Under the pieces are notes generated by a model, which was not told where the DNA came from, did not search any database, and saw only the letters and a list, made by a program, of their open reading frames with translations. The translations under genes and the position numbers were made by a program. A stretch of 64,000 bases of DNA from Terriglobia bacterium (GTDB lineage Bacteria > Acidobacteriota > Terriglobia > 20CM-2-55-15), in NCBI GenBank assembly GCA_965198225.1, contig CBDAOY010000009.1, positions 1,216,001 through 1,280,000 of the forward strand, written 5' to 3'. The first letter of the stretch is position 1. Each line of letters opens with the position of its first letter. Shown here in pieces: positions 1 to 64,000 of the stretch.

Positions 1-343
1 CCTCGGCGGCGCCGTAGGTTTGCATGTAGTTTGGAAGGACGAACACAGCCTCATCGCCGGGCTCGATCAGACTCGACATCGAGTGAAAATTCGCTTCGCA
101 ACCGCCGATCGTGGCGACGAAGTTGTCGATCGTCGCGCCGTCGTAGAGCTCGCACGCCAGCTCGCGGAAGCGGATGCTGCCGTTGGTCTGCCCGTAGCCG
201 AGCCGTTGATTCAGCAGTTCGTCGCCCGAGAAACCCAGCTCTGCCGGGGTGACGGGGTGCACACCGCTTTCGGTAAGGTTGTATTCGACCGTGTTCTCCC
301 AGGTCGATTGCCACCGTTCCATCTCGAAATCGCGAAACTTCAT
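1..343 (-). CDS. PLP-dependent aminotransferase class I/II, N-terminal part (runs off the window)
   Basis: Manual translation from ATG at 343: MKFRDFEMERWQSTWENTVEYNLTESGVHP...LGYGQTNGSIRFRE...GGCEANF...EPGDEAVFVLPNYMQ, typical of the AspC-like family. Not in the ORF track because it is truncated. Confidence 0.85.
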   Translation of the reverse strand, partial: MKFRDFEMERWQSTWENTVEYNLTESGVHPVTPAELGFSGDELLNQRLGYGQTNGSIRFRELACELYDGATIDNFVATIGGCEANFHSMSSLIEPGDEAVFVLPNYMQTYGAAE

Positions 344-418
344 GTAGTCTCCATCACAGAAAAAAAGTCCGACAAGCGTAGCATAGGTCGTGAGAGCGCG
401 GCCGGACCCGAAAGCGGC

Positions 419-454
419 GGTAGTGTCCCAGTTTATCCAAACCGAGACACTACC
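419..454. repeat. 16-bp inverted repeat with a 4-nt loop (GTAG-initiated hairpin)
   Basis: ggtagtgtcccagttt-atcc-aaaccgagacactacc; 2 mismatches, in the divergent intergenic region. Confidence 0.6.
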
Positions 455-545
455 AAAGCGGCCGATGAGACCCTGCGGAGACTTGCAAACCCGGCCAATC
501 GGGATATGTTACCTTATTGGATTCTTTTGCCTCGTGAGGTGAATC

Positions 546-1457
546 ATGCGAAACGTCATCATCATCGGATCTGGCCCGGCGGGCCTGACCGCTGCCGTCT
601 ACGCCGCCCGGGCGAACCTGGAACCGCTGCTGATAGAGGGCGCCGAGCCAGGAGGACAGTTGACGCTGACGACGATGGTCGAAAACTACCCTGGTTTCCC
701 GGAAGGCATCATGGGGCCGCAGTTGATGGAAGACATGAAGAAGCAGGCCCGGCGATTCGGTGCCGAGATCATGTCCGGTTACGTCGATAGGGTCGAGCTC
801 GGAGAGCCGCCGTTCAAGGTCTTCGTGGACGACCAGGAATTCGAAGGGGAGACCGTCATCATCTCCACGGGTTCATCGGCCAAGCTTCTCGGGCTGGGTA
901 ACGAGCGCCGCTTGATGGGCCACGGTGTCTCCACCTGCGCCACGTGCGACGGCTTCTTCTTCCGCGCAAAGAAGATCGCGGTCGTCGGGGGCGGGGACTC
1001 GGCGATGGAAGAGGCGACGTTCCTGACCAAGTTCGCCACCGATGTTGCGCTGATCCACCGTCGCGACGAGTTTCGGGCTTCGAAGATCATGCAGGACCGT
1101 GCCCTCGCCAACCCGAAGATCAACGTCCGCTACAACACGATCGTCCAGGATGTCCTGGGCGACGAGGCCGTGTCCGGCATCAGGGTCCAGGATTTGAAAG
1201 AGGATACGACGTCGGAACTCGAACTGGACGGGGTGTTCATTGCCATCGGGCACAACCCGAATACCGGCATCTTCGAGGGCCAGATCGACCTGGACGAAAA
1301 AGGTTATGTCCTGACCAAGCCCGATTCAACCGCGACGAATGTGCCCGGCGTCTATGCCTGCGGTGACGTACAGGACCCCGTCTTCAAGCAGGCGGTCACA
1401 GCTGCGGGATCGGGATGTATGGCCGCCATGGAGGCTGAGAAGTTCCTCGAACACTAA
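546..1457 (+). CDS. trxB: Thioredoxin-disulfide reductase
   Basis: GSGPAG FAD motif, CATCD redox motif, GGGDSA NADPH motif, GD...QAVTAAGSG. Confidence 0.97.
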   Translation: MRNVIIIGSGPAGLTAAVYAARANLEPLLIEGAEPGGQLTLTTMVENYPGFPEGIMGPQLMEDMKKQARRFGAEIMSGYVDRVELGEPPFKVFVDDQEFEGETVIISTGSSAKLLGLGNERRLMGHGVSTCATCDGFFFRAKKIAVVGGGDSAMEEATFLTKFATDVALIHRRDEFRASKIMQDRALANPKINVRYNTIVQDVLGDEAVSGIRVQDLKEDTTSELELDGVFIAIGHNPNTGIFEGQIDLDEKGYVLTKPDSTATNVPGVYACGDVQDPVFKQAVTAAGSGCMAAMEAEKFLEH

Positions 1458-1856
1458 ATGGAACAGGAAGAACGCATCTTTAGCCGCGACGAAGCCAACC
1501 AGATGTTGCCGCGACTCCGGCCGCTGCTCGCTGAGCTGCGGGGGGAATGGCTCCGGATCCAGGAGCTGAACCCGGAGATCCAGAAGCTGCGCGAGAAGAT
1601 CTCGATGGATGCCTACAGCCCCCACGGCGTCGAGTATGTCGAGCTGGTTTCTCGCCTGACCCTCCTCATGGAGCAGATCCGCGACCTGGGCGTTTTCGTC
1701 AAGGACGTCGACAAGGGGTTGTGCGATTTTCCCTACCGGATGAAGGATCGCATCGTCTACCTATGCTGGCAGGTGGGAGAGGACTCCATCGAGTACTGGC
1801 ATGACATCGAAGCCGGGTTCGCCGGCCGCGAACCGCTGCGCGACGAGGATTGTTGA
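1458..1856 (+). CDS. DUF2203 family protein
   Basis: FSRDEAN.LP N-terminus and VKDVDKGLCDFP...VYLCWQVGE..I.YWH....GFAGR pattern; abuts the trxB stop (TAAATG). Confidence 0.85.
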   Translation: MEQEERIFSRDEANQMLPRLRPLLAELRGEWLRIQELNPEIQKLREKISMDAYSPHGVEYVELVSRLTLLMEQIRDLGVFVKDVDKGLCDFPYRMKDRIVYLCWQVGEDSIEYWHDIEAGFAGREPLRDEDC

Positions 1857-1899
1857 GACTGAACCCCGATTTCGTTCTGTTGAACGCCGATTGCTTTCC

Positions 1900-2271
1900 A
1901 TGAGTTCAACGCCAGACAAGATCTGCATTTCCGGTATCGATTGCGTCGCCGCCATCGGAGTGACCCCGGAGGAGCGCACCATGAAACAGCGCCTTTCCGT
2001 CGATGTCGAGTTGATGACCGACATCCGGAAGGCGGCCGGGAGCGACCGGCTCAAGGACGCGTTGGACTACTCAAAGATCGTGGCGGACGTCGTGGCGATC
2101 GCGGCAAGCCGGGACTTTCATCTGATCGAAACAGTGGCCGAAGAAATCGCGGCCCGGGTGCTGTCCGATTTCGATACAGACAGCGTCCGCGTCGTCGTAC
2201 GGAAAACGACTCCGGTCATGGCCAGCCGCGTCAATTTTGTGTCAGTCGAAATCGAACGTAGCAAGGTCTGA
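1900..2271 (+). CDS. folB: Dihydroneopterin aldolase
   Basis: DKI.I.GI.....IGV..EER...Q...VDV, D.L....DYS, LIETVAE, V.VRK, VSVEIER; start set at ATG 1900. Confidence 0.92.
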   Translation: MSSTPDKICISGIDCVAAIGVTPEERTMKQRLSVDVELMTDIRKAAGSDRLKDALDYSKIVADVVAIAASRDFHLIETVAEEIAARVLSDFDTDSVRVVVRKTTPVMASRVNFVSVEIERSKV

Positions 2272-2322
2272 CACAAAAGAGGCTAAATAATTCGGAAGAA
2301 AACACTTCTCAGAATATTTCTG

Positions 2323-2352
2323 TTGAAGACTCTGAAAAATCTGCGCTATGCT
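2323..2352 (+). promoter_or_regulatory. Putative sigma70 promoter of the radical SAM gene
   Basis: TTGAAG-18 nt-TATGCT in an AT-rich patch, about 190 nt upstream of an AGGAGG-TTG start. Confidence 0.4.
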
Positions 2353-2547
2353 ACGGGCGCTTTATGACACTCTGGCAAAGTGTATCTGCCGGGGTTTTCT
2401 TGGGTTTAATTCTTTAGAGTTACTCCACAGCGCCCGCGAGGTTCAGCGGCCAGCGGCCGATCAGGCCGCGGCGCAGAGAGAACGCTCCTTTTCCACAAGA
2501 AGCAACACAGGCAACAGGAAAAGGCACAACTGTACTAGGAGGCACTT

Positions 2548-4689
2548 TTGGCTACCTTGAATCAGGCGACGGTTTCGAACGGAACCGACGGTCGCGAGCA
2601 GTTTAAGGTTCCGATCGGTAAGCGTGCGATGAAGTTTGTTGACGCCGCTGTGTGCTACAGCGCGGGCGTCGCCTTCGACACGATTCAATACTTCAACAAA
2701 TACAATCCGACCCCTGCTTTCACGCCAAAGTGGTCGGAGAAGCCACTCCAGAAGTCCTGGCAGAAGACTAAGCCGACGCTCGGCTGGCCCCGGGAGACCG
2801 ACTCGCTGTGTCCGAAGTGTGTCACCGAAGCTCGGGCCGCCATCATCAACGGCGAGCAGGATTGGACGACGCTGCTGCACGAGAAGGTCGGTGAGGTGAA
2901 AGCCGACATCATCGAGCGAGACGGCCAGGTGTGGATGGTCAAGGATTGTCCCCAGCACGGCAAGACCGAAGACCTCATGGCGATCGATGTCCGGTTCCTC
3001 GAGTGGATCGAGAAGAACTTCCCCGGACGCGACATCCCGGCCCACAACGACGAAACTCTGCACAACCACGGCAGCAGCACGGTCAAGCATGGGCGCGGCA
3101 GCGTGTTGACGGTCGATCTGACGAACCGCTGCAACATGATGTGTGATCCGTGCTTCATGGATGCCAATCAGGTGGGGTACGTCCACGAACTGACCTGGGA
3201 CGACATCAAAGAGATCATGGACAACGCGATGCAGATCAAGCCGCGGCGCCAGATGTCGATCCAGTTCTCCGGCGGCGAGCCCACGATGTCTCCCTTCTTC
3301 CTGGATGCGGTGGCGTACGCCAGGAAACTCGGCTTTGCCAGCACTCAGGCGGCGACGAATGGTATCGAGTTCGCCAAGAGTGGGGAGTTCGCCAAGAAAG
3401 CGTATAAAGCCGGTCTCCGTTACGCCTACCTGCAGTTCGACGGAATTGGCAACGACGCCAACAGCCATCGGCAAGTCGGAAACCTGTTCGATGTGAAACT
3501 GCGCGCGATCAATAACCTGCACGCCGCGGGCGTCGAGATCATACTCGTCGTCACGCTCGTTAACGGCGTCAACAACGATCAGGTGGGTTCGATCCTGCGG
3601 TTTGCGATGGACAACCCGAAGAAGATCGCGTTCATCGCGTTCCAGCCGGTTTCCTTCACGGGCCGCGACGAAGAAATCACGCCGGAACGACGCTTGCGGC
3701 AGCGCTACACGTTGTCGCATCTGGCCCACGATGTGAAGCAGCAGGTCGGCATCACCGAGCCGACTCGCGACTGGTTCCCCCTTTCTTTGATGGGCGCTTT
3801 CGCCGATTTTGCCGACCTCTCACATGGTCCGGGTCGGGAATGGGGTCAGGTCAGCTGCGGATGCCATCCCAACTGTGGCGTCGGCACTGCGCTGATGATC
3901 AACAAGGAAACCAAGGAAATGGTCCCGGTGCCGGAGTTCCTGAGCATCCCGGGTCTCGTTGACGACATGCGGAAAGTCACCGACGCGGGACGCACCAAGT
4001 GGGTCTCGAACGCCATGATGGGACTGGCGCTGCTGAAGAACTACAACCCGCACCGGGCGCCGAGCACGATGACCTTGGCGGACCTGTTCAAGAAGTTCGA
4101 CAAATCATTCGGCTTGACGGGCAAGAGCTACGGCAAGATTACCAGCGATCGGAGCTTGCAGGACACGCAGCAGCGGCGGGCCGACCCGTGGAACTTCCTC
4201 TTTGTTGCCGGGATGTGGTTCCAGGATCTGTTCAACTATGATTTCCGCCGGACCGAGATGTGCATCATTCCCTATGCGACACAGATGGGTGAGATTTCTT
4301 TCTGTGCCTACAACACGGGCATCGGCTGGCGGAACATTATCGAGAACATGTTCAAGACCCACACCGTTGCCGAGTGGCACCGCGAGAACGGCAAACACGG
4401 CGTCTACGCGGCCGGCAAGGAAGTCGAACTGGAGACGACCGAGCACAGCCTGGTGATCCGGGCCGAGGATGCCGACCGCGTCCGCAACCGCGGTGAACTT
4501 CCGCTGACGGCATCCGACGAAGGGAAAATGGCTCGGAAGCGCCAGCGCGAAGCGGAGAAAGCGCAGGAGATCTACGAAGAGATGGTCCTCGGCAAGAAGA
4601 AGAGCAAGGTGGACCTGATCAAACTCGAAGTGTTTTCCCGACGCGAGGATGAGAAGGAGAAGGAAATGTCGGCGGCGGCCGGCGATTGA
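2548..4689 (+). CDS. tes: Radical SAM protein, tetraether lipid synthase (Tes/GDGT-MAS, MJ0619 family) homolog
   Basis: N-terminal rubredoxin-like TDSLCPKC...KDCPQHG; CX3CX2C in TNRCNMMCDPC; FSGGEPT; YLQFDG; CGCHPNCG and MCIIPY...ISFCAYN auxiliary-cluster motifs; GMWFQD.FNYD; AGGAGG RBS before TTG. Confidence 0.82.
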   Translation: MATLNQATVSNGTDGREQFKVPIGKRAMKFVDAAVCYSAGVAFDTIQYFNKYNPTPAFTPKWSEKPLQKSWQKTKPTLGWPRETDSLCPKCVTEARAAIINGEQDWTTLLHEKVGEVKADIIERDGQVWMVKDCPQHGKTEDLMAIDVRFLEWIEKNFPGRDIPAHNDETLHNHGSSTVKHGRGSVLTVDLTNRCNMMCDPCFMDANQVGYVHELTWDDIKEIMDNAMQIKPRRQMSIQFSGGEPTMSPFFLDAVAYARKLGFASTQAATNGIEFAKSGEFAKKAYKAGLRYAYLQFDGIGNDANSHRQVGNLFDVKLRAINNLHAAGVEIILVVTLVNGVNNDQVGSILRFAMDNPKKIAFIAFQPVSFTGRDEEITPERRLRQRYTLSHLAHDVKQQVGITEPTRDWFPLSLMGAFADFADLSHGPGREWGQVSCGCHPNCGVGTALMINKETKEMVPVPEFLSIPGLVDDMRKVTDAGRTKWVSNAMMGLALLKNYNPHRAPSTMTLADLFKKFDKSFGLTGKSYGKITSDRSLQDTQQRRADPWNFLFVAGMWFQDLFNYDFRRTEMCIIPYATQMGEISFCAYNTGIGWRNIIENMFKTHTVAEWHRENGKHGVYAAGKEVELETTEHSLVIRAEDADRVRNRGELPLTASDEGKMARKRQREAEKAQEIYEEMVLGKKKSKVDLIKLEVFSRREDEKEKEMSAAAGD

Positions 4690-4716
4690 GGCCCACGCGA
4701 TAGCTATTCCTTAACG

Positions 4717-4746
4717 AGGGCGGCCCACACGGGCCGCCCTTCTTTT
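4717..4746 (+). terminator. Rho-independent terminator after tes
   Basis: agggcggccc-acac-gggccgccct followed by tctttt. Confidence 0.85.
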
Positions 4747-4781
4747 GATTGAGGCACTAGTCGCGGGATTTTATTTTGCGT

Positions 4782-4976
4782 TGTCCGTAGGCCGTTGTGG
4801 TTTCGCTTTGCGAAGTTTGGCTGGTGACTGGCGAGGGAGAGTCGCACGGAGAAAAGAGACATGTGTCGCCAGTCACGAACCAATCCTCGCGCCGTAACAA
4901 CTCAACGGCCTACTGGCCTCGCCTCGCCGGTCACCCATGATTTGTCGTTGAGCGAAACCGCAACGGCCTACGGACA
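4782..4976. mobile_element. MITE-like element A (195 bp, 26-bp TIRs, TGT...ACA ends)
   Basis: tgtccgtaggccgttgtggtttcgct (4782-4807) pairs with agcgaaaccgcaacggcctacggaca (4951-4976), 1 mismatch; internal IR gtgactggcga/tcgccagtcac. Confidence 0.7.
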
Positions 4977-5042
4977 GTCAAAGCGGTCCATTGCGTCTTT
5001 GCGGTGAAAATATCTCTTCGCGGGGCGTGGTTCGTATGGCCC

Positions 5043-5552
5043 CTACAGGCCGAGGGTTTTCTTTCCCTCTTCGGAGATCCGTTGGGGGGTCCAGGGCGGG
5101 TCCCACACGATCTCGACCTTGGGAGTGGGGAAGCCGGCGGCTTCGAGCTTCGTCTGGACATCGCTGCTGATCGCTCCGCTGGAGGGGCAGCCCGGCGCGG
5201 TCAAAGACATCTTCACGTTGGTGGTGTCTTCTCGCGAGTCGACCTCGTAGATAAGGCCCAGGTCGACGATGTTCAAGGGGATCTCCGGGTCGTAGCATTC
5301 CTTGAGCACTTCCATGATGAGTTCCTTGTCACTCAGGTGCGCAAGCCCCGGATCTCGTGACTGCTCTACCAGTTTCGCGAGCGACGGTTCTTCCTCGGAA
5401 GACACTCCCGAAGGCGGTATCGGTTGCTGGGCGAGGTCGACCTCCGGTTCTTCGGCGGCGAAAGACGCGGTCACACTCGCCTGTCTTCGGTTGGCGTAGA
5501 TCAGACCGATGACGATCACGAGCGGGACGATGATGAGCAGGTATGTGAGCAA
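5043..5552 (-). CDS. DUF59/SufT-like Fe-S cluster assembly factor with an N-terminal membrane anchor
   Basis: CYDPEIPLNIVDLGLIY, MSLTAPGCP, VWDPPWTP motifs; hydrophobic N-terminal helix. Confidence 0.88.
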   Translation of the reverse strand: MLTYLLIIVPLVIVIGLIYANRRQASVTASFAAEEPEVDLAQQPIPPSGVSSEEEPSLAKLVEQSRDPGLAHLSDKELIMEVLKECYDPEIPLNIVDLGLIYEVDSREDTTNVKMSLTAPGCPSSGAISSDVQTKLEAAGFPTPKVEIVWDPPWTPQRISEEGKKTLGL

Positions 5553-5791
5553 ATTCCCTCCGGACGTGTCCGACCCCTTCCTAAGGGAGGGATCTCAAGC
5601 CAACTGTTACGTATCGAACGACGTTTGTCAACTCGGCCAACCTCGTGATTCAAGTTGAAATTGCTACTTCATGGGTCCCGAACCACGCCCGAAACCCTCC
5701 CTCCTCTTGAGCCCATCGTTCCGGGAATTTTGCTATAATGCGCTGTTGGCCAGCAACAAGCGAGTAACCTTAAGAGGAGAGGTTAAGACAT

Positions 5792-6289
5792 ATGGCTTCC
5801 GTCCCCGTGAAAGCTCTGGACCAGCCCGCCTTAGAAATCGCATCAGGGCCATATAGAGTTGCCAGCACGACCATGAAGGTCCAAACCGAGGATCGGGTGG
5901 AACTGCACGACCTGACCCAGAAAGTCCAGGACTTAGTCCGTTCTTCGGGAGTGCGTGCCGGACAGGTGATCGTTGCGTCCATGCACACAACGAGCGCTAT
6001 ATTCATCAACGAATGGCAGGACGCGTTGCTGTTCGACATTCGAAACCACATCGAGAGCACCGTGAACCGGGAAGGCTACTACCGACACAACGACCCCGAA
6101 TGGTCCGACTGCGATCGGAACAACGCGGATTCCCACCTCAGGACACTCGCGCTCGGGACCCAGGTGACGCTGCCCGTCGCGGACGGGGACGTGGTTCTCG
6201 GAGAGTTTCAGAGTGTGATCATGGGAGAACTCGACGGACCCCGCGAGAGGATCATCCGACTCCAGGTCATGGGAATCGGGGACGGATAA
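5792..6289 (+). CDS. YjbQ/UPF0047 secondary thiamine-phosphate synthase family
   Basis: HTTSAIFINE, YRHND, NADSHLR, LGEFQSV..GELDGPRER; AGGAGAGG RBS. Confidence 0.9.
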   Translation: MASVPVKALDQPALEIASGPYRVASTTMKVQTEDRVELHDLTQKVQDLVRSSGVRAGQVIVASMHTTSAIFINEWQDALLFDIRNHIESTVNREGYYRHNDPEWSDCDRNNADSHLRTLALGTQVTLPVADGDVVLGEFQSVIMGELDGPRERIIRLQVMGIGDG

Positions 6290-6313
6290 AGGGGTCGAGG
6301 AGGAGAGGGCAAG

Positions 6314-6661
6314 ATGACAACTTCAGTGACGAAGACAATTTCGATGACCAGTCAGGCAGAGGAAAAGGTCAAGCAGATACTCGCCGAGCAATCGGAAACG
6401 TTCGCGGGTTTGCGGATCCAGGTCGTCGGTGGCGGGTGTTCCGGGTATCAGTACCGGATGGGCTTCGACAAGAGTTTCAACGAAGAGACAGACGAGATCT
6501 TTGATTTCGACGGATTCCAAGTAGGAGTCGACCGCTCGAGCCTGCTGCATATGGAAGGAGCAGAAGTCGATTATGTCGAAGGGCTCCACGGGGCCGGGTT
6601 CAAGTTCAACAATCCGAACGTGACGGGGACCTGCGGTTGCGGAGAGTCGTTCAGCACCTAG
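6314..6661 (+). CDS. A-type Fe-S carrier (IscA/ErpA, HesB family)
   Basis: GGGCSGYQY and F.NPN..GTCGCGESF. Confidence 0.95.
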   Translation: MTTSVTKTISMTSQAEEKVKQILAEQSETFAGLRIQVVGGGCSGYQYRMGFDKSFNEETDEIFDFDGFQVGVDRSSLLHMEGAEVDYVEGLHGAGFKFNNPNVTGTCGCGESFST

Positions 6662-6681
6662 GGCAAGTTGTTGGTACAACA

Positions 6682-6722
6682 GGGCTTCGCGTGAGAGAAC
6701 TTCCCCGCGAGGCCTTTTGTTT
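6682..6722 (+). terminator. Putative terminator after the IscA/ErpA gene
   Basis: ggcttcgcg...cgcgaggcc stem followed by ttttgttt. Confidence 0.55.
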
Positions 6723-6794
6723 CCTGCGCCGCGCGAAGACAAATTGACCCTTGTCTTCGCCGGGGAATCGAGCAATCATCGCTACTATCAAGAT

Positions 6795-8844
<2,050 letters not shown>

Positions 8845-8847
8845 CCT

Positions 8848-8872
8848 GTGTAGGTGCGGTCTATGACCGCAC
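8848..8872 (+). repeat. GTAG-type REP (family 1)
   Basis: GTGTAG-GTGCGGTC-TAT-GACCGCAC. Confidence 0.9.
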
Positions 8873-8880
8873 ATTCGCCT

Positions 8881-9642
8881 TTACACGCAGTACGCGTGCA
8901 TCCAGGTGGGGATTCCCACCGTCACCTTGTAGCCGTTGAAGGGGACCGGTCCTTCTCGTCTTACGGCGTAGATGGGCGTGGAAGTGATCGGGTCCAACAA
9001 CGGATACACCGCCAGTTCGCAATCGCAGCCGCGCGGGCAGTTTGCCATTCCGCACACGAGGCGGGCCATGAAAGCGTACTGCTTCCACCAACGAGTCCAC
9101 GCGGCTTGAACAGCCTGCCGAACCGGTGGACCAAAGATAGTCGAAATGGGAAAACGATTTCGGCTGCTCGCGTAGGTCACCCAATAGAGTGTCGCACGTC
9201 TCATACGGGGACATCCGGGCCCAGGTCGGGGCGCCTGAAAGAAGTGCGGCACCGGGATCATGGGAGGTAGCGGCGCAGCGGCTCCCGGGGCCGGCTCGGG
9301 CTCGCCGGCCGGCGGCGCGCCGGTTCCGGGCGGCGGGGCCGAGCCCGACCCGTCGCTCGCGGGGGTGGACCCACCCGACCCCGGTGGTTCGGGTTCGTCC
9401 GCGTCATCCTGTTCCCGCCTCATGGCGATAGCCCCGATGAAGTCCCCGTCGCCGGAATCACGGAGGATCTTCAGCCCACTTCCCGGAAACTCCAGCATCT
9501 CGATATCGGAGCCCGGCGCCGAGATGTCAGGAGAACCATATTTTTCGGTCAAGAAACGCACGATGGAGGGAAACTCCCCGTCTGGAACGTCGTCGGGCAG
9601 TATGAAGGTTCGCAGGTGATCGATGTAAGGAACGTCGTCCAT
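8881..9642 (-). CDS. Hypothetical protein (acidic N-domain, Pro/Gly linker, Cys-rich C-domain)
   Basis: 253-aa ORF filling the gap between two REPs; no family recognised. Confidence 0.6.
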   Translation of the reverse strand: MDDVPYIDHLRTFILPDDVPDGEFPSIVRFLTEKYGSPDISAPGSDIEMLEFPGSGLKILRDSGDGDFIGAIAMRREQDDADEPEPPGSGGSTPASDGSGSAPPPGTGAPPAGEPEPAPGAAAPLPPMIPVPHFFQAPRPGPGCPRMRRATLYWVTYASSRNRFPISTIFGPPVRQAVQAAWTRWWKQYAFMARLVCGMANCPRGCDCELAVYPLLDPITSTPIYAVRREGPVPFNGYKVTVGIPTWMHAYCV

Positions 9643-9720
9643 GATCCGGAGAGTCTAATCGGGCCGAGCGGAAAACGGAAGGGGTATGGCTAGGCGCCGC
9701 GCCTGACCCCAAGGGGCAAG

Positions 9721-9790
9721 GTGTAGGTGCGGTCTATGACCGCACTTTGTTCTGACCAGCGGTAGGTGCGCTCATAGAGCGCACCTACAC
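9721..9790. repeat. REP doublet (family 1)
   Basis: GTGTAGGTGCGGTCTATGACCGCAC (9721-9745) and GTAGGTGCGCTCATAGAGCGCACCTACAC (9762-9790). Confidence 0.9.
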
Positions 9791-9803
9791 TGACTACTGA
9801 CTA

Positions 9804-10721
9804 CTATTTCAGGTCTATGACGAGTTCCGGTTCGGAGATCATCACTCGTGTGTGTGGCGGGACTGATCGGGTCAGCCAGACGTTGCCGCCGATGATCGAG
9901 GCTTCTCCGATGACCGTGTCGCCCCCGAGGATCGTCGCACCCGAATAGATCACGACGTCGTCTTCGATCGTCGGATGGCGTTTCTGCCCCCGCACCAGCT
10001 GGCCCTCCTCATCCTTGGCGAAGCTCAGAGCGCCGAGCGTCACTCCCTGGTAGAGTTTGACGCGATCCCCGATGATCGTCGTTTCGCCGATGACGACACC
10101 CGTCCCATGATCGATGAAGAACGCCTTGCCGATGCGGGCTCCGGGATGGATGTCGATTCCCGTCTTCGAGTGAGCGTACTCGGTCATGATCCTCGGCAAC
10201 AGCGGCACGCCGTTCGTATGGAGTTCGTGGGCGATGCGGTAGACGCTGATCGTGTAGATCGCCGGGTAGGCGAAGATCACTTCATCGGTGCCCTTGGCCG
10301 CTGGATCCCCCTCATATGCCGACTGCACATCCTCGGACAGCTGACTCCGCAGGTCGGGCATTCGACGGAGCAGCGCCAGGGACTGGTCCTCGGCGATCTC
10401 GTAGCAGTGTGCGCAGATCGTTTCGCAAAGGTCGCAGTCGGGCCGCACGCTGCGGTAGATCTCCTCCGTGAGTCGCGTGTAGATCGAGTCCATGAGGTCG
10501 CCGACGTGGTACTCGACGTTGGATTCCTCCAGATGCTTGCTGCCGAAGTATCCGGGATAAATCACTTCGAGGATGTCGTCGAGGATCTGGATGACCGAAG
10601 CTTTGTCCGGGAGGGGGGTGACTTCCAGGTGCTGGAGTTTTGGCTCCAGCTTCCCGTAGGTCCGGAGCACGTCACGGGTGATGTCGCGGATTTCGTCCCG
10701 CTTCTTGAGGTGTTCGCGCAC
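9804..10721 (-). CDS. cysE: Serine O-acetyltransferase (EpsC/CysE type)
   Basis: [45 protein letters not shown] hexapeptide repeats. Confidence 0.93.
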
Positions 10722-10742
10722 TGGGTGGCTTTCTTCGGGCTG

Positions 10743-12041
10743 CTAAGCCTCCCAGGTTTGGAGCGTGTGCTTGATGTCGGCCATGAACTGATCGGCGACC
10801 GCCCCGTCGATCACACGGTGGTCGAACGAAAGGGACAGGTACACCATCGGGCGTATCGCGATCGCGTCGTCGATGACGACCGGCCGCTTTTCGATGCCGC
10901 CCATACCCAGAATAGCAACCTGCGGCTGGTTGATGATCGGGGTTCCGAACAGGCCGCCGAAGTTGCCCGGGTTCGTGATCGTGAACGTCCCGCCCTGAAC
11001 CTCATCCGCCGAGAGTTTCTTCGTACGGGCTCTCTCGCCGAGATCGTTCAAGGCCCGCGCCAGTCCGAGCAGGTTCTTCTCGTCGGCGTTCTTGATGACC
11101 GGCACGATCAGTCCCCACTCCAGCGCGACGGCGATTCCGATATTGACGTCCTTCTTGTAGACGATCGAATCTCCGTCGATGGACGAGTTGACGATCGGGA
11201 ACTTCTGAATCGCCCGTACCGCGGCCTGGAGGAAGAACGGCGTTACGGTCAGCTTCGTTCCGGCACGCTCGAACTCGGCCTTCAGCCGGGCCCTGGCAGC
11301 CATGATCGCCGAACAGTCGATCTCGAACAGCGTCGCGACGTGCGCGGACGTGCGGCGGCTCATGACCATGTGTTCGGCGATGGATTTGCGCATCGCCGTC
11401 ATCGGCACCCGTTCGACCGGACCCTTGAACGTTGGGGCGGGAGTAGCCGGTGCGTGTGGGGCGGCAGCGGGTCGGGACGCCGCAGGCGCCGCCGCTGGGC
11501 TGCCCTGCTCGATGAAGCTCAGGATGTCGCGTTTCGTGATTCGTCCGCCGACGCCCGTTCCCTTGTCACGGAGAAGCGTGAGATCAATCCCGTTTTCTCG
11601 GGCGATCCGGCGCACCAATGGTGACGAACGGATGCCGCTTGCCCTGACCGCAGCGCCATCCCCAGCCGCCGCGGGCGCAGCAGCAACGTCCCCAGCCGCC
11701 GCGGCGACGGCCTCCACCGGCGGGGCCGGTTCTTCAACTGCCGGCACCCCTCCGTCACCGGATGTCTCGGCTTCCTGCTCGGGAGCCTCCACCACTGTGC
11801 CTGCTTCGGCGATCAAAGCCACCACGGTGTTGATCTCCACGGTCTGTCCTTCCTCGACGAGGATGTCCTTCAGGACACCGGCCGCGGGAGCGGGGATTTC
11901 CGAATCGACTTTGTCGGTCGAGATTTCGAAAAGGGGCTCGTCCCGCTCGATGGCTTCCCCTTTGTCCTTCAGCCACCGTGTGATGGTGCCTTCAAAAATG
12001 CTTTCGCCCATCTGGGGCATGATCACTTTGGTGTCGGGCAT
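10743..12041 (-). CDS. 2-oxoacid dehydrogenase E2 dihydrolipoamide acyltransferase
   Basis: Lipoyl domain EISTDKVDSEIP, E3-binding SSPLVRRIARE, catalytic DHRVIDG. Confidence 0.95.
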   Translation of the reverse strand: MPDTKVIMPQMGESIFEGTITRWLKDKGEAIERDEPLFEISTDKVDSEIPAPAAGVLKDILVEEGQTVEINTVVALIAEAGTVVEAPEQEAETSGDGGVPAVEEPAPPVEAVAAAAGDVAAAPAAAGDGAAVRASGIRSSPLVRRIARENGIDLTLLRDKGTGVGGRITKRDILSFIEQGSPAAAPAASRPAAAPHAPATPAPTFKGPVERVPMTAMRKSIAEHMVMSRRTSAHVATLFEIDCSAIMAARARLKAEFERAGTKLTVTPFFLQAAVRAIQKFPIVNSSIDGDSIVYKKDVNIGIAVALEWGLIVPVIKNADEKNLLGLARALNDLGERARTKKLSADEVQGGTFTITNPGNFGGLFGTPIINQPQVAILGMGGIEKRPVVIDDAIAIRPMVYLSLSFDHRVIDGAVADQFMADIKHTLQTWEA

Positions 12042-12063
12042 GGAATCGAAGTCCTCGATTCGG

Positions 12064-13038
12064 TCAAAAGGCGTTCAGATTTCTTGCCACGTCGATCACG
12101 TCGGACACCTTAGGGAGGAAGAATTCCTCCAGCGGCGGGCTGTAGGGGACCGGTGTGTCCGGCGCCGTGATCCGTCGTATCGGCCCGTCCAGGTATTCGA
12201 ACGCCTCTTCCGAGATCGTTGCCGCCAATTCGCCTGCGAAGCCCCCCGTGCGGGTGTCCTCGTGCAGGAGGATCACTTTATTGGTTTTCTTCACTGACTC
12301 CAGAACAGCGTCCTTGTCGTAGGGCAGCAGCGTTCTCATGTCGACGACTTCGAGATCGATGCCTTCCTTCTCGAGTTCTTTCGCCGCATCGAGGGCCAGA
12401 AACACCATCGCTCCGTAAGTGATCACGGAAATGTCGCTGCCGCTTCTGCGGACGGCCGCCTTACCGATCGGCACCGTGTAGTCTTCTACCGGCAGCTCTT
12501 CCTTGATGCGGCGGTAGAGGAACTTGTGCTCGAAATAGATGACGGGGTCGGGGTCCCGGATAGCCGCCTTGATCAGACCTTTTGCATCGTACGCCGTCGA
12601 CGGGCAGACCACCTTCAGGCCTGGCGTATGGACGTAGTACATCTCGGGATTCTGGGAGTGGAACGGGCCACCGTGGACGCCCCCGCCGCTCGGGCCACGC
12701 ACGACGATCGGGATACCGGCGCCCCAGCGGTACCGGCACTTGGCGGCGAAGTTCGTGATCTGATCGAAAGCGCAGGATATGAAATCCGCGAACTGCATTT
12801 CGGCAATCGGCCGCATTCCCATCATCGCCGCGCCGATCGCGGTCCCCACGATGGCGGATTCCGAGATCGGGGTGTCGATCACGCGCCCTTCCCCGAATTC
12901 CTCCAGCATTCCCGCCGTCACCTTGAAGGCGCCGCCGTAGATGCCGACGTCCTCACCCAGGATGAACACGCGATCATCGCTGGCCATCTCTTCCCAGATC
13001 CCCTGTTTGATCGCTTCGACGTAGGTTGTCAGTGCCAT
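12064..13038 (-). CDS. 2-oxoacid dehydrogenase E1 beta (branched-chain type likely)
   Basis: GEDVG..GG.F, DTPISE, EMQFADF, GGGVHGGPFHSQ. Confidence 0.93.
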   Translation of the reverse strand: MALTTYVEAIKQGIWEEMASDDRVFILGEDVGIYGGAFKVTAGMLEEFGEGRVIDTPISESAIVGTAIGAAMMGMRPIAEMQFADFISCAFDQITNFAAKCRYRWGAGIPIVVRGPSGGGVHGGPFHSQNPEMYYVHTPGLKVVCPSTAYDAKGLIKAAIRDPDPVIYFEHKFLYRRIKEELPVEDYTVPIGKAAVRRSGSDISVITYGAMVFLALDAAKELEKEGIDLEVVDMRTLLPYDKDAVLESVKKTNKVILLHEDTRTGGFAGELAATISEEAFEYLDGPIRRITAPDTPVPYSPPLEEFFLPKVSDVIDVARNLNAF

Positions 13039-13101
13039 AACACTCGATTCTCGTGTCGGTCCAGGTTGCGACTTCCGGGAAAGCCCGACGACGGGGGCCT
13101 C

Positions 13102-14121
13102 TCAGCCCTCGTAGTAGACGTCTGTGAGGCAGTCTTCAGGGTCGGGGAACGGATCGTTCTCGGCGATCGCGACGCCCTCGTCTACTTCAGCCACGACGCG
13201 CTTCGTGAGTTCATCGATTTCGGCGTCCGTGATGAGTCCCTGTTCAAGCAGGGAGGCCTGCAGTCGCTTGATCGGATCGCGCTTTTCCCAGAATTCGAAG
13301 AGTTCGGGCGGCACGTATCCCGCGTCGTCATGCGCCGAATGGCCGGTCATCCGGAAGGTCTTGCATTCGATCAGGCTGGGGCCGCCGCCGCTCCGTGCCT
13401 TCTCGATAGCTCTCGCAGCGACTTCCCACACTGCGGTGACGTCGTTGCCGTCCACGATCTCTCCCGACATGCCGTAGGCTTCGGCGCGATCGGCGATGTT
13501 TTCGACTGCCATCTGGCGTTCGAGTGGCGTGGAATAGGCATACTGGTTGTTGTTGCAGATGAATACAACCGGGCATTTCAGGACTGCCGCCATATTCATG
13601 CCTTCGTGCCAGTCGCCACGGCTGGTGGCGCCGTCCCCGAAATAACAAATCGAGACGTTCTTCTCGCCCCGCATCTTCATCTTCAGGCCGATTCCAGTCG
13701 CGACCGGGACGTTGTCCCCCAGCATACTGACGAAGGCGACCAGGTTGTACTTCAGCGACCCCATATGCATGTTGCCGTCCTTCCCGCGGGTCGGACCGGT
13801 CTTTCGGCCCATATATTGAGCCAGAATCTCCCGCGGCGGCATCCCCCGGATGAGGAACGCTCCCATGTCCCTGTGGGACACGCAGATGACGTCATCCGGC
13901 TCCGAAAGGATACAGGAGCCCACGGCGATCGCTTCCTGTCCTCGGCCGACGTAGACTCCGCCGACGATCTTCCCCTGGCGGTAGAGTTTCCGCTCGAGAC
14001 GGTCCTCGAGCTCCCGCGTCAGCTTCATGTAATAGAGAAGATCCCGGAGGGTCTGGGGATCGGGCAGCGGCGAGGGAGACGAAACCTGCTCTGTCGAGGC
14101 CTGAGATTTCATCGTTTTCAC
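13102..14121 (-). CDS. 2-oxoacid dehydrogenase E1 alpha
   Basis: TPP-binding GDGA...NN motif, GQEA, RMTGHSAHD. Confidence 0.93.
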   Translation of the reverse strand: MKTMKSQASTEQVSSPSPLPDPQTLRDLLYYMKLTRELEDRLERKLYRQGKIVGGVYVGRGQEAIAVGSCILSEPDDVICVSHRDMGAFLIRGMPPREILAQYMGRKTGPTRGKDGNMHMGSLKYNLVAFVSMLGDNVPVATGIGLKMKMRGEKNVSICYFGDGATSRGDWHEGMNMAAVLKCPVVFICNNNQYAYSTPLERQMAVENIADRAEAYGMSGEIVDGNDVTAVWEVAARAIEKARSGGGPSLIECKTFRMTGHSAHDDAGYVPPELFEFWEKRDPIKRLQASLLEQGLITDAEIDELTKRVVAEVDEGVAIAENDPFPDPEDCLTDVYYEG

Positions 14122-14311
14122 AGTACTACCCGTGCTTCGAACAAAAATCGGCTTGAATTCAACACCCTGTCAGTAAAGGCCAAAGATAGCGCAAAGAGGG
14201 GCTCTTTTCAAGGGTGGCTGAGGGTCTTAAAGGTTGACAAATCCAAATGTTTCAACCCTGTGCGCACGGCAGGGCGGGTGTGGCGCCGTCACTGCGTCGC
14301 ACGTCGCGGAG

Positions 14312-14770
14312 CTAGCGTCGGGGCGTCCGTCCGCCGTATCTTTCCAGCAACTCCAGGTCGAAGCCGGAATGGTCGGGGTGTCGCCCGAACCCCCGGTAGA
14401 TGGCGTGGCAGACGTAACAGACGGTCACCTCGGGGACCATCAGGTAGACCGCGCCGTCAATGACAGCCATACCGACCAAGGCCAGCATCGCAAGGAAAGG
14501 CTCGTTTCTGGCGAAGAAGGCGAGGCTCACCAGGACCCCGATCACCACGATCGTCAGGCCGAGCGCCCTGTTGAAGTCTTTTTGAATGTATAGGTTACTG
14601 TGCCCACACGCGGTGCAGGTGTCGACCGGGCCCCCACGGAGCGTCTGCTCGCTCGGAGCGAGCCGGGTGTCGGCGCCACAATCGGTGCAGGTCATCCCCC
14701 GTGCCGTCTCCGGCGTTGTCTCGAGCTGGATTTCGCATTCAGGGCATTTAAAATGTATAATTTGGCCCAT
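14312..14770 (-). CDS. Membrane protein with four CxxC zinc-ribbon motifs
   Basis: CPEC, CTDC, CTAC, LYIQKDFNRALG, two TM helices, CYVCH; start set at ATG 14770. Confidence 0.75.
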   Translation of the reverse strand: MGQIIHFKCPECEIQLETTPETARGMTCTDCGADTRLAPSEQTLRGGPVDTCTACGHSNLYIQKDFNRALGLTIVVIGVLVSLAFFARNEPFLAMLALVGMAVIDGAVYLMVPEVTVCYVCHAIYRGFGRHPDHSGFDLELLERYGGRTPRR

Positions 14771-15317
14771 GAGATTCACCTTTGGAGCGTTGATTATAAC
14801 GCTGGTTGCGGCGGGTACCGTCCAGGCCCAATCTCTCGCCGACATCGCCCGGGCGGAAAGAGCCCGTCGGGTCGATGCGGCGCCCGGGAGACTCATCAAC
14901 AACGAGAACATCTCGGTTAGTCTCTCCACCCTGGCCCTGGCTCCGCCCCCTGTCGAGCGCGACCAACAGGGACCCGGCGCCGACGAGGTGTCACAGGAGT
15001 CCTCGGAAGAGGTTCGAGAAGAGGCTCGGGATGAGGTGGTCGCCAGCGAAGAAGAGTGGGCCGAATGGGAAGCGGTCGTTGCCGAACAGAGATCCGTGGT
15101 CCAGAGCCTGGAGGATCGAGAGTTGCGCCAGCAACTCGAGATGAACCGGATTCGAAATCTCTTCACCGCACCCGTGACGACCCAGGCTGAACGAGCCCAG
15201 GCCCAGGCGGGGCTCGATCAGGCACAAGCCCAGCTCGACTCCATTCGGATGGAGCTAGAGGAAGCCCGAACGGCCTTGGAAGAAATCCTGGCGCAGGAGC
15301 CCGGGGGGATTCAGTAG
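14769..15317 (+). CDS. Secreted coiled-coil hypothetical protein
   Basis: Signal peptide MRFTFGALIITLVAAGTVQA followed by QSLADIARAERARR; coiled-coil C-terminus. Confidence 0.75.
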   Translation: MRFTFGALIITLVAAGTVQAQSLADIARAERARRVDAAPGRLINNENISVSLSTLALAPPPVERDQQGPGADEVSQESSEEVREEARDEVVASEEEWAEWEAVVAEQRSVVQSLEDRELRQQLEMNRIRNLFTAPVTTQAERAQAQAGLDQAQAQLDSIRMELEEARTALEEILAQEPGGIQ

Positions 15318-15387
15318 TCAGTAGCCAGTAGTCGGTAGTCAGTTGTGGAGGGGGCCAGGCTACTGCCAACTCACAACTGACCACTTC
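15311..15387. repeat. Heptamer tandem repeats (TCAGTAG-like) with a degenerate inverted partner
   Basis: tcagtag tcagtag ccagtag tcggtag tcagttg ... ctactgc caactca caactga ccact. Confidence 0.65.
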
Positions 15388-15391
15388 TTCA

Positions 15392-15467
15392 GGGGTGAGC
15401 GACGGGAATTGAACCCGCGACCACTGGAGCCACAATCCAGCGCTCTACCGACTGAGCTACGCTCACC
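15392..15467 (-). tRNA. tRNA-His(GTG)
   Basis: Reverse complement GGTGAGCGTAGCTCAGTCGGTAGAGCGCTGGATTGTGGCTCCAGTGGTCGCGGGTTCAATTCCCGTCGCTCACCCC; G-1 encoded; terminal A of CCA not encoded. Confidence 0.96.
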
Positions 15468-15542
15468 AGATCGCCCGTGTTGAACCGGGCAACAAGTGAG
15501 TATACCGCACATGGAATCGCGGGACCCGTGGTCCAGGAGCCG

Positions 15543-15881
15543 TTACGGAGTGATCGCGGGTTCGAATCGGCGATCGGCGATCCAGGCCCGGAAGTCCGGT
15601 TTAGTGTCCTCCAGGATGTCGAGCACTGCCCGACGGTCGCCCGCGGAAAGGTGGTCGAATTCCGGAGAATTGTCCCTGCCGCTCAGGATTTCCAACAGCC
15701 GGCTGTAGGCGTGCTCCCTGGCCAGATCCGGCATTCCGTCGAACGACTTCGAGTAGATCAAGTAGCTCAGAGGGTCGATGGGGTCATGCAGCATTTCGGG
15801 GTCGAAATCCTGCGCGGCCGCGGGTTGCTGCATCATGCCGATTCCAACGATCGCGGCGGCCAGCAGTGTGGCGGCAGACAT
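15543..15881 (-). CDS. Small secreted hypothetical protein, possibly an internally deleted derivative
   Basis: Signal peptide ending AAAQ, then PLSYLIYSKSFDGMP...AYSRLLEILSG.D.SPEFDHLS..DRRAVLDILEDTKP. Confidence 0.6.
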   Translation of the reverse strand: MSAATLLAAAIVGIGMMQQPAAAQDFDPEMLHDPIDPLSYLIYSKSFDGMPDLAREHAYSRLLEILSGRDNSPEFDHLSAGDRRAVLDILEDTKPDFRAWIADRRFEPAITP

Positions 15882-16091
15882 GCTCCGTACATACTTCCGA
15901 CCTCGGCGGCCCGGCGGTTCTTGCCAACGCATTGTATAAGTTCTCCGGATTAGAAGCCGCGCTGCGTACCTCTATTACAGGCGACCAGCAGGGGATTCGC
16001 GCCGGTCACGGCTCTTCTTGAAGTTTACAAGAGCCCCGACCTCGGAGATGTGACGCGCGTCACCAGAAGGATGCGTTCAGATCACTCGAGC

Positions 16092-16125
16092 AAAGAAAAG
16101 GCCCGCCGTGGTAGACGGCGGGCCC
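16092..16125 (-). terminator. Rho-independent terminator after korB
   Basis: ggcccgccgt-ggtag-acggcgggcc with an A-tract on the left (U-tract on the minus strand). Confidence 0.8.
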
Positions 16126-16155
16126 GGAACTGTATCGGCCAGAAAGAATGGCGCT

Positions 16156-17205
16156 CTACATCAGCGATTCCATGATTTCCTGCAGCGCTTCGGGTCCAGG
16201 CTGCGTTTCCTCCTGGGTGAGGGTTGCGAGCGGACGGTCGACCATGTTCAACTGCGTCACGAAATCGTCTCCCCCTTCGTTGATGAAAACCAGGCCGGTC
16301 AGCAACTCCTGGCGAGTGGCCGCCTCGGCCAGCGTCTTCAAAGCTCCGATCTTGTCGGTCGGGCTGTATCCCTGGTGCAGCTTGCGCATCCTGAGGTGGG
16401 AACCATCATGTAATTCGACGTCGATGGATTCGCCCTCTCCATAATCCACGTCAATCTGCTCGAAAAACGGCACGAACGAAAGCTCGTGAAGGGCCTCGTC
16501 GTGTGCCTTCGCGAACGGGTAGCTCTTCGTCGAGCCTTCGTGGTTGTTGAACGTCACGCAGGGGCTCACGATATCGAGCAGCGCCGTGCCCCGGTGGCCG
16601 ATTGCGCCCTTGATCAGGCTGATGAGCTGCTTCGGATCACCTGCGAAAGAACGCGCGACGTAGTTGCAGCCCAATTCGACCGCCATCGCGCAGATGTCGA
16701 TGGCCGGCAGATTGTTCAGATCTCCGGCTTTGGATCTGGACCCGTAGTCGGCCGTCGCCGAAAACTGCCCCTTCGTCAGACCGTATACGCCGTTGTTCTC
16801 CACGATGTAGATCATCGGAACGTTCCGCCGGAGGAGATGACAGAACTGCCCAAGCCCGATCGAGGCGCTGTCGCCGTCCCCGCTGACTCCGATGCCCACC
16901 AGCTGTCTGTTCCCGAGAACCGCACCGGTTCCGACCGCCGGCATCCGGCCGTGAACCGCATTCAAGCCGTGAGATTGGTTCAGAAAATAGGCCGGCGTCT
17001 TGCTCGAGCAACCGATGCCGCTGAGTTTCGCCAGCCGGTGCGGCTCCACGCCGTATTCCCAGAATGCCCGGATGATCTGGCTCGTGATCGCATCATGTCC
17101 GCACCCTGCACAAAGGGTGGAATCGCCTCCCTTGTAGTCGGCGACGGGCAGGCCGATCCGGTTGACCTTGCCTCCTCCAGCAGGGGGTTTGACGGTGGTC
17201 GACAT
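16156..17205 (-). CDS. korB: 2-oxoacid:ferredoxin oxidoreductase beta subunit
   Basis: LCAGCGH, SGIGCSS, HGR, GDGD, NNGVYGLTKGQ.S.T, SPCVTFN. Confidence 0.93.
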   Translation of the reverse strand: MSTTVKPPAGGGKVNRIGLPVADYKGGDSTLCAGCGHDAITSQIIRAFWEYGVEPHRLAKLSGIGCSSKTPAYFLNQSHGLNAVHGRMPAVGTGAVLGNRQLVGIGVSGDGDSASIGLGQFCHLLRRNVPMIYIVENNGVYGLTKGQFSATADYGSRSKAGDLNNLPAIDICAMAVELGCNYVARSFAGDPKQLISLIKGAIGHRGTALLDIVSPCVTFNNHEGSTKSYPFAKAHDEALHELSFVPFFEQIDVDYGEGESIDVELHDGSHLRMRKLHQGYSPTDKIGALKTLAEAATRQELLTGLVFINEGGDDFVTQLNMVDRPLATLTQEETQPGPEALQEIMESLM

Positions 17206-17207
17206 GA

Positions 17208-19061
17208 CTAATTACCTTCTCCTTTCTCGGCACCGACGACTTCGTCCGTGATGAATCGGGCATCCATCGGAATTCCGGTGTAGTGCAGCAAGCTCCGGAG
17301 CTTGGCGATTCTGTCGGGCGAGAGCTCCATCTTCATCAAACCCGCCATCTGAGCGTCCCGGTTTTGTTCGATGACGTAGACCCGGTCGCAGCGGTCGATG
17401 AATTCGACGAGGCTCTCACCGAACGGGATGGCCCGCAGCCTGAAATAATTGGTCTTCAGGTCGTACTCAGTCTCCAACTCATGACGGCTCTCGGCAACCG
17501 CGACGTCCGTTGTCCCGAAGGCGAGCAGTCCGACCTGAGCCCCATCGACATAGTCGATCCGCGGTGCCGGTACACGCGTTCGAGCCGTCTCGTATTTGCG
17601 CGTCAGCCGATCCATGTTGTTCTTGTAGTCGTCGGCGCGCTCGCTGTATGCCGCCCGCTCATCATGGCCGCTGCCACGCGTGAAGTAGGCGCCCAGGATA
17701 TGGTCGGTACCGGGCAGGGTACGGTAAGGGATCGCATCCCCGTCGACGTCGAGATAACGTTGGAAGTCTCCGATGCGGTCGAGGTCTTCGGCGCTCAGTA
17801 CCTTGCCGCGATCGAGCTTACGCGTCGGGTACTCGAACTGGTCCGACATCCAGTTGTTCATGCCCAGGTCCAGATCAGTCATCACGAATACCGGAGTCTG
17901 GAGACGTTCGGCGAGATCGAAAGCGTCCATCGACATGGTGAAGCATTCTTCGATGTTGCTCGGTATGAGCACGACGTGTTTCGTGTCGCCATGCGACAGG
18001 AAGGTCAGCGACAGGATGTCGGACTGCTGGGTCCGGGTCGGCAGACCGGTGCTGGGCCCGACGCGCACCACGTCGAAGATCACGACAGGTACTTCAGCGT
18101 AGTAGGCAAAGCCGGTGAACTCGGCCATCAGCGAGATGCCCGGCCCGGAAGTCGAAGTCATCGACCTGGCCCCCGCCCAACCGGCACCGATGGCCATCCC
18201 GACGGCCGCCAGCTCGTCTTCGGCCTGCACGATCGCATACGTCGCCTTCCCGTCTTCCTCGTGCCGGTATTTCTCCATGTAGTCGCCCAGCGACTCGCAG
18301 AGAGACGACGACGGTGTGATGGGATACCAGGTCGCGACGGTGACACCCGCGAACATCGCACCGAGTGCGCAGGCCGAGTTGCCGTCGATGATGATCTTTC
18401 CGGCGGTCTTGTCGGACCTTTCGCAGCAGAAAGGGTCCTGTTTCTCGAGATTCTCGCGGGCGTAGCGCATGCCGACGTCAATAGCCTGCATGTTCAACTC
18501 GATTGCTTTCGTCTTCCCTTTGAACTGCTTCCCTATCGCTCTTTCGATTTCCCCCAAATCGATCTGAAGCAACTCACCGACGACGCCGACGTAGAGCATG
18601 TTCGCCAGCAGTTTGCGGAGGCGAGAATCCTTGGCGAGGTCAGTCGCCAGCTTCGCGAACGGTACGGGATAGAAGACAAGATCGTCGCGCAGGGATGACA
18701 GATTCAGCTTCTCTTCGTACACCACGACCCGTCCCGGTTCCAGATCCTTGACGTCCTCTTCGGCTGTCTGGGGATTCATGGCGACTAGAAAATCGAGTTT
18801 CTTGCGGCGTGCCGTCCAACCGTCCTTGTTTGCCCGGATTGTGAACCAGGTCGGAAGACCTGCAATGTTGGAGGGAAATAAGTTCTTACCGCTGACAGGG
18901 ATCCCCATCTGGAAGATCGATCGCATCAGGACCGAGTTGGCCGACTGACTGCCCGAGCCGTTTACAGTCGCCACCTGAATGCTGAAATCGTTTAGGACAG
19001 GGCCCCCTCCTTCTCCGTTCTCGTCGTCAACAACCGCTGCCTGAGGGGCTTGCTGTGACAC
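17208..19061 (-). CDS. korA: 2-oxoacid:acceptor oxidoreductase alpha subunit
   Basis: NGSGSQS, YPITPSS, QAEDELAA, TSGPGISLM, R.GPSTGLPT; GTG start at 19061 with AAGGAG RBS. Confidence 0.93.
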   Translation of the reverse strand: MSQQAPQAAVVDDENGEGGGPVLNDFSIQVATVNGSGSQSANSVLMRSIFQMGIPVSGKNLFPSNIAGLPTWFTIRANKDGWTARRKKLDFLVAMNPQTAEEDVKDLEPGRVVVYEEKLNLSSLRDDLVFYPVPFAKLATDLAKDSRLRKLLANMLYVGVVGELLQIDLGEIERAIGKQFKGKTKAIELNMQAIDVGMRYARENLEKQDPFCCERSDKTAGKIIIDGNSACALGAMFAGVTVATWYPITPSSSLCESLGDYMEKYRHEEDGKATYAIVQAEDELAAVGMAIGAGWAGARSMTSTSGPGISLMAEFTGFAYYAEVPVVIFDVVRVGPSTGLPTRTQQSDILSLTFLSHGDTKHVVLIPSNIEECFTMSMDAFDLAERLQTPVFVMTDLDLGMNNWMSDQFEYPTRKLDRGKVLSAEDLDRIGDFQRYLDVDGDAIPYRTLPGTDHILGAYFTRGSGHDERAAYSERADDYKNNMDRLTRKYETARTRVPAPRIDYVDGAQVGLLAFGTTDVAVAESRHELETEYDLKTNYFRLRAIPFGESLVEFIDRCDRVYVIEQNRDAQMAGLMKMELSPDRIAKLRSLLHYTGIPMDARFITDEVVGAEKGEGN

Positions 19062-19292
19062 GTGTTCTCCTTTCCCGCGCCTGGAGTCGTGACCTGGGTT
19101 AGGGGAACTCTTCGGCACCCCACCCAAACAGCTAACTATAACATGAAATACCTGCGTGTACAGGACGTTGGTTTAGGCGTTTAGGACCTTTTAAGGTCCC
19201 TGAATCAGGGGCTTTGGGCCGTTTTCGAAGTCGCCTTCGATCGGTGGGAAGCAGCGGCCGGAACTGCGGCTGGAATGTCCCGGCGTCCTCAA

Positions 19293-19366
<74 letters not shown>

Positions 19367-19528
19367 AAATACTTCGCACATCTCAGGACACAAGTATATC
19401 GCCTTTCTATTCTTCCTCTCTGGCCGCCGTTCGGGTCCTGTTCTGGCTGGACCACTGGTGAAACTTTCCGTGAGGTTTTGCGTCTAAGCGCTCATGGTCT
19501 TTGCCTATCAATTCCTCGGGAGGGGGCG

Positions 19529-20380
19529 ATGAATACAATCATCAGACACGTTTTCTTGCTGGCCGTCCTCATGTCACTGGCCGCGACCGGCTTTTCCGAC
19601 ACACTGGTCCTGAAGGGTGGCGAGACGATCACAGGCTATTACGAAGGGGGAACCGCCAGGGTGATCCGCTTCCGGACCGAAGACGGCGTCAAGGAGTACG
19701 ACCTGCTTTCCGTGCCCCGGATCCAGTTTGGAGACGAGCCGGTCAGCCTGGCCGTTGAGCCGGGAGTTCGGGAGCCGGAACCCATTGACGCCGAAGAACC
19801 CGATGTTCGCTTGCGAACCAGGGAGGAAGGCCCCGTCGTACCCACTTCGACGGCCGCTGCAGAACCCGCCTACACCGTACCCACCGGATCGGCTCTCCTG
19901 GTTCGGATGATCGACAGCATCGACAGCGAGGTCGACAAGGTGGGCCAGACGTTTACCGCAACGCTGGCCGATCCGCTCGTGATCGAGGGTGTTGAAGTGG
20001 CCGCTCGTGGTTCGGACCTGAGGGGCCGGATCACGGAGGTCGAGGACGCCGGGAGAGTTCGGGGATCCGCGGAATTGCGCCTGGAGCTGACGCAGATCGT
20101 CGTCAACGGCATTCCATATGCACTCACGACAGCCGAGTATCAGGAGGTTGGTGAGGGCCGCGGTGAAGAGACCGCCAGCCGCATGGGTAAGGCGGCGGGA
20201 GTCGGAGCCCTGATCGGTTTGATTGCCGGTGGCGGGAAAGGTGCGGCCATCGGGGCCGGAGTCGGCGCGGGCGCGGCCGGCGTGGTCCAGGTGATGACGA
20301 AGGGCGAGCAGCTGTACATTCCAGCCGAGACGCTGCTGGAGTTTACGATCCGCGAACCACTGGTAATCGCTTCAAAGTAG
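19529..20380 (+). CDS. Secreted protein with a beta-rich domain and glycine zipper
   Basis: Signal peptide; TVPTGS.LLVRMIDSIDS, GQTF.ATL..P, GALIGLIAGGGKGAAIGAGVGAG, IPAETLLEF. Confidence 0.85.
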   Translation: MNTIIRHVFLLAVLMSLAATGFSDTLVLKGGETITGYYEGGTARVIRFRTEDGVKEYDLLSVPRIQFGDEPVSLAVEPGVREPEPIDAEEPDVRLRTREEGPVVPTSTAAAEPAYTVPTGSALLVRMIDSIDSEVDKVGQTFTATLADPLVIEGVEVAARGSDLRGRITEVEDAGRVRGSAELRLELTQIVVNGIPYALTTAEYQEVGEGRGEETASRMGKAAGVGALIGLIAGGGKGAAIGAGVGAGAAGVVQVMTKGEQLYIPAETLLEFTIREPLVIASK

Positions 20381-20390
20381 GGTTGATCAC

Positions 20391-20587
20391 GTGTAGGTGC
20401 GGTCTATGACCGCACAACTGGTGGGTCCGCTCTTCGTTCGTAAGGTTCTGCTGATCCAACACCCGGGGACGGGGCAAGCCCCGTCCCCCTCACAGTGGCT
20501 CTCTCACGGACCGGGTCGCCTGGGCTATTCCGCTTCCTTCGCATTCGTCGAACCCGAAAAATGTGCGGTCATAGACCGCACCTACAC
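20391..20587. repeat. REPIN-like cluster: two inward-facing family-1 REPs enclosing a family-2 REP
   Basis: REPs at 20391-20415 (+) and 20563-20587 (-); ggggacggggcaagccccgtcccc hairpin at about 20459-20494. Confidence 0.85.
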
Positions 20588-21754
20588 TTCCTCCCCGACT
20601 TCTCCCCGGTTGAGCCTCTTGAAGAGAGTGGGGAACAGCAGTCCCGATACGACGGCCATGAGGATTACCGTCGCACTTTCCGCTTCGGTCAATGCCCCAA
20701 GTTCCAGACCCAGCGTGGCGATCGCCACCAGCAGCGTCAGGGGTGTGGCCAGGAGCAGTGAAGCTCCGGCGAGCTGTCTCAACCCGAAGTGTTCGAGACG
20801 AAGGAGGGCGCAAGCCGCAGCCTTGACTAACAGGGACAACACGAGGATCTCCATGAGCAGCGGCAGTATTCCGGGACTCCTCAAGGCCGCCAAATTGAAA
20901 CTGACTCCGACGTGGATGAAGAAGATCGGGATAAAGAAGCCCTGACCGATCCCTGCCATCTTCGTTTCCAGCCCACCCTTCTCGCGGAAAACGAAGGAGA
21001 ACAGAGCGCCGGCGAGGAACGCGCCCAGGATGGCTTCCATGCCGAGCAGTTCGGAAATCGCGACGAAGGCGATCATCAGGGCCAGGCCGGCCCGAACCCC
21101 GACTTCTGACGGATCCTCGATCTCGATCCACCTCGAGAACTGAGCCGGATACCACCACACGAGCAGCCGCAGGAACATCAGGACCAGGTAGGCGAGCGCA
21201 AAGACAGCCCCCAGCCGCACCACTTCCTCGAGGAATTCGAGCCCGAGGCCGAACCGGAAGACGATGTTATAGAACGTCGCGATTACGATCGTCAGGAACT
21301 CTCCAACGGATCCGACGAGTATGACGGTCTGTCCAAAATCCGAACGCGCCATTCCGGTTTCCCGCAGACATACGAGGACGATTCCGATCGAGGTTGCCCC
21401 CAGGACGATCGCGAAGAAGAGCGAGCGGCCCTGCTGGTAGGCGGCCAGGAAAGCCAATCCCATGATGACCCCTGCGACCAGGACGCTGATGAACAACAGT
21501 CGGGGCCCGCGACGTTCGAGGCTCGTGAAATCCAGTTCGAGCCCGGCGAGGAACATGAGAAAGGCGAAACCGAATTCTGCGATGAAGCTGAAGAACTCGG
21601 TTTCGGTCACGATCCCGAGGAGGTAGGGACCGACGAGGATGCCGAAGACGATCTCGCCGACGGCGGCCGGAACACCGAGGCGTCCGCTGAGGAGCGGTAC
21701 AAGAAACGCACCGATCGCTATCACCAGGAGTGTGATGGCTTGGGAGGCTTCCAT
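20582..21754 (-). CDS. Cation:proton antiporter (CPA2 family)
   Basis: About 12 TM helices; VGEI.FGILVGP, FLMFLAGLE, ILGAFLAG, FFIPIFF..VG. Confidence 0.9.
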   Translation of the reverse strand: MEASQAITLLVIAIGAFLVPLLSGRLGVPAAVGEIVFGILVGPYLLGIVTETEFFSFIAEFGFAFLMFLAGLELDFTSLERRGPRLLFISVLVAGVIMGLAFLAAYQQGRSLFFAIVLGATSIGIVLVCLRETGMARSDFGQTVILVGSVGEFLTIVIATFYNIVFRFGLGLEFLEEVVRLGAVFALAYLVLMFLRLLVWWYPAQFSRWIEIEDPSEVGVRAGLALMIAFVAISELLGMEAILGAFLAGALFSFVFREKGGLETKMAGIGQGFFIPIFFIHVGVSFNLAALRSPGILPLLMEILVLSLLVKAAACALLRLEHFGLRQLAGASLLLATPLTLLVAIATLGLELGALTEAESATVILMAVVSGLLFPTLFKRLNRGEVGEEV

Positions 21755-21755
21755 G

Positions 21756-23213
21756 CTATATCGGCAGGACGAAGGTCGTGATCGGGGATCGCCGCAGGAG
21801 ATGCTGGCTCGCGTCCGGGTTGAAGAACGACGGTTTCCGGTTCTTGGAGTGTGAGACAACCATCATCTGGTAGTCCGGGCAGAGATCGAGGACCTCCTCG
21901 ATCGGGTTGCCTTCCAGGTGGACCTGTTCGACGTCCAGGTGGTAGAGGCTGGCCAGGTGGGTGACCTTCTCGAGCGCGGCCTTCTGATCTTCGATCGTCG
22001 CGGCGCCGACGACGAAGCGGGGCGCCGACACGGTAACCGCCGTGACCTCTGCCCTGTGCATCCTGGCCAGATCGAAAGCCAGCCGTGCGACCTGCATCGA
22101 GGATTCCGAGTCGGTGACCGGGAGCAGGACCTTTCGGTACGGGTAGGTTCCCCGCAGTACTGCCAGCGGTGACTCCATCTGCTTGAAGATTTCGGCCATT
22201 GCCGTCCTTCGGAGCCCGATTCGCTCGAGGAATCGGAAGCGGTCGTCGGGGACGACAAGGAAGCCGCAATCTTTCGGCACTACGTGTTTCGCGGTGACGT
22301 CGCCGTAGTTGCCGAAGACCGCGACGGTCGATGCGTCGATTCGATGGTCGGTGCTGACCCGCTCCACGGCCGACTGGATTCCAGGCTCATGGGGCCAGTA
22401 GAGGACTTCTACCCCCCTTGCCCGGCTGTGGTCGAGGATGTAGCGGAGTTCGCCGACGATATCCTCGAAGTCCGACGAGCTCTCGGTGAGCACCAGGATG
22501 TTGGACCCGAACTCGAGCGGGAACTCAGGCTCGCCGATCCGAAAATACTCGGCAATGGAAGGGAGAATCTCGGGTTCGCCAATCAGGATGACCCGGTCAT
22601 CCTGTTCGATTCGCGTGGGACCGCTTGGAACGACGAGCTTCTCGTCCCTGTAGATCGCGCCAACATTCCATCGGCGGGATCGGACTGACGACAAGGCCCG
22701 CCCGATCATCGGAGAAGAGGGGAGGACGCGCACCTCGACGACCTCGCCCCGACCTTCACCCGTGCTCAACGACGTTCCGACACCATGTAGAACCCGGTTT
22801 TCGAGGCTGACGGCCGCGGCGTAGGAGGGGGTGACAAAGTCGATGCCGGCTTCCCGGTATCGTTCCCGCTGTGAGAATTTAGCGACCGCGGCAAAGAGGT
22901 TGGACTTCTCAAAATGCTCCCGGGCGAGCCGGCACACCTCCAGGTTGACGTCGTCGGAGGACGTGACCGCTATGACGTAGTCGACATGCTCGATTCCCGC
23001 CCGCTCCAGAATCAGTCTGCTTGTCCCGTCTCCGACGGTCTTCAGGACTCTTTCCGGATCGACATCTTCACGGATCAGCCCAAGCTTGTTCTTATCCGGA
23101 TCGACGATGGAAATCCGCCAGGTAGCAACGAGCCGCCGGAGCAGTTCGCGTCCGGTTGTTCCCGCGCCCACGACCAGCACACGGGGCTCCAACTTGGAAT
23201 CGGCCAGTTTCAT
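21756..23213 (-). CDS. TrkA-N/TrkA-C (RCK) plus universal stress protein fusion
   Basis: GAGTTG NAD motif, GDGT, TSSDDVNL, P.G.TRIEQDDRV; C-terminal USP (KVLLPVTDSE.S...GNP.EE). Confidence 0.85.
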   Translation of the reverse strand: MKLADSKLEPRVLVVGAGTTGRELLRRLVATWRISIVDPDKNKLGLIREDVDPERVLKTVGDGTSRLILERAGIEHVDYVIAVTSSDDVNLEVCRLAREHFEKSNLFAAVAKFSQRERYREAGIDFVTPSYAAAVSLENRVLHGVGTSLSTGEGRGEVVEVRVLPSSPMIGRALSSVRSRRWNVGAIYRDEKLVVPSGPTRIEQDDRVILIGEPEILPSIAEYFRIGEPEFPLEFGSNILVLTESSSDFEDIVGELRYILDHSRARGVEVLYWPHEPGIQSAVERVSTDHRIDASTVAVFGNYGDVTAKHVVPKDCGFLVVPDDRFRFLERIGLRRTAMAEIFKQMESPLAVLRGTYPYRKVLLPVTDSESSMQVARLAFDLARMHRAEVTAVTVSAPRFVVGAATIEDQKAALEKVTHLASLYHLDVEQVHLEGNPIEEVLDLCPDYQMMVVSHSKNRKPSFFNPDASQHLLRRSPITTFVLPI

Positions 23214-23323
23214 ACGCTACAGGCCGCTGGTTTCCGGCGAGACGGTGAGAAACCGGCTGACTGTCCCAGCGGCGAGAAACGGCAGCCCGTTCTTGAGTCA
23301 GAAGTGGCGTCCGCCTCAGGACA

Positions 23324-24103
23324 CTAGAAGCCTTTGACCTTTCCGGCCTTCTTGTAGCACTGAAAAACGATATGCCATCCAATCGCGATCACGAGCAGCC
23401 AGAAGACCCAATAGTAGTTGTTGGGAATCCCCAGGTTGCCTCCGGCGAAGAAGGTTGCGTGCTGTCCGATCATTGCCCAGAGCAGCGGCAGAGACATGTA
23501 CGTGTTGTGCTTCGATCGCAGGCCGGCCAACTTGGGAAGGGCGGGATCAGGCGCTTCGCCGTTCTTGACGGCCAAGATGATTTTCTGCTGGGCCGGCCAG
23601 ATCCGGTACCAGACATTGAACGCCATCGCTGTTCCGAAGAGCGCTCCCGTGTGAATCAGAGTTCCCCGATAGCTGAAGTGGCCGACGTAGTGGAAGAGCG
23701 CAACTACGACGGAGAGGAGTATGAAGGAAACGATCACCGCCACCCGCACGTTGGAGGCGAGGCCGCTCTTCCAGAGGGCGTCGTAGACGAATACCGCGAG
23801 AAAGGTGACCGCGATCATGATCAACGGACCGGCCGACCATGTGGCGTCGGTTGCGAGCGTCTGCTGTCCATGGTAGTAGACCACCGCCAGCAGCAGCACA
23901 CCTGTGATCCACGTCCAGGCGGCTCCCCATCGGAACCAGAACAGCGCCCGCGGCATGAGCTCAGGCACGACGGCTTTCTTGGTCGGGCCGTCAAGCGCCG
24001 CCGCCATCGGACCGTTGACCCAGTTGAAGAAGTATAAATGTCCAATCCAGATGATTCCGACAAAGACGTGCATCCATCTGAAGAGTGTCTCCAATCCGTT
24101 CAT
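23324..24103 (-). CDS. Urate hydroxylase PuuD family membrane protein (no cytochrome c domain)
   Basis: FRW.HV..GI.WIG..YFFN, WFRWGA..TW.TG, FNVW..IWP.Q.K, RSKHNTY..LP. Confidence 0.8.
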   Translation of the reverse strand: MNGLETLFRWMHVFVGIIWIGHLYFFNWVNGPMAAALDGPTKKAVVPELMPRALFWFRWGAAWTWITGVLLLAVVYYHGQQTLATDATWSAGPLIMIAVTFLAVFVYDALWKSGLASNVRVAVIVSFILLSVVVALFHYVGHFSYRGTLIHTGALFGTAMAFNVWYRIWPAQQKIILAVKNGEAPDPALPKLAGLRSKHNTYMSLPLLWAMIGQHATFFAGGNLGIPNNYYWVFWLLVIAIGWHIVFQCYKKAGKVKGF

Positions 24104-24584
24104 CGCTAACTCCTTCGGTTCAGAATTCGGGTTCAGAAATCCATAAGGAAAGAAACCGGTGGATTCTATCGACGGACTCCCGAAACTGCGAATTGCCTGG
24201 CCGAGCTGGAGGTTGATCTGCAGCCTCCCCAGCTCGCACGAGAGTAGTAGTGACGCCCTAGCGGCCGCCACAAGTGTCGATGGCGGTTGACGTTACCATA
24301 TCCCGGGTCAAATTGGAAATGGGGCCCCGCTGGAGTGAGTTGCGGCTGGTTTTGGATAGCTCGACGGGAGGAATCGGTTGCAAAATCTCTCCCGTTCCGA
24401 TTGAATGGGACGCATCTCAGGCTACATTGATGAGACTGTTCTGAAGCGTCGCGTCTTCCCATCAGGCGGTCACCCATGGCGTGGGGGATTTTCCTTGTTG
24501 AAGGCGGGGCGCTTCGCCATTTAGATCTCGCGCTATGCGGCCAGTCCACATCATCTTATAATCCGGCGCGCTCAGGGGGTGCCC

Positions 24585-25607
24585 ATGCCACTTCTGACAA
24601 CAGTGATCGCCTGCCTCCTGTTTGTGAGCCAGGCCATGGCACAGAACAGCTCTCCGCTCGAGCGCCTGCTCGAGTCCGAGCTGTCGCGTTTTCCGGCGCG
24701 GGCGGGAATCTACGTGAAGCACCTGCAGACAGGGGAAGAGGCCGGCGTCCGGGCCGCCGAGGCGTTCAACAGCGCCAGCGTGATCAAGATCACGATCATG
24801 GCGATGGCGCTCCAGTGGGTGGACGAAGGGAAGCTCGACCTGGACGAGCGGGTTGAAGTCACTCCATCGGATTTTCGGGGAGGATCGGGGATATTCCGCA
24901 GGCATGACCCCGGACTCAATCCAACCACACGGGATGTGCTCACCCAGATGATCGCCACGAGCGACAACTCCGCCACGGACATGATGATTACCCGGCTCGG
25001 GGGTGTCGATGCCGTCAACGAATGGATCGAAGCCGCCGGCTATGGAGACACGCGACTCGTACAGACGATCTACGAGATTTTCCGCTCGATTTACGAGCCT
25101 CTCGGCCCGGAATACGAAGCTTTGACCCCTGAAGAGCTCTACGCCATCCAGTCGAACGATCCGTTTTTCACCGAAACCCGGCCGGAGCTAATGGAAAAGT
25201 TTAGAAGCGACAGCGGCGGCCGTCGGTTGGGCGTGGAGTGGCGACAGGGTTACCGGAACAACCCGGAAGGCTGGCTCGGTGTGATGACGCCGGCCGAAAC
25301 AGGCCGTATCCTCGAAGACATCCAGCAGGGTCGCCTGGCATCTGAAAGCGGCACCGCCGAGATGTTGCGGATGTTGCGTCGCCAGCTTTCCGGCGCCCGC
25401 CGGCTGCCCCATTACATCAATGTGCCGGTCGGCCACAAGACCGGAGATCTCTCCGACGTCGCCAACGACGTCGGCATCATCTACGCGCGCACCGGGCCCG
25501 TCGTCGTTGCGGTCTTCACGTCCGAAATCGAGGGTCCCTACGCCGAACTCGAAGACCGGATCGGCCGCGTCGCGCAGCGCATCGTGGACTACTTCGACGG
25601 AAGATAG
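24585..25607 (+). CDS. Exported serine hydrolase, class A beta-lactamase-like fold
   Basis: Signal peptide; ASVIK (SxxK), SDN, HKTG, NDVGII. Confidence 0.85.
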   Translation: MPLLTTVIACLLFVSQAMAQNSSPLERLLESELSRFPARAGIYVKHLQTGEEAGVRAAEAFNSASVIKITIMAMALQWVDEGKLDLDERVEVTPSDFRGGSGIFRRHDPGLNPTTRDVLTQMIATSDNSATDMMITRLGGVDAVNEWIEAAGYGDTRLVQTIYEIFRSIYEPLGPEYEALTPEELYAIQSNDPFFTETRPELMEKFRSDSGGRRLGVEWRQGYRNNPEGWLGVMTPAETGRILEDIQQGRLASESGTAEMLRMLRRQLSGARRLPHYINVPVGHKTGDLSDVANDVGIIYARTGPVVVAVFTSEIEGPYAELEDRIGRVAQRIVDYFDGR

Positions 25608-26966
25608 ATGGAACTGGCACTTCCCGTCATCGTCTTCTTCCTGCTCGGTATGACCGGAATCGGGGTGTGGCATGCCCGCAAGGTCCGTTCCGCCAGAGAT
25701 TTCGCCCTTGCCGGGAGGCGAATCGGAGCCCCGGTACTCGCCGGCACGCTGATCGCGACCTGGATCGGCACCGGTTCGTTGTTCGGCAACAGCGAGTTCA
25801 CCTACCTGCATGGGGCAGCCGGTTTCTTCCTGCCGCTGTCGGGGGTCGTGGGGATGCTGATACTGGCTCACCTGGCCCCGCGGGTCCGCGAACTACCAGC
25901 ATCCAGCGTCCCGCAGATACTTGGCCTGCGATTCGGCCGGTTGGCGCAGGTCCTCAGTGCGGTCGCGATCATCCTGGCTTATCTGGTGATCGTTTCCTAC
26001 CAGTACCGTGCGGGCGCGGCTGTTGCGGAAAGAATCTTTCCCGGTGCCGACCAGGTGATGCTTCGGATCGGCTTCGCGGTCTTCATCATCTTGTATACGG
26101 CTCTGGCTGGCTTGATCAGCGTCGCTCTTACCGATGTCGTCAACGGGATCGTCCTTGGAACAGGTTTGATCGTCGGCCTGGCTCTGGCGTGGAACGGGTG
26201 GAATCCTGAACTGCAGCCTTTCGATCCGGCGATGCTTCAGCTTTCTGGCGGACTGGGGACGCTCGGGTGGATCAACGTGATGCTGCCACCCTTTCTCCTG
26301 ATCCTGGGTGACGCGAACATGTACCAGCGTTTTCTGGCAGCCGGATCACCCCAGACTGCCCGCCGGGCGGCGTACGGCGCCTTTGCGGGTCTCCTCGTTC
26401 TGGAGAGCGCCATCATCGGCGTGGCTTTCTTCGGCCAGGTCCTTCTTCCGAGCGCGCCGGCCAACCCCGGTCACGTGATCATCGAGATGGCTTTTACGGT
26501 ATTCCCACCACTGGTCGGACTGCTGCTTGCGGCGACGGCGGTGGCCGTTATTGTTTCGACGGCGGACTCCTACCTTCTTGTGTGCTCCACGACGGCCTCG
26601 ATGGACCTCGGTGGTGGCCTGACGACACCGTTCAAACAGCGCATCCTCGTGATCGCATTCGGACTGTTTGCGCTCTTGCCGGCCTTCCTGTGGGAAGAGT
26701 TCTTGAGCGTTGCGCTCTACGCCTACACGCTCTATGGCGCCAGCCTGACGCCTGCGATGCTGGCGGCGCTGCTCCGGCCCTCGACCTCCGCCCGTGCGGT
26801 GGTTGGCGGGATGATCGCCGGCCTCGGCACCGCACTGGTCTGGAAGGTCCTGCTCGACGGCGGGCTGCTGGGCGGCGTCTTCGCCGACCTCGACCCGGTT
26901 CTCCCCGCGCTGGGAGCGAACGCGGCGGTTTTGTTGATCCTGGAATGGACCCGCCGGGACGTGTAG
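25608..26966 (+). CDS. Sodium:solute symporter family protein
   Basis: DF.LAGR, ATWIGTGS, YT..AGL.SV..TD, YQRFLAA, STADS. Confidence 0.92.
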   Translation: MELALPVIVFFLLGMTGIGVWHARKVRSARDFALAGRRIGAPVLAGTLIATWIGTGSLFGNSEFTYLHGAAGFFLPLSGVVGMLILAHLAPRVRELPASSVPQILGLRFGRLAQVLSAVAIILAYLVIVSYQYRAGAAVAERIFPGADQVMLRIGFAVFIILYTALAGLISVALTDVVNGIVLGTGLIVGLALAWNGWNPELQPFDPAMLQLSGGLGTLGWINVMLPPFLLILGDANMYQRFLAAGSPQTARRAAYGAFAGLLVLESAIIGVAFFGQVLLPSAPANPGHVIIEMAFTVFPPLVGLLLAATAVAVIVSTADSYLLVCSTTASMDLGGGLTTPFKQRILVIAFGLFALLPAFLWEEFLSVALYAYTLYGASLTPAMLAALLRPSTSARAVVGGMIAGLGTALVWKVLLDGGLLGGVFADLDPVLPALGANAAVLLILEWTRRDV

Positions 26967-27141
26967 GCGCGTTCTATCCCAGTACACTTGCGCTTTACAG
27001 ACGATCTTGTGCGCTCATAGAGCGCACCTACACCTGTGGGGAAGATGGCGTGTGGATTAACGAGGTGTAGGTGCGGTCTATGACCGCACGTTCTTCGGGC
27101 CCGCGTCCAAATGGATGTGTAGGTGCGGTCTATGACCGCAC
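26961..27141. repeat. REP cluster (family 1, four units)
   Basis: Degenerate unit at 26961, then 27009-27033 (-), 27065-27089 (+) and 27117-27141 (+). Confidence 0.88.
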
Positions 27142-27175
27142 GTTCTTCGAGCCGAGATAATGTGCTGGATCGCAG

Positions 27176-28429
27176 CTACATCTGATCATTGAACGACGGC
27201 TTGATGACCCACAACATGGCCAGGCCGGGCAGCGCCACGATAAAGCTGATGAGAAAGAAAACCGGCCAACCGGTTGCTTCCGCGAGCCTGCCGGACGGTG
27301 CGGCCAAGACGTCGCGAGAGACTGCCATCAAGGATGACAGGAGAGCGTACTGCGTCGCTGTGAAGCGGTGATTGCAGAGGCTCATCAGAAACGCGACGAA
27401 CGCCGCGGTTCCGAGCCCGACCGAAAAGTATTCGAAGTTGATGGTACCGACCATCAGCGGGTAGTTCTGTCCCGCCCGGGCCAGCGCGAGGTAGACGAGA
27501 TTGCTTCCGGCCTGGAACAGACCGAAAACCCACAGGGAATTGTAGATCCCCATCCGGCTCAGGAGCGCCCCTCCCACGACGATTCCCAAGATCGTCGCCA
27601 GCAGGCCCATGCCGCCCTGGACCGTGCCGACATCGGTCTGACTGAACCCGGTCTGGAGCAGGAAAGGGGTTGTCATATTGTTCACCAGGGCATCACCCAT
27701 CCGGTAGACCACGATGAAGCTGAGGATCAGCAACGCGCGTCGCAGACCGAAGCGCCCGGCGAACTCGAGGAAGGGATCGACTATCGCGGCCTTCAGCGAC
27801 GACGGCGGCACCCCGGGATCAGCCGGTTCGGGCGTTCGGAGGGAAGCGAGCAGGCCGATCAGCATGAAGCCAGCCATGATCAGGTACACCGTCGGCCAGG
27901 AGATCCTGTCCGCGAGGATGAGTGCGCCCGCACCGGTGAGGAGCATGGCGACCCGATAGCCCAGGACGTTCACGGCAGCGCCGGCGCCCAGTTCCCGTTC
28001 TTCGAGGACGTCGGCGCGGTAGGCGTCGATCGCGATGTCCTGCGTGGCGCTGAAGAACGCGATCGCAATCGCGACGACGGCCACAACCCTCACCGCATCC
28101 GATGGGTCGCCAAGCGACATTGCTGCAATCGAGACGATCAGGAGAACCTGGGAGCAGGCCATCCATCCGCGTCTTCGCCCCAGGCGAGGCAGGGTGAACC
28201 GGTCGAGCAGCGGCGACCAGATGAATTTCAGGGAATAGGGAAGGGCAACCAGGCTGAATAAGCCGATCGTGGTGAGATCGACTCCCTCAATCGTAAGCCA
28301 GGCCTGAAGTGTGCGACTCGTCAGGTAGAGGGGTAGTCCGGACGAAAAACCGAGCAGGAGGAGGAACACCATCTTGCGGCTCTTGAAAACGGCGAGCAGG
28401 GAGGCCTTTTCGCGTGGGCGCGGTGCCAT
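27176..28429 (-). CDS. ampG: AmpG-family muropeptide MFS transporter
   Basis: LGFSSGLP, PYSLKFIWSP, GRRRGW, SATQDIAIDAYR, ATQYALLSS. Confidence 0.92.
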   Translation of the reverse strand: MAPRPREKASLLAVFKSRKMVFLLLLGFSSGLPLYLTSRTLQAWLTIEGVDLTTIGLFSLVALPYSLKFIWSPLLDRFTLPRLGRRRGWMACSQVLLIVSIAAMSLGDPSDAVRVVAVVAIAIAFFSATQDIAIDAYRADVLEERELGAGAAVNVLGYRVAMLLTGAGALILADRISWPTVYLIMAGFMLIGLLASLRTPEPADPGVPPSSLKAAIVDPFLEFAGRFGLRRALLILSFIVVYRMGDALVNNMTTPFLLQTGFSQTDVGTVQGGMGLLATILGIVVGGALLSRMGIYNSLWVFGLFQAGSNLVYLALARAGQNYPLMVGTINFEYFSVGLGTAAFVAFLMSLCNHRFTATQYALLSSLMAVSRDVLAAPSGRLAEATGWPVFFLISFIVALPGLAMLWVIKPSFNDQM

Positions 28430-28448
28430 CGGTGGGACATGTTAGCAG

Positions 28449-28480
28449 AAAGAAAACGGGCCCGCCGAAGCGGACCCGGT
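28449..28480 (-). terminator. Putative terminator after hsp20
   Basis: cgggcccgc-cgaa-gcggacccg with an A-tract on the left. Confidence 0.6.
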
Positions 28481-28505
28481 TGGTAAAGGGTTGGACGATT
28501 CGTGA

Positions 28506-28949
28506 TTACGAGGCGATCTTGATCTGCCGGGGCTTGACCTGTTCCTGCTTCGGCAGAGTGACGGTCAGCAACCCGTCCTTGAAGTCCGCCTTGATCTTGC
28601 CCTCTTCGATCGTCGTGGGCAGGGAAAACGACCGGCTGAAGGAGCCGTAGGCCCTTTCGATCCGGTGATAGTTGTCCTTGTTGTCTTCGCTCTCGAAACG
28701 CCGCTCGCCCTTGATGGTGAGAACGTTCTTCTCCAGATGAAGCTCGACCGCCTCGGGCGCGATGCCGGGCAGCTCCGCCTTCAGGACGAGCTCGTTCTCC
28801 GCCTCGAAAATATCCACATTCGGGCTCCAAGTCGTCGTGTCCGAAGGCTCACGACCCGGCCAGCTTCGGGTGTTCGTTCCGAAGATCCGGTTGAACTGAG
28901 TCTCGAGAGAGTTCAACTCGCGAAAAGGGTCCCATCGAACCAGTGCCAT
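28506..28949 (-). CDS. Hsp20/alpha-crystallin small heat shock protein
   Basis: MALVRWDPFREL, WSPNVDIFE, ELPG, ERAYGSFSRSF.LP, A.FKDGLL; AGGAGG RBS. Confidence 0.96.
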   Translation of the reverse strand: MALVRWDPFRELNSLETQFNRIFGTNTRSWPGREPSDTTTWSPNVDIFEAENELVLKAELPGIAPEAVELHLEKNVLTIKGERRFESEDNKDNYHRIERAYGSFSRSFSLPTTIEEGKIKADFKDGLLTVTLPKQEQVKPRQIKIAS

Positions 28950-29035
28950 TGTCTCCTCCTTGTTGTTAAAAGACGTTAATTTGATGGCTGCCGAAAGGGC
29001 CGATTCCCGCTCAACGGGCCCTGCCGGCACCTTCA

Positions 29036-29064
29036 TTTATAGAATATGATAGTAATACTGTCAA
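29036..29064 (-). promoter_or_regulatory. sigma70-type promoter of hsp20
   Basis: Minus strand TTGACA (29064-29059), 17 nt spacer, TATAAA (29041-29036). Confidence 0.75.
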
Positions 29065-29291
29065 GTAATTTTATTAGAATACGCTAATATTTTGAAGTGC
29101 CGGTGAAGCGGGAGAATCTAAGTTCTTCTTTTTTAATTAGTTGATCTCCAAGGATCCAGGCTTGGGAGGAGGCTTTCGGTGCGTCGGTCAGCCGGCTGAT
29201 GGCCGGGTGCATCGTAACCGTCGCCAGCTCGAAGACGTACTAGAATGGTGACTGGCGGGTGGAAGCCCGTGTCTATAAAAGGAGCCCTTGA

Positions 29292-31071
29292 TTGATTGGG
29301 ACGAGAAGACAACTGCAGGTTCTGGCGATAGCCGCGGTCTTTGCCGTTTCGGCGCCGGCTGTGGCGCAGTTGCCGCAGCAGGAGGTGGATGAAACCTGCA
29401 CGATCGACGGATACGTGGTCCGAATCGGTTCGGGCGAGCCCCTGCGCAAAGCCCAGGTCGTCCTGAGGCCCGAACGTGGACGGAGCCCGGTATTCGGCGC
29501 CGTGACGGACGCGAGCGGACACTTTACCCTCGACGGGATCCCGCCCGGCAACTATCGACTCGACATCGAGCGCGACGGCTACGTCGACCAGGAATACGGG
29601 CAGGTCAGCCCGAGCCGACCCGGCACCGTTCTCGTCTTGTTGCCCGGCCAGCAGGTGAGCGATGTCATCATCAGCATGGTACCCACCGGGACGATCGCCG
29701 GGCGCGTGTTCGATCAAGACGGCGATCCGCTGGTCCGGGCGACCGTCAGGGCCCTGCGCCACGTCTACCAGGACGGCGAAAAGACTCTGACACAGGTCGA
29801 CCAGGCAGTGACGAACGACCTGGGCGAGTACCGGCTTTACTGGCTCGATCCGGGCGACTACATCGTGAGCGCCACCTACGAAGCTCGCTTCCGCGGTGCG
29901 GTTGAGTTGGTGGTCCGAGGCGGAGGCCGCGGCCGCGGCGGTCGTGGGACTGGAGCCGGAGGCGGTGGCGGACGTGGACGAGGCCTGCTGGAGCAACCCC
30001 CAACTGAAGAAACTTACGTGGACACTTACTACCCCGGGACCAGCGACCCCACCCTGGCGTCCAGCATCGTTGTCGGAGGGGGCGCCGAAATCCCGGCCAT
30101 CGACTTCAACGTTCTTCCTACTCGGGCTGTCACCCTTCGAGGCAGGGTTGTGAGTCCCTACATCGGGGAAGGAGGGCTCACCCCGATCGTTACCGTCGTT
30201 TCCCGCGACAACGTGGTCGCCGGTAACCGTTTCAATTTCCGTGGAAGCGGAGGTCGTGGCGGTAGAGGGGGCCAGAACCAGGATGGTAGCTTCGAATTGA
30301 CCGGCGTCGCGCCCGGCTCCTACACGCTGGTCGCGATCCTGACCGAACAGGGTCGGTTCGGCCGCACCGGACAGGGACAGTTGGTGGGAACCGCGGACAT
30401 CGAAGTCGGTGAAGACGACGTCGAAGGCCTGCTGATAACGATTATTCCCGGAGTAGCCATACAGGGCCGGGTGCTGGTCGATCAGGGCGCATCCGACGTC
30501 GATCCCACCCGTCTGAGGGTTCGCCTGCAGCCGGACAACAACATGCCCTTCAACGCGCCAAACACCCCTGTGGGCGATGACGGGACTTTCGTACTGGAGA
30601 ACGTCAGTCAGGCGTCATACCGTGCGACAGTCACCGGTTTGCCCCGGGATGCATACCTGGCGGCGGTGCGCTACGGCGGCACCGATGTTTTGTCGGGTGG
30701 CCTACAGGTCATGGGGGATCCCCCGGGCCCGTTGGAGTTCCTCGTCAGTGGAGCGGGCGGCGTTGTCGACGGCTCGATTCAGATTGAGCAGGACAAAGTT
30801 TTCACGGGAGCCCAGGTGGTTCTCGTCCCTGCCGCCGCCCGTGATCGCCGGGACCTCTACAAGACGGCCAGCGTGGATCAGTACGGCAGGTTCACGATCC
30901 GCGGCATCGCTCCCGGCGGCCTACAAGGTGTTCGCCTGGGAGGACGCTCCATCGGGCGCATATCTCGACCCGGACTTCGTGCGCGCGTACGAGGAGATGG
31001 GGACGTCGGTCGACGTCGACCAGGGCGGTAATGTGCAGGCTCAGGTCTACCTGATCCCGGCCGGCTCATAG
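29292..31071 (+). pseudogene. Secreted carboxypeptidase-regulatory-like repeat protein with a +1 frameshift near 30918
   Basis: TDASGHF...PGNY, TNDLGEYR..WL.PGDY, TYYPG repeats; the natural C-terminus YKVFAWED...YLDPDF lies in another frame ending at 31071; could be a sequencing error. Confidence 0.75.
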
Positions 31072-31120
31072 GTGTCAGCTCGGTGGCCGACATTGCAGCA
31101 GCCCGTTAAAATCGTCTTCA

Positions 31121-31191
31121 GCCACGGATTGCACGGATTAAGCGGATTGTTACATCAGAGTCCGCGCAATCCACGACAATCCGCGAAATCC
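31121..31191. repeat. 9-mer periodic inverted repeat (CACGGATT type)
   Basis: gccacggattgcacggattaagcggatt ... gtccgcgcaatccacgacaatccgcgaaatcc. Confidence 0.6.
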
Positions 31192-31293
31192 TTGTAGAGT
31201 CCGATCGATTCGATTCGTACCCTGTATACTTCCCGGAGGTCGCAGGCTTTACGGTCCGTGGCCAAAACTACTACCGAGAGGAGCCATAGCGGC

Positions 31294-31716
31294 ATGAAGA
31301 AGACCGTCGTTTTGATGAGCGCGATCCTGATTACGACTGCCTGTGCCGTCGCACAATCCAACATGAATGAAACCGAATCCGGCCTAAAATATATCGACCA
31401 TCAGGTAGGTGACGGCGACGAAGCCGTCGCGGGCAAGACCGTCGAAGTTCACTACACGGGATGGCTCTACGCCGACGGCGAACGGGGAGCAAAGTTCGAC
31501 AGCTCCGTGGACCGTGGTGAGCCGTTCAGCTTCCGGCTCGGAGCCAGCCAGGTGATCCGGGGCTGGGACGAGGGTGTCGCGGGAATGAAAGTCGGAGGCA
31601 AACGCGAGCTGTTCATACCGCCGGATCTCGGCTACGGGAGCCGCGGAGCCGGTGGCGTGATTCCTCCGGACGCCACACTGGATTTCGAGGTCGAGCTGTT
31701 GGGAGTTTCGCCCTGA
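31294..31716 (+). CDS. FKBP-type peptidyl-prolyl isomerase (exported)
   Basis: [43 protein letters not shown]. Confidence 0.96.
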
Positions 31717-31738
31717 CAGTTCTGAAAGTCCGATCTCG

Positions 31739-31766
31739 AGGTGCGCCTTCGCCGGCGCACCTTTTT
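31739..31766 (+). terminator. Rho-independent terminator
   Basis: aggtgcgcc-ttcgcc-ggcgcacct-tttt. Confidence 0.8.
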
Positions 31767-31789
31767 CATGTAGGGCTGACTTCAGATGC

Positions 31790-31987
31790 TCATGCCGGTC
31801 GCCCGCCCAGCAGCCGCGCGGGCAGCATGATTAGGCTCCGGAAGAACTCCAGGACGCCCGTCACCACGATGCCCAGGAGCCGAAACGGCAACAGGATGAG
31901 CCAGACGAAGGGATACAGGACCAGGGCCAGCAGGGCCAGCGGCCAGGACAGCACAAGCAGGATGCACCACAACAGAAACTTCACCAT
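31790..31987 (-). CDS. Small hydrophobic membrane protein
   Basis: [26 protein letters not shown]...LPARLLG; GGAGG RBS. Confidence 0.75.
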
Positions 31988-32089
31988 CAAGTTGACCTCC
32001 CCTACAGGATACGCGCGGCGAACCTGGAATGTTCCGGTACCGGATCCCGGTTTCTAAACTTCCGCCCTCTTGCAGGGTCTAAGCCCTCT

Positions 32090-34642
32090 ATGACTCGCCT
32101 TCAAAGAAGAATCATCGGCGTACTCACATTCGGAATGCTGCTGTCGCCTGGCATTTCATCAGGCCAACCGGCGATCGAGCTTCAACTCGTTTTCGAGGGT
32201 CTGTCCTCGCCCGTTCTTGTCACCCACGCCGGCGACGGCACGAACCGTTTGTTCATCGTCGAACAGAGCGGAACCATCCAGGTCCTGGGTCCCGGTGGGA
32301 CCTCCCCAACCCTCTTCCTCGACATCACAGCCCGTGTTCGATCCGGTGGAGAACGCGGGCTCCTGGGCCTCGCGTTTCATCCCGATTTCGAGTCGAATCG
32401 CCGTTTCTTCGTCAACTACACACGCAGCGTTGACGCTGCGACTGTCGTCGCCGAGTACCGCGCATCCGCGACGGTTCCGGATACGGCGGACTCGGACGAA
32501 ACGGTCTTGCTGACGATCGACCAACCCTTCAGCAACCACAACGGCGGCATGATCGCGTTCGGGCCGGATGGATTTCTCTACATCGGCATGGGCGATGGGG
32601 GATCAGCGAACGATCCGGGCAATCGCGCGCAGGACAACAGCACTCTGCTGGGAAAGATGCTGCGGATCGATATCGACAAACCGGCCACCGAAGAGATCCC
32701 GTACTCCTCACCAGCGACGAACCCGTTTGTCGGCGATCCCTCGGGGCTTGACGAGATATACGCGACCGGCCTGCGCAACCCCTGGCGGTTTTCGTTCGAC
32801 CGCTCCACCGGTGATCTCTACGCCGGTGACGTCGGACAGAATGCGGCGGAAGAGATCGACCTGATCACACTCGGCGGAAACTACGGCTGGCGGGTGTTCG
32901 AGGGAAGCGGATGCAGCGGGCTCGGGCCGGGAGCGTGCGTCGAGGCCAACTTTACTGCGCCTGCGGTGGAGTACACGAACACGGGTGAGACCGGGCGGTG
33001 TTCCGTCACGGGAGGGTATGTCTATCGCGGCATCCGGCAAAGCCTGCCAAGAGGCTCCTACGTATACGGGGACTTCTGCTCCGGTGAGCTATTCACGCTT
33101 CAGGGTGGGACTTCGGCACTCTTGCTGGATACCGGTTTGAGCCTGTCGTCGTTCGGGGAAGACGAATCCGGCGAGATCTACGCCGTCGACCTTAGCGGCG
33201 CCGTACACAAGATCGTCAATCCTTCGGCCTCTACACTCGCATTCAGCATTGTGGGGCGCGGGGGCGCGGCCAGCGCCTCGAGTGGAGAGTCCTCGGCCGT
33301 CGGAGTCGGATACGGACGGATTCAGGCCGAGGGCGATAGCATCGCTCCAGCGGGCATGGCCGTGTTCTCGTTCGCTCCAGACGGCATCGTGATCACCGAT
33401 GCGAGCGTTCCCGCCGTGGTCCCGGTGATGTCGGGGAGGATCTATGCCGAGATCGAAGGTGCCGTGAATACTGGAGTTGCTATCGCAAACCCGGGCGATC
33501 AGGCGGCCACCGTTTCCTTTTTCTTCACGGATTCGAACGGAACCAATTTCGGCGACGGACAGATCTCGATCGCTGCCAACGCTCAGGTCGCGAGGTTTCT
33601 CGGCGAGTCACCGTTCGACGTGGAGGCGGATCGCGCAACCAGCTTCACGTTCATTGCCTCGGCTCCCGTGGCAGTGATCGCGTTGCGCGGCTTCACCAAT
33701 GAACGATCCGAGTTCCTCATCACGACCCTGCCGGTGCTGCCGCTGGCGGAACAAACTGTAGCGGAACTGGTCATACCGCATTTCGCTGATGGAGGTGGCT
33801 GGACGACGGACATCGTTCTCGTCAACCCGACGGACGGCACGCTGACGGGGGCGCTGGCGTTTCGGGACCAGGGTGTGGAAGGGAGCGCCTCGGGTCTGGT
33901 CGAGCTCACGTTGAACGAACAGGTCGGCAGCAGCTTCGCATACGCCATCAACCCGCGCAGCTCGATTCGCTTCCGGACATCGGGCCAGGCGTCCACCACA
34001 ACGATCGGGTCGGTAACGATCACACCGGAGAGCGACAGCTCCCGGCCCGGCGGACTTGGAATCTTCAGATTTCGAAAGAGCGGTGTCACGATCTCCGAGG
34101 CCGGAGTTCCGGCGTCGGATGCGTCCTCGACCTTCAGGATGTACGTGGAGGGATCCGGGGACTTTGATTCCGCCGGGATCGGATCGCTCGAGAGTGGGCT
34201 TGCCATCGCGAATCAGGAGTCGGTGCCCGCGACGGTTGGTTTGGAGCTGACCAACCTGGATGGCAGCACGACCGGCCTTTCCGGATCGGTGACTCTCCCC
34301 GCGAAAGGGCAGGCCGCGGCCTTCATTACTCAGTTCACAGGTTTCGAATCACTGGCGTCTCCCTTCCGGGGGGTCCTGCGAATAACCGCATCTTCGGATG
34401 TCTCTGTTGTCGGGCTGCGCGGACGCTACAACACGCGGGGAGACTTCCTCGTTACCTCGACGCCACCGGTCGATGAGAACAGCTCTGACTCCGCTTCCGA
34501 ACGCCTCTTTCCCCATTTCGCCGATGGCGGAGGCTACACGACGCAGTTTATCCTGTTCAACGGTTCGGCCGCCGGATCGGCGACAGGTGTCCTCGGCCTG
34601 TTTTCGGCGGACGGCAACCCGTCGACCGTGAGGTTGCCCTGA
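32090..34642 (+). CDS. PQQ-dependent glucose/sorbosone dehydrogenase with a C-terminal repeat domain
   Basis: [41 protein letters not shown]; C-terminal PHFADGGG(W/Y)TT repeated twice. Confidence 0.88.
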
Positions 34643-34673
34643 AGAGACAGCCCGGCGTCTAAGAGGATTTTTT

Positions 34674-34699
34674 CACCGCAAAGGCGCGAAGACGCAAAG
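34674..34699 (+). repeat. 9-mer repeat arm (left of the GHKL gene)
   Basis: caccgcaaaggcgcgaagacgcaaag. Confidence 0.7.
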
Positions 34700-34735
34700 G
34701 GCAAGAAAAGATTTAGTGGCGTGGCCCGAGCCTGG

Positions 34736-36550
34736 TCACCTCAGATTTTCTTCCGTGTACAGCAGAAGCTCAATCATGCGCTCAAGAAGATCGGCCGGCG
34801 AGTAGCCCGGGAAATTCTTGCAGACGAGCTCCTTGGCAAACAATCGCGCGATGTAGCGAAGCTTCAGGGCGCGGTTGCGGGAAGCGAAGACGAAGTCCCG
34901 ATGTCCGTTGTTGATCACGATGACGTTCTGCTCGGCATCGTATCGGGAACGCCAGAGCTCCCCGGGCGCCCGTTTGAACGTGTAGCCCGGCAGCCCTTGC
35001 CTGTGAGCCGATGACTCCTTCGTTTCAGGGAGAAGTGAATCGGTGACAGTCAGCAGGGCTTCGCCCTGACAGGTGACGGCCTCCTGAGTAACCGTCACGC
35101 GCAGACGGGTCAACCCGGGTTGGGAGGGGGCCGTGAACTTGACGATCTCCTCCTCGACATTCTCAAGCGACCCTCCCGCCTCGACGATCTCCCACTCGAA
35201 TCTTAGATTCTCTTCCACCAAGTGGCGCGCGCGATCCCGAGCAATCGCGCGCAACGTTCTCGCATGACCCACCGGTATCACGGCTGAAGCCGGCGAGATG
35301 CGTACGCTCGCAAGCGGCCCTGCATATTCGAAAAACGCCTTTTGCTGCGTCCGCGGCGCTGCGTCCGGTCCACTTCCCGGCCTTGCTTCGATCATTGCGA
35401 TGCCGTCGATGCCCGAATTGGCCCGCGATCTGCCGTCGGCGCCACTCGCGCGAACGTCGAACCAGTCGTAATCCTCGGCGGGGAGGGAAAGCAGGGCTTC
35501 CCGGAAGGCTTTCTGGATCGTCCGGAGCAGGTGCTTGCTGGCCCGCTCCTCTTCTGCCTTGCGCTGCTCTTCGACCAGCTTCTGGAGCGCTTCGGCCACC
35601 GGCTCCATGGCGCTGCAGAATTCGGAGAAGGCTTGATCACGAACTACCCCTGTACGCGTGCCCGGCGTGAGATTCAGGAATGGCGCATCGACGATGCCCT
35701 CGACGTAGCCATCGCTCCAGGGAGGATGCTGGAAAGCCTCCAGCTCGGTCAGACTCTCAATGACCCTCGTGCCAGAACGGTAAACACCCACCCGGGGTTC
35801 CTGTTTCGGTTCACTGAAGTAAAGCTCAAGATAAACCTCACCCAGGGGCGTGTGCCGCACCGGCATTTGATGGATGAGACGCCCATTGAATTCGCGGGGC
35901 TGCACATCGTACCGCTTGCGAGCCTGCCGGTCAACGACCTTGATGTCAACGCCGCTGTGGCGAATTCGATCGCGCAGCTCCGAGGCGAGGTACCACTGGA
36001 TCTTCTCGCCGCTGAAGTGGCGGATTCCGGGCAGCAAAGGTTTAACCTTGAGTCTGGTTCCACCGTCCGGAAACAGCATACGTCGGCTATTGACCGTGTA
36101 GTTCGGGTCACCTTTCTTCATGTGCATCTGATACGTCTTTCCGTCTGCGGCAGCCGAGGTCATGCTGAGCTCATCACCGACGGTCCAGAAGCTGAGCAGG
36201 CCGATACCGAATTCCCCTTGAATGCCTTCCGCGCCGTCCGCCTTGAGACGACGCTTTATCGAATCGCAGATGTGGGTAGCGACGTAACGAAAATCAGGGA
36301 TACCCTTATCGTCCCTTGGTATCCCTTTCCCATCATCGGTGACCGCTAGATAATGTTCGCCCCTCTCCCGCCCCCGGGTGATCGTGACGGTCCGGGCCCC
36401 GGCGTCGATGCTGTTCTCCACGAACTCGGCCACCGCTTTGAGTGGATTACTCTGGGACAGGGCTATGATGGTGATGGCGTTCCAGTCGTCGCCAATACGA
36501 AGTCGTCCCGCGCTTTGCGGTCCTTGTTTGCTGGTCTTGACTCTCGGCAT
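34736..36550 (-). CDS. GHKL (HATPase_c_3/MORC-like) ATP-binding protein
   Basis: AEFVENSIDA (N box), DDGKG (G1), GEFGIG (G2), GGT; followed by an S5-like region, coiled coil and beta-rich C-terminus. Confidence 0.85.
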   Translation of the reverse strand: MPRVKTSKQGPQSAGRLRIGDDWNAITIIALSQSNPLKAVAEFVENSIDAGARTVTITRGRERGEHYLAVTDDGKGIPRDDKGIPDFRYVATHICDSIKRRLKADGAEGIQGEFGIGLLSFWTVGDELSMTSAAADGKTYQMHMKKGDPNYTVNSRRMLFPDGGTRLKVKPLLPGIRHFSGEKIQWYLASELRDRIRHSGVDIKVVDRQARKRYDVQPREFNGRLIHQMPVRHTPLGEVYLELYFSEPKQEPRVGVYRSGTRVIESLTELEAFQHPPWSDGYVEGIVDAPFLNLTPGTRTGVVRDQAFSEFCSAMEPVAEALQKLVEEQRKAEEERASKHLLRTIQKAFREALLSLPAEDYDWFDVRASGADGRSRANSGIDGIAMIEARPGSGPDAAPRTQQKAFFEYAGPLASVRISPASAVIPVGHARTLRAIARDRARHLVEENLRFEWEIVEAGGSLENVEEEIVKFTAPSQPGLTRLRVTVTQEAVTCQGEALLTVTDSLLPETKESSAHRQGLPGYTFKRAPGELWRSRYDAEQNVIVINNGHRDFVFASRNRALKLRYIARLFAKELVCKNFPGYSPADLLERMIELLLYTEENLR

Positions 36551-36629
36551 GTGGCGTCTAGTGAACTGTTACAGGCCACCAATAGGGTTTTCTCAAATGG
36601 GGCTCGCCTGTGGAGTTTACCTCAGATTT

Positions 36630-36655
36630 CTTTGCGCCTTTGCGCCTTTGCGGTG
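36630..36655 (-). repeat. 9-mer repeat arm (right of the GHKL gene)
   Basis: ctttgcgcctttgcgcctttgcggtg, the reverse complement of the left arm with 2 mismatches. Confidence 0.7.
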
Positions 36656-36718
36656 CGGTTCTTATATCCTGATGCAATCCCAACCGCTGGAGCTCTGCAG
36701 TGCCCGGCGAGGAAGACC

Positions 36719-37510
36719 ATGAACATCGAACTGGAATTTGACGACCGCAAACACTCGATCTTCTTCCGGGAGTTCGGCGAAGGCCCGCCGCTGCTGTTCC
36801 TCCATGGTGGTTGGGGGTACGAAATGTACCCGTTCGACCGCCAGATAAGGGACTTTCACCAGCGCTTTCGAATCCTGATTCCGGACCGCGCGGGCTACGG
36901 ACGATCAACCCGAACGGGTCGGTTTCCGCGAGGTTTCCACCAACTCTTTGCCCGGGAGACAAAGGCCTTCATGGATGCGCTCGGGATCGAAAGAGCCCTT
37001 CTCTGGGGCCATTCCGATGGCGCGGTGGCGGCTGCGCTGATGGGAATCGATTCGCCGGATCGTGTCGACGGGATCATCATGGAAGCCGCACACATTGACC
37101 GCCGTAAGCCTCGATCGAAGAGTTTCTTCGAGACAGCGGCCACGGGCCCGGAAAAATTCGGCGAAAAAGTCGTCTCCATGATGTCGAACGAGCATGGCGA
37201 AGATTACTGGCGCAAGCTGATGGAAAACCACGGAAACGCGTGGCTCGACATCCACTACGGGTGGCAGGATCCGGAGCAGGACATGTACGGAGGACGCCTG
37301 TCGGAGTTGCAGGTGCCGGCCATCCTCATCCATGGTTCCGAAGACCCCAGGACCGAGCCGGGCGAACTCGACACCATCCAGGAACTCCTGCCTGAGGCTT
37401 CGATCCACGTCATCGACGGCGGTGGCCACAGTCCCCACAGCGAGAGCGGTGCGTGGGCGGAATCCAACCGTGTTGCCGCGGAGTTTTTTGAGCGAAACGG
37501 TTTTGCCTGA
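36719..37510 (+). CDS. Alpha/beta hydrolase
   Basis: FLHGGWG, PDRAGYGRS, GHSDG nucleophile elbow, HGSED, GHSPH. Confidence 0.92.
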   Translation: MNIELEFDDRKHSIFFREFGEGPPLLFLHGGWGYEMYPFDRQIRDFHQRFRILIPDRAGYGRSTRTGRFPRGFHQLFARETKAFMDALGIERALLWGHSDGAVAAALMGIDSPDRVDGIIMEAAHIDRRKPRSKSFFETAATGPEKFGEKVVSMMSNEHGEDYWRKLMENHGNAWLDIHYGWQDPEQDMYGGRLSELQVPAILIHGSEDPRTEPGELDTIQELLPEASIHVIDGGGHSPHSESGAWAESNRVAAEFFERNGFA

Positions 37511-37547
37511 CTGACAACATCGCTCAACTCGAACCAGGAAGAGACTC

Positions 37548-37612
37548 ACCACGGAGGCGCGGAGGGCGCGGAGAGTTTTTTCTGCCTCTCTGTGCCTCTG
37601 CGTCTCCGTGGT
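37548..37612. repeat. 9-mer periodic inverted repeat hairpin
   Basis: ccacggaggcgcggagggcgcggagag / ctctctgtgcctctgcgtctccgtgg between convergent genes. Confidence 0.75.
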
Positions 37613-37648
37613 TGAATCCCAGTTTCTTTCGACAGGTGGGTTCGAGCC

Positions 37649-38065
37649 TCAATCCAGCTCGACGGTTCCGTCCTTGCTGAGCGAAGCAGGTCGGCCCGAG
37701 CGGAGCGAGGCGAAGTCCTCTTCAGCCAACTGCACCAGGGGAACGGGGCTTCCGTACATCTCGTCGGCGACGATCGACGCCAGTGCAAAGAAGGAGTCGG
37801 GGGCGGTAGTCAGGATCGCTGCAGGTGCTGTCCCCGCCTTGACCGCCCCGAGAAGTACCGCGGTGGTGCTGCTCGAACCGCGCGTGAAGGGGAGAGCCAG
37901 AATCTTTCCGAGGGCCGATCGTCCCACGAGCGGGTGTCTCTGGTCGATCACAGTCCCTGTCTTGTAGTCGTACCCACCCCAGAAACTGAGCGGCTCGTCC
38001 GAGACGAGAAGGTCGCCACGAGCTTCACCCGGGATCAGGGGTTTGCCTTTGATCGCTACTCCCAC
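37649..38065 (-). CDS. Aconitase X swivel subunit (DUF126)
   Basis: PLSFWGG.D..TG.VID..HPL.G, P.TRGSSS, APAAI. Confidence 0.9.
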   Translation of the reverse strand: MGVAIKGKPLIPGEARGDLLVSDEPLSFWGGYDYKTGTVIDQRHPLVGRSALGKILALPFTRGSSSTTAVLLGAVKAGTAPAAILTTAPDSFFALASIVADEMYGSPVPLVQLAEEDFASLRSGRPASLSKDGTVELD

Positions 38066-39312
38066 AGCAGCTCATCCCTCACGACTCGGCCTTCCACCGC
38101 CGACTGGACGCAGTCGGCCAGGCTGCCGAATGTGATCTCGGTTTCGAGTAGGCCGGGGGCGTAGTAGGCGTACTTGGCTGAATTCGTCATCAAGCGTTGG
38201 ATCTCAGGTGGCAGCATCGGCGAGGCGAGGACGCAGGTGTCGACGGTGACTTGCCCCCCAAACTCCTCGAGCGCCTGCAGGTGTCCGGAGGCTCGCGCCA
38301 GCTCGACCATGGCCCGGCTGGAGGTGACCAGGAACCTTACTGACGGATCGGCATGCTTCCCGGTAACCAGTGGCGCCAGCAGTTTGAACTCTTTGAGTGA
38401 GAAGTGAGGGCTGCCCAGGATCACCATGTCCAGCGCCTCGCCGGTCGCGGTCGTGAGTTCCCGCCGCGCTTCCCGCAATCGTTCCATCGTCACCGGTACG
38501 ACCTCCTCCGGTTCGCAGCCCAGGAAGGCCGCATCCAGTGTCCGCGCTTCCGGCGTGTGTCCGACGACGTGGAACAAAGCGACCGTGCCTGATGCAGACG
38601 CGGCAGCCCCCATCGCTTTGAACTGATCCTCGCCCGGACGTGGCTCCAGGCCCGCGACCACCGGTATCCGTTCCCGGGCGACCTTACCCATCAGGTGTCC
38701 GAGAACCGGGTAGAATTCGTCCGCCCACTGCAGTTCGTAGCCCACGCCCTCCAACGGCATCAGGACTTGCCCCTTACGGTTTTCGGTCAGGTGCAGCCCG
38801 ACGGCGGGAACGCGGCCGGTGATGGCTGCGCAGATATCCATCAGGTCCGGGTATCGCTCGGTTCGGGCGCCGATCACCGAGTTGGCGAAGACGATCGCGT
38901 TGGACTCGCCCCACGCGATCTGCTGGCCGAATGTCGGAATCAGATCCACCTGGTAAGGCGCGCATGTCCATATCGGTCGGCAGCCCATTCTCTCGTAGGC
39001 CGCCATCTGCCGTCGCGAAGCGGCCGCGAACTCTTCCGGCACGGCCCATTCCCGCCAGTGATGTTCGTCCAGGGCGCTCACGTTCAGCGTCGTCGGGACA
39101 CGAACCTCGGCTTCCGACGCGGCAAGCTTCTCGGCGAATTCCAGGCCGGCCTCTCCCATGTAGACCGAGCTGTCGATGTGTGCCTGTGTGATATCGAGCA
39201 GGCGCTCGGCTCCTTCGAACCGGGCCATCCGGAGGATGATCGACATGGCCATCCTCGCGGCGGGGCCGCGTTGCCCGGTCGCCAGCTCGCGGTCGAGCAA
39301 AGACAATTCCAT
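38056..39312 (-). CDS. Aconitase X catalytic subunit (DUF521)
   Basis: AHID, TCAPY, AWGESNAIVFANSVIGART, GSPH, DTC, MTNSAKYAYY. Confidence 0.92.
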   Translation of the reverse strand: MELSLLDRELATGQRGPAARMAMSIILRMARFEGAERLLDITQAHIDSSVYMGEAGLEFAEKLAASEAEVRVPTTLNVSALDEHHWREWAVPEEFAAASRRQMAAYERMGCRPIWTCAPYQVDLIPTFGQQIAWGESNAIVFANSVIGARTERYPDLMDICAAITGRVPAVGLHLTENRKGQVLMPLEGVGYELQWADEFYPVLGHLMGKVARERIPVVAGLEPRPGEDQFKAMGAAASASGTVALFHVVGHTPEARTLDAAFLGCEPEEVVPVTMERLREARRELTTATGEALDMVILGSPHFSLKEFKLLAPLVTGKHADPSVRFLVTSSRAMVELARASGHLQALEEFGGQVTVDTCVLASPMLPPEIQRLMTNSAKYAYYAPGLLETEITFGSLADCVQSAVEGRVVRDELLWE

Positions 39313-39314
39313 CG

Positions 39315-40556
39315 TCAGTCTTCCCCCTGAGCTGCTGCGTGCTGGACCAGCTTCCCGATCGTCAGGCCCTGGACGATGATCGAGAAGGCGACGATGCCGT
39401 ACGTGATCGTCAGGATCGCGTCGCGGGCTTCACCGGAGGGCAGCGACAGGGCCAACGCGACCGATATGCCGCCTCGCAACCCGCCCCAGGTCAGGATCAG
39501 GGTAGCCCGGTTGCTGAACTCCCGAACCAGGCTGAACAACTGGATCGGAAGCCCGACTGCGACGAAACGGGAGAACAGGACGAGCGGTATCGCGACGATG
39601 ATCGCCTGAAGATACTCTGCGCGCAGGCTCACCGCGACCAGTTCCAGGCCGATCAGGACAAAGAGGATCGCATTCAGCATCTCGTCGGCGAGCTCCCAGA
39701 AGGAATCCAGATGTTCCCGTGTGTGGTCCGACATGGCGAACCGGCGGCCATGGTTGCCGACCATCAGGCCCGCGACGACGACGGCGATCGGTCCCGATGC
39801 GTGAACAAAGCTGGCCAAAGCAAAGCCGCCCATTACCAGAGCCAGCGTGATCAGGATTTCCACTTCGTACTGGTCGGTCGAGCGCAGCATGCGGTACGCG
39901 GCATAGCCGATTGCCAGGCCGATCGCCACACCGCCGAGGGTTTCTTCGGCGAAGAGCACGACGACGCCGGTCGCCGAGAACTCACCCGAGACCGCGATGT
40001 CCAGCAACACCAGGAAGACGACGATTCCCACACCGTCGTTGAACAGGGATTCCCCGGTGATCTTGGTTTCCAGCGACTTTGGTGCTTTCGCCAGTTTCAG
40101 GATGCCGCCGACGGCGATCGGGTCGGTGGGCGAAATCAGGGCACCGAACAGCAGGCAATCGATGTATCGGAGCTCCAGACCGAGGAAGCCGAACAGGTAG
40201 TAGGCGAGCGTCCCCACGATGAACGTCGAGCTCACGACTCCGACCGACGCCAGGATGGCCACGATCCAGCGTTGTTCGAACAGGTCGTCGAGGTTGACGT
40301 GGAGCGCTCCCGCGAACAACAGGAAGCTGAGCATGCCCTGCATCAATGCCAGGTTGAAATCGATACTCTCGACGAATGCCCGGGCCTCGCCGGCGATGCT
40401 GACACCGAGACTGTTGAGCGCCACCAGAACGAGCGACATCGCCAGCGCGATGACCATCAAACCGATCTTCGTCGGCAGCCCGAGCAGCCGGTAGTTCAGG
40501 TAGCCGAACACGGCGGACAGGCAAACCAGGACGGTGATCGTGTTGAGAAGATTCAT
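39315..40556 (-). CDS. Na+/H+ antiporter (CPA1, NhaP-like)
   Basis: FGALISPTDPIAV, GESLFNDG, WGGLRGGISVALALSLP. Confidence 0.93.
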   Translation of the reverse strand: MNLLNTITVLVCLSAVFGYLNYRLLGLPTKIGLMVIALAMSLVLVALNSLGVSIAGEARAFVESIDFNLALMQGMLSFLLFAGALHVNLDDLFEQRWIVAILASVGVVSSTFIVGTLAYYLFGFLGLELRYIDCLLFGALISPTDPIAVGGILKLAKAPKSLETKITGESLFNDGVGIVVFLVLLDIAVSGEFSATGVVVLFAEETLGGVAIGLAIGYAAYRMLRSTDQYEVEILITLALVMGGFALASFVHASGPIAVVVAGLMVGNHGRRFAMSDHTREHLDSFWELADEMLNAILFVLIGLELVAVSLRAEYLQAIIVAIPLVLFSRFVAVGLPIQLFSLVREFSNRATLILTWGGLRGGISVALALSLPSGEARDAILTITYGIVAFSIIVQGLTIGKLVQHAAAQGED

Positions 40557-40873
40557 TGCTAACGACTCTTGCGGTCGCGGGGCGTCTGGCGGCCCGAAGG
40601 TAACCGATCGCCGGTACATCGTCAAGATCAGTGCTGGAGAAAGGAGCATCCGATGGCTGCTTTTGGGCTTCGTCCCCGACTACCTCGCCCGACGGGCGGG
40701 ACGATACGCGAAGAGGCGAACCTTTCGCGGTTCGGATACGGCTGGATGCGTCGCCTGTCCCGCGTTCGGCAGGAGGTGATGCCTGCCACGGACTCCTACC
40801 CCTCCGATGGGTGAATGAACCGTGTTATCTTGGCACCATAAGGGTCGGTCACATGCTCGAAGACTCGTCTGGA

Positions 40874-41473
40874 ATGAAGCATATCGTTCGGCAATACGCC
40901 CTGGAGCTGGGCTCCCTCGAGGTCCAGTACATCGAAGAGAACTTTGCGGAGTTCCGCAACAAGAAGAGTGCGGACGAGATCGTCGCGCGTCTGAGCGATC
41001 GCGAGTACCTGATCCTGCTTTCGATGGCACCCGCTCCTGACGACCCGGATCAGCTCATGCCGGTTGCGTTCAAGGTCGGACACGAGCTTCGGGAGTTTGA
41101 GACCCAGGCGAAGCTCGTCGACCTGGTCGGCCAGCTGATCGGGTGCGTGCAGTTTTCGGACCGGAAAATCTTCTACAGCTGGATCGGGGGGACAAGACGC
41201 GGCTGGCGGGGCAAAGGCCATTACCGCGCGCTGACCGAACAGCAGGAAGAATGGGCGCACCAGCATGGTTACCACGAGCTCGTGATCAAGACGAAGAACA
41301 AGTTCTACCCGTTGCGCACGACGCTGGGTCGAATGCACTTCAACATCATCAAGTTTCAGCCCGACCTGGACGACAATCGCGAGTCGAAGCTTTACATGAG
41401 CAAGAAGATTGCCGCCGAAATGCTCAGCGGTCATCGGACGGTTCGGACGATCGAAGAAGAAGACGGCATTTAG
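40874..41473 (+). CDS. GNAT-family N-acetyltransferase-like protein
   Basis: VAFKVG, FYSWIGG...WRGKG (motif A), KTKNKFYP. Confidence 0.75.
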   Translation: MKHIVRQYALELGSLEVQYIEENFAEFRNKKSADEIVARLSDREYLILLSMAPAPDDPDQLMPVAFKVGHELREFETQAKLVDLVGQLIGCVQFSDRKIFYSWIGGTRRGWRGKGHYRALTEQQEEWAHQHGYHELVIKTKNKFYPLRTTLGRMHFNIIKFQPDLDDNRESKLYMSKKIAAEMLSGHRTVRTIEEEDGI

Positions 41474-41507
41474 CCACCGCGGACGTGGCCGAGGTCTGCT
41501 CCACTAC

Positions 41508-42311
41508 ATGAAGACGATTTTCATCGTGTCCGACGGAACTGGAGCCCGGGGACACCATCTGCTGCGGGCCGCGCTGGCGCAATTTCCCGCAGAGACGAGA
41601 GTCGACGTCCAGATCCGTCCGCGCGTGCGTTCTCTCGAACAGGTGCAGCAGGTCGTCGAGGAAGCCTGCGAGTCCGATGGAATACTCGTGCATACCCTGG
41701 CTCCAACCGAGCTTCGCGGGGCCCTGCAGTCGCGCTCGGAGGAGCGGGGTATTCACGCAGTCGATCTTTTCGGTCATCTCCTGACCGATCTGGGACACTT
41801 TCTGGGAACACGCCCCGAAGGCGTATCCGGCGGTGTGCAGAAGCCGAAGGATCGAAAGATGGTGGACGCGTTGACCTTCGCCGTGAAGCACGACGATGGG
41901 CTGGGCATACAGGACATCCGCCGGGCGGATGTTGTACTGGTTGGTGTATCGCGAACTTCGAAAACGCCGCTTTCGGTCTACCTGGCCGTTCGCGGCTACC
42001 GGTCGATGAACGTGCCGATAGTGCCTGACGTCGGTGCGCCGCCCGAACTCTTCACGGCCAAGCAGGGCAGGATCGTCGGGCTCCGGGTCGATCCTGAACG
42101 GCTGCGGCAGTTGAGACTGAAACGCCTGAAGAAGTACGGCCGGCAGGCCACGAAGACCTACACCAGCCTCGAACACATCAGAAGGGAAGTGGCCCTTGCC
42201 GACGACATATTCCGAGACGCGGGGTGGCCGGTCGTCGATGTCACGGACCGCGCGCTGGAGGAGGCGGCCGTCGACGTTGTCCGTTTGACGAGCACGTCGG
42301 ATCTGTCCTGA
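41508..42311 (+). CDS. ppsR: PEP synthase/PPDK regulatory kinase-pyrophosphorylase (DUF299)
   Basis: IVSDGTG, FAVKHDDG, LVGVSRTSKTP.S.YLA, DVT.RALEE. Confidence 0.9.
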   Translation: MKTIFIVSDGTGARGHHLLRAALAQFPAETRVDVQIRPRVRSLEQVQQVVEEACESDGILVHTLAPTELRGALQSRSEERGIHAVDLFGHLLTDLGHFLGTRPEGVSGGVQKPKDRKMVDALTFAVKHDDGLGIQDIRRADVVLVGVSRTSKTPLSVYLAVRGYRSMNVPIVPDVGAPPELFTAKQGRIVGLRVDPERLRQLRLKRLKKYGRQATKTYTSLEHIRREVALADDIFRDAGWPVVDVTDRALEEAAVDVVRLTSTSDLS

Positions 42312-42434
42312 TTCTCCGTCTTCTTGCCCTCCTGCAGACCGCGGCGCAGGCGTTGACGGACCGGAATACTCAAACACGCTCCCCTAACTGACCACTGACC
42401 CCGCGTCCAGCCAGATGACCTACAAACGATTGCT

Positions 42435-42450
42435 TTTACATCGTTTAACA
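42435..42450 (+). promoter_or_regulatory. Putative OmpR/CpxR-type tandem box upstream of the spy-like gene
   Basis: TTTACA-tcgt-TTAACA direct repeat at 10-bp period. Confidence 0.4.
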
Positions 42451-42553
42451 CGCCCCACACCCGACTTTCCTGTCTAATCTCTAGAGCGGCCGGATATCGC
42501 CTGACGCGAAGCGGACCCTCAGAAGAGAACTCAAACACAAGGAGATTGACAAC

Positions 42554-43093
42554 ATGAAATACAGGAGCCTTTTGGTTGCGTTGATGTTCGCGGCTCTGGC
42601 GGTGCCGGCGGTGGCTCAGGAAGCTCCACGCGGAAGACGCGGCCCCGGCGGCTTCCAGGGTAGAGCGGAAGCGGGGGAGGGAGTGCGGCAGAGAGGCGGA
42701 AACCGATTGGAAAGACTCCAGGAAACCCTGGGGTTGACCGAAGCGCAAATCGTCGCGATCGAAGCCCTGCAGGCGGCTCACACTGAGATCCTCCAGGGAC
42801 TGAACGCCTCCCAGCGGGAAGCACGCCAGAACGTTCAGGGCCTCGTCGAACAAGGCGCCAGCGCAACCGACATCGGTAACGCCGTGCTCGCTGCGCACGC
42901 CATCCAGGGGCAGGTCAAGGCTGCAAACGAACAATTCCGTGCGGACTTCAACAACGTCCTGACGCTTGCCCAGCAGGAGCAGCTCGCCGAGATTCGGGAA
43001 GCCGCCGGCCAGGCCCGCGGTTTGGAGGGATTCCCCGGACGAAGAGGAAGGGGGGGACAGAGAGGAGGCCGCCGTCCTGCTCCTGAAGGATAG
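42554..43093 (+). CDS. Spy/CpxP-family periplasmic protein (LTXXQ)
   Basis: Signal peptide; LGLTEAQ and VLTLAQ motifs; Gly/Arg-rich termini. Confidence 0.85.
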   Translation: MKYRSLLVALMFAALAVPAVAQEAPRGRRGPGGFQGRAEAGEGVRQRGGNRLERLQETLGLTEAQIVAIEALQAAHTEILQGLNASQREARQNVQGLVEQGASATDIGNAVLAAHAIQGQVKAANEQFRADFNNVLTLAQQEQLAEIREAAGQARGLEGFPGRRGRGGQRGGRRPAPEG

Positions 43094-43116
43094 AGACTGA
43101 CGTTGTTCTTCCTGAC

Positions 43117-43150
43117 AAAAAAGGCGAGGCAAAATGCCTCGCCTTTTATT
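43117..43150. terminator. Bidirectional rho-independent terminator
   Basis: aaaaaaggcgaggc-aaaat-gcctcgccttttatt. Confidence 0.85.
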
Positions 43151-43182
43151 CGGTTTACTTCCTCTCGCCCTGCCGAACACTA

Positions 43183-43249
43183 CTGCTTAGTAAACACCCG
43201 CTGCTTAGTAAACACCCGGGGACAGGGTCAGGCCCCTGTCCCCCTCACA
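43183..43249. repeat. 18-bp tandem duplication followed by a family-2 REP
   Basis: ctgcttagtaaacacccg x2, then ggggacagggtcaggcccctgtccccctcaca (matches the 20459-20494 unit). Confidence 0.75.
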
Positions 43250-43304
43250 TGGGCTCACTCACGGTTCATTGAGCTAGAACTACCACCGGCGGCCTACGTC
43301 CCAT

Positions 43305-44015
43305 TCACCCGTCAAACCGGTACCCTTGCCCGTGCACGGTCACGATGTAGCGAGGCTTCTTTGAATCTTCCTCGATCTTCTGCCGCAGCCAGACGATATG
43401 TACGTCGACGGTCCGCGTGGTCGGCACCGCCTTATAGCCCCAGACGTCTTTCAGGAGGGTGTCGCGAGATATTACTTTGCGACGATTCTCCACGAAGTAC
43501 TGCAACAACCTCGATTCCTGATCGGACAGCTCGATCGTCTCATCCCCGCGGCTGATCCGACCCCGGGCGAAGTCCACGCGCAGGTTGCCGAATTCGTAGG
43601 TCCGTAAATCTTCGTCCATCGCCCGCGATGTGCGCCTTATCAGGGCGTCGATGCGCAACTGCAGTTCTTCGGTGTCGAAGGGCTTGGCCAGATAGTCGTC
43701 CGCACCCGTCTTGAACCCGACAACCTTGTCCCTGACTTCGCCTCTTGCCGTGAGCATCAGGACGGGGGTGTCCACACCACGACGGCGGAGGTTCCTGCAG
43801 ACCTCGTATCCATCCATTGAAGGCAGCATCACATCCAGCAGGATCAGATCGAAGCATTCCTGTGTGGCGGCTTCGAGCCCTTCGGCTCCATCCTCGCATT
43901 TCTCCACGACGTAGCCCTGGCTCTCGAGCATGTCGCCGAGCGTTCGCGCGAGCGCCGTTTCGTCCTCGATCAGCAGCACTCGGCGTGTCGCTTCGCTCAC
44001 TCCAGGTTCAAACAC
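43305..44015 (-). CDS. OmpR-family response regulator
   Basis: LLIEDE, LDVMLP, LTAR, GADDYLAKPF, TRTVDVHI..LRQKIE, GYRF; start uncertain (44015 or 44000). Confidence 0.95.
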   Translation of the reverse strand: MFEPGVSEATRRVLLIEDETALARTLGDMLESQGYVVEKCEDGAEGLEAATQECFDLILLDVMLPSMDGYEVCRNLRRRGVDTPVLMLTARGEVRDKVVGFKTGADDYLAKPFDTEELQLRIDALIRRTSRAMDEDLRTYEFGNLRVDFARGRISRGDETIELSDQESRLLQYFVENRRKVISRDTLLKDVWGYKAVPTTRTVDVHIVWLRQKIEEDSKKPRYIVTVHGQGYRFDG

Positions 44016-45849
44016 CAACTCTTTCAATGTTCTGCTCCTTGTCGACGGTTGAGACAGTCGGCGGAGCGAGTGGTATATGCAGCGTGAAGTCACTGCCTTC
44101 TCCCGCCTCGCTCTTTAGAGTGACCCGTCCGTTCTGCGCTTCGATAATCCGCTTGACGAGATTGAGTCCCAGCCCGTTTCCCTTGGCATTGCCGATTCCA
44201 TGTCCCCGGTAGAAGGGCTGGAAGAGATGTGGGAGATCCGACGGATCGATGCCGGGGCCGCGATCGCCGACACTGATCATGGCCCGTCCGGATTCGGGAT
44301 CGGCGAAAGCCTGGATGGTTATCTGGGGCGGGCCGTCTGACCTGCCGTACTTAATCGCGTTGCTGACGAGGTTCTGAATGCCGTGCGCCAACCCCGTCCG
44401 ATCGGCCAGGACCGGTCCAAGATCCGGGTCGATGATCGTTCGAACGATGGACCCCGACTCTTCGATCGAAGAAGCCAGGGTCCCCAGAACGCGATCGACA
44501 GTTACGCGGACGCTGACCGGTTCGAGTCTGTAACCGCGCCGTCCGGATTCGATCTGAGCGAAGAGGATGATCTGGTCCACCATCTCGGAAAGGCGGCGGC
44601 CTTCTTCCTGTACCATGACGGCGTATTCCCGCACCTCCTCGGGCTTTCTGACCACCCCGGTCGCGATATTGTAGGCCGCAGAGCGGACGACGGCCAACGG
44701 CGTACGGAGTTCATGAGACACACCCGCGGCGAACTCCATCTGCAGCCGCCCGAGTGAGCGAACGCGTTCCGACCATATGACGATCAGTCCGCCCGACAGT
44801 CCCAGCAGGAGGAGAATTCCAAAGCTGATCGCCAGGTTCCGGTTCCGAAGCTCGGCTACCGCTCCCTCCAGAGAGCCTGCCCGGTGCTTGACCACGAATT
44901 CCCATTCGCCTCCCATCAACATGCCCGCTGCCAGGACCCTGGGGTCTCCTCTTCTGCCGAAGGGGTTTCCCCCGCGTCTGCGCCGCGCGCCCCCTGGAGA
45001 TGGGAATCGTGAATCCGCAGATGCCTCGGGCCTCGGGTCGCCGGACCGGAAAACATCGAAACGAAGGTCGGGCTCGAGAAAGTCTGCGGGCGACAGGCCT
45101 ACTTGTGACACATAGACAGGTTCTCGATCCGGACCGAAAACACCGACTTCGTAATCCTGTGGATCGAAATGAGCCTGGACCATTTCGGGAAGAAGTACCG
45201 CGGAGATGAATTCTTCGTCCAGTTCGACGATCGCGACCCCGCCAACGAAGGGCGGATCCGGGCCAGGGCGTCGAGGGCCACCCCTCCCGCCCCGTCTCAG
45301 AGCCTCGGGGCCGACGAGGCGTATCACCATCCGGAGGTCACCATCCGTTTCAGCGGAGTAGTATTCGTCCGGTTCCGGGCGTCCCCCGCGACCGAACCGC
45401 CGCCAATCTGTCGATTCCCCCGGTAGCTCTGCTTCCGCGAGCTTCCCGGTTTCTGGCTCGAACATCAATGGCGGCAACTCGCCCTCGGACGTCACCGGAA
45501 CCACGTAGATGCGCTCGATCAGTTCCGGGTAGGGAGCGGTGGCTTTCCAGTCGTCATAAAGACGAGTCACCTGAGACTCGAACAGATCCAAATCGGACCA
45601 TTCGCCGAGACGGAAGGTGAAGGACACCCGTGCCAGTTCGTTCTGGATATCTTCGGTAAGCCGTCGCCCGGCCCCGTCCAGGTTCTGCTGCAGTCGCTGT
45701 CGCTCCGCCGTACTGACCTGGCCGATCCATCGGTATTGGAGCAACGCCAGCAGCGGCAGGAGGATGATCAGGACCCCCAGCAAGGCGAGCGATACCCAGG
45801 GCTTTCCGCGGGGGGTCGAAAGAAGATTGGTTTTTGACTCGAGAGCCAT
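44008..45849 (-). CDS. Membrane sensor histidine kinase
   Basis: Two TM helices; VSHELRTP H-box, NLVSNAIKY, DRGPGI, GLGL. Confidence 0.95.
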   Translation of the reverse strand: MALESKTNLLSTPRGKPWVSLALLGVLIILLPLLALLQYRWIGQVSTAERQRLQQNLDGAGRRLTEDIQNELARVSFTFRLGEWSDLDLFESQVTRLYDDWKATAPYPELIERIYVVPVTSEGELPPLMFEPETGKLAEAELPGESTDWRRFGRGGRPEPDEYYSAETDGDLRMVIRLVGPEALRRGGRGGPRRPGPDPPFVGGVAIVELDEEFISAVLLPEMVQAHFDPQDYEVGVFGPDREPVYVSQVGLSPADFLEPDLRFDVFRSGDPRPEASADSRFPSPGGARRRRGGNPFGRRGDPRVLAAGMLMGGEWEFVVKHRAGSLEGAVAELRNRNLAISFGILLLLGLSGGLIVIWSERVRSLGRLQMEFAAGVSHELRTPLAVVRSAAYNIATGVVRKPEEVREYAVMVQEEGRRLSEMVDQIILFAQIESGRRGYRLEPVSVRVTVDRVLGTLASSIEESGSIVRTIIDPDLGPVLADRTGLAHGIQNLVSNAIKYGRSDGPPQITIQAFADPESGRAMISVGDRGPGIDPSDLPHLFQPFYRGHGIGNAKGNGLGLNLVKRIIEAQNGRVTLKSEAGEGSDFTLHIPLAPPTVSTVDKEQNIERVGV

Positions 45850-45973
45850 CCTTAAAGATGGATAGACAACCCCGAGGCGCGCCGGTTTAGTTAAAACTTC
45901 TTAACAATCCCGGACCTTGTTGACTCGTAAGTATTTAGAAGGCTCTGGAAGTTTTCGGCGATAATGGCCAACC

Positions 45974-46930
45974 ATGATCGACCTCGCTGAAATCCGCCGG
46001 GCAGCCGAACGCATATCGGGCAGGATCCATCGCACCCTGACGCTTTCCAGCCGGACGCTGGGCGAACGGGTGGGGGTTGAATTGTTCCTCAAGTGCGAGT
46101 GCCTCCAGAAGACGGGTTCCTTCAAACCGCGTGGAGCGCTCAACAAAGTTCTTTCCCTTTCGAACCAAGAACGCGACAGCGGCCTGATCACGGTTTCGGC
46201 CGGCAACCACGCCCAGGCCGTCGCATGGGCCGCCAGGCAGGTTGGCGCGCCGTGTGCCGTCGTCATGCCCTCCGATGCTCCTAAATCCAAAGTCGATGCC
46301 GTGAACGGTTACGGCGGGGAAGTCATATTCCATGACGACAGGGCGACGCTGTTCGACAAGCTGAACGAAGAGAAGGACAGACGCGGCTCAACGTTCGTGC
46401 ATCCGTTCGATGACCCTGTCTTGCTGGCCGGCGCGGGCACCGCTGGGCTGGAGATCGTCGAAGACTGCCCCGACGTCGACGTCGTCATCGTTCCCGTCGG
46501 GGGCGGTGGACTGATGGGCGGAGTAACTTCAGCCGTCAAGCAGATGAAACCTGCGGCGAAAGTCATTGCAGTCGAACTCGAAGCCGGCCCGGGCCTGAAG
46601 CCCGCGATCGAAGCCGGCAAACCCATCCACGTCGATCGACCCTATGGGACGCTGGCCGACGGAATGACCCCGCCTTTCGTCGGCCAACTGCCGATGGAGA
46701 TCGCGCGCGACAACGTAGACCAGATTGTTGCCATCACCGAAGAAGAGATCATCGAGGCGATGAAGCTGCTGATTACCCGCTCGAAGCTCTACGTCGAAGG
46801 GTCGGGTGCCGCGGCGACGGCCGCTTTGCTGTTTGGGAAGGCAAAGGTCCCCGCAGGCTCCCGAGTCGTCGCGATGGTATCCGGCGGAAACGTCGACCTG
46901 GACAAGCTCGTTTCCGTCTTCGGTTCTTGA
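45974..46930 (+). CDS. PLP-dependent threonine/serine dehydratase (serine racemase-like)
   Basis: LQKTGSFKPRG, SAGNHAQ, PVGGGGL, EGSGA, SGGN. Confidence 0.92.
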   Translation: MIDLAEIRRAAERISGRIHRTLTLSSRTLGERVGVELFLKCECLQKTGSFKPRGALNKVLSLSNQERDSGLITVSAGNHAQAVAWAARQVGAPCAVVMPSDAPKSKVDAVNGYGGEVIFHDDRATLFDKLNEEKDRRGSTFVHPFDDPVLLAGAGTAGLEIVEDCPDVDVVIVPVGGGGLMGGVTSAVKQMKPAAKVIAVELEAGPGLKPAIEAGKPIHVDRPYGTLADGMTPPFVGQLPMEIARDNVDQIVAITEEEIIEAMKLLITRSKLYVEGSGAAATAALLFGKAKVPAGSRVVAMVSGGNVDLDKLVSVFGS

Positions 46931-46934
46931 AGAT

Positions 46935-47032
46935 GTGCGGTCATAGACCGCACCTACACGGATGTGATAAGACCCCCTTAACTTAATCGTTTCATTAACA
47001 AAAAACGGTGTAGGTGCGGTCTATGACCGCAC
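46935..47032. repeat. REP doublet (family 1, outward-facing)
   Basis: 46935-46959 (-) and 47008-47032 (+). Confidence 0.9.
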
Positions 47033-47050
47033 AGCTTTGGGCGCCAACGC

Positions 47051-47200
47051 ATGCTCGGGGAAACCATTTCCACTACAAGGTTCTCGAACAGATCGGGAGT
47101 GGCGGTATGGGAAAGAAGTTGTACGGTTGATAAGCAGCGATAGACGGCACGTCCACCGAACCCACTTGCGTCGCACCGACAGCCTCGATAGACTTTTTCT
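47051..47200 (+). pseudogene. Degraded N-terminal fragment of a Ser/Thr protein kinase
   Basis: MLGETIS / HYKVLEQIGSGGMG / EV.R ... THLRRT...FL across frameshifts. Confidence 0.65.
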
Positions 47201-47222
47201 TTCGTTCTCGAGAGGAGATCTG

Positions 47223-48119
47223 TTGAAGAATTCCCGCGGCTGCCTGTTCGCGATCCTGCTGACCATGTTGACAACCGCAGGTTGTGGCTCAGGTGGAGAC
47301 ACCGCGGACGTTGATCCCACCCCGACTGCACCCGCAGGGACTCCGGAAGGCCCGCTGCTTGTTGCGGCCGACGTCGGGTTCGCGCCCCATGCGATGGCAA
47401 GGCCGGACGGGACTGCCGAAGGCTTCAACATCGATCTCGCCGACGAGATCGCCCGCCGACTGGGACGCCCGGGTTACGAAATCGTCGACCAGGAATGGTC
47501 GGGGATGTTTGCCGGGCTCAACGCCAACCGATTCGAGTTCATCATCGCGCCGACGACGATGACGTATGAACGTTCCGAGGAGGTCCTCTTCGTCGAGGGC
47601 TACCTCGACACCGACTACACGTTCCTGATCAAGGAGGACGCGCCGGAGATCGAGACCTTGGAAGATATCCGGGGTCAGGCGATCGCCGTCAACAACGGTT
47701 CGGCCTACGACCTGTGGGCGACCGATAACCAGGAAGAATACGATCTGACCGTCCAGCGTTACGGCAAGAATGCCGATGCCGTCCAGGCCGTCGTGACCGG
47801 GCGTGCTTTTGCGAACCTCGCGGGTGAGACCGTCGTCAAGTGGGCCGCGAAGCAGAGCCCACTGGTCAGGACCACCTACACGATCAAGAGCGGCAGCAAG
47901 TTCTCCGCCGCCTTCCGCCAGCAAGACGTCGAATACCGCAACCGGGTCGAAGGGATCATGGAGTGCATGAAGATCGACGGCACGATGGCGCGCCTCCACG
48001 AGGAGTGGTTCGGTGACGCACCGATCGAAGGAGCCGCGGCGATCACACCTCTGGAAGGCTACGGCGAACCCGAGATGAAAGGCTACGATCCCACCCCGCA
48101 CCCCTCCGCCTGCAACTGA
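47223..48119 (+). CDS. Polar amino acid ABC transporter substrate-binding lipoprotein
   Basis: AGGAG-TTG start; lipobox-like TAGC; GF.IDLA.EIA, W.G....L, ER...V.F. Confidence 0.88.
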   Translation: MKNSRGCLFAILLTMLTTAGCGSGGDTADVDPTPTAPAGTPEGPLLVAADVGFAPHAMARPDGTAEGFNIDLADEIARRLGRPGYEIVDQEWSGMFAGLNANRFEFIIAPTTMTYERSEEVLFVEGYLDTDYTFLIKEDAPEIETLEDIRGQAIAVNNGSAYDLWATDNQEEYDLTVQRYGKNADAVQAVVTGRAFANLAGETVVKWAAKQSPLVRTTYTIKSGSKFSAAFRQQDVEYRNRVEGIMECMKIDGTMARLHEEWFGDAPIEGAAAITPLEGYGEPEMKGYDPTPHPSACN

Positions 48120-48157
48120 GCCGTTTAACCACTACCGCGGGCTGCTAAACTCTCCCA

Positions 48158-48898
48158 ATGCCCGACGTCATCCTGAAGATCGCCGGACTCCGCAAGTCCT
48201 TCGGCGATACCGAAGTGCTCAAGGGCATCGACCTGGAGGTTGCTCGCGAAGAGCTGGTCTTCATCATCGGCCCCTCCGGTTCCGGCAAGAGTACCCTGCT
48301 GCGCTGTTGCAATCGTCTGGAAGAGCCGTCCGGCGGTTCGATTACATTCGACGGATCCGACATCACGGGCCCTGCAGTCGACATCAACGAAATGCGACAG
48401 CACATCGGGATGGTCTTCCAGTCCTTCAACCTGTATCCCCACCTGCCGGCGCTGGCGAATGTGACGCTGGCGTTGCAGAAGGCCGTCGGGCAGGGGAGGG
48501 AGGAAGCGGAGGAGCGGGGAAGGGCTGCGCTCGAACGGGTCGGGCTGGCGGAGAAGGCAGACGCCTATCCGGGCCAGCTTTCCGGAGGCCAGCAGCAGCG
48601 CGTCGCAATCGCCCGTGCCCTGGCCCTCGAGCCGCGAATCCTGTTGATGGATGAGCCGACGAGCGCGCTCGACCCGGAACTGGTGGGGAGCGTCCTCGAT
48701 GTGATCCGGGAACTCCGTGCCTCGGGCATGACGATGCTCGTCGTGAGCCACGAGATGGGGTTCGCGCGCGAAGCTGCCGACCGTGTCGTCTTCATCAACG
48801 ACGGCGAGATCCTGGAGCAGGGAAAACCGGCCGCCATTTTCTCGTCGCCGGCGCACGAACGGACCAGAGAGTTTCTGAAACGGGTTCTTTCGGCCTGA
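48158..48898 (+). CDS. Polar amino acid ABC transporter ATPase (GlnQ-like)
   Basis: GPSGSGKST, LSGGQQQRVAIARAL, DEPTSALDPE, SHEM. Confidence 0.96.
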   Translation: MPDVILKIAGLRKSFGDTEVLKGIDLEVAREELVFIIGPSGSGKSTLLRCCNRLEEPSGGSITFDGSDITGPAVDINEMRQHIGMVFQSFNLYPHLPALANVTLALQKAVGQGREEAEERGRAALERVGLAEKADAYPGQLSGGQQQRVAIARALALEPRILLMDEPTSALDPELVGSVLDVIRELRASGMTMLVVSHEMGFAREAADRVVFINDGEILEQGKPAAIFSSPAHERTREFLKRVLSA

Positions 48899-48904
48899 AC
48901 ACAG

Positions 48905-49567
48905 ATGATCGATACCTTCTTCAACCTGGAAATCATGGCGCGGGTCCTGCCCTCCATCATCAGCGGACTCTGGATCACGCTGGCGCTTTCGAGCCTGATC
49001 ATCCTGACCGGCACCATTCTGGGCCTGATCCTGGCCACCGTGCGAGCGATGCAGAACCGTTTTGTGAACCTGTTCATCATTCTCTTCGTCGACGCCTTCC
49101 GGGCGATTCCTCCGCTGGTGATCCTGATCGTCGTCTATTTCGCCCTGCCGTATGTGGAGCTCAACCTGTCCGGTTTCGTGGCCGCATGGTTGAGTCTGAG
49201 CCTCGTCCTGGCGGCATTCTGTGAAGAGATCTTCTGGGCCAGCATCTTGTCCGTCGACAAGGGTCAGTGGGAGGCCGCCCGGTCGACGGGTTTTTCTTTC
49301 CTTCAGACCCTGCAGTACGTCGTCCTGCCACAGGCGATGCGTCTGGCTCTACCGCCGCTGACCAACAGGGCGATTGCGATCGGAAAGAGTACGGCACTGG
49401 CTTCGGTGGTTGCCGTGCCCGAGATCCTGAACCAGGCTTCGAGCGCCCAGGCGCAGGCGGCCAACCCCTCGCCACTGACGCTGGCAGCGGTCGCGTACCT
49501 GGTGATCTTCCTGCCACTGGTCGGCGTGAGCCGGTGGGTCGAATCCCGCTTTGCGTGGAGGCATTGA
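48905..49567 (+). CDS. Amino acid ABC transporter permease
   Basis: FRAIPPLV, GQWEAARSTG EAA loop, VVLPQA. Confidence 0.93.
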   Translation: MIDTFFNLEIMARVLPSIISGLWITLALSSLIILTGTILGLILATVRAMQNRFVNLFIILFVDAFRAIPPLVILIVVYFALPYVELNLSGFVAAWLSLSLVLAAFCEEIFWASILSVDKGQWEAARSTGFSFLQTLQYVVLPQAMRLALPPLTNRAIAIGKSTALASVVAVPEILNQASSAQAQAANPSPLTLAAVAYLVIFLPLVGVSRWVESRFAWRH

Positions 49568-49568
49568 C

Positions 49569-50243
49569 GTGGAACGCCTGCTCGACAGCTTCCTGAATCC
49601 CGATGTCATGCGGGCGAGCGTGCCGTTTCTCGTCCAGGGTTTCTGGATGACTGTTCGCCTGTGTGCGCTCGTCATCCCGCTCGGGATACTGGCCGGCCTC
49701 GTCCTGGCCACCCTCCACAACCTCCACCACCGCTGGTTGAACCTGTTCTTGATCTTGTATGTAGATCTTTTCCGGGCATTTCCGCCCCTGGTCCTGCTCG
49801 TGTTCGTCTACTATGGCTTGCCCTATCTGGGAATCGAACTGTCACCCTTGTGGGCCGTCGTCGTCGCGTTCATGTTGAATACATCGAGCTACTACGGGGA
49901 GATCCTGCGAGCGGGGATCGAGAGTGTACCGGAAGGCCAGTGGGAAGCGGCGCGTTCGACCGGTCTCGGCCGAATTCAGACGATGCGTTATGTGGTGCTA
50001 CCCCAGGCCGTGCGGACCGTGTTGCCCGACCTGGTCAGCAACACGCTCGAGGTCGTGAAGCTGACGTCGCTGGCCAGTGTCGTGGCGCTGCCCGAGTTGC
50101 TGCGGATGGCGCGCGTCGCGCAGGGGATTACCTTCAACCCCACGCCGCTCGTATTGGCCGCTGTCATTTACTTTGTCTTGCTGTGGCCGTTCGTACGGTT
50201 GTTGAGCCGGATGGAGAGGCGAATGTTTGTCAGCGCGGCGTGA
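49569..50243 (+). CDS. Amino acid ABC transporter permease
   Basis: EILRAGIESVPEGQWEAARSTG, VVLPQA, KLTSLAS. Confidence 0.93.
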   Translation: MERLLDSFLNPDVMRASVPFLVQGFWMTVRLCALVIPLGILAGLVLATLHNLHHRWLNLFLILYVDLFRAFPPLVLLVFVYYGLPYLGIELSPLWAVVVAFMLNTSSYYGEILRAGIESVPEGQWEAARSTGLGRIQTMRYVVLPQAVRTVLPDLVSNTLEVVKLTSLASVVALPELLRMARVAQGITFNPTPLVLAAVIYFVLLWPFVRLLSRMERRMFVSAA

Positions 50244-50252
50244 GAGTAATAG

Positions 50253-50277
50253 GTGTAGGTGCGGTCTATGACCGCAC
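50253..50277 (+). repeat. REP (family 1) inside an operon
   Basis: GTGTAGGTGCGGTCTATGACCGCAC, followed by (aacggcc) heptamers. Confidence 0.9.
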
Positions 50278-50319
50278 AACGAAACGGCCAACGGCCAACG
50301 GCTTACGGACTACAGCGCC

Positions 50320-50973
50320 ATGAACCCCATCATCGGCATCAATCCCAATTCGACGCAGGCCGTGACCGATGGGATGGATCGGGCCCTCGACTCGTTGCGA
50401 ATGGAGGGTGGTCCCCCGATCGAGTGCGTGACGCTCAAAGAGGGCCCTCCGGGGATAGAGACCCAGGAGCAAGCGGACGCGGTCGTAGCGCCCATCTGTG
50501 AGCTCATCCGGAATCGGCAAGAGGGCGGGAGCGCCTTCGTCATCGCTTGCTACAGCGATCCAGGCTTACATCAGGCACGCCTCACTACCTCAAGACCCGT
50601 CTTAGGCATCGCCGAGTCGGCGATGCTCGTTGCGATGACAAAAGGAAATCGATTCGGTGTCATCTCGATCCTGGAAACCTCCATTCCCCGCCACCGAGAC
50701 TACGTGCGCACGTTGGGGCTAGAATCGCGTTCCGCCGGAGACCGCGCCGTCGGACTCGGTGTCACCGAGCTCTCAGATGAAGACCGCACCTTCGAGCGGA
50801 TGGTATCGGTCGGCACGCAGCTGAAGGATGGAGACGGCGCTGACGTTCTGATCATGGGTTGCGCGGGCATGGCGCGCTACAGGTCTGATCTCGAGGAAGC
50901 AGTCGGCTTGCCCGTGATCGAACCTACCCAGGCGGCCGTGACCCTGGCCATCGGCGCGGTACTACTGAACTAG
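50320..50973 (+). CDS. Hydantoin/Asp/Glu racemase family (hydantoin racemase-like)
   Basis: INPNS, IACYSDPGL and MGCAGM catalytic cysteines, PVIEP. Confidence 0.9.
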   Translation: MNPIIGINPNSTQAVTDGMDRALDSLRMEGGPPIECVTLKEGPPGIETQEQADAVVAPICELIRNRQEGGSAFVIACYSDPGLHQARLTTSRPVLGIAESAMLVAMTKGNRFGVISILETSIPRHRDYVRTLGLESRSAGDRAVGLGVTELSDEDRTFERMVSVGTQLKDGDGADVLIMGCAGMARYRSDLEEAVGLPVIEPTQAAVTLAIGAVLLN

Positions 50974-51100
50974 GGCGTGTTAACACATCGGCAGGAGCGG
51001 TAGCCGTTTCGATGGACTCGACCATTGTGAAGGTGCATCCCGACGGCACGGGAGCGTTAAAAAAAACGGTCCGCAAGCGATCGGCAAATCCCGCGGTGGA
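50974..51100 (+). mobile_element. IS5-family transposase remnant
   Basis: IR-like ggcgtgttaacac; DSTIVKVHPDGTGALKK, an A8 slippery run, then NGPQAIGKSRGG in the shifted frame. Confidence 0.8.
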
Positions 51101-51106
51101 TACTGA

Positions 51107-51295
51107 ACTAGTGGCCTGTAACGGAGATATCGGTACCAGCGTTCCGCCGCAACCCTCCGGGCCGATGGGGGTTGGGGTCGATCTCTTTGTCGTTCGTCGT
51201 CATGATGAAACCGCATCAATTCCTCCTCTCTCCTCGACCTCGACTGGCAAGACCCATCGGCGATGGTACCGATCTCTCCGTTACAGGCCACTAGT
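51107..51295. mobile_element. MITE-like element B (189 bp, 32-bp TIRs with CTAG ends)
   Basis: actagtggcctgtaacggagatatcggtacca / tggtaccgatctctccgttacaggccactagt, 1 mismatch. Confidence 0.8.
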
Positions 51296-51365
51296 CACGG
51301 AGCCACAGAGGCGCAGAGAAAGACATTGCCCACAAATCCTCCGCGCCTCTGTGCCTCCGTGGTGA
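51296..51365. repeat. 9-mer periodic inverted repeat hairpin
   Basis: cacggagccacagaggcgcagag / ctccgcgcctctgtgcctccgtg. Confidence 0.7.
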
Positions 51366-51371
51366 TTCTTC

Positions 51372-52310
51372 TTATTCCGTGGGTGGAGTCACCCCGGTCT
51401 GTGACGTGATCAGCCCGTAGTGCTCAATCCTGCGGTGCTTTTCGAAGTTGAAGATGTTTTCCTTGATATCCCGACCCAGATCCAGGTCGCAGTTGTAGGT
51501 GATGACTTCGTCGTCTTCGCCGAGCGTCTGCGCGACGATTTCTCCGCCTGGCGCGACGATGGAAGTCCCGCCGATCAGGCCGTGGCCGTCCTCGAACCCC
51601 GCTTTGGCGGTTGCAACGACCCACGCGCCGTTCTGGTAGGCGCCGGCCTGCAGCGACAGCAGGTGGTGGAACATCCGCTGGTGAACGGGCTGATGGTGGT
51701 GGATGTTGGCGTCCGGTGTGTTGTAGCCGAGGACGACCATCTCGACACCCTGCAATCCCATTACGCGGAAGGTCTCGGGCCAGCGCCGGTCGTTGCAGAT
51801 ACACATCCCGATGACACCGTCAAAGGCTCGCCAGACCTGGAATCCGAGATTGCCGATGTCGAAATAGCGCTTTTCCAGATGCTGGAACGGTTTTTCGGGC
51901 AGGTGTTCCGCATGTCCCGGCAGGTGGATCTTTCGATACTTCGCGAGGATTTCGCCATCGGTTCCTGCGAGGATTGCCGTGTTGTAACGTCTGATCTCAC
52001 CTTCTTCTTCCGTCAGTTCAGCGTAGCCCAGGTGGAACCCGACACCCAGACGCTTCGCCTCGTCGAACAAGGGTTGCGTGGCCGCGTTCGGCATGTCGCG
52101 TTCGAAGTAGGAGTCGATCTCGTCCTGGTTCTCCATGAAATAGCGGGGGAAGAACGTCGTCAATGCCAGCTCGGGGAAGACCACCAGCCTGCACTCGCTC
52201 GCGTGGGCCTCCCGGAGCATAGTGACGAGTCTCTGGACGACGTCTTCTCTGGAGTCTGCCTTCTGGATCGGACCCAGTTGAGCGGCGGCAACTTTCAGGT
52301 ATCTCGACAT
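51372..52310 (-). CDS. N-carbamoyl-D-amino acid amidohydrolase (D-carbamoylase)
   Basis: Nitrilase triad: FPELALTTFFPR, YRKIHLPGH, ICNDRRWPE; QHLEKRYF, LGYNTP, QAGAYQNG. Confidence 0.92.
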   Translation of the reverse strand: MSRYLKVAAAQLGPIQKADSREDVVQRLVTMLREAHASECRLVVFPELALTTFFPRYFMENQDEIDSYFERDMPNAATQPLFDEAKRLGVGFHLGYAELTEEEGEIRRYNTAILAGTDGEILAKYRKIHLPGHAEHLPEKPFQHLEKRYFDIGNLGFQVWRAFDGVIGMCICNDRRWPETFRVMGLQGVEMVVLGYNTPDANIHHHQPVHQRMFHHLLSLQAGAYQNGAWVVATAKAGFEDGHGLIGGTSIVAPGGEIVAQTLGEDDEVITYNCDLDLGRDIKENIFNFEKHRRIEHYGLITSQTGVTPPTE

Positions 52311-52379
52311 GTTTCTCCTCTTTTGCAGAGCCGGCTATGGAGGACCTCCAGCACTATACGTCGTTCCGACTCGGAGAAA

Positions 52380-52451
52380 GTGCGGTCATAGACCGCACCT
52401 ACACTTTCTCCGAAATCCTCGCTCAGGTGTAGGTGCGCTCTATGAGCGCAC
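52380..52451. repeat. REP doublet (family 1, outward-facing)
   Basis: 52380-52404 (-) and 52427-52451 (+, GCGCTC variant). Confidence 0.9.
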
Positions 52452-52498
52452 AGCGTTCCGGTTCGGACAAATGTGTCCTCAGCCGCGCCTCCACTACC

Positions 52499-53962
52499 TT
52501 AAAAAACGTCACTCGCCCCAAACCGTTGTGCAAGCTCCTGAGCGGCGGACCGCTTCCCGGCCGGCCTGGCCGAGTCCGGCCGGCCACAGGCGACGAACTG
52601 CCCGCTCCCCCGCTCCACACGCAGCACTCCATCGTCGACCACGATACGCCCGCGGCTGATGACCGTCACGGGTACACCTCGAACTTTCCGCCCCTCGTAG
52701 GGCGTATAACCGACGTTATCGTGCATCGCCCCGGCTGTTATCGTAAAGTCCCGTTCCGGATCCCATATCGCCAGATCGGCGTCGGAACCGACGGCGATGG
52801 TGCCTTTTTGGGGGAACATCCCGTACAGCTTTGCGGCGCGGGTAGCCGTGAGGTCGACAAACCGATGGATGTCGATTCGCCCCTTGCCAACCCCCTCGGA
52901 GAACAGCAGTGGCATCCGAACCTCGAGTCCGGGCACACCGTTAGCGATCTCCTTGAACGACGCGTTCGGGCCGCGCGCCAGTTTTCCGGTTTCATCGAAC
53001 CGATACGGCGCGTGATCGGACGAAAACACCTGGAACGTCCCGTCGGCCAGGCCCTTCCACATCGCCTCCTGGGATGCCTTGTCCCGGGGAGGAGGGCTGC
53101 AGCAGCACATGGCTCCCCGCATGTCCTCCTGGTCCAGATCGTCCGCCGTCAGGAACAGGTATTGAGGGCACGTCTCGCTGTAGATTTTCAGCCCTTTTCG
53201 CTGCGCACTGGATATCGCATCCATTGCGTCCGCAGTGGAAACATGGACGACCAGCAGAGGAACATCGAGCAGCTCGGCCAGGCTGATGGCACGGTGAGTG
53301 GCCTCCCCTTCTGCCAGCTTCGCATGGCTGACCGCATGAAACTTCGGCGCGCGATGTCCGGCATCGATCAGCCGCCCGGCGATCCAGCGAATCATGTCGT
53401 GGTTTTCGGCATGCACCATCGTGAGCGCGCCTTGCTGCCGGGCCAGAGATAGGATCTGCAGCAGCTGGTAGTCGTCCAGACGCAGCGCGTCGTAGGTCAT
53501 GTAGACCTTGAAGGACGTACAGCCCTGGCTGATGAGCTCGGGCAGCTCTTCTTCCATCACCTGCTCGGTCGGGTCGGAGACGATCATGTGGAAGGCGTAG
53601 TCAATGACGGCTTTTGGCATGGCACAGTCATGATAGTCGGCGACGACTTGCTTCAGCGACTGGCCCCGATGCTGCGCGGCGAAAGGGATGATCGTCGTCG
53701 TACCGCCGAAGGCCGCCGAAACGGTGCCGGAGTAGAAATCGTCAGCGCAGGTGATGCCGAAGGAAGAAAGTTGCTCGATGTGGCAGTGGCTGTCGATCCC
53801 GCCCGGCAAGATCAGCTTTCCGGAAGCGTCGATCGTCTCGTTTCCGGAAAGACCGTCTTCGATAGCGGTGATTCGTCCCTCCGAGATACCGATGTCGCTC
53901 TCTATGCGCTCGTCGGCGGTGACGATCTCACCGTTCCGAATGACCAGGTCGTAGGTCGGCAT
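52499..53962 (-). CDS. hydA: Dihydropyrimidinase / D-hydantoinase
   Basis: PGGIDSHCH, GGTTT, SFKVYMTY (carboxylated Lys), HAEN, VHVS, ETCPQYL, SSDHAP. Confidence 0.93.
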   Translation of the reverse strand: MPTYDLVIRNGEIVTADERIESDIGISEGRITAIEDGLSGNETIDASGKLILPGGIDSHCHIEQLSSFGITCADDFYSGTVSAAFGGTTTIIPFAAQHRGQSLKQVVADYHDCAMPKAVIDYAFHMIVSDPTEQVMEEELPELISQGCTSFKVYMTYDALRLDDYQLLQILSLARQQGALTMVHAENHDMIRWIAGRLIDAGHRAPKFHAVSHAKLAEGEATHRAISLAELLDVPLLVVHVSTADAMDAISSAQRKGLKIYSETCPQYLFLTADDLDQEDMRGAMCCCSPPPRDKASQEAMWKGLADGTFQVFSSDHAPYRFDETGKLARGPNASFKEIANGVPGLEVRMPLLFSEGVGKGRIDIHRFVDLTATRAAKLYGMFPQKGTIAVGSDADLAIWDPERDFTITAGAMHDNVGYTPYEGRKVRGVPVTVISRGRIVVDDGVLRVERGSGQFVACGRPDSARPAGKRSAAQELAQRFGASDVF

Positions 53963-54055
53963 CGTATCAGGTCTCGAGTAACCGCCGGCGCACGTCCTTG
54001 CAGTGGGCCTTGTCGAACTTCCTCTTTACCATTGCGATCATCCTTCAACTACCGA

Positions 54056-54409
54056 CTAGCGCTCGCGTTGGCTCTGACAGACGATGCACAGGGCTGCTTC
54101 GGGTCGGATCTTCAGCCGGGTGTATCCGATCGGCTCTTCGCATTCCAGGCAGTATCCGTATTCCTCCTTCGAGAAGCGCTGCAGGGCAGCGCTTACCTGT
54201 TTCAGCCTTACCTGTGCAGTCTGCCGGTTGGCCCGGGCCATGCTCTGCTGCTGCATTGCGTCCATGCGTGAGAGCCTTCCGATGGGTTCGTCGAGGTCGA
54301 CCGGACGGGTTCCATCCTCTGAGACTTCCAGGACGTGCCGCAGCTCGTCGCCCAGCGCGGTCAGGGTCTGGCGAAGCTCTTCGGACTGGGGCGGCGTCAA
54401 TTCCTCCAT
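54056..54409 (-). CDS. TraR/DksA C4 zinc-finger protein
   Basis: IGRLSRMDAMQ, YGYCLECEE.I...RL...P.A.LCIVCQ. Confidence 0.92.
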   Translation of the reverse strand: MEELTPPQSEELRQTLTALGDELRHVLEVSEDGTRPVDLDEPIGRLSRMDAMQQQSMARANRQTAQVRLKQVSAALQRFSKEEYGYCLECEEPIGYTRLKIRPEAALCIVCQSQRER

Positions 54410-54605
54410 GGATACTCCCTCTGGCGGCTCCGAACGCTCCGCTCTGGGTTTTCATTCGACCGCGACCGCCGCATTGTCGACGATAACCTGATTGTCCTCA
54501 GCCGTTTGCGTCGATTTTCCCCAAGTTTCCGAACCGACTGACTGATCGGGAAGAAACCCTCCTGACAGTGAACTATCGGACACGGTTTGTCGATAAGAAA
54601 GACGT

Positions 54606-56339
54606 ATGATCGGGGAAGTTGTAGCGACGCGGTTAGGCGACCTTCTGGTCGAGGCCGAGCTCATTACCGAAGAGCAGATCAAGGAAGCTCTCCGCCACCA
54701 GAAGGCCAGCGGAGGTCGTCTCGGCAGTTGTCTCGTCAAGCTGGGCCATGTGACCGAGCAGGATCTCGCGGCAGTTCTCTCCCGCCAATACGGTGTTCCT
54801 GCCATCAACCTCCCGGATTACGACGTCGAAGAAGATGTCATCGATCTGTTGACTCCTGAAGCTGCGCACCGATACCAGGTTGTTCCCCTCAGCCGCCAGG
54901 GCTACACCCTGTCTCTGGCGATGATCGATCCCATCGACGTAGTCGCGTTGGACGAACTGCGTTTCATGACGGGCTTCAACATCGAACCGATGATTGCGCC
55001 AGAGTCGCAGGTTCGGGAGGCGCTCGGCAACTACTACGGCAGCGCGCACGACCTTGAGCTCCGGGAGACTCTGGAGAACCTCGACTCGAAGGTGAACGAC
55101 GATCTCGAGGTCGTGGATGACGAGGAAGAACAGATCGACTTGCGCGAACTCGCCCGTGAGTCTGAGGAAACGCCAACCATACAGTTGGTGAACGCGATTC
55201 TTCTGAACGCGGTGAAAAGGGGAGCCAGCGACGTCCACATCGAGCCTTACGAGCGACTGTTCCGGGTGCGGTTCAGGGTCGACGGTCAGCTGCAGACCGG
55301 TCTCAATCCGCCGCTTCGGTTCAAGGATGCGATCATCTCGCGGCTGAAAATCATGGCGCGGCTCGATATAACCGAGAGGCGCCGAGCGCAGGATGGGCGC
55401 ATCCGAATCCGTTTGCGACTTGGCGGTGTTCCGAAGGAGCTCGATTTTCGAGTATCGGTGGTCCCAACTTTGTTCGGCGAGAAGGTCGTGCTGCGCATTC
55501 TGGACAGAGAGAACCTGATGTTCGACATGAGCAGGCTCGGTTTCGAACCTTCTTCCCTGAAGAGTTTCGAAGCCTCGACCAAGAAACCCTTCGGCATGGT
55601 CTTGGTAACCGGCCCGACCGGCAGCGGGAAAACGAACACGTTGTATTCAGCCCTTTCTCAGGTCAACCGTCCTGACAAGAACATCATGACCGTCGAAGAT
55701 CCGGTCGAATTCAATCTTCCCGGCATCAACCAGGTCCAGATCAACGGAAGCGTCGGATCGAACTTCGCGTCGGTACTTCGCTCGTTCCTGCGGCAGGACC
55801 CGGATGTCGTCATGCTCGGCGAGATACGCGACTCCGAAACCGCAGAGATGGCGATCAAGGCCGCGTTGACCGGCCATCTGGTGTTGAGCACTCTTCACAC
55901 CAATGATGCGGCGAGTGCCATGACGCGTCTGATCGACATGGGCATCGCGCCATTCCTCGTCGCGACCTCAGTGCATACGGTGTGCGCTCAGCGGCTCGTT
56001 CGCCGGCTGTGCACCGAGTGCAAGGAAGAATCGAAACCACCCGTTGAAACCCTCATCGATATCGGTTTCAGCCCGGAAGAGGCCGAGACCGTCCGTCCGT
56101 ACCGGGCGATCGGATGCAGCTCGTGTAACAAGATGGGCTACAAGGGTCGCGTTGGGCTCTACGAGGTAATGGAAATCACGGAGGAACTCCGCGAAGCCGC
56201 GATGCTTGGAGGAACCGCAATCGATCTGAAGAGAAAGGCCCTCGAAAACGGGATGATTACGCTGCGTCGTAGCGGTCTGATCAAGGTCAGCCAGGGTCAG
56301 GCGAGCATCGAAGACGTGTTGAGAGAAACCGTCGGCTAA
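54606..56339 (+). CDS. pilB: Type IV pilus assembly ATPase PilB
   Basis: MshEN-like RLGDLL...RLG, ASDVHIEP, GPTGSGKT, LRQDPD, TGHLVLSTLHTN, CxxC/CxxC zinc motif. Confidence 0.93.
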   Translation: MIGEVVATRLGDLLVEAELITEEQIKEALRHQKASGGRLGSCLVKLGHVTEQDLAAVLSRQYGVPAINLPDYDVEEDVIDLLTPEAAHRYQVVPLSRQGYTLSLAMIDPIDVVALDELRFMTGFNIEPMIAPESQVREALGNYYGSAHDLELRETLENLDSKVNDDLEVVDDEEEQIDLRELARESEETPTIQLVNAILLNAVKRGASDVHIEPYERLFRVRFRVDGQLQTGLNPPLRFKDAIISRLKIMARLDITERRRAQDGRIRIRLRLGGVPKELDFRVSVVPTLFGEKVVLRILDRENLMFDMSRLGFEPSSLKSFEASTKKPFGMVLVTGPTGSGKTNTLYSALSQVNRPDKNIMTVEDPVEFNLPGINQVQINGSVGSNFASVLRSFLRQDPDVVMLGEIRDSETAEMAIKAALTGHLVLSTLHTNDAASAMTRLIDMGIAPFLVATSVHTVCAQRLVRRLCTECKEESKPPVETLIDIGFSPEEAETVRPYRAIGCSSCNKMGYKGRVGLYEVMEITEELREAAMLGGTAIDLKRKALENGMITLRRSGLIKVSQGQASIEDVLRETVG

Positions 56340-56370
56340 GCCCTCTCCCGCCGCTCACCCACCGATCCGA

Positions 56371-57471
56371 TCATTCCGCCCGGGCCGAGTCAATGGATCC
56401 GATCACGTGGCGTTCGACCAGCTCGTAGACCCTTCGAAGATGACCGCGTCGCGCACGACCCGTCGTTACCGACGAGGTCGTGACGGCCACCAGATCCAGT
56501 TCCGGCACGATGAATATGAACTGGCCTCCGTAGCCCCAGGCGTAGTTGGTCTCGTAGCCGGCCATCTCGCGGATCCACCAGCCGTAACCGTAAAAGCGGC
56601 CGTTTTCTCGTCTCGACGGGGTCCGGCGCGTGAGCGAGGCTTGCACCCATTCTTCCGGGACGATCTGCCGGTCGTTTGCGCGTCCACCGTTCAGGTACAT
56701 CTCGCCGAATGCCATCATCTGCTTCGGCGTCAATTCCATGTCGTTACCGCCGAAGTAAATCCCCTGGGGATCACGCGGCCATCGGGCCAGCGAGAAACCC
56801 AAGGGCCGGGCCAGGTTGTCCTGAGCAAACTGCCAGGTGCTGGAGCCGGTTGCCCGGGTCAGGATCGCCGACAGCAGGTGTGTGTTGCCGGTGCTGTAGT
56901 CCATCCGTGTGCCCGGCGTTCTCAGCAGCGGCCGGGTCAGCGTATGTCGGACCCAGTTCGAGCTCAAAACCCACGCTCCGTAGTAGCGGTTGCTCGTCGT
57001 TCGAAGGCCTGACCGCATCGTCAGCAGGTCCTCGAGCGTGATGTCCCGCTTTGCCGCTTCAGCATCACCGCCCAGTACACGAGGGAAGAAGGACCCGATC
57101 GGTTGGCGGACGCCTTCCAGAATGCCTCGGTCGATGGCAATCCCCACCAGGGCGGAAAGGATGCTCTTCGACGCCGACTTGATATTGGTGGGGCGATTGA
57201 CCCGGGCACCGTTGTAGTAACGCTCGAGAATCAGCTCTCCCCGGTACGTCACCAGCAGGCTGTGAAGGCGCGGCAGTGCCGCACCGGCCTCGGCTGCGGC
57301 GTCGAGAGAAACCGCCTCCGGTTCCGGCAACGGAGCAGGTATCGGCTCAGCTATGGGTGGGGCGGCGCGGACCGGGGTCGGCGCTACGGATGCCGGCGGG
57401 ATCGACGACCACATCCAGGCGGTGAACAAACCGGCAACGCCGAGCAGGAGCAATCGTGAGCGCGTCTTCAT
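56371..57471 (-). CDS. Serine hydrolase, beta-lactamase class C/NylB-like
   Basis: SASKS (SxxK), LLTMRSG, YSTGN, YGYGWW, GYGGQ; N-terminal anchor. Confidence 0.88.
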   Translation of the reverse strand: MKTRSRLLLLGVAGLFTAWMWSSIPPASVAPTPVRAAPPIAEPIPAPLPEPEAVSLDAAAEAGAALPRLHSLLVTYRGELILERYYNGARVNRPTNIKSASKSILSALVGIAIDRGILEGVRQPIGSFFPRVLGGDAEAAKRDITLEDLLTMRSGLRTTSNRYYGAWVLSSNWVRHTLTRPLLRTPGTRMDYSTGNTHLLSAILTRATGSSTWQFAQDNLARPLGFSLARWPRDPQGIYFGGNDMELTPKQMMAFGEMYLNGGRANDRQIVPEEWVQASLTRRTPSRRENGRFYGYGWWIREMAGYETNYAWGYGGQFIFIVPELDLVAVTTSSVTTGRARRGHLRRVYELVERHVIGSIDSARAE

Positions 57472-57859
57472 CGTCTTCGAACGAGTATATAGGGATCTGC
57501 AACCTGTTCAGGAGCGCACATTGTACACCCGGATCATCACCGAATCCCTCTGAGATTCGTTGTCCCTGCCGATCGACGTTCAGCCAACCCCTTCACGGCA
57601 ACTTCTTCCCGTGGACTGGTCTGTTTATGGGAAGATCACGAGATCGTGCGTAGACACTAAAACCGGCTGTTGCCATCAATCCACCAGCCGCCGAATCAAG
57701 TCACCGATGAGGACGCTGTTTCTGTAGAATTCTCTTCGGTTTCCCATAGTGGACTCCGGGGCAACAACGTTCTCCCAACAGACCGAACAGGCAGACTACC
57801 AGACATGGGCGGGTCAGGCGGAGCAGGTCAACACTCTTGGCACAGAGAGGAGACTTAGG

Positions 57860-58567
57860 GTGAACATAGACAAGAGGATCCAAGCGTTCTATGAGCGCCT
57901 TGATCACCTTGAAGAACGTCTCCTTGAATCGAATGAAGATAATTGGGAGAGGTCGAGGGCGAGATGGCGTCAGACTAAACCTACCGTCGGTTTGACCTGG
58001 GGAATAGAGGCAACGGGTGATGAATTCATAGGGAAGGTTTCGTCATATGGCGCATTCGACCCTGACAAGACCATCCTCGAGATTGGACCCGGGTATGGAA
58101 GGCTTTTGAAGTCCTGCGTGGAACAAAAGATCCCTTTTAGGAAGTATGTTGCCGTGGACCTCTCGAAAGACAATGTCGAGCACCTGCAACAGAACTTCCG
58201 AATCGCAAACGTTGATACCATCCATGCGGATGTTGAAAAGGTGACATTCGAGGAAAGTTTTGACGTGGTGTTGTCTTCGCTCACCTTCAAGCACCTGTTC
58301 CCGTCTTTTGAAAACGTGCTCTGTAACGTTCTGAAGTATGTGAACGACGGTGGCGTGTTCTTTTTTGATCTGTTTGAGGGCAGGAAGAGTTTCTTTGAAA
58401 CGGACAAGCCGGAAAGTGAAATCGCCTTCATCCGCTGGTACACGAGATCGGAGACTTTGGAAATACTGGAAAGCGTCTCACTCGAACTTGTCGCCTTTGA
58501 TCAAGTTCAACACGACCCGGATCATTCTCGCCTCCTGGTCGTCGCGAGAAAACCAGCTCTAAGCTAG
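57860..58567 (+). CDS. Class I SAM-dependent methyltransferase
   Basis: ILEIGPGYGR motif I, VDLS, FDVVLS; AGGAG-GTG start; lower GC than its neighbours. Confidence 0.85.
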   Translation: MNIDKRIQAFYERLDHLEERLLESNEDNWERSRARWRQTKPTVGLTWGIEATGDEFIGKVSSYGAFDPDKTILEIGPGYGRLLKSCVEQKIPFRKYVAVDLSKDNVEHLQQNFRIANVDTIHADVEKVTFEESFDVVLSSLTFKHLFPSFENVLCNVLKYVNDGGVFFFDLFEGRKSFFETDKPESEIAFIRWYTRSETLEILESVSLELVAFDQVQHDPDHSRLLVVARKPALS

Positions 58568-58574
58568 GATCTTC

Positions 58575-60392
58575 ATGTATCTTCACCACATGAAATCCCT
58601 CCTTGCGTTGGCCGTGTCGTTGTTCGGGCTCACCCTGTGGATGGTGGCGGCCCCCGCGCAGATGGAAGCGGATTACGTAGGACAGCAGGTCTGCGCGGCA
58701 TGTCATCCCGCCATCGCGGAGAGTTATGAGCAGGTGGGGATGGCTCGAACCTTCCAGCCTATCGAAGAGGTCGTGCCAATCGAAGATTGGAAGGAAAACA
58801 ACAGTTACTATCACGAGCTGTCGGGACAGTACTTCCTGATGACAAGCAGGGACGGGAGATTCTTCCAGAAGCGATACCAGCTCGATGGCGACGGCCGGGA
58901 AATCAACGCGTTCGAGATGGAGATCGACTACGCCCTCGGTTCTGGTTTCAAGGAACGCGACTACGCGACTCGACTTCCCGGCGGAGAGCTGGTCCAGATG
59001 CCGGTGGTCTGGTACGGCGATGAAGGCGCCTGGTCCATTGCCCCCGGATACGATCATCCAAACCATGACGGGTTTCGCCGCCGCCTGACCTATCGTTGTA
59101 TGTTCTGCCACGCCGCCTACCCGCGAACGGGCAACACGCAGGGCAGCTACGAGGCGCAGACGCCCTTGTTTGAGCCGGGGGTCTCGACGGGAGTCGATTG
59201 CGAGCGTTGCCACGGTCCGGGAGGCCTCCACGTCCAACGCGCCTCCGCGGGCGCGCCCGACGCCGACATTATTGAAAGCATCGTGAACCCGTCGCGGCTC
59301 GACCGGGACCGTGAGATGGATGTCTGCCTGCAGTGTCACCTGGAGACGACCAGCACGCCTCTGCCGAATTCCACTCTGAAGGTTGGTCGCGGTGTGTTTT
59401 CCTTCCGACCCGGTGAAAAGCTGACCGACTACGCCGCCTATTTCGATTTCCCCCGGGGCGTCGGCCACGATGACGACTTCAACATCGTCCACCAGGGCTA
59501 CCAACTCGTCCGATCGGCGTGTTTCAAGGGCAGCGAGATGACCTGCGTGACCTGCCACGATCCGCACCGGACACCAGAAGACCGGGTGAGGTTCTTCAAG
59601 GCGCGCTGCATGGAGTGCCACGACGAGGGGAGTTGTTTGCTCGAGGAGACGGAGCGGACGGCCGCAAACGGCGATAACTGTATGAACTGTCACATGCCGC
59701 AACGGAGGACCAACGACATCGTCCACGTCGTCATGACCGACCATTACATCCAGAGGTTCGCCCCGGAAGACCCGCTGGCACCGATCGAGGAGAAAGACAA
59801 TGCGGGATACCGTGGCGACCTGGCCTTCTACCTGCCGGAGGAGAATGCGGAGCTGTACATGGGGATAGGGCTGGTTCGAGGCCCTGACATCCAACGGGGT
59901 GTCCAGATCCTCGAACGCGCGATCGATAGCGACGCACCGACAACTGCCGAACCATATTTCTACCTGGCCGCCGCGTATCGAGAACTGGGTCGTTCCGAGC
60001 GCGCGATGGATCACTACCGCAGAGCCATCGAGATCGATCCGGCCTATGCGGAGGCACACTACAACCTCGGGCTCATCCATGTCGGAGACCGGCGATTCGA
60101 CAGGGCGCTTGAATTGTTCGAGGACGCCATCCGCCTTCAACCCAACCGAGCCGACAACTACGTTGGTGCCGGTGTGGCACTCGCCCAACTCGGTCGTCTC
60201 GAGGACGCGAAGCGATCCTACCTGCGTGCGCTCGAATTGGATCCTCTCAACACCGTGGCCCTGAACAACCTGGGGACGCAGGAACTCCGGGTGGGGAATC
60301 GAGAGGGTGCCGCTTCTTATTTCAGACAGGTCCTGCGGATCGAACCCAACGACCGGGTGGCCCGGGATATGCTGGCGCGCCCGGGGGGGTGA
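58575..60392 (+). CDS. Exported multiheme c-type cytochrome (7 CxxCH) with C-terminal TPRs
   Basis: CAACH, CMFCH, CERCH, CLQCH, CVTCH, CMECH, CMNCH; TPR motifs (AIEIDP.YAEAHYNLG); the start may be at 58590. Confidence 0.9.
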   Translation: MYLHHMKSLLALAVSLFGLTLWMVAAPAQMEADYVGQQVCAACHPAIAESYEQVGMARTFQPIEEVVPIEDWKENNSYYHELSGQYFLMTSRDGRFFQKRYQLDGDGREINAFEMEIDYALGSGFKERDYATRLPGGELVQMPVVWYGDEGAWSIAPGYDHPNHDGFRRRLTYRCMFCHAAYPRTGNTQGSYEAQTPLFEPGVSTGVDCERCHGPGGLHVQRASAGAPDADIIESIVNPSRLDRDREMDVCLQCHLETTSTPLPNSTLKVGRGVFSFRPGEKLTDYAAYFDFPRGVGHDDDFNIVHQGYQLVRSACFKGSEMTCVTCHDPHRTPEDRVRFFKARCMECHDEGSCLLEETERTAANGDNCMNCHMPQRRTNDIVHVVMTDHYIQRFAPEDPLAPIEEKDNAGYRGDLAFYLPEENAELYMGIGLVRGPDIQRGVQILERAIDSDAPTTAEPYFYLAAAYRELGRSERAMDHYRRAIEIDPAYAEAHYNLGLIHVGDRRFDRALELFEDAIRLQPNRADNYVGAGVALAQLGRLEDAKRSYLRALELDPLNTVALNNLGTQELRVGNREGAASYFRQVLRIEPNDRVARDMLARPGG

Positions 60393-60535
60393 TGAGTGAC
60401 AAGTTGCTGGTGGCCATGCGCCTCGACCCTCCCGTCACGCGTCAGATTTCCTTGACCGCGCCCTTTTTCCCCGGCCAAGCCGTCGTGTCAGTCTCTCCTG
60501 GTCGAAAGACACCACCCGCAGGTTTTGGGTAGCCA

Positions 60536-60808
60536 AGCAGCCCGTGGCAGAAGTCTGATGGTTCGCGCGCACGGGTCTTGCGAGGCGGAGACGAGGCGCG
60601 AGGAGGAATTGATGCTGTTTCATCATGACGACGAGCAACAAAGTATCCGACCGCAACCCCCGTGCGCCCGGAGGGTTACGGCGGCGTCCCACCATCTGCG
60701 GTGTTGCCGCACCTCAACGATGTCCCAGCATCGCAATCGGCGCGGCGCCTAGCAGCTGGCGCAACGGCCGCCGTAACGCGAGCCATCAGACTTCTGCCAC
60801 GGGCTGCT
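60536..60808. mobile_element. MITE-like element C (273 bp, 32-bp TIRs)
   Basis: agcagcccgtggcagaagtctgatggttcgcg / cgcgagccatcagacttctgccacgggctgct, 1 mismatch. Confidence 0.8.
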
Positions 60809-60914
60809 AGATCATTGCCTGAATCTTTTGACATCGCGTTTTGGTGGGTGTTTAATTGCAGCTGAGTTACTGTACCACCCTAATTCATCTGAACATGCTG
60901 CGAGGATTGGAGCT

Positions 60915-62420
60915 GTGCGACGAAATTTGGTGGGCGTCCTGGTGTTTGTGCTCGTGTCTGCCGCGATGACCCCGTGGGGAGGGCTCGCCGGCCAGCAGCC
61001 ACAGCCCTCCCAAGGCAAGATGTTTGAGTACGGAAAGCCACTCGCCCCAAATCAAGACATCTACTACCTCGACGAGCCGAGAGAGGAATGGATCCCGGAC
61101 GAGTTTCTGTCCAACCCCGATCCGGTTGTCGACCCCAAAACACTCAAGGGATATCACCTGCCACCCTTCCTCCACAAAGTGAAGGTGCTCAATCAGGAGG
61201 TCAAAGCGGGTGACACCGTTCGCTTCGAGGCGATGGTCGAGGATGTGGTCGGGGTCAATCCCTGGCCGATCGGTTTCCAGGGACCACAGGGAAGAAGAAC
61301 TTCGTTCACCGTTCGGATGAGGCCGAGCAGCGATAACCCCTTCCTGCACGAAGGGAGCTTCAGAATCCATGAGTGGACCGAGCCGGGACTCTACTTCATG
61401 TACACGCTCGGAATCATTGCCAACGAGCTGGGCCACTCGAAAGCGTATTTCCAGGACTATCACCCGGGACTCAAGGACGTCTACTTCACGGTTCTGCCCA
61501 ATCCGAAAGCCGACGTCATGCCGCCGGTGTTGGAGGAAGTGCGAATCGGTGAAAAGACCCTGGCCTCAGACGAGGTGCCGAGTTTCGATATCTCACAGGC
61601 GATCCCCGTTTATGTGCGCGCGACGGACAACATTTCGGGTGTGGCCAGCATCAAGGTGCGCCTCATCAACTCGCTGGAGAGATACAGCGAGCTGACGCTC
61701 CTTCCCACATTCGAGGAAGAGGACTGGTACGTGGGGTACGTCAATATCCCCAAGCACTATGTCGGCGGCCCCTACCGGGTGATGTCGATGTGGATCGGGG
61801 ACCGGGCCGGACAGCAGGTGTTCATGTTCGGCAACACCCATCCTCTGCTGAAGACGGCCAGGTTCAACGTCATCCAGGATCCCGCCCAGGCGGATACGGT
61901 TCCTCCGCGGCTGATCACCGTGACAGTGGATCGGACCCAAGCGGCTCTCGGCTCGCAGATTCAGGTTACCGCCGTTGCCGTGGATGACCTGTCGGGTGTC
62001 GGAACCCTGGTCATCGATTTCGCGGCAATGCCCAGCTACATCGACAAGAGGCGCGTCCATATGAACGCGGTCGCTCGGCCGGAGATCATCCAGAAATCAG
62101 GGTTCAATATCGACGAGAACACCTATGTCGGCAGTTTCCGCACGCACGTGATGGACGAGCCTGGTGAGTGGCACGTCGTCCGTGTGATGGCTCGCGACAA
62201 TGCGGACAACCTGCTCGACATGCGCGAATACGAATACCCCCTGCTGGCCAACGTGAAGATCGACTTCACCGGCGGCAGCAACCCTGCGGCGGCGAACAGG
62301 CGGATGACCCTGACATCCGGAGCGGCGACCCAATCCGCCGCACCCGGTAGAGTCCGGCGTGTGGACATGATTCCACCCCACCCCCCGCGAGGTGCATGTT
62401 TGAATTGTCATGTGCCGTAA
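60915..62420 (+). CDS. Secreted protein with three Ig-like repeats and a C-terminal PH-x5-CxxCH heme motif
   Basis: Signal peptide; DxxPP...D.xSGV...D.A.N repeats; ends in PPHPPRGACLNCHVP. Confidence 0.75.
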   Translation: MRRNLVGVLVFVLVSAAMTPWGGLAGQQPQPSQGKMFEYGKPLAPNQDIYYLDEPREEWIPDEFLSNPDPVVDPKTLKGYHLPPFLHKVKVLNQEVKAGDTVRFEAMVEDVVGVNPWPIGFQGPQGRRTSFTVRMRPSSDNPFLHEGSFRIHEWTEPGLYFMYTLGIIANELGHSKAYFQDYHPGLKDVYFTVLPNPKADVMPPVLEEVRIGEKTLASDEVPSFDISQAIPVYVRATDNISGVASIKVRLINSLERYSELTLLPTFEEEDWYVGYVNIPKHYVGGPYRVMSMWIGDRAGQQVFMFGNTHPLLKTARFNVIQDPAQADTVPPRLITVTVDRTQAALGSQIQVTAVAVDDLSGVGTLVIDFAAMPSYIDKRRVHMNAVARPEIIQKSGFNIDENTYVGSFRTHVMDEPGEWHVVRVMARDNADNLLDMREYEYPLLANVKIDFTGGSNPAAANRRMTLTSGAATQSAAPGRVRRVDMIPPHPPRGACLNCHVP

Positions 62421-62489
62421 TTGGTACAGTTTTCTTGATGGGAATTCAGTTGAGAAGTTGTGAACGAAGGACTTCAAGGAGCATTGAGA

Positions 62490-63686
62490 ATGGATAGAAG
62501 AGACCTCCTCAAGACATTGGGAATGACCGGTGCAGGCACCGTCCTCGCCCCCGGCCTGATGGCGGGTGCAGAGAGGCAGGCCGCCGACGGCTTGGGGTTC
62601 AATTTCAAGACAAAGCACCTGATCTACCTCATAACGGGGAACGGGAGTCGGAAAAAGGAATGGTACGAATCCCCCGAGATCTGCCCGAATGCGCAGCGAA
62701 TCGCGAAAGAGGGTTTCACCTACTACGAGGACAACAACGTCACGACCGGCAGTCACGGCACGAGCTTCACCGAGCTCTTGACCGGTGCTCCTTATTTTAC
62801 GGGCGTCCCTGTCTTTCCGACGATGCCGCACTATGTCCGCAAGGCTTACGGAGACAAGGCCACCAACTACTGGTATTTGAACGGGGTTTCCTACTACCGC
62901 CAGTGGCGATTCAACGTCAAGTACTTCACGTCTCATAAGGACTTCGGTGAGGAGACGCGGCCGGTCTCGTTGACGACGCGGCACTTCTTCCACGAGGGCC
63001 ACGAGAGAACCCCCGATCAGATCGTTGCCGAGGAGTTCCCGGACATGGGTCTGACCGATGCCGAGAAGAAGCAGATGGAGGAGTTCATCGCCGACATCCA
63101 GGCGAGACAGGATTGGAATCCGGTCGGTTTGAAGAATCCTCCGATCCCCTACGACCCCTATCTGTCGGAGGCGCGGTCACTGCACGTCCTCCCGCAGATC
63201 ATGAAGGAATTCAAGCCGCGGATGCTGCTCTGGCAGCAGACGGGTCACGATGCCGGGCATGGCGCCGGCGGATACCTCCGTCAGGAGACCGGATGGCTGG
63301 ACTACTCCAAAGTCTGCAAGACGACGGATGAACAGATCGGCCGGATCTTCGATTTCATCAAGAACGATCCCTATTTCTCGAAGAACACCACGATTGTGAT
63401 GCGGCCCGAATTCGGCCGCGACGACGAAGTCAACCTCTACGGGGAGATCCACCACTCGACCGGCTACTATTACGCGCACCGTTCGGCCTCCACTTTCTGG
63501 GGACCGGACATCAAAGTGGGTAATTCCGGCCTGGTCGTGAGCCGTTACGATATGTCGAAGACCATCGATGCGATGTTCAACGTCGATGCGACTTACAGCC
63601 GCGGCCAGATCCGCAACCACATGTTCAAAGACCACGTCGGCAATTTGCCGGAATACCGGGAAAATACGCCGTTGTTCGTTGGTTGA
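62490..63686 (+). CDS. Tat-exported alkaline-phosphatase-superfamily (DUF1501-like) protein
   Basis: MDRRDLLK twin-arginine signal; GSHG, HDAGH, TDEQIG....I..DP....TTIV..PEFGRD, HHS. Confidence 0.7.
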   Translation: MDRRDLLKTLGMTGAGTVLAPGLMAGAERQAADGLGFNFKTKHLIYLITGNGSRKKEWYESPEICPNAQRIAKEGFTYYEDNNVTTGSHGTSFTELLTGAPYFTGVPVFPTMPHYVRKAYGDKATNYWYLNGVSYYRQWRFNVKYFTSHKDFGEETRPVSLTTRHFFHEGHERTPDQIVAEEFPDMGLTDAEKKQMEEFIADIQARQDWNPVGLKNPPIPYDPYLSEARSLHVLPQIMKEFKPRMLLWQQTGHDAGHGAGGYLRQETGWLDYSKVCKTTDEQIGRIFDFIKNDPYFSKNTTIVMRPEFGRDDEVNLYGEIHHSTGYYYAHRSASTFWGPDIKVGNSGLVVSRYDMSKTIDAMFNVDATYSRGQIRNHMFKDHVGNLPEYRENTPLFVG

Positions 63687-63808
63687 GCTTCGCGGAGCCT
63701 GACGGGGATTGGCTACTCGTCAGGTTCCGTCCCTCCGACGCGATCTGGCCCGCGTTTCTACACACCCCGTGTTACTCCAGCAGAAAGCGACACCTGTCGG
63801 GAATTCGC

Positions 63809-63960
63809 GTGCGGTCTATGACCGCACGTTCTTGCCGGCGATGTCTTGTGCGCTCATAGAGCGCACCTACACCTGAGGAGGCAAAACGAGGTCAGGCAAG
63901 TGTAGGTTGCGCTCATAGAGCGCACCTACAGGAGGCAAACGAGGTCAGGCAAGTGTAGGT
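63809..63960. repeat. REP cluster with a tandemly duplicated linker
   Basis: REP units at 63809, 63848 and 63900; ggaggcaaa(a)cgaggtcaggcaagtgtaggt occurs twice. Confidence 0.85.
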
Positions 63961-64000
63961 GGCTGGTCTATCGACTTGAGATCGCACATTCTTGCGTATC

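Follow-up and report, generated by a model that had tools for sequence, protein, structure and literature searches.

Archaeal GDGT-MAS/Tes (MJ0619; structures 7TOL and 7TOM) contains an N-terminal [4Fe-4S] cluster ligated by C73, C77, C80 and a His as well as a C-terminal auxiliary cluster with Met439 as labile Met, next to Tyr459 as conserved active-site residue; moreover, ester-linked phosphatidic acid was found bound to the enzyme (accessible sections of PMC9433317). Homologues in bacteria were proposed for synthesis of branched GDGTs (brGDGTs) by Zeng et al. 2022, who report, in the accessible part of their paper, 40–42 % identity to archaeal Tes for Koribacter versatilis and Solibacter usitatus, a single homologue (32 % identity, E 4e-61) for the brGDGT producer Edaphobacter aggregans, and a tree containing an Edaphobacter gene of long-form length (PMC8941075). 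The first-pass annotation of the present locus, which named acidobacterial Tes homologues as brGDGT candidates, thus agrees with a published idea: the candidate dates from 2022, long forms are present in published trees, and the locus is one more copy of a known candidate gene. Bacterial Tes homologues are without experimental confirmation (PMC11868695), and the literature searched yielded no functional test of an acidobacterial one. Chen et al. 2025 (doi 10.1016/j.gca.2025.05.019), as cited in the accessible part of PMC13023045, credit "a Tes homolog" in Koribacter, of whichever paralogue type, with tetraesters, which counts against the reading favoured below.

Tail-to-tail coupling of fatty-acyl chains was shown for Mss, a radical SAM enzyme of Thermotoga and Thermoanaerobacter, which forms diabolic or iso-diabolic acid, i.e., the reaction proposed below for the long form, but is set apart as a different family by its published description; in the sections available, its authors found no homologue in Acidobacteria (PMC13159169). 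Table S21 of the same study gives no Tes homologue for Granulicella and Edaphobacter strains making iso-diabolic acid lipids. Lipid surveys, as summarized in the accessible part of PMC13274423, place iso-diabolic acid in subdivisions 1, 3, 4 and 6 and do not list subdivision 23. In the following, bacterial proteins above the Tes cut-off are referred to as A type, the long form including the protein studied here as B type, a form of ~660–670 aa as C type and TrsS-like proteins as D type.

Gene, flanking signals and gene context

A single ORF covers 2548-4689 on the + strand of the window, i.e., the whole stretch of 64,000 nucleotides analyzed. Its reading yields a protein of 713 aa, and the ORF is confirmed as a genuine gene, present according to genome-wide search in one copy in the 6.4-Mb genome (97 % complete). 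The TTG start codon (2548-2550) is preceded at a distance of 5 nt by the Shine-Dalgarno sequence AGGAGG (2537-2542, + strand), both being kept in 9/9 own-family loci. A block composed of TTGAAG, an 18-nt spacer and TATGCT (2323..2352, + strand), likewise kept in all nine of these loci, may represent the promoter, as far as can be deduced from its sequence; it matches merely 8 of 12 consensus positions, and a consensus sigma-70 scan returned no site. The ~190-nt leader contains a conserved palindrome or weak hairpin (2368..2396, + strand; RNAalifold consensus stem of weak energy, -5.3 kcal/mol, n=9 sequences), and no Rfam family matched within 1800-5800 at E up to 1. A sigma-54 promoter in the leader was rejected due to a GG-to-GC spacing of 12 instead of 10. 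An intrinsic-terminator-like hairpin with T-run is located 3' of the stop codon (4716..4751, + strand); 9 of its 11 stem pairs are G-C, and hairpin and T-run together span 4716-4741. The region 2494-4695 is covered without mismatch by short contigs of four metatranscriptome libraries (one study), which stop at 4693-4695 and thus weakly hint at transcription of the gene; such contigs are absent from 1-900 and most of 4801-5700, an absence that says nothing about silence of these regions.

A gene for FolB (1801-2271) is located directly upstream, separated by a 276-bp spacer. The folB-side synteny is kept in 8/8 own-family loci, MJ0619 was formerly annotated as hydroxymethylpterin dimethyltransferase, and relatives are still named "7,8-dihydro-6-hydroxymethylpterin dimethyltransferase" in some sources, all of which could point to a pterin- or cofactor-related radical SAM enzyme. 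Such a role is very improbable, however, since folB adjacency is missing in 12/12 loci of other families, the spacer carries its own conserved promoter-like block, and the pterin assignment of MJ0619 was deemed incorrect from its structure (accessible sections of PMC9433317). In the loci of other families, the surrounding genes encode QueG, MoaA, transporters and transposases. The gene is a solitary one, without a lipid operon that would be conserved outside the own family, and since synteny is limited to the own family, gene context lends no support to the coupling of lipid tails. Genes for 2-oxoacid dehydrogenases at 10743-14121, considered as a source of branched-chain primers, score as PDH or 2-oxoglutarate-type and were discarded.

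Protein architecture in comparison with archaeal GDGT-MAS/Tes

Sequence and model identify the protein as a clear homologue of archaeal GDGT-MAS/Tes. Residues 116-613 match the 7TOL sequence (E 4.5e-62), and the AF2 model (pLDDT 88.7) matches the 7TOL fold over 547 columns (TM 0.89, target-normalised; rmsd 3.1 A), with 7TOL and 7TOM giving target-normalised TM values of 0.87-0.89. In the model, this match extends over the whole chain including the C-terminal pocket domain, the runner-up matches SkfB and MoaA being confined to the core (TM <=0.53). The architecture in common with MJ0619/Tes, claimed in the first-pass annotation, is thus borne out, at 27 % identity in the structural alignment. 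Tes enzymes are further characterized by two hydrophobic pockets for the lipid tails and by Csp3-Csp3 coupling of two such tails. Membership in the Tes equivalog family NF045702 is defined by a whole-protein score of at least 450 bits, which among 14 control genomes is passed only in M. jannaschii, S. acidocaldarius and M. acetivorans. The present protein scores 315.5 bits and its orthologues across 40 relatives ~293-340 bits; by sequence score, it is not a Tes equivalog. The second-best NCBIfam match is TrsS (NF045646; 212.6 bits, below its cut-off of 490), with which the protein has the rubredoxin-like site and the core in common.

Both Pfam gathering thresholds for a radical SAM protein with HMPTM-type zinc ribbon are passed (Radical_SAM PF04055, 61.8 vs 29.5 bits, E 1.1e-16, residues 191-353; Zn_ribbon_HMPTM PF23545, 52.5 vs 27 bits, E 3.5e-14). 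All four motifs read initially from the sequence are present (numbering from a B-only alignment): the rubredoxin-like site C88-x2-C91...C134-x2-H137, the radical SAM motif C195-x3-C199-x2-C202, and the auxiliary motifs C437-G-C439-H-P-N-C443 and F585-C586-A-Y-N589; the whole protein contains 12 Cys. The N-terminal extension, estimated at ~80 aa beforehand, comprises ~79 residues ahead of the MJ0619-equivalent start, given that C88 is the counterpart of MJ0619 Cys9; the zinc ribbon begins at residue 81. Residues 1-26 are poorly conserved (mean majority share 8.7 %), as compared to 73.5 % for residues 27-84 in the B-only alignment (2626..2799, + strand). This part (model pLDDT 84-96) holds a helix (23-50) and the stretch FTPKWS..KPL.KS.QKTKP.LG.PR.TDS, the latter being common to B and C types and missing from A and D types.

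In the rubredoxin-like zinc-ribbon domain (2800..2982, + strand; PF23545), with the same CX2C...CX2H as MJ0619, Cys33 and His36 of the latter correspond to C134 and H137. The domain differs from MJ0619 by a 22-aa insert between its halves, found in 11/11 B and 4/4 C sequences. A further difference follows downstream: in place of the N-terminal auxiliary [4Fe-4S] motif there is a Cys-free segment (residues 160-186; 3025..3105, + strand), so that C73, C77 and C80 of MJ0619 have no Cys counterpart in the long form. The segment aligned to the N-cluster of MJ0619 reads LHNHGSSTVKHGRGS; its conservation amounts to 86 %, with H166, D168, H172 and H174 invariant.

The radical SAM core (3106..3747, + strand; PF04055) retains, besides C195, C199 and C202, the SAM-binding motifs GGEPT and YLQFDG, with G243, Y294 and D298 aligning with MJ0619 Gly145, Tyr195 and Asp199. 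The subsequent auxiliary-cluster and lipid-pocket domain (3748..4347, + strand) contains the three conserved Cys of the predicted C-terminal cluster (C443, C572 and C586), M556 aligning with Met439 and Y576 aligning with Tyr459. C443, C572, C586 and M556 are conserved to at least 90 % over 63 sequences of all types. Two additional Cys beside C443 (C437 and C439) distinguish the long form from MJ0619. Ligand loss, which would speak against a Tes-like enzyme, therefore applies to the N-terminal cluster and not to the C-terminal one, and the active-site check ends likewise: SAM motifs, cluster Cys, Met and Tyr are kept, the N-cluster Cys lost.

The long form exceeds MJ0619 at its C-terminus by ~100 residues. 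These comprise an extension common to B and C types (residues 601-654; 4348..4509, + strand; model pLDDT 89-94 up to ~residue 640) and a charged tail modelled as helices 655-680 and 690-710 (residues 655-713 plus stop codon; 4510..4689, + strand). The latter had been predicted correctly, as the 7TOL alignment stops at 613 and residues 600-713 hold 23 K+R and 25 D+E among 114 positions; for the tail, 18 K+R and 19 D+E in 74 residues were counted (conservation 42 %). As in MJ0619, no transmembrane segment is present. From its sequence, the long form is predicted to be a Tes-like radical SAM enzyme that is soluble or peripheral; it would contain one rubredoxin-type iron and two [4Fe-4S] clusters, namely that of the radical SAM motif and a C-terminal auxiliary one.

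Paralogue types and their distribution

Phylogenetic analysis (IQ-TREE, 38 rows without a named archaeal sequence, rooted on TrsS-like rows) unites the long form with the C type and four representatives below the Tes cut-off in a separate clade (SH-aLRT 100, stem 1.11), while the bacterial A type groups with the representatives above the Tes cut-off. The first-pass designation as Tes homolog thus holds for homology and fails for equivalog status, the protein standing outside the clade of Tes-scoring proteins.

The A type (e.g., in genomes G024 and G032) belongs to the same superfamily as the long form and occurs in Acidobacteriota as well, but clearly differs from it: the present protein and that of G024 share 35 % identity over 560 columns, and A-type proteins reach 589-594 bits against the Tes model (7TOL match E 5.8e-136), keep the N-cluster motif CX3CX2C..H, have neither of the terminal extensions of the long form, and are encoded next to genes for a radical SAM/SPASM protein and a GT9 glycosyltransferase. 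From published identities and E-values, the A type is probably the Koribacter/Solibacter kind.

The C type and a ~625-aa form common in MAGs labelled Thermoanaerobaculia are more closely related to the long form (51 % and 57 % identity, respectively), sharing with it the absence of Cys from the N-cluster region, the extension at the N-terminus, the motif xCxCHPNC and the beginning of the extension at the C-terminus. Both form one clade with it (SH-aLRT 99-100), but end without the charged helical tail. As a second copy, the C type is found in 4/40 relatives and in many Blastocatellia-class genomes. TrsS-like D-type genes of relatives encode ~500 aa with N-cluster Cys kept and Met absent, and sit with genes for a MerA-like oxidoreductase and a DVU1556-type methyltransferase; the genome studied here has none. 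Across the types, the N-cluster motif is kept in A and D, and its Cys are absent from 11/11 B and 4/4 C sequences. However, one protein (P0246) reaches 584 bits on the Tes model without any N-cluster Cys; the feature is thus not universal in the Tes family. The protein atlas contained nothing beyond "Acidobacteriota radical SAM".

Matches to the long form were obtained in 40/40 relatives of the class, 38 of which have open frames of 687-798 aa, the two others being G029 (601 aa) and G019 (68 % complete; two pieces). Among the 61 genomes of the class (Blastocatellia) to which a Pyrinomonadaceae-labelled MAG belongs, 60 have it as well. In Blastocatellia and in the class studied here (label of the named nearest relatives: Terriglobia), the long form is hence near-universal; it is missing from 136 of the 251 genomes of the phylum. 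True Tes above the cut-off was found in only 2/40 relatives, both of which have the long form as well, and the long form is the sole Tes-family member in the present genome. Joint occurrence of A, B and C types in some genomes (e.g., G024 and G032) argues against simple redundancy.

Sub-threshold Tes score and long stem make a changed substrate or chemistry possible: the long form might catalyze some other radical reaction of a hydrophobic substrate, with canonical Tes or another enzyme making iso-diabolic acid. Conceivable examples are another cross-link, another coupling position, or a lipid other than a glycerophospholipid. The placement in a separate clade, the replacement of one metal centre by an invariant His/Asp-rich loop, the conserved additional segments at both termini, the co-existence with true Tes and C type in G024 and G032 and the occurrence in Thermoanaerobaculia-labelled MAGs agree with a different reaction. 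We nevertheless regard it as rather unlikely, though deserving attention: every tested residue of the reaction centre is retained, the equivalents of Met439 and Tyr459 among them, the fold spans all of 7TOL with its C-terminal pocket domain, the example of P0246 indicates that loss of the N-cluster Cys alone leaves the family unchanged, and most producers of iso-diabolic acid have no other known candidate, be it from the Tes family or Mss.

Proposed reaction and markers of ether-bond formation

The function that we favour, and that in our judgement has an even chance of being correct, is tail-to-tail coupling of iso-acyl chains to ester-bound iso-diabolic acid lipids rather than brGDGTs. Homology together with the whole 7TOL fold, and the kept reaction-centre residues, suggest the coupling of tails. 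By analogy with GDGT-MAS, 5'-deoxyadenosyl radicals would abstract H from the methyl group at the end of a lipid tail positioned in a hydrophobic tunnel, the tail radical would be held on the C-terminal cluster, and a second tail radical would lead to the C-C bond. The host is a bacterium with fatty-acyl rather than isoprenoid lipids; the likeliest substrates would be iso-C15 acyl chains of ordinary ester-linked glycerophospholipids, and the product would be membrane-spanning lipids of iso-diabolic acid (13,16-dimethyl octacosanedioic acid), not tetraethers. An ester-bound substrate is suggested by the phosphatidic acid bound to GDGT-MAS (accessible sections of PMC9433317).

The assignment to iso-diabolic acid draws on the spread of the long form (40/40; 60/61) alongside the reported occurrence of this lipid in subdivisions 1, 3, 4 and 6. 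The long form is favoured as the coupling enzyme, since it is the only Tes-family member here and true Tes is rare among relatives; and with Mss not found in Acidobacteria and no Tes homologue given for the Granulicella and Edaphobacter producers, it would be the remaining candidate. The presence of the ~625-aa form in Thermoanaerobaculia MAGs counts against iso-diabolic acid, as subdivision 23 is not among the listed producers.

Alternatively, ether-linked tails could be coupled, with the organism making branched GDGT tetraethers. In favour of this, there is the above proposal of Zeng et al., the E-value of the Edaphobacter aggregans homologue (4e-61), which resembles that of the long form (4.5e-62 to 7TOL) and not that of true bacterial Tes (5.8e-136), and a possible indifference of the enzyme to ester vs ether tails (accessible part of PMC13274423). 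The gene content of the genome, however, renders tetraether formation improbable. The marker of Ger/PlsA-type ester reductases is BcrAD_BadFG combined with DUF2229, with or without HGD-D. Neither PF09989 (DUF2229; Thermotoga control positive) nor PF06050 (HGD-D) had a match in the 97 %-complete genome, and a large BcrAD_BadFG protein is absent, PF01869 matching only a 287-aa and, weakly, a 517-aa ORF. Fatty acyl reductase-like proteins (NAD_binding_4) are present only as stand-alone forms of 403 and 582 aa, neither of which looks like ElbD, a multidomain reductase. Besides tail coupling and ether formation, the proposed bacterial brGDGT pathway includes ring formation by a Grs-like synthase. 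The radical SAM/SPASM neighbour of true Tes, conceivably a Grs homologue, gave no orthologue in the genome, its best match there being the Tes-like gene itself (1.6e-13). Ger-like ORFs were found in 8/40 relatives, but in 0/4 own-genus and 1/24 own-family genomes. Going by these marker searches, the genome looks to be without genes for converting such lipids to tetraethers, and the step from Tes homolog to candidate brGDGT producer was the weak one in the first-pass annotation. The failure of the searches to detect any marker of ether formation speaks for the favoured reading, and the genome appears fitted out for membrane-spanning lipids with ester bonds, not for tetraethers.

Beyond the single genome, one may speculate, with somewhat less confidence than in the coupling reaction itself, that the long-form clade, not canonical Tes, is the general iso-diabolic acid synthase of Acidobacteriota, performing fatty-acyl Tes chemistry without the N-terminal [4Fe-4S]. 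The His/Asp loop (H166, D168, H172 and H174) and the N-terminal helix might then handle electron entry or membrane docking. If this holds true, the additional presence of Ger or true Tes in a lineage would decide on tetraether production.

Branched GDGTs serve widely as temperature and pH proxies, and their producers and enzymes are unsettled. Screens for brGDGT potential are based on BLAST against archaeal Tes, which, depending on the threshold, merges the two paralogues or drops the long form. Identity of the coupling paralogue would sharpen gene-based source attribution, as would recognition of ether formation as a separate, patchier trait, reflected in Ger-like genes in only 8 of the 40 relatives.

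Gene, fold and reaction centre

The long-form gene (window 2548-4689, + strand) comprises 713 codons in one open reading frame and is present as a single copy in the 6.4-Mb, 97 % complete genome. Its TTG start codon, with AGGAGG 5 nt before it, is retained in 9/9 own-family loci, as are two elements upstream: (i) a promoter-like block (TTGAAG-18 nt-TATGCT, 2323-2352), and (ii) downstream of this block, a palindrome (GGCA..TGCC within CTCTGGC..GCCGGGG, near 2368-2396) that may serve as a regulator site or fold into a hairpin in the leader. The palindrome does not qualify as a canonical sigma-54 promoter. Since the 276-bp spacer to folB carries both conserved elements, and an 11-pair hairpin with T-run (4716-4741) lies directly beyond the gene's end, the gene looks monocistronic with a leader of ~190 nt. 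Short metatranscriptome contigs from four libraries of one study cover 2494-4695 without mismatch, flanking stretches being bare, which gives a weak hint of transcription. Contigs of the same RNA libraries also run across the UPF0047 gene and onward as far as the start of ThiC (5700-6900), and a depth spike is located at 8401-8700 within the 3' part of thiC.

The encoded protein (P0001) contains 12 Cys and no transmembrane segments. Pfam assigns an HMPTM-type zinc ribbon (residues 81-145) and a Radical_SAM domain (191-353), and every motif listed in the first-pass annotation was found (C88/C91...C134/H137; C195/C199/C202; C437-G-C439-H-P-N-C443; F585-C586-A-Y-N). The closest solved structure is GDGT-MAS (Tes, MJ0619) of Methanocaldococcus jannaschii (7TOL; E 4.5e-62, residues 116-613), the structural runners-up SkfB and MoaA covering the radical SAM core alone. 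An AlphaFold2 model built on a 63-row alignment (mean pLDDT 88.7, pTM 0.87) matches 7TOL with a target-normalised TM of 0.89 (rmsd 3.1 Å, 547 columns), so that E value and predicted fold together bear out the proposed homology to Tes/MJ0619.

Combining the residue roles given in the available text of Lloyd et al. 2022 (PMC9433317) with the P0001-7TOL alignment, C134 and H137 correspond to Cys33 and His36 of MJ0619, G243, Y294 and D298 to the SAM-contact residues Gly145, Tyr195 and Asp199, M556 to the labile cluster ligand Met439, and Y576 to Tyr459. Conservation of C443, C572, C586 and M556 is at least 90 % across all subfamilies of the 63-row alignment. The reaction centre of Tes is retained in P0001.

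Departure from the Tes equivalog

P0001 scores 315.5 bits on the curated NCBIfam Tes model (cut-off 450) and is not a Tes equivalog. In MJ0619 the N-terminal auxiliary cluster is bound by C73, C77, C80 and a His, whereas the corresponding segment of P0001 (LHNHGSSTVKHGRGS) has zero Cys. In a comparison alignment from relatives (11 long-form proteins, 4 ~660-670-aa C-type paralogues, 2 true Tes passing the cut-off, 2 TrsS-like proteins), the underlying motif CX3CX2C..H is kept in true Tes and TrsS-like proteins and missing from all long-form and C-type proteins. The latter two share a 22-aa rubredoxin-domain insert, ~60 additional conserved residues at the N-terminus and an extension at the C-terminus, while the charged helical tail is confined to the long form. 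The Cys-free segment is 86 % conserved, and H166, D168, H172 and H174 (window 3043-3069), at the position of the N-terminal [4Fe-4S] cluster in MJ0619, are invariant in 20/20 long-form sequences; these residues could form a replacement mononuclear metal site. Loss of the N-cluster alone is not disqualifying, since the representative protein P0246 also lacks these Cys and scores 584 bits on the Tes model.

In a maximum-likelihood tree (38 rows without named archaeal sequences, rooted on TrsS-like rows), long-form and C-type proteins fall into a single clade with four sub-threshold representatives (SH-aLRT 100; stem length 1.11), and the bacterial true Tes join the representatives above the cut-off. 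Identity with Tes itself is thus contradicted by both the curated model and the tree.

P0001 is another member of an already published Tes-like family. Bacterial Tes homologues were proposed for brGDGT synthesis by Zeng et al. 2022 (PMC8941075), the available parts of which report homologues of Koribacter and Solibacter (40-42 % identity; E 1e-149 and 1e-139) and of E. aggregans (32 %, E 4e-61), and in the supplementary tree labels one Edaphobacter gene of 2100 nt, i.e., of long-form length. Sahonero-Canavesi et al. 2022 (PMC13159169) did not find the bacterial membrane-spanning lipid synthase Mss in Acidobacteria, and their Table S21, under strict criteria, gives no Tes homologue for iso-diabolic acid-making Granulicella and Edaphobacter strains. 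According to excerpts of PMC13023045 (2026), citing Chen et al. 2025, a Tes homologue is linked to iso-diabolic tetraesters in Koribacter, and Tes plus Ger to brGDGTs in S. usitatus. Bacterial Tes homologues are still termed experimentally unconfirmed in the text available from PMC11868695 (2025), and searches of the literature turned up no functional test of an acidobacterial one.

Distribution and gene neighbourhoods

A search of 40 relatives, which span 26 genera and 11 families of the class, with the Tes model yielded a long-form match in 40/40, with open frames of 687-798 aa in 38; the exceptions are G029 (601 aa) and the 68 % complete G019 (two pieces). Only two genomes, G024 and G032, hold a protein above the Tes cut-off (594 and 589 bits; E 5.8e-136 against 7TOL, 35 % identity to P0001), and both also hold the long form and one C-type copy.

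Among 251 genomes of the phylum, 148 matched P0001 at E 1e-40 or better and 103 had no match; 115 of the 148 matched strongly (E no higher than 1e-140, with an identity of 50 % or more wherever one was listed), including three unpublished genomes (G084, G182, G061), and 33 only weakly (E 1e-55 to 1e-102). In the class that contains a Pyrinomonadaceae-labelled MAG, the same search found the long form in 60/61 genomes. Two own-family MAGs are labelled Solibacteraceae and Ca. Sulfopaludibacter, and going by these labels the window may belong to Bryobacterales (subdivision 3). Among the best 80 of 590 named-record loci, most bear the labels Terriglobia, Acidiferrales, Solibacteraceae or Pyrinomonadaceae/Blastocatellia; 14 of these 80 carry another or no phylum label, their proteins being ~70 % identical to P0001. 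The foreign labels comprise Gemmatimonadota, Verrucomicrobiota, Actinomycetota, Bacillota, Saccharimonadota, Vulcanimicrobiota and Eisenbacteria (oddly labelled loci include L074, L076, L077, L087, L089, L092, L098, L100, L119, L123 and L124), and mislabelled MAGs seem more likely than transfer. A tail-less ~625-aa form (57 % identical to P0001) occurs in Thermoanaerobaculia-labelled MAGs.

In the window, the long-form gene is preceded by genes for thioredoxin reductase, DUF2203 and FolB, and followed by a convergent gene for a SufT-like Fe-S cluster assembly protein (5043-5552, - strand; kept in 6/8 own-family loci), UPF0047 and ThiC. The upstream trio is retained in 8/8 own-family and 0/12 other-family loci, the neighbours in the latter varying (QueG, MoaA, transporters, transposases). 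These 20 loci reveal no conserved lipid operon, and the context is therefore uninformative on function. True Tes of G024 and G032 (L043 5761-10388; L044 2791-7632) is preceded by FadJ and acyl-CoA dehydrogenase genes and followed by genes for an AhbD/NirJ-like radical SAM/SPASM protein (519-546 aa), a GT9 heptosyltransferase-like protein and ThiC, which looks like a lipid-related cluster, whereas the long-form gene is without one. In the own family, 2.2 kb separate the long-form gene from ThiC on its downstream side (window 6922-8844), and in another family ThiC closely follows the true-Tes cluster (L043 10605-12476); the resemblance may go back to a common ancestral location or be coincidental. 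Some relatives possess a TrsS-like radical SAM protein of ~500 aa (L040 2502-6261; L041 2504-6243; 323/313 bits with the TrsS model and 327/326 with the Tes model), whose gene apparently shares an operon with those of a MerA-like FAD oxidoreductase and a DVU1556-family (ArsM-like) methyltransferase; the window's own genome has no such gene.

Ether-lipid markers and predicted product

The marker of ester-to-ether reduction, Ger/PlsA, combines BcrAD_BadFG with DUF2229, with or without HGD-D. A domain search found neither DUF2229 nor HGD-D in the 97 % complete genome (a Thermotoga control was positive for DUF2229), and BcrAD_BadFG in just two ORFs, one of 287 aa and, weakly, one of 517 aa. Ger-like ORFs (1073-1258 aa) occur in 8/40 relatives, in 0/4 of the own genus and 1/24 of the own family. 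For the radical SAM/SPASM protein encoded beside true Tes, no orthologue was found in the own genome, whose fatty acyl reductase-like proteins are of stand-alone kinds only. Two of these are encoded on other contigs (L127 1144-3606/L128 895-2643), one of 403 aa adjoining an MGDG-synthase-like glycosyltransferase and one of 582 aa with a Sterile domain; a fatty-alcohol or lipid-modifying role is possible for both. While the observations and the Tes homology of the first-pass annotation stand, its claim of brGDGT formation proved the weakest part, ether-forming gene markers not being found, and the organism is very unlikely to be a brGDGT producer.

The long form may instead couple iso-acyl tails to ester-bound iso-diabolic acid lipids, a reading to which we give an even chance. 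It is favoured by (i) the retained reaction centre and fold, (ii) the near-universal presence of the long form in lineages with iso-diabolic acid-making cultured members (subdivisions 1, 3 and 4, as stated in the available part of the survey PMC13274423), and (iii) its being the sole Tes-family member here, together with the missing ether-forming markers. It is weakened by the divergence of the clade and the missing metal centre, the uninformative gene context, the co-existence of Tes paralogues in some genomes and the occurrence of the form in Thermoanaerobaculia-labelled MAGs. One small class of the phylum includes a family with the long form in 6/6 genomes and another with a Tes-family match in 0/9 (f31/f13), and these families represent a natural contrast for comparative lipidomics.
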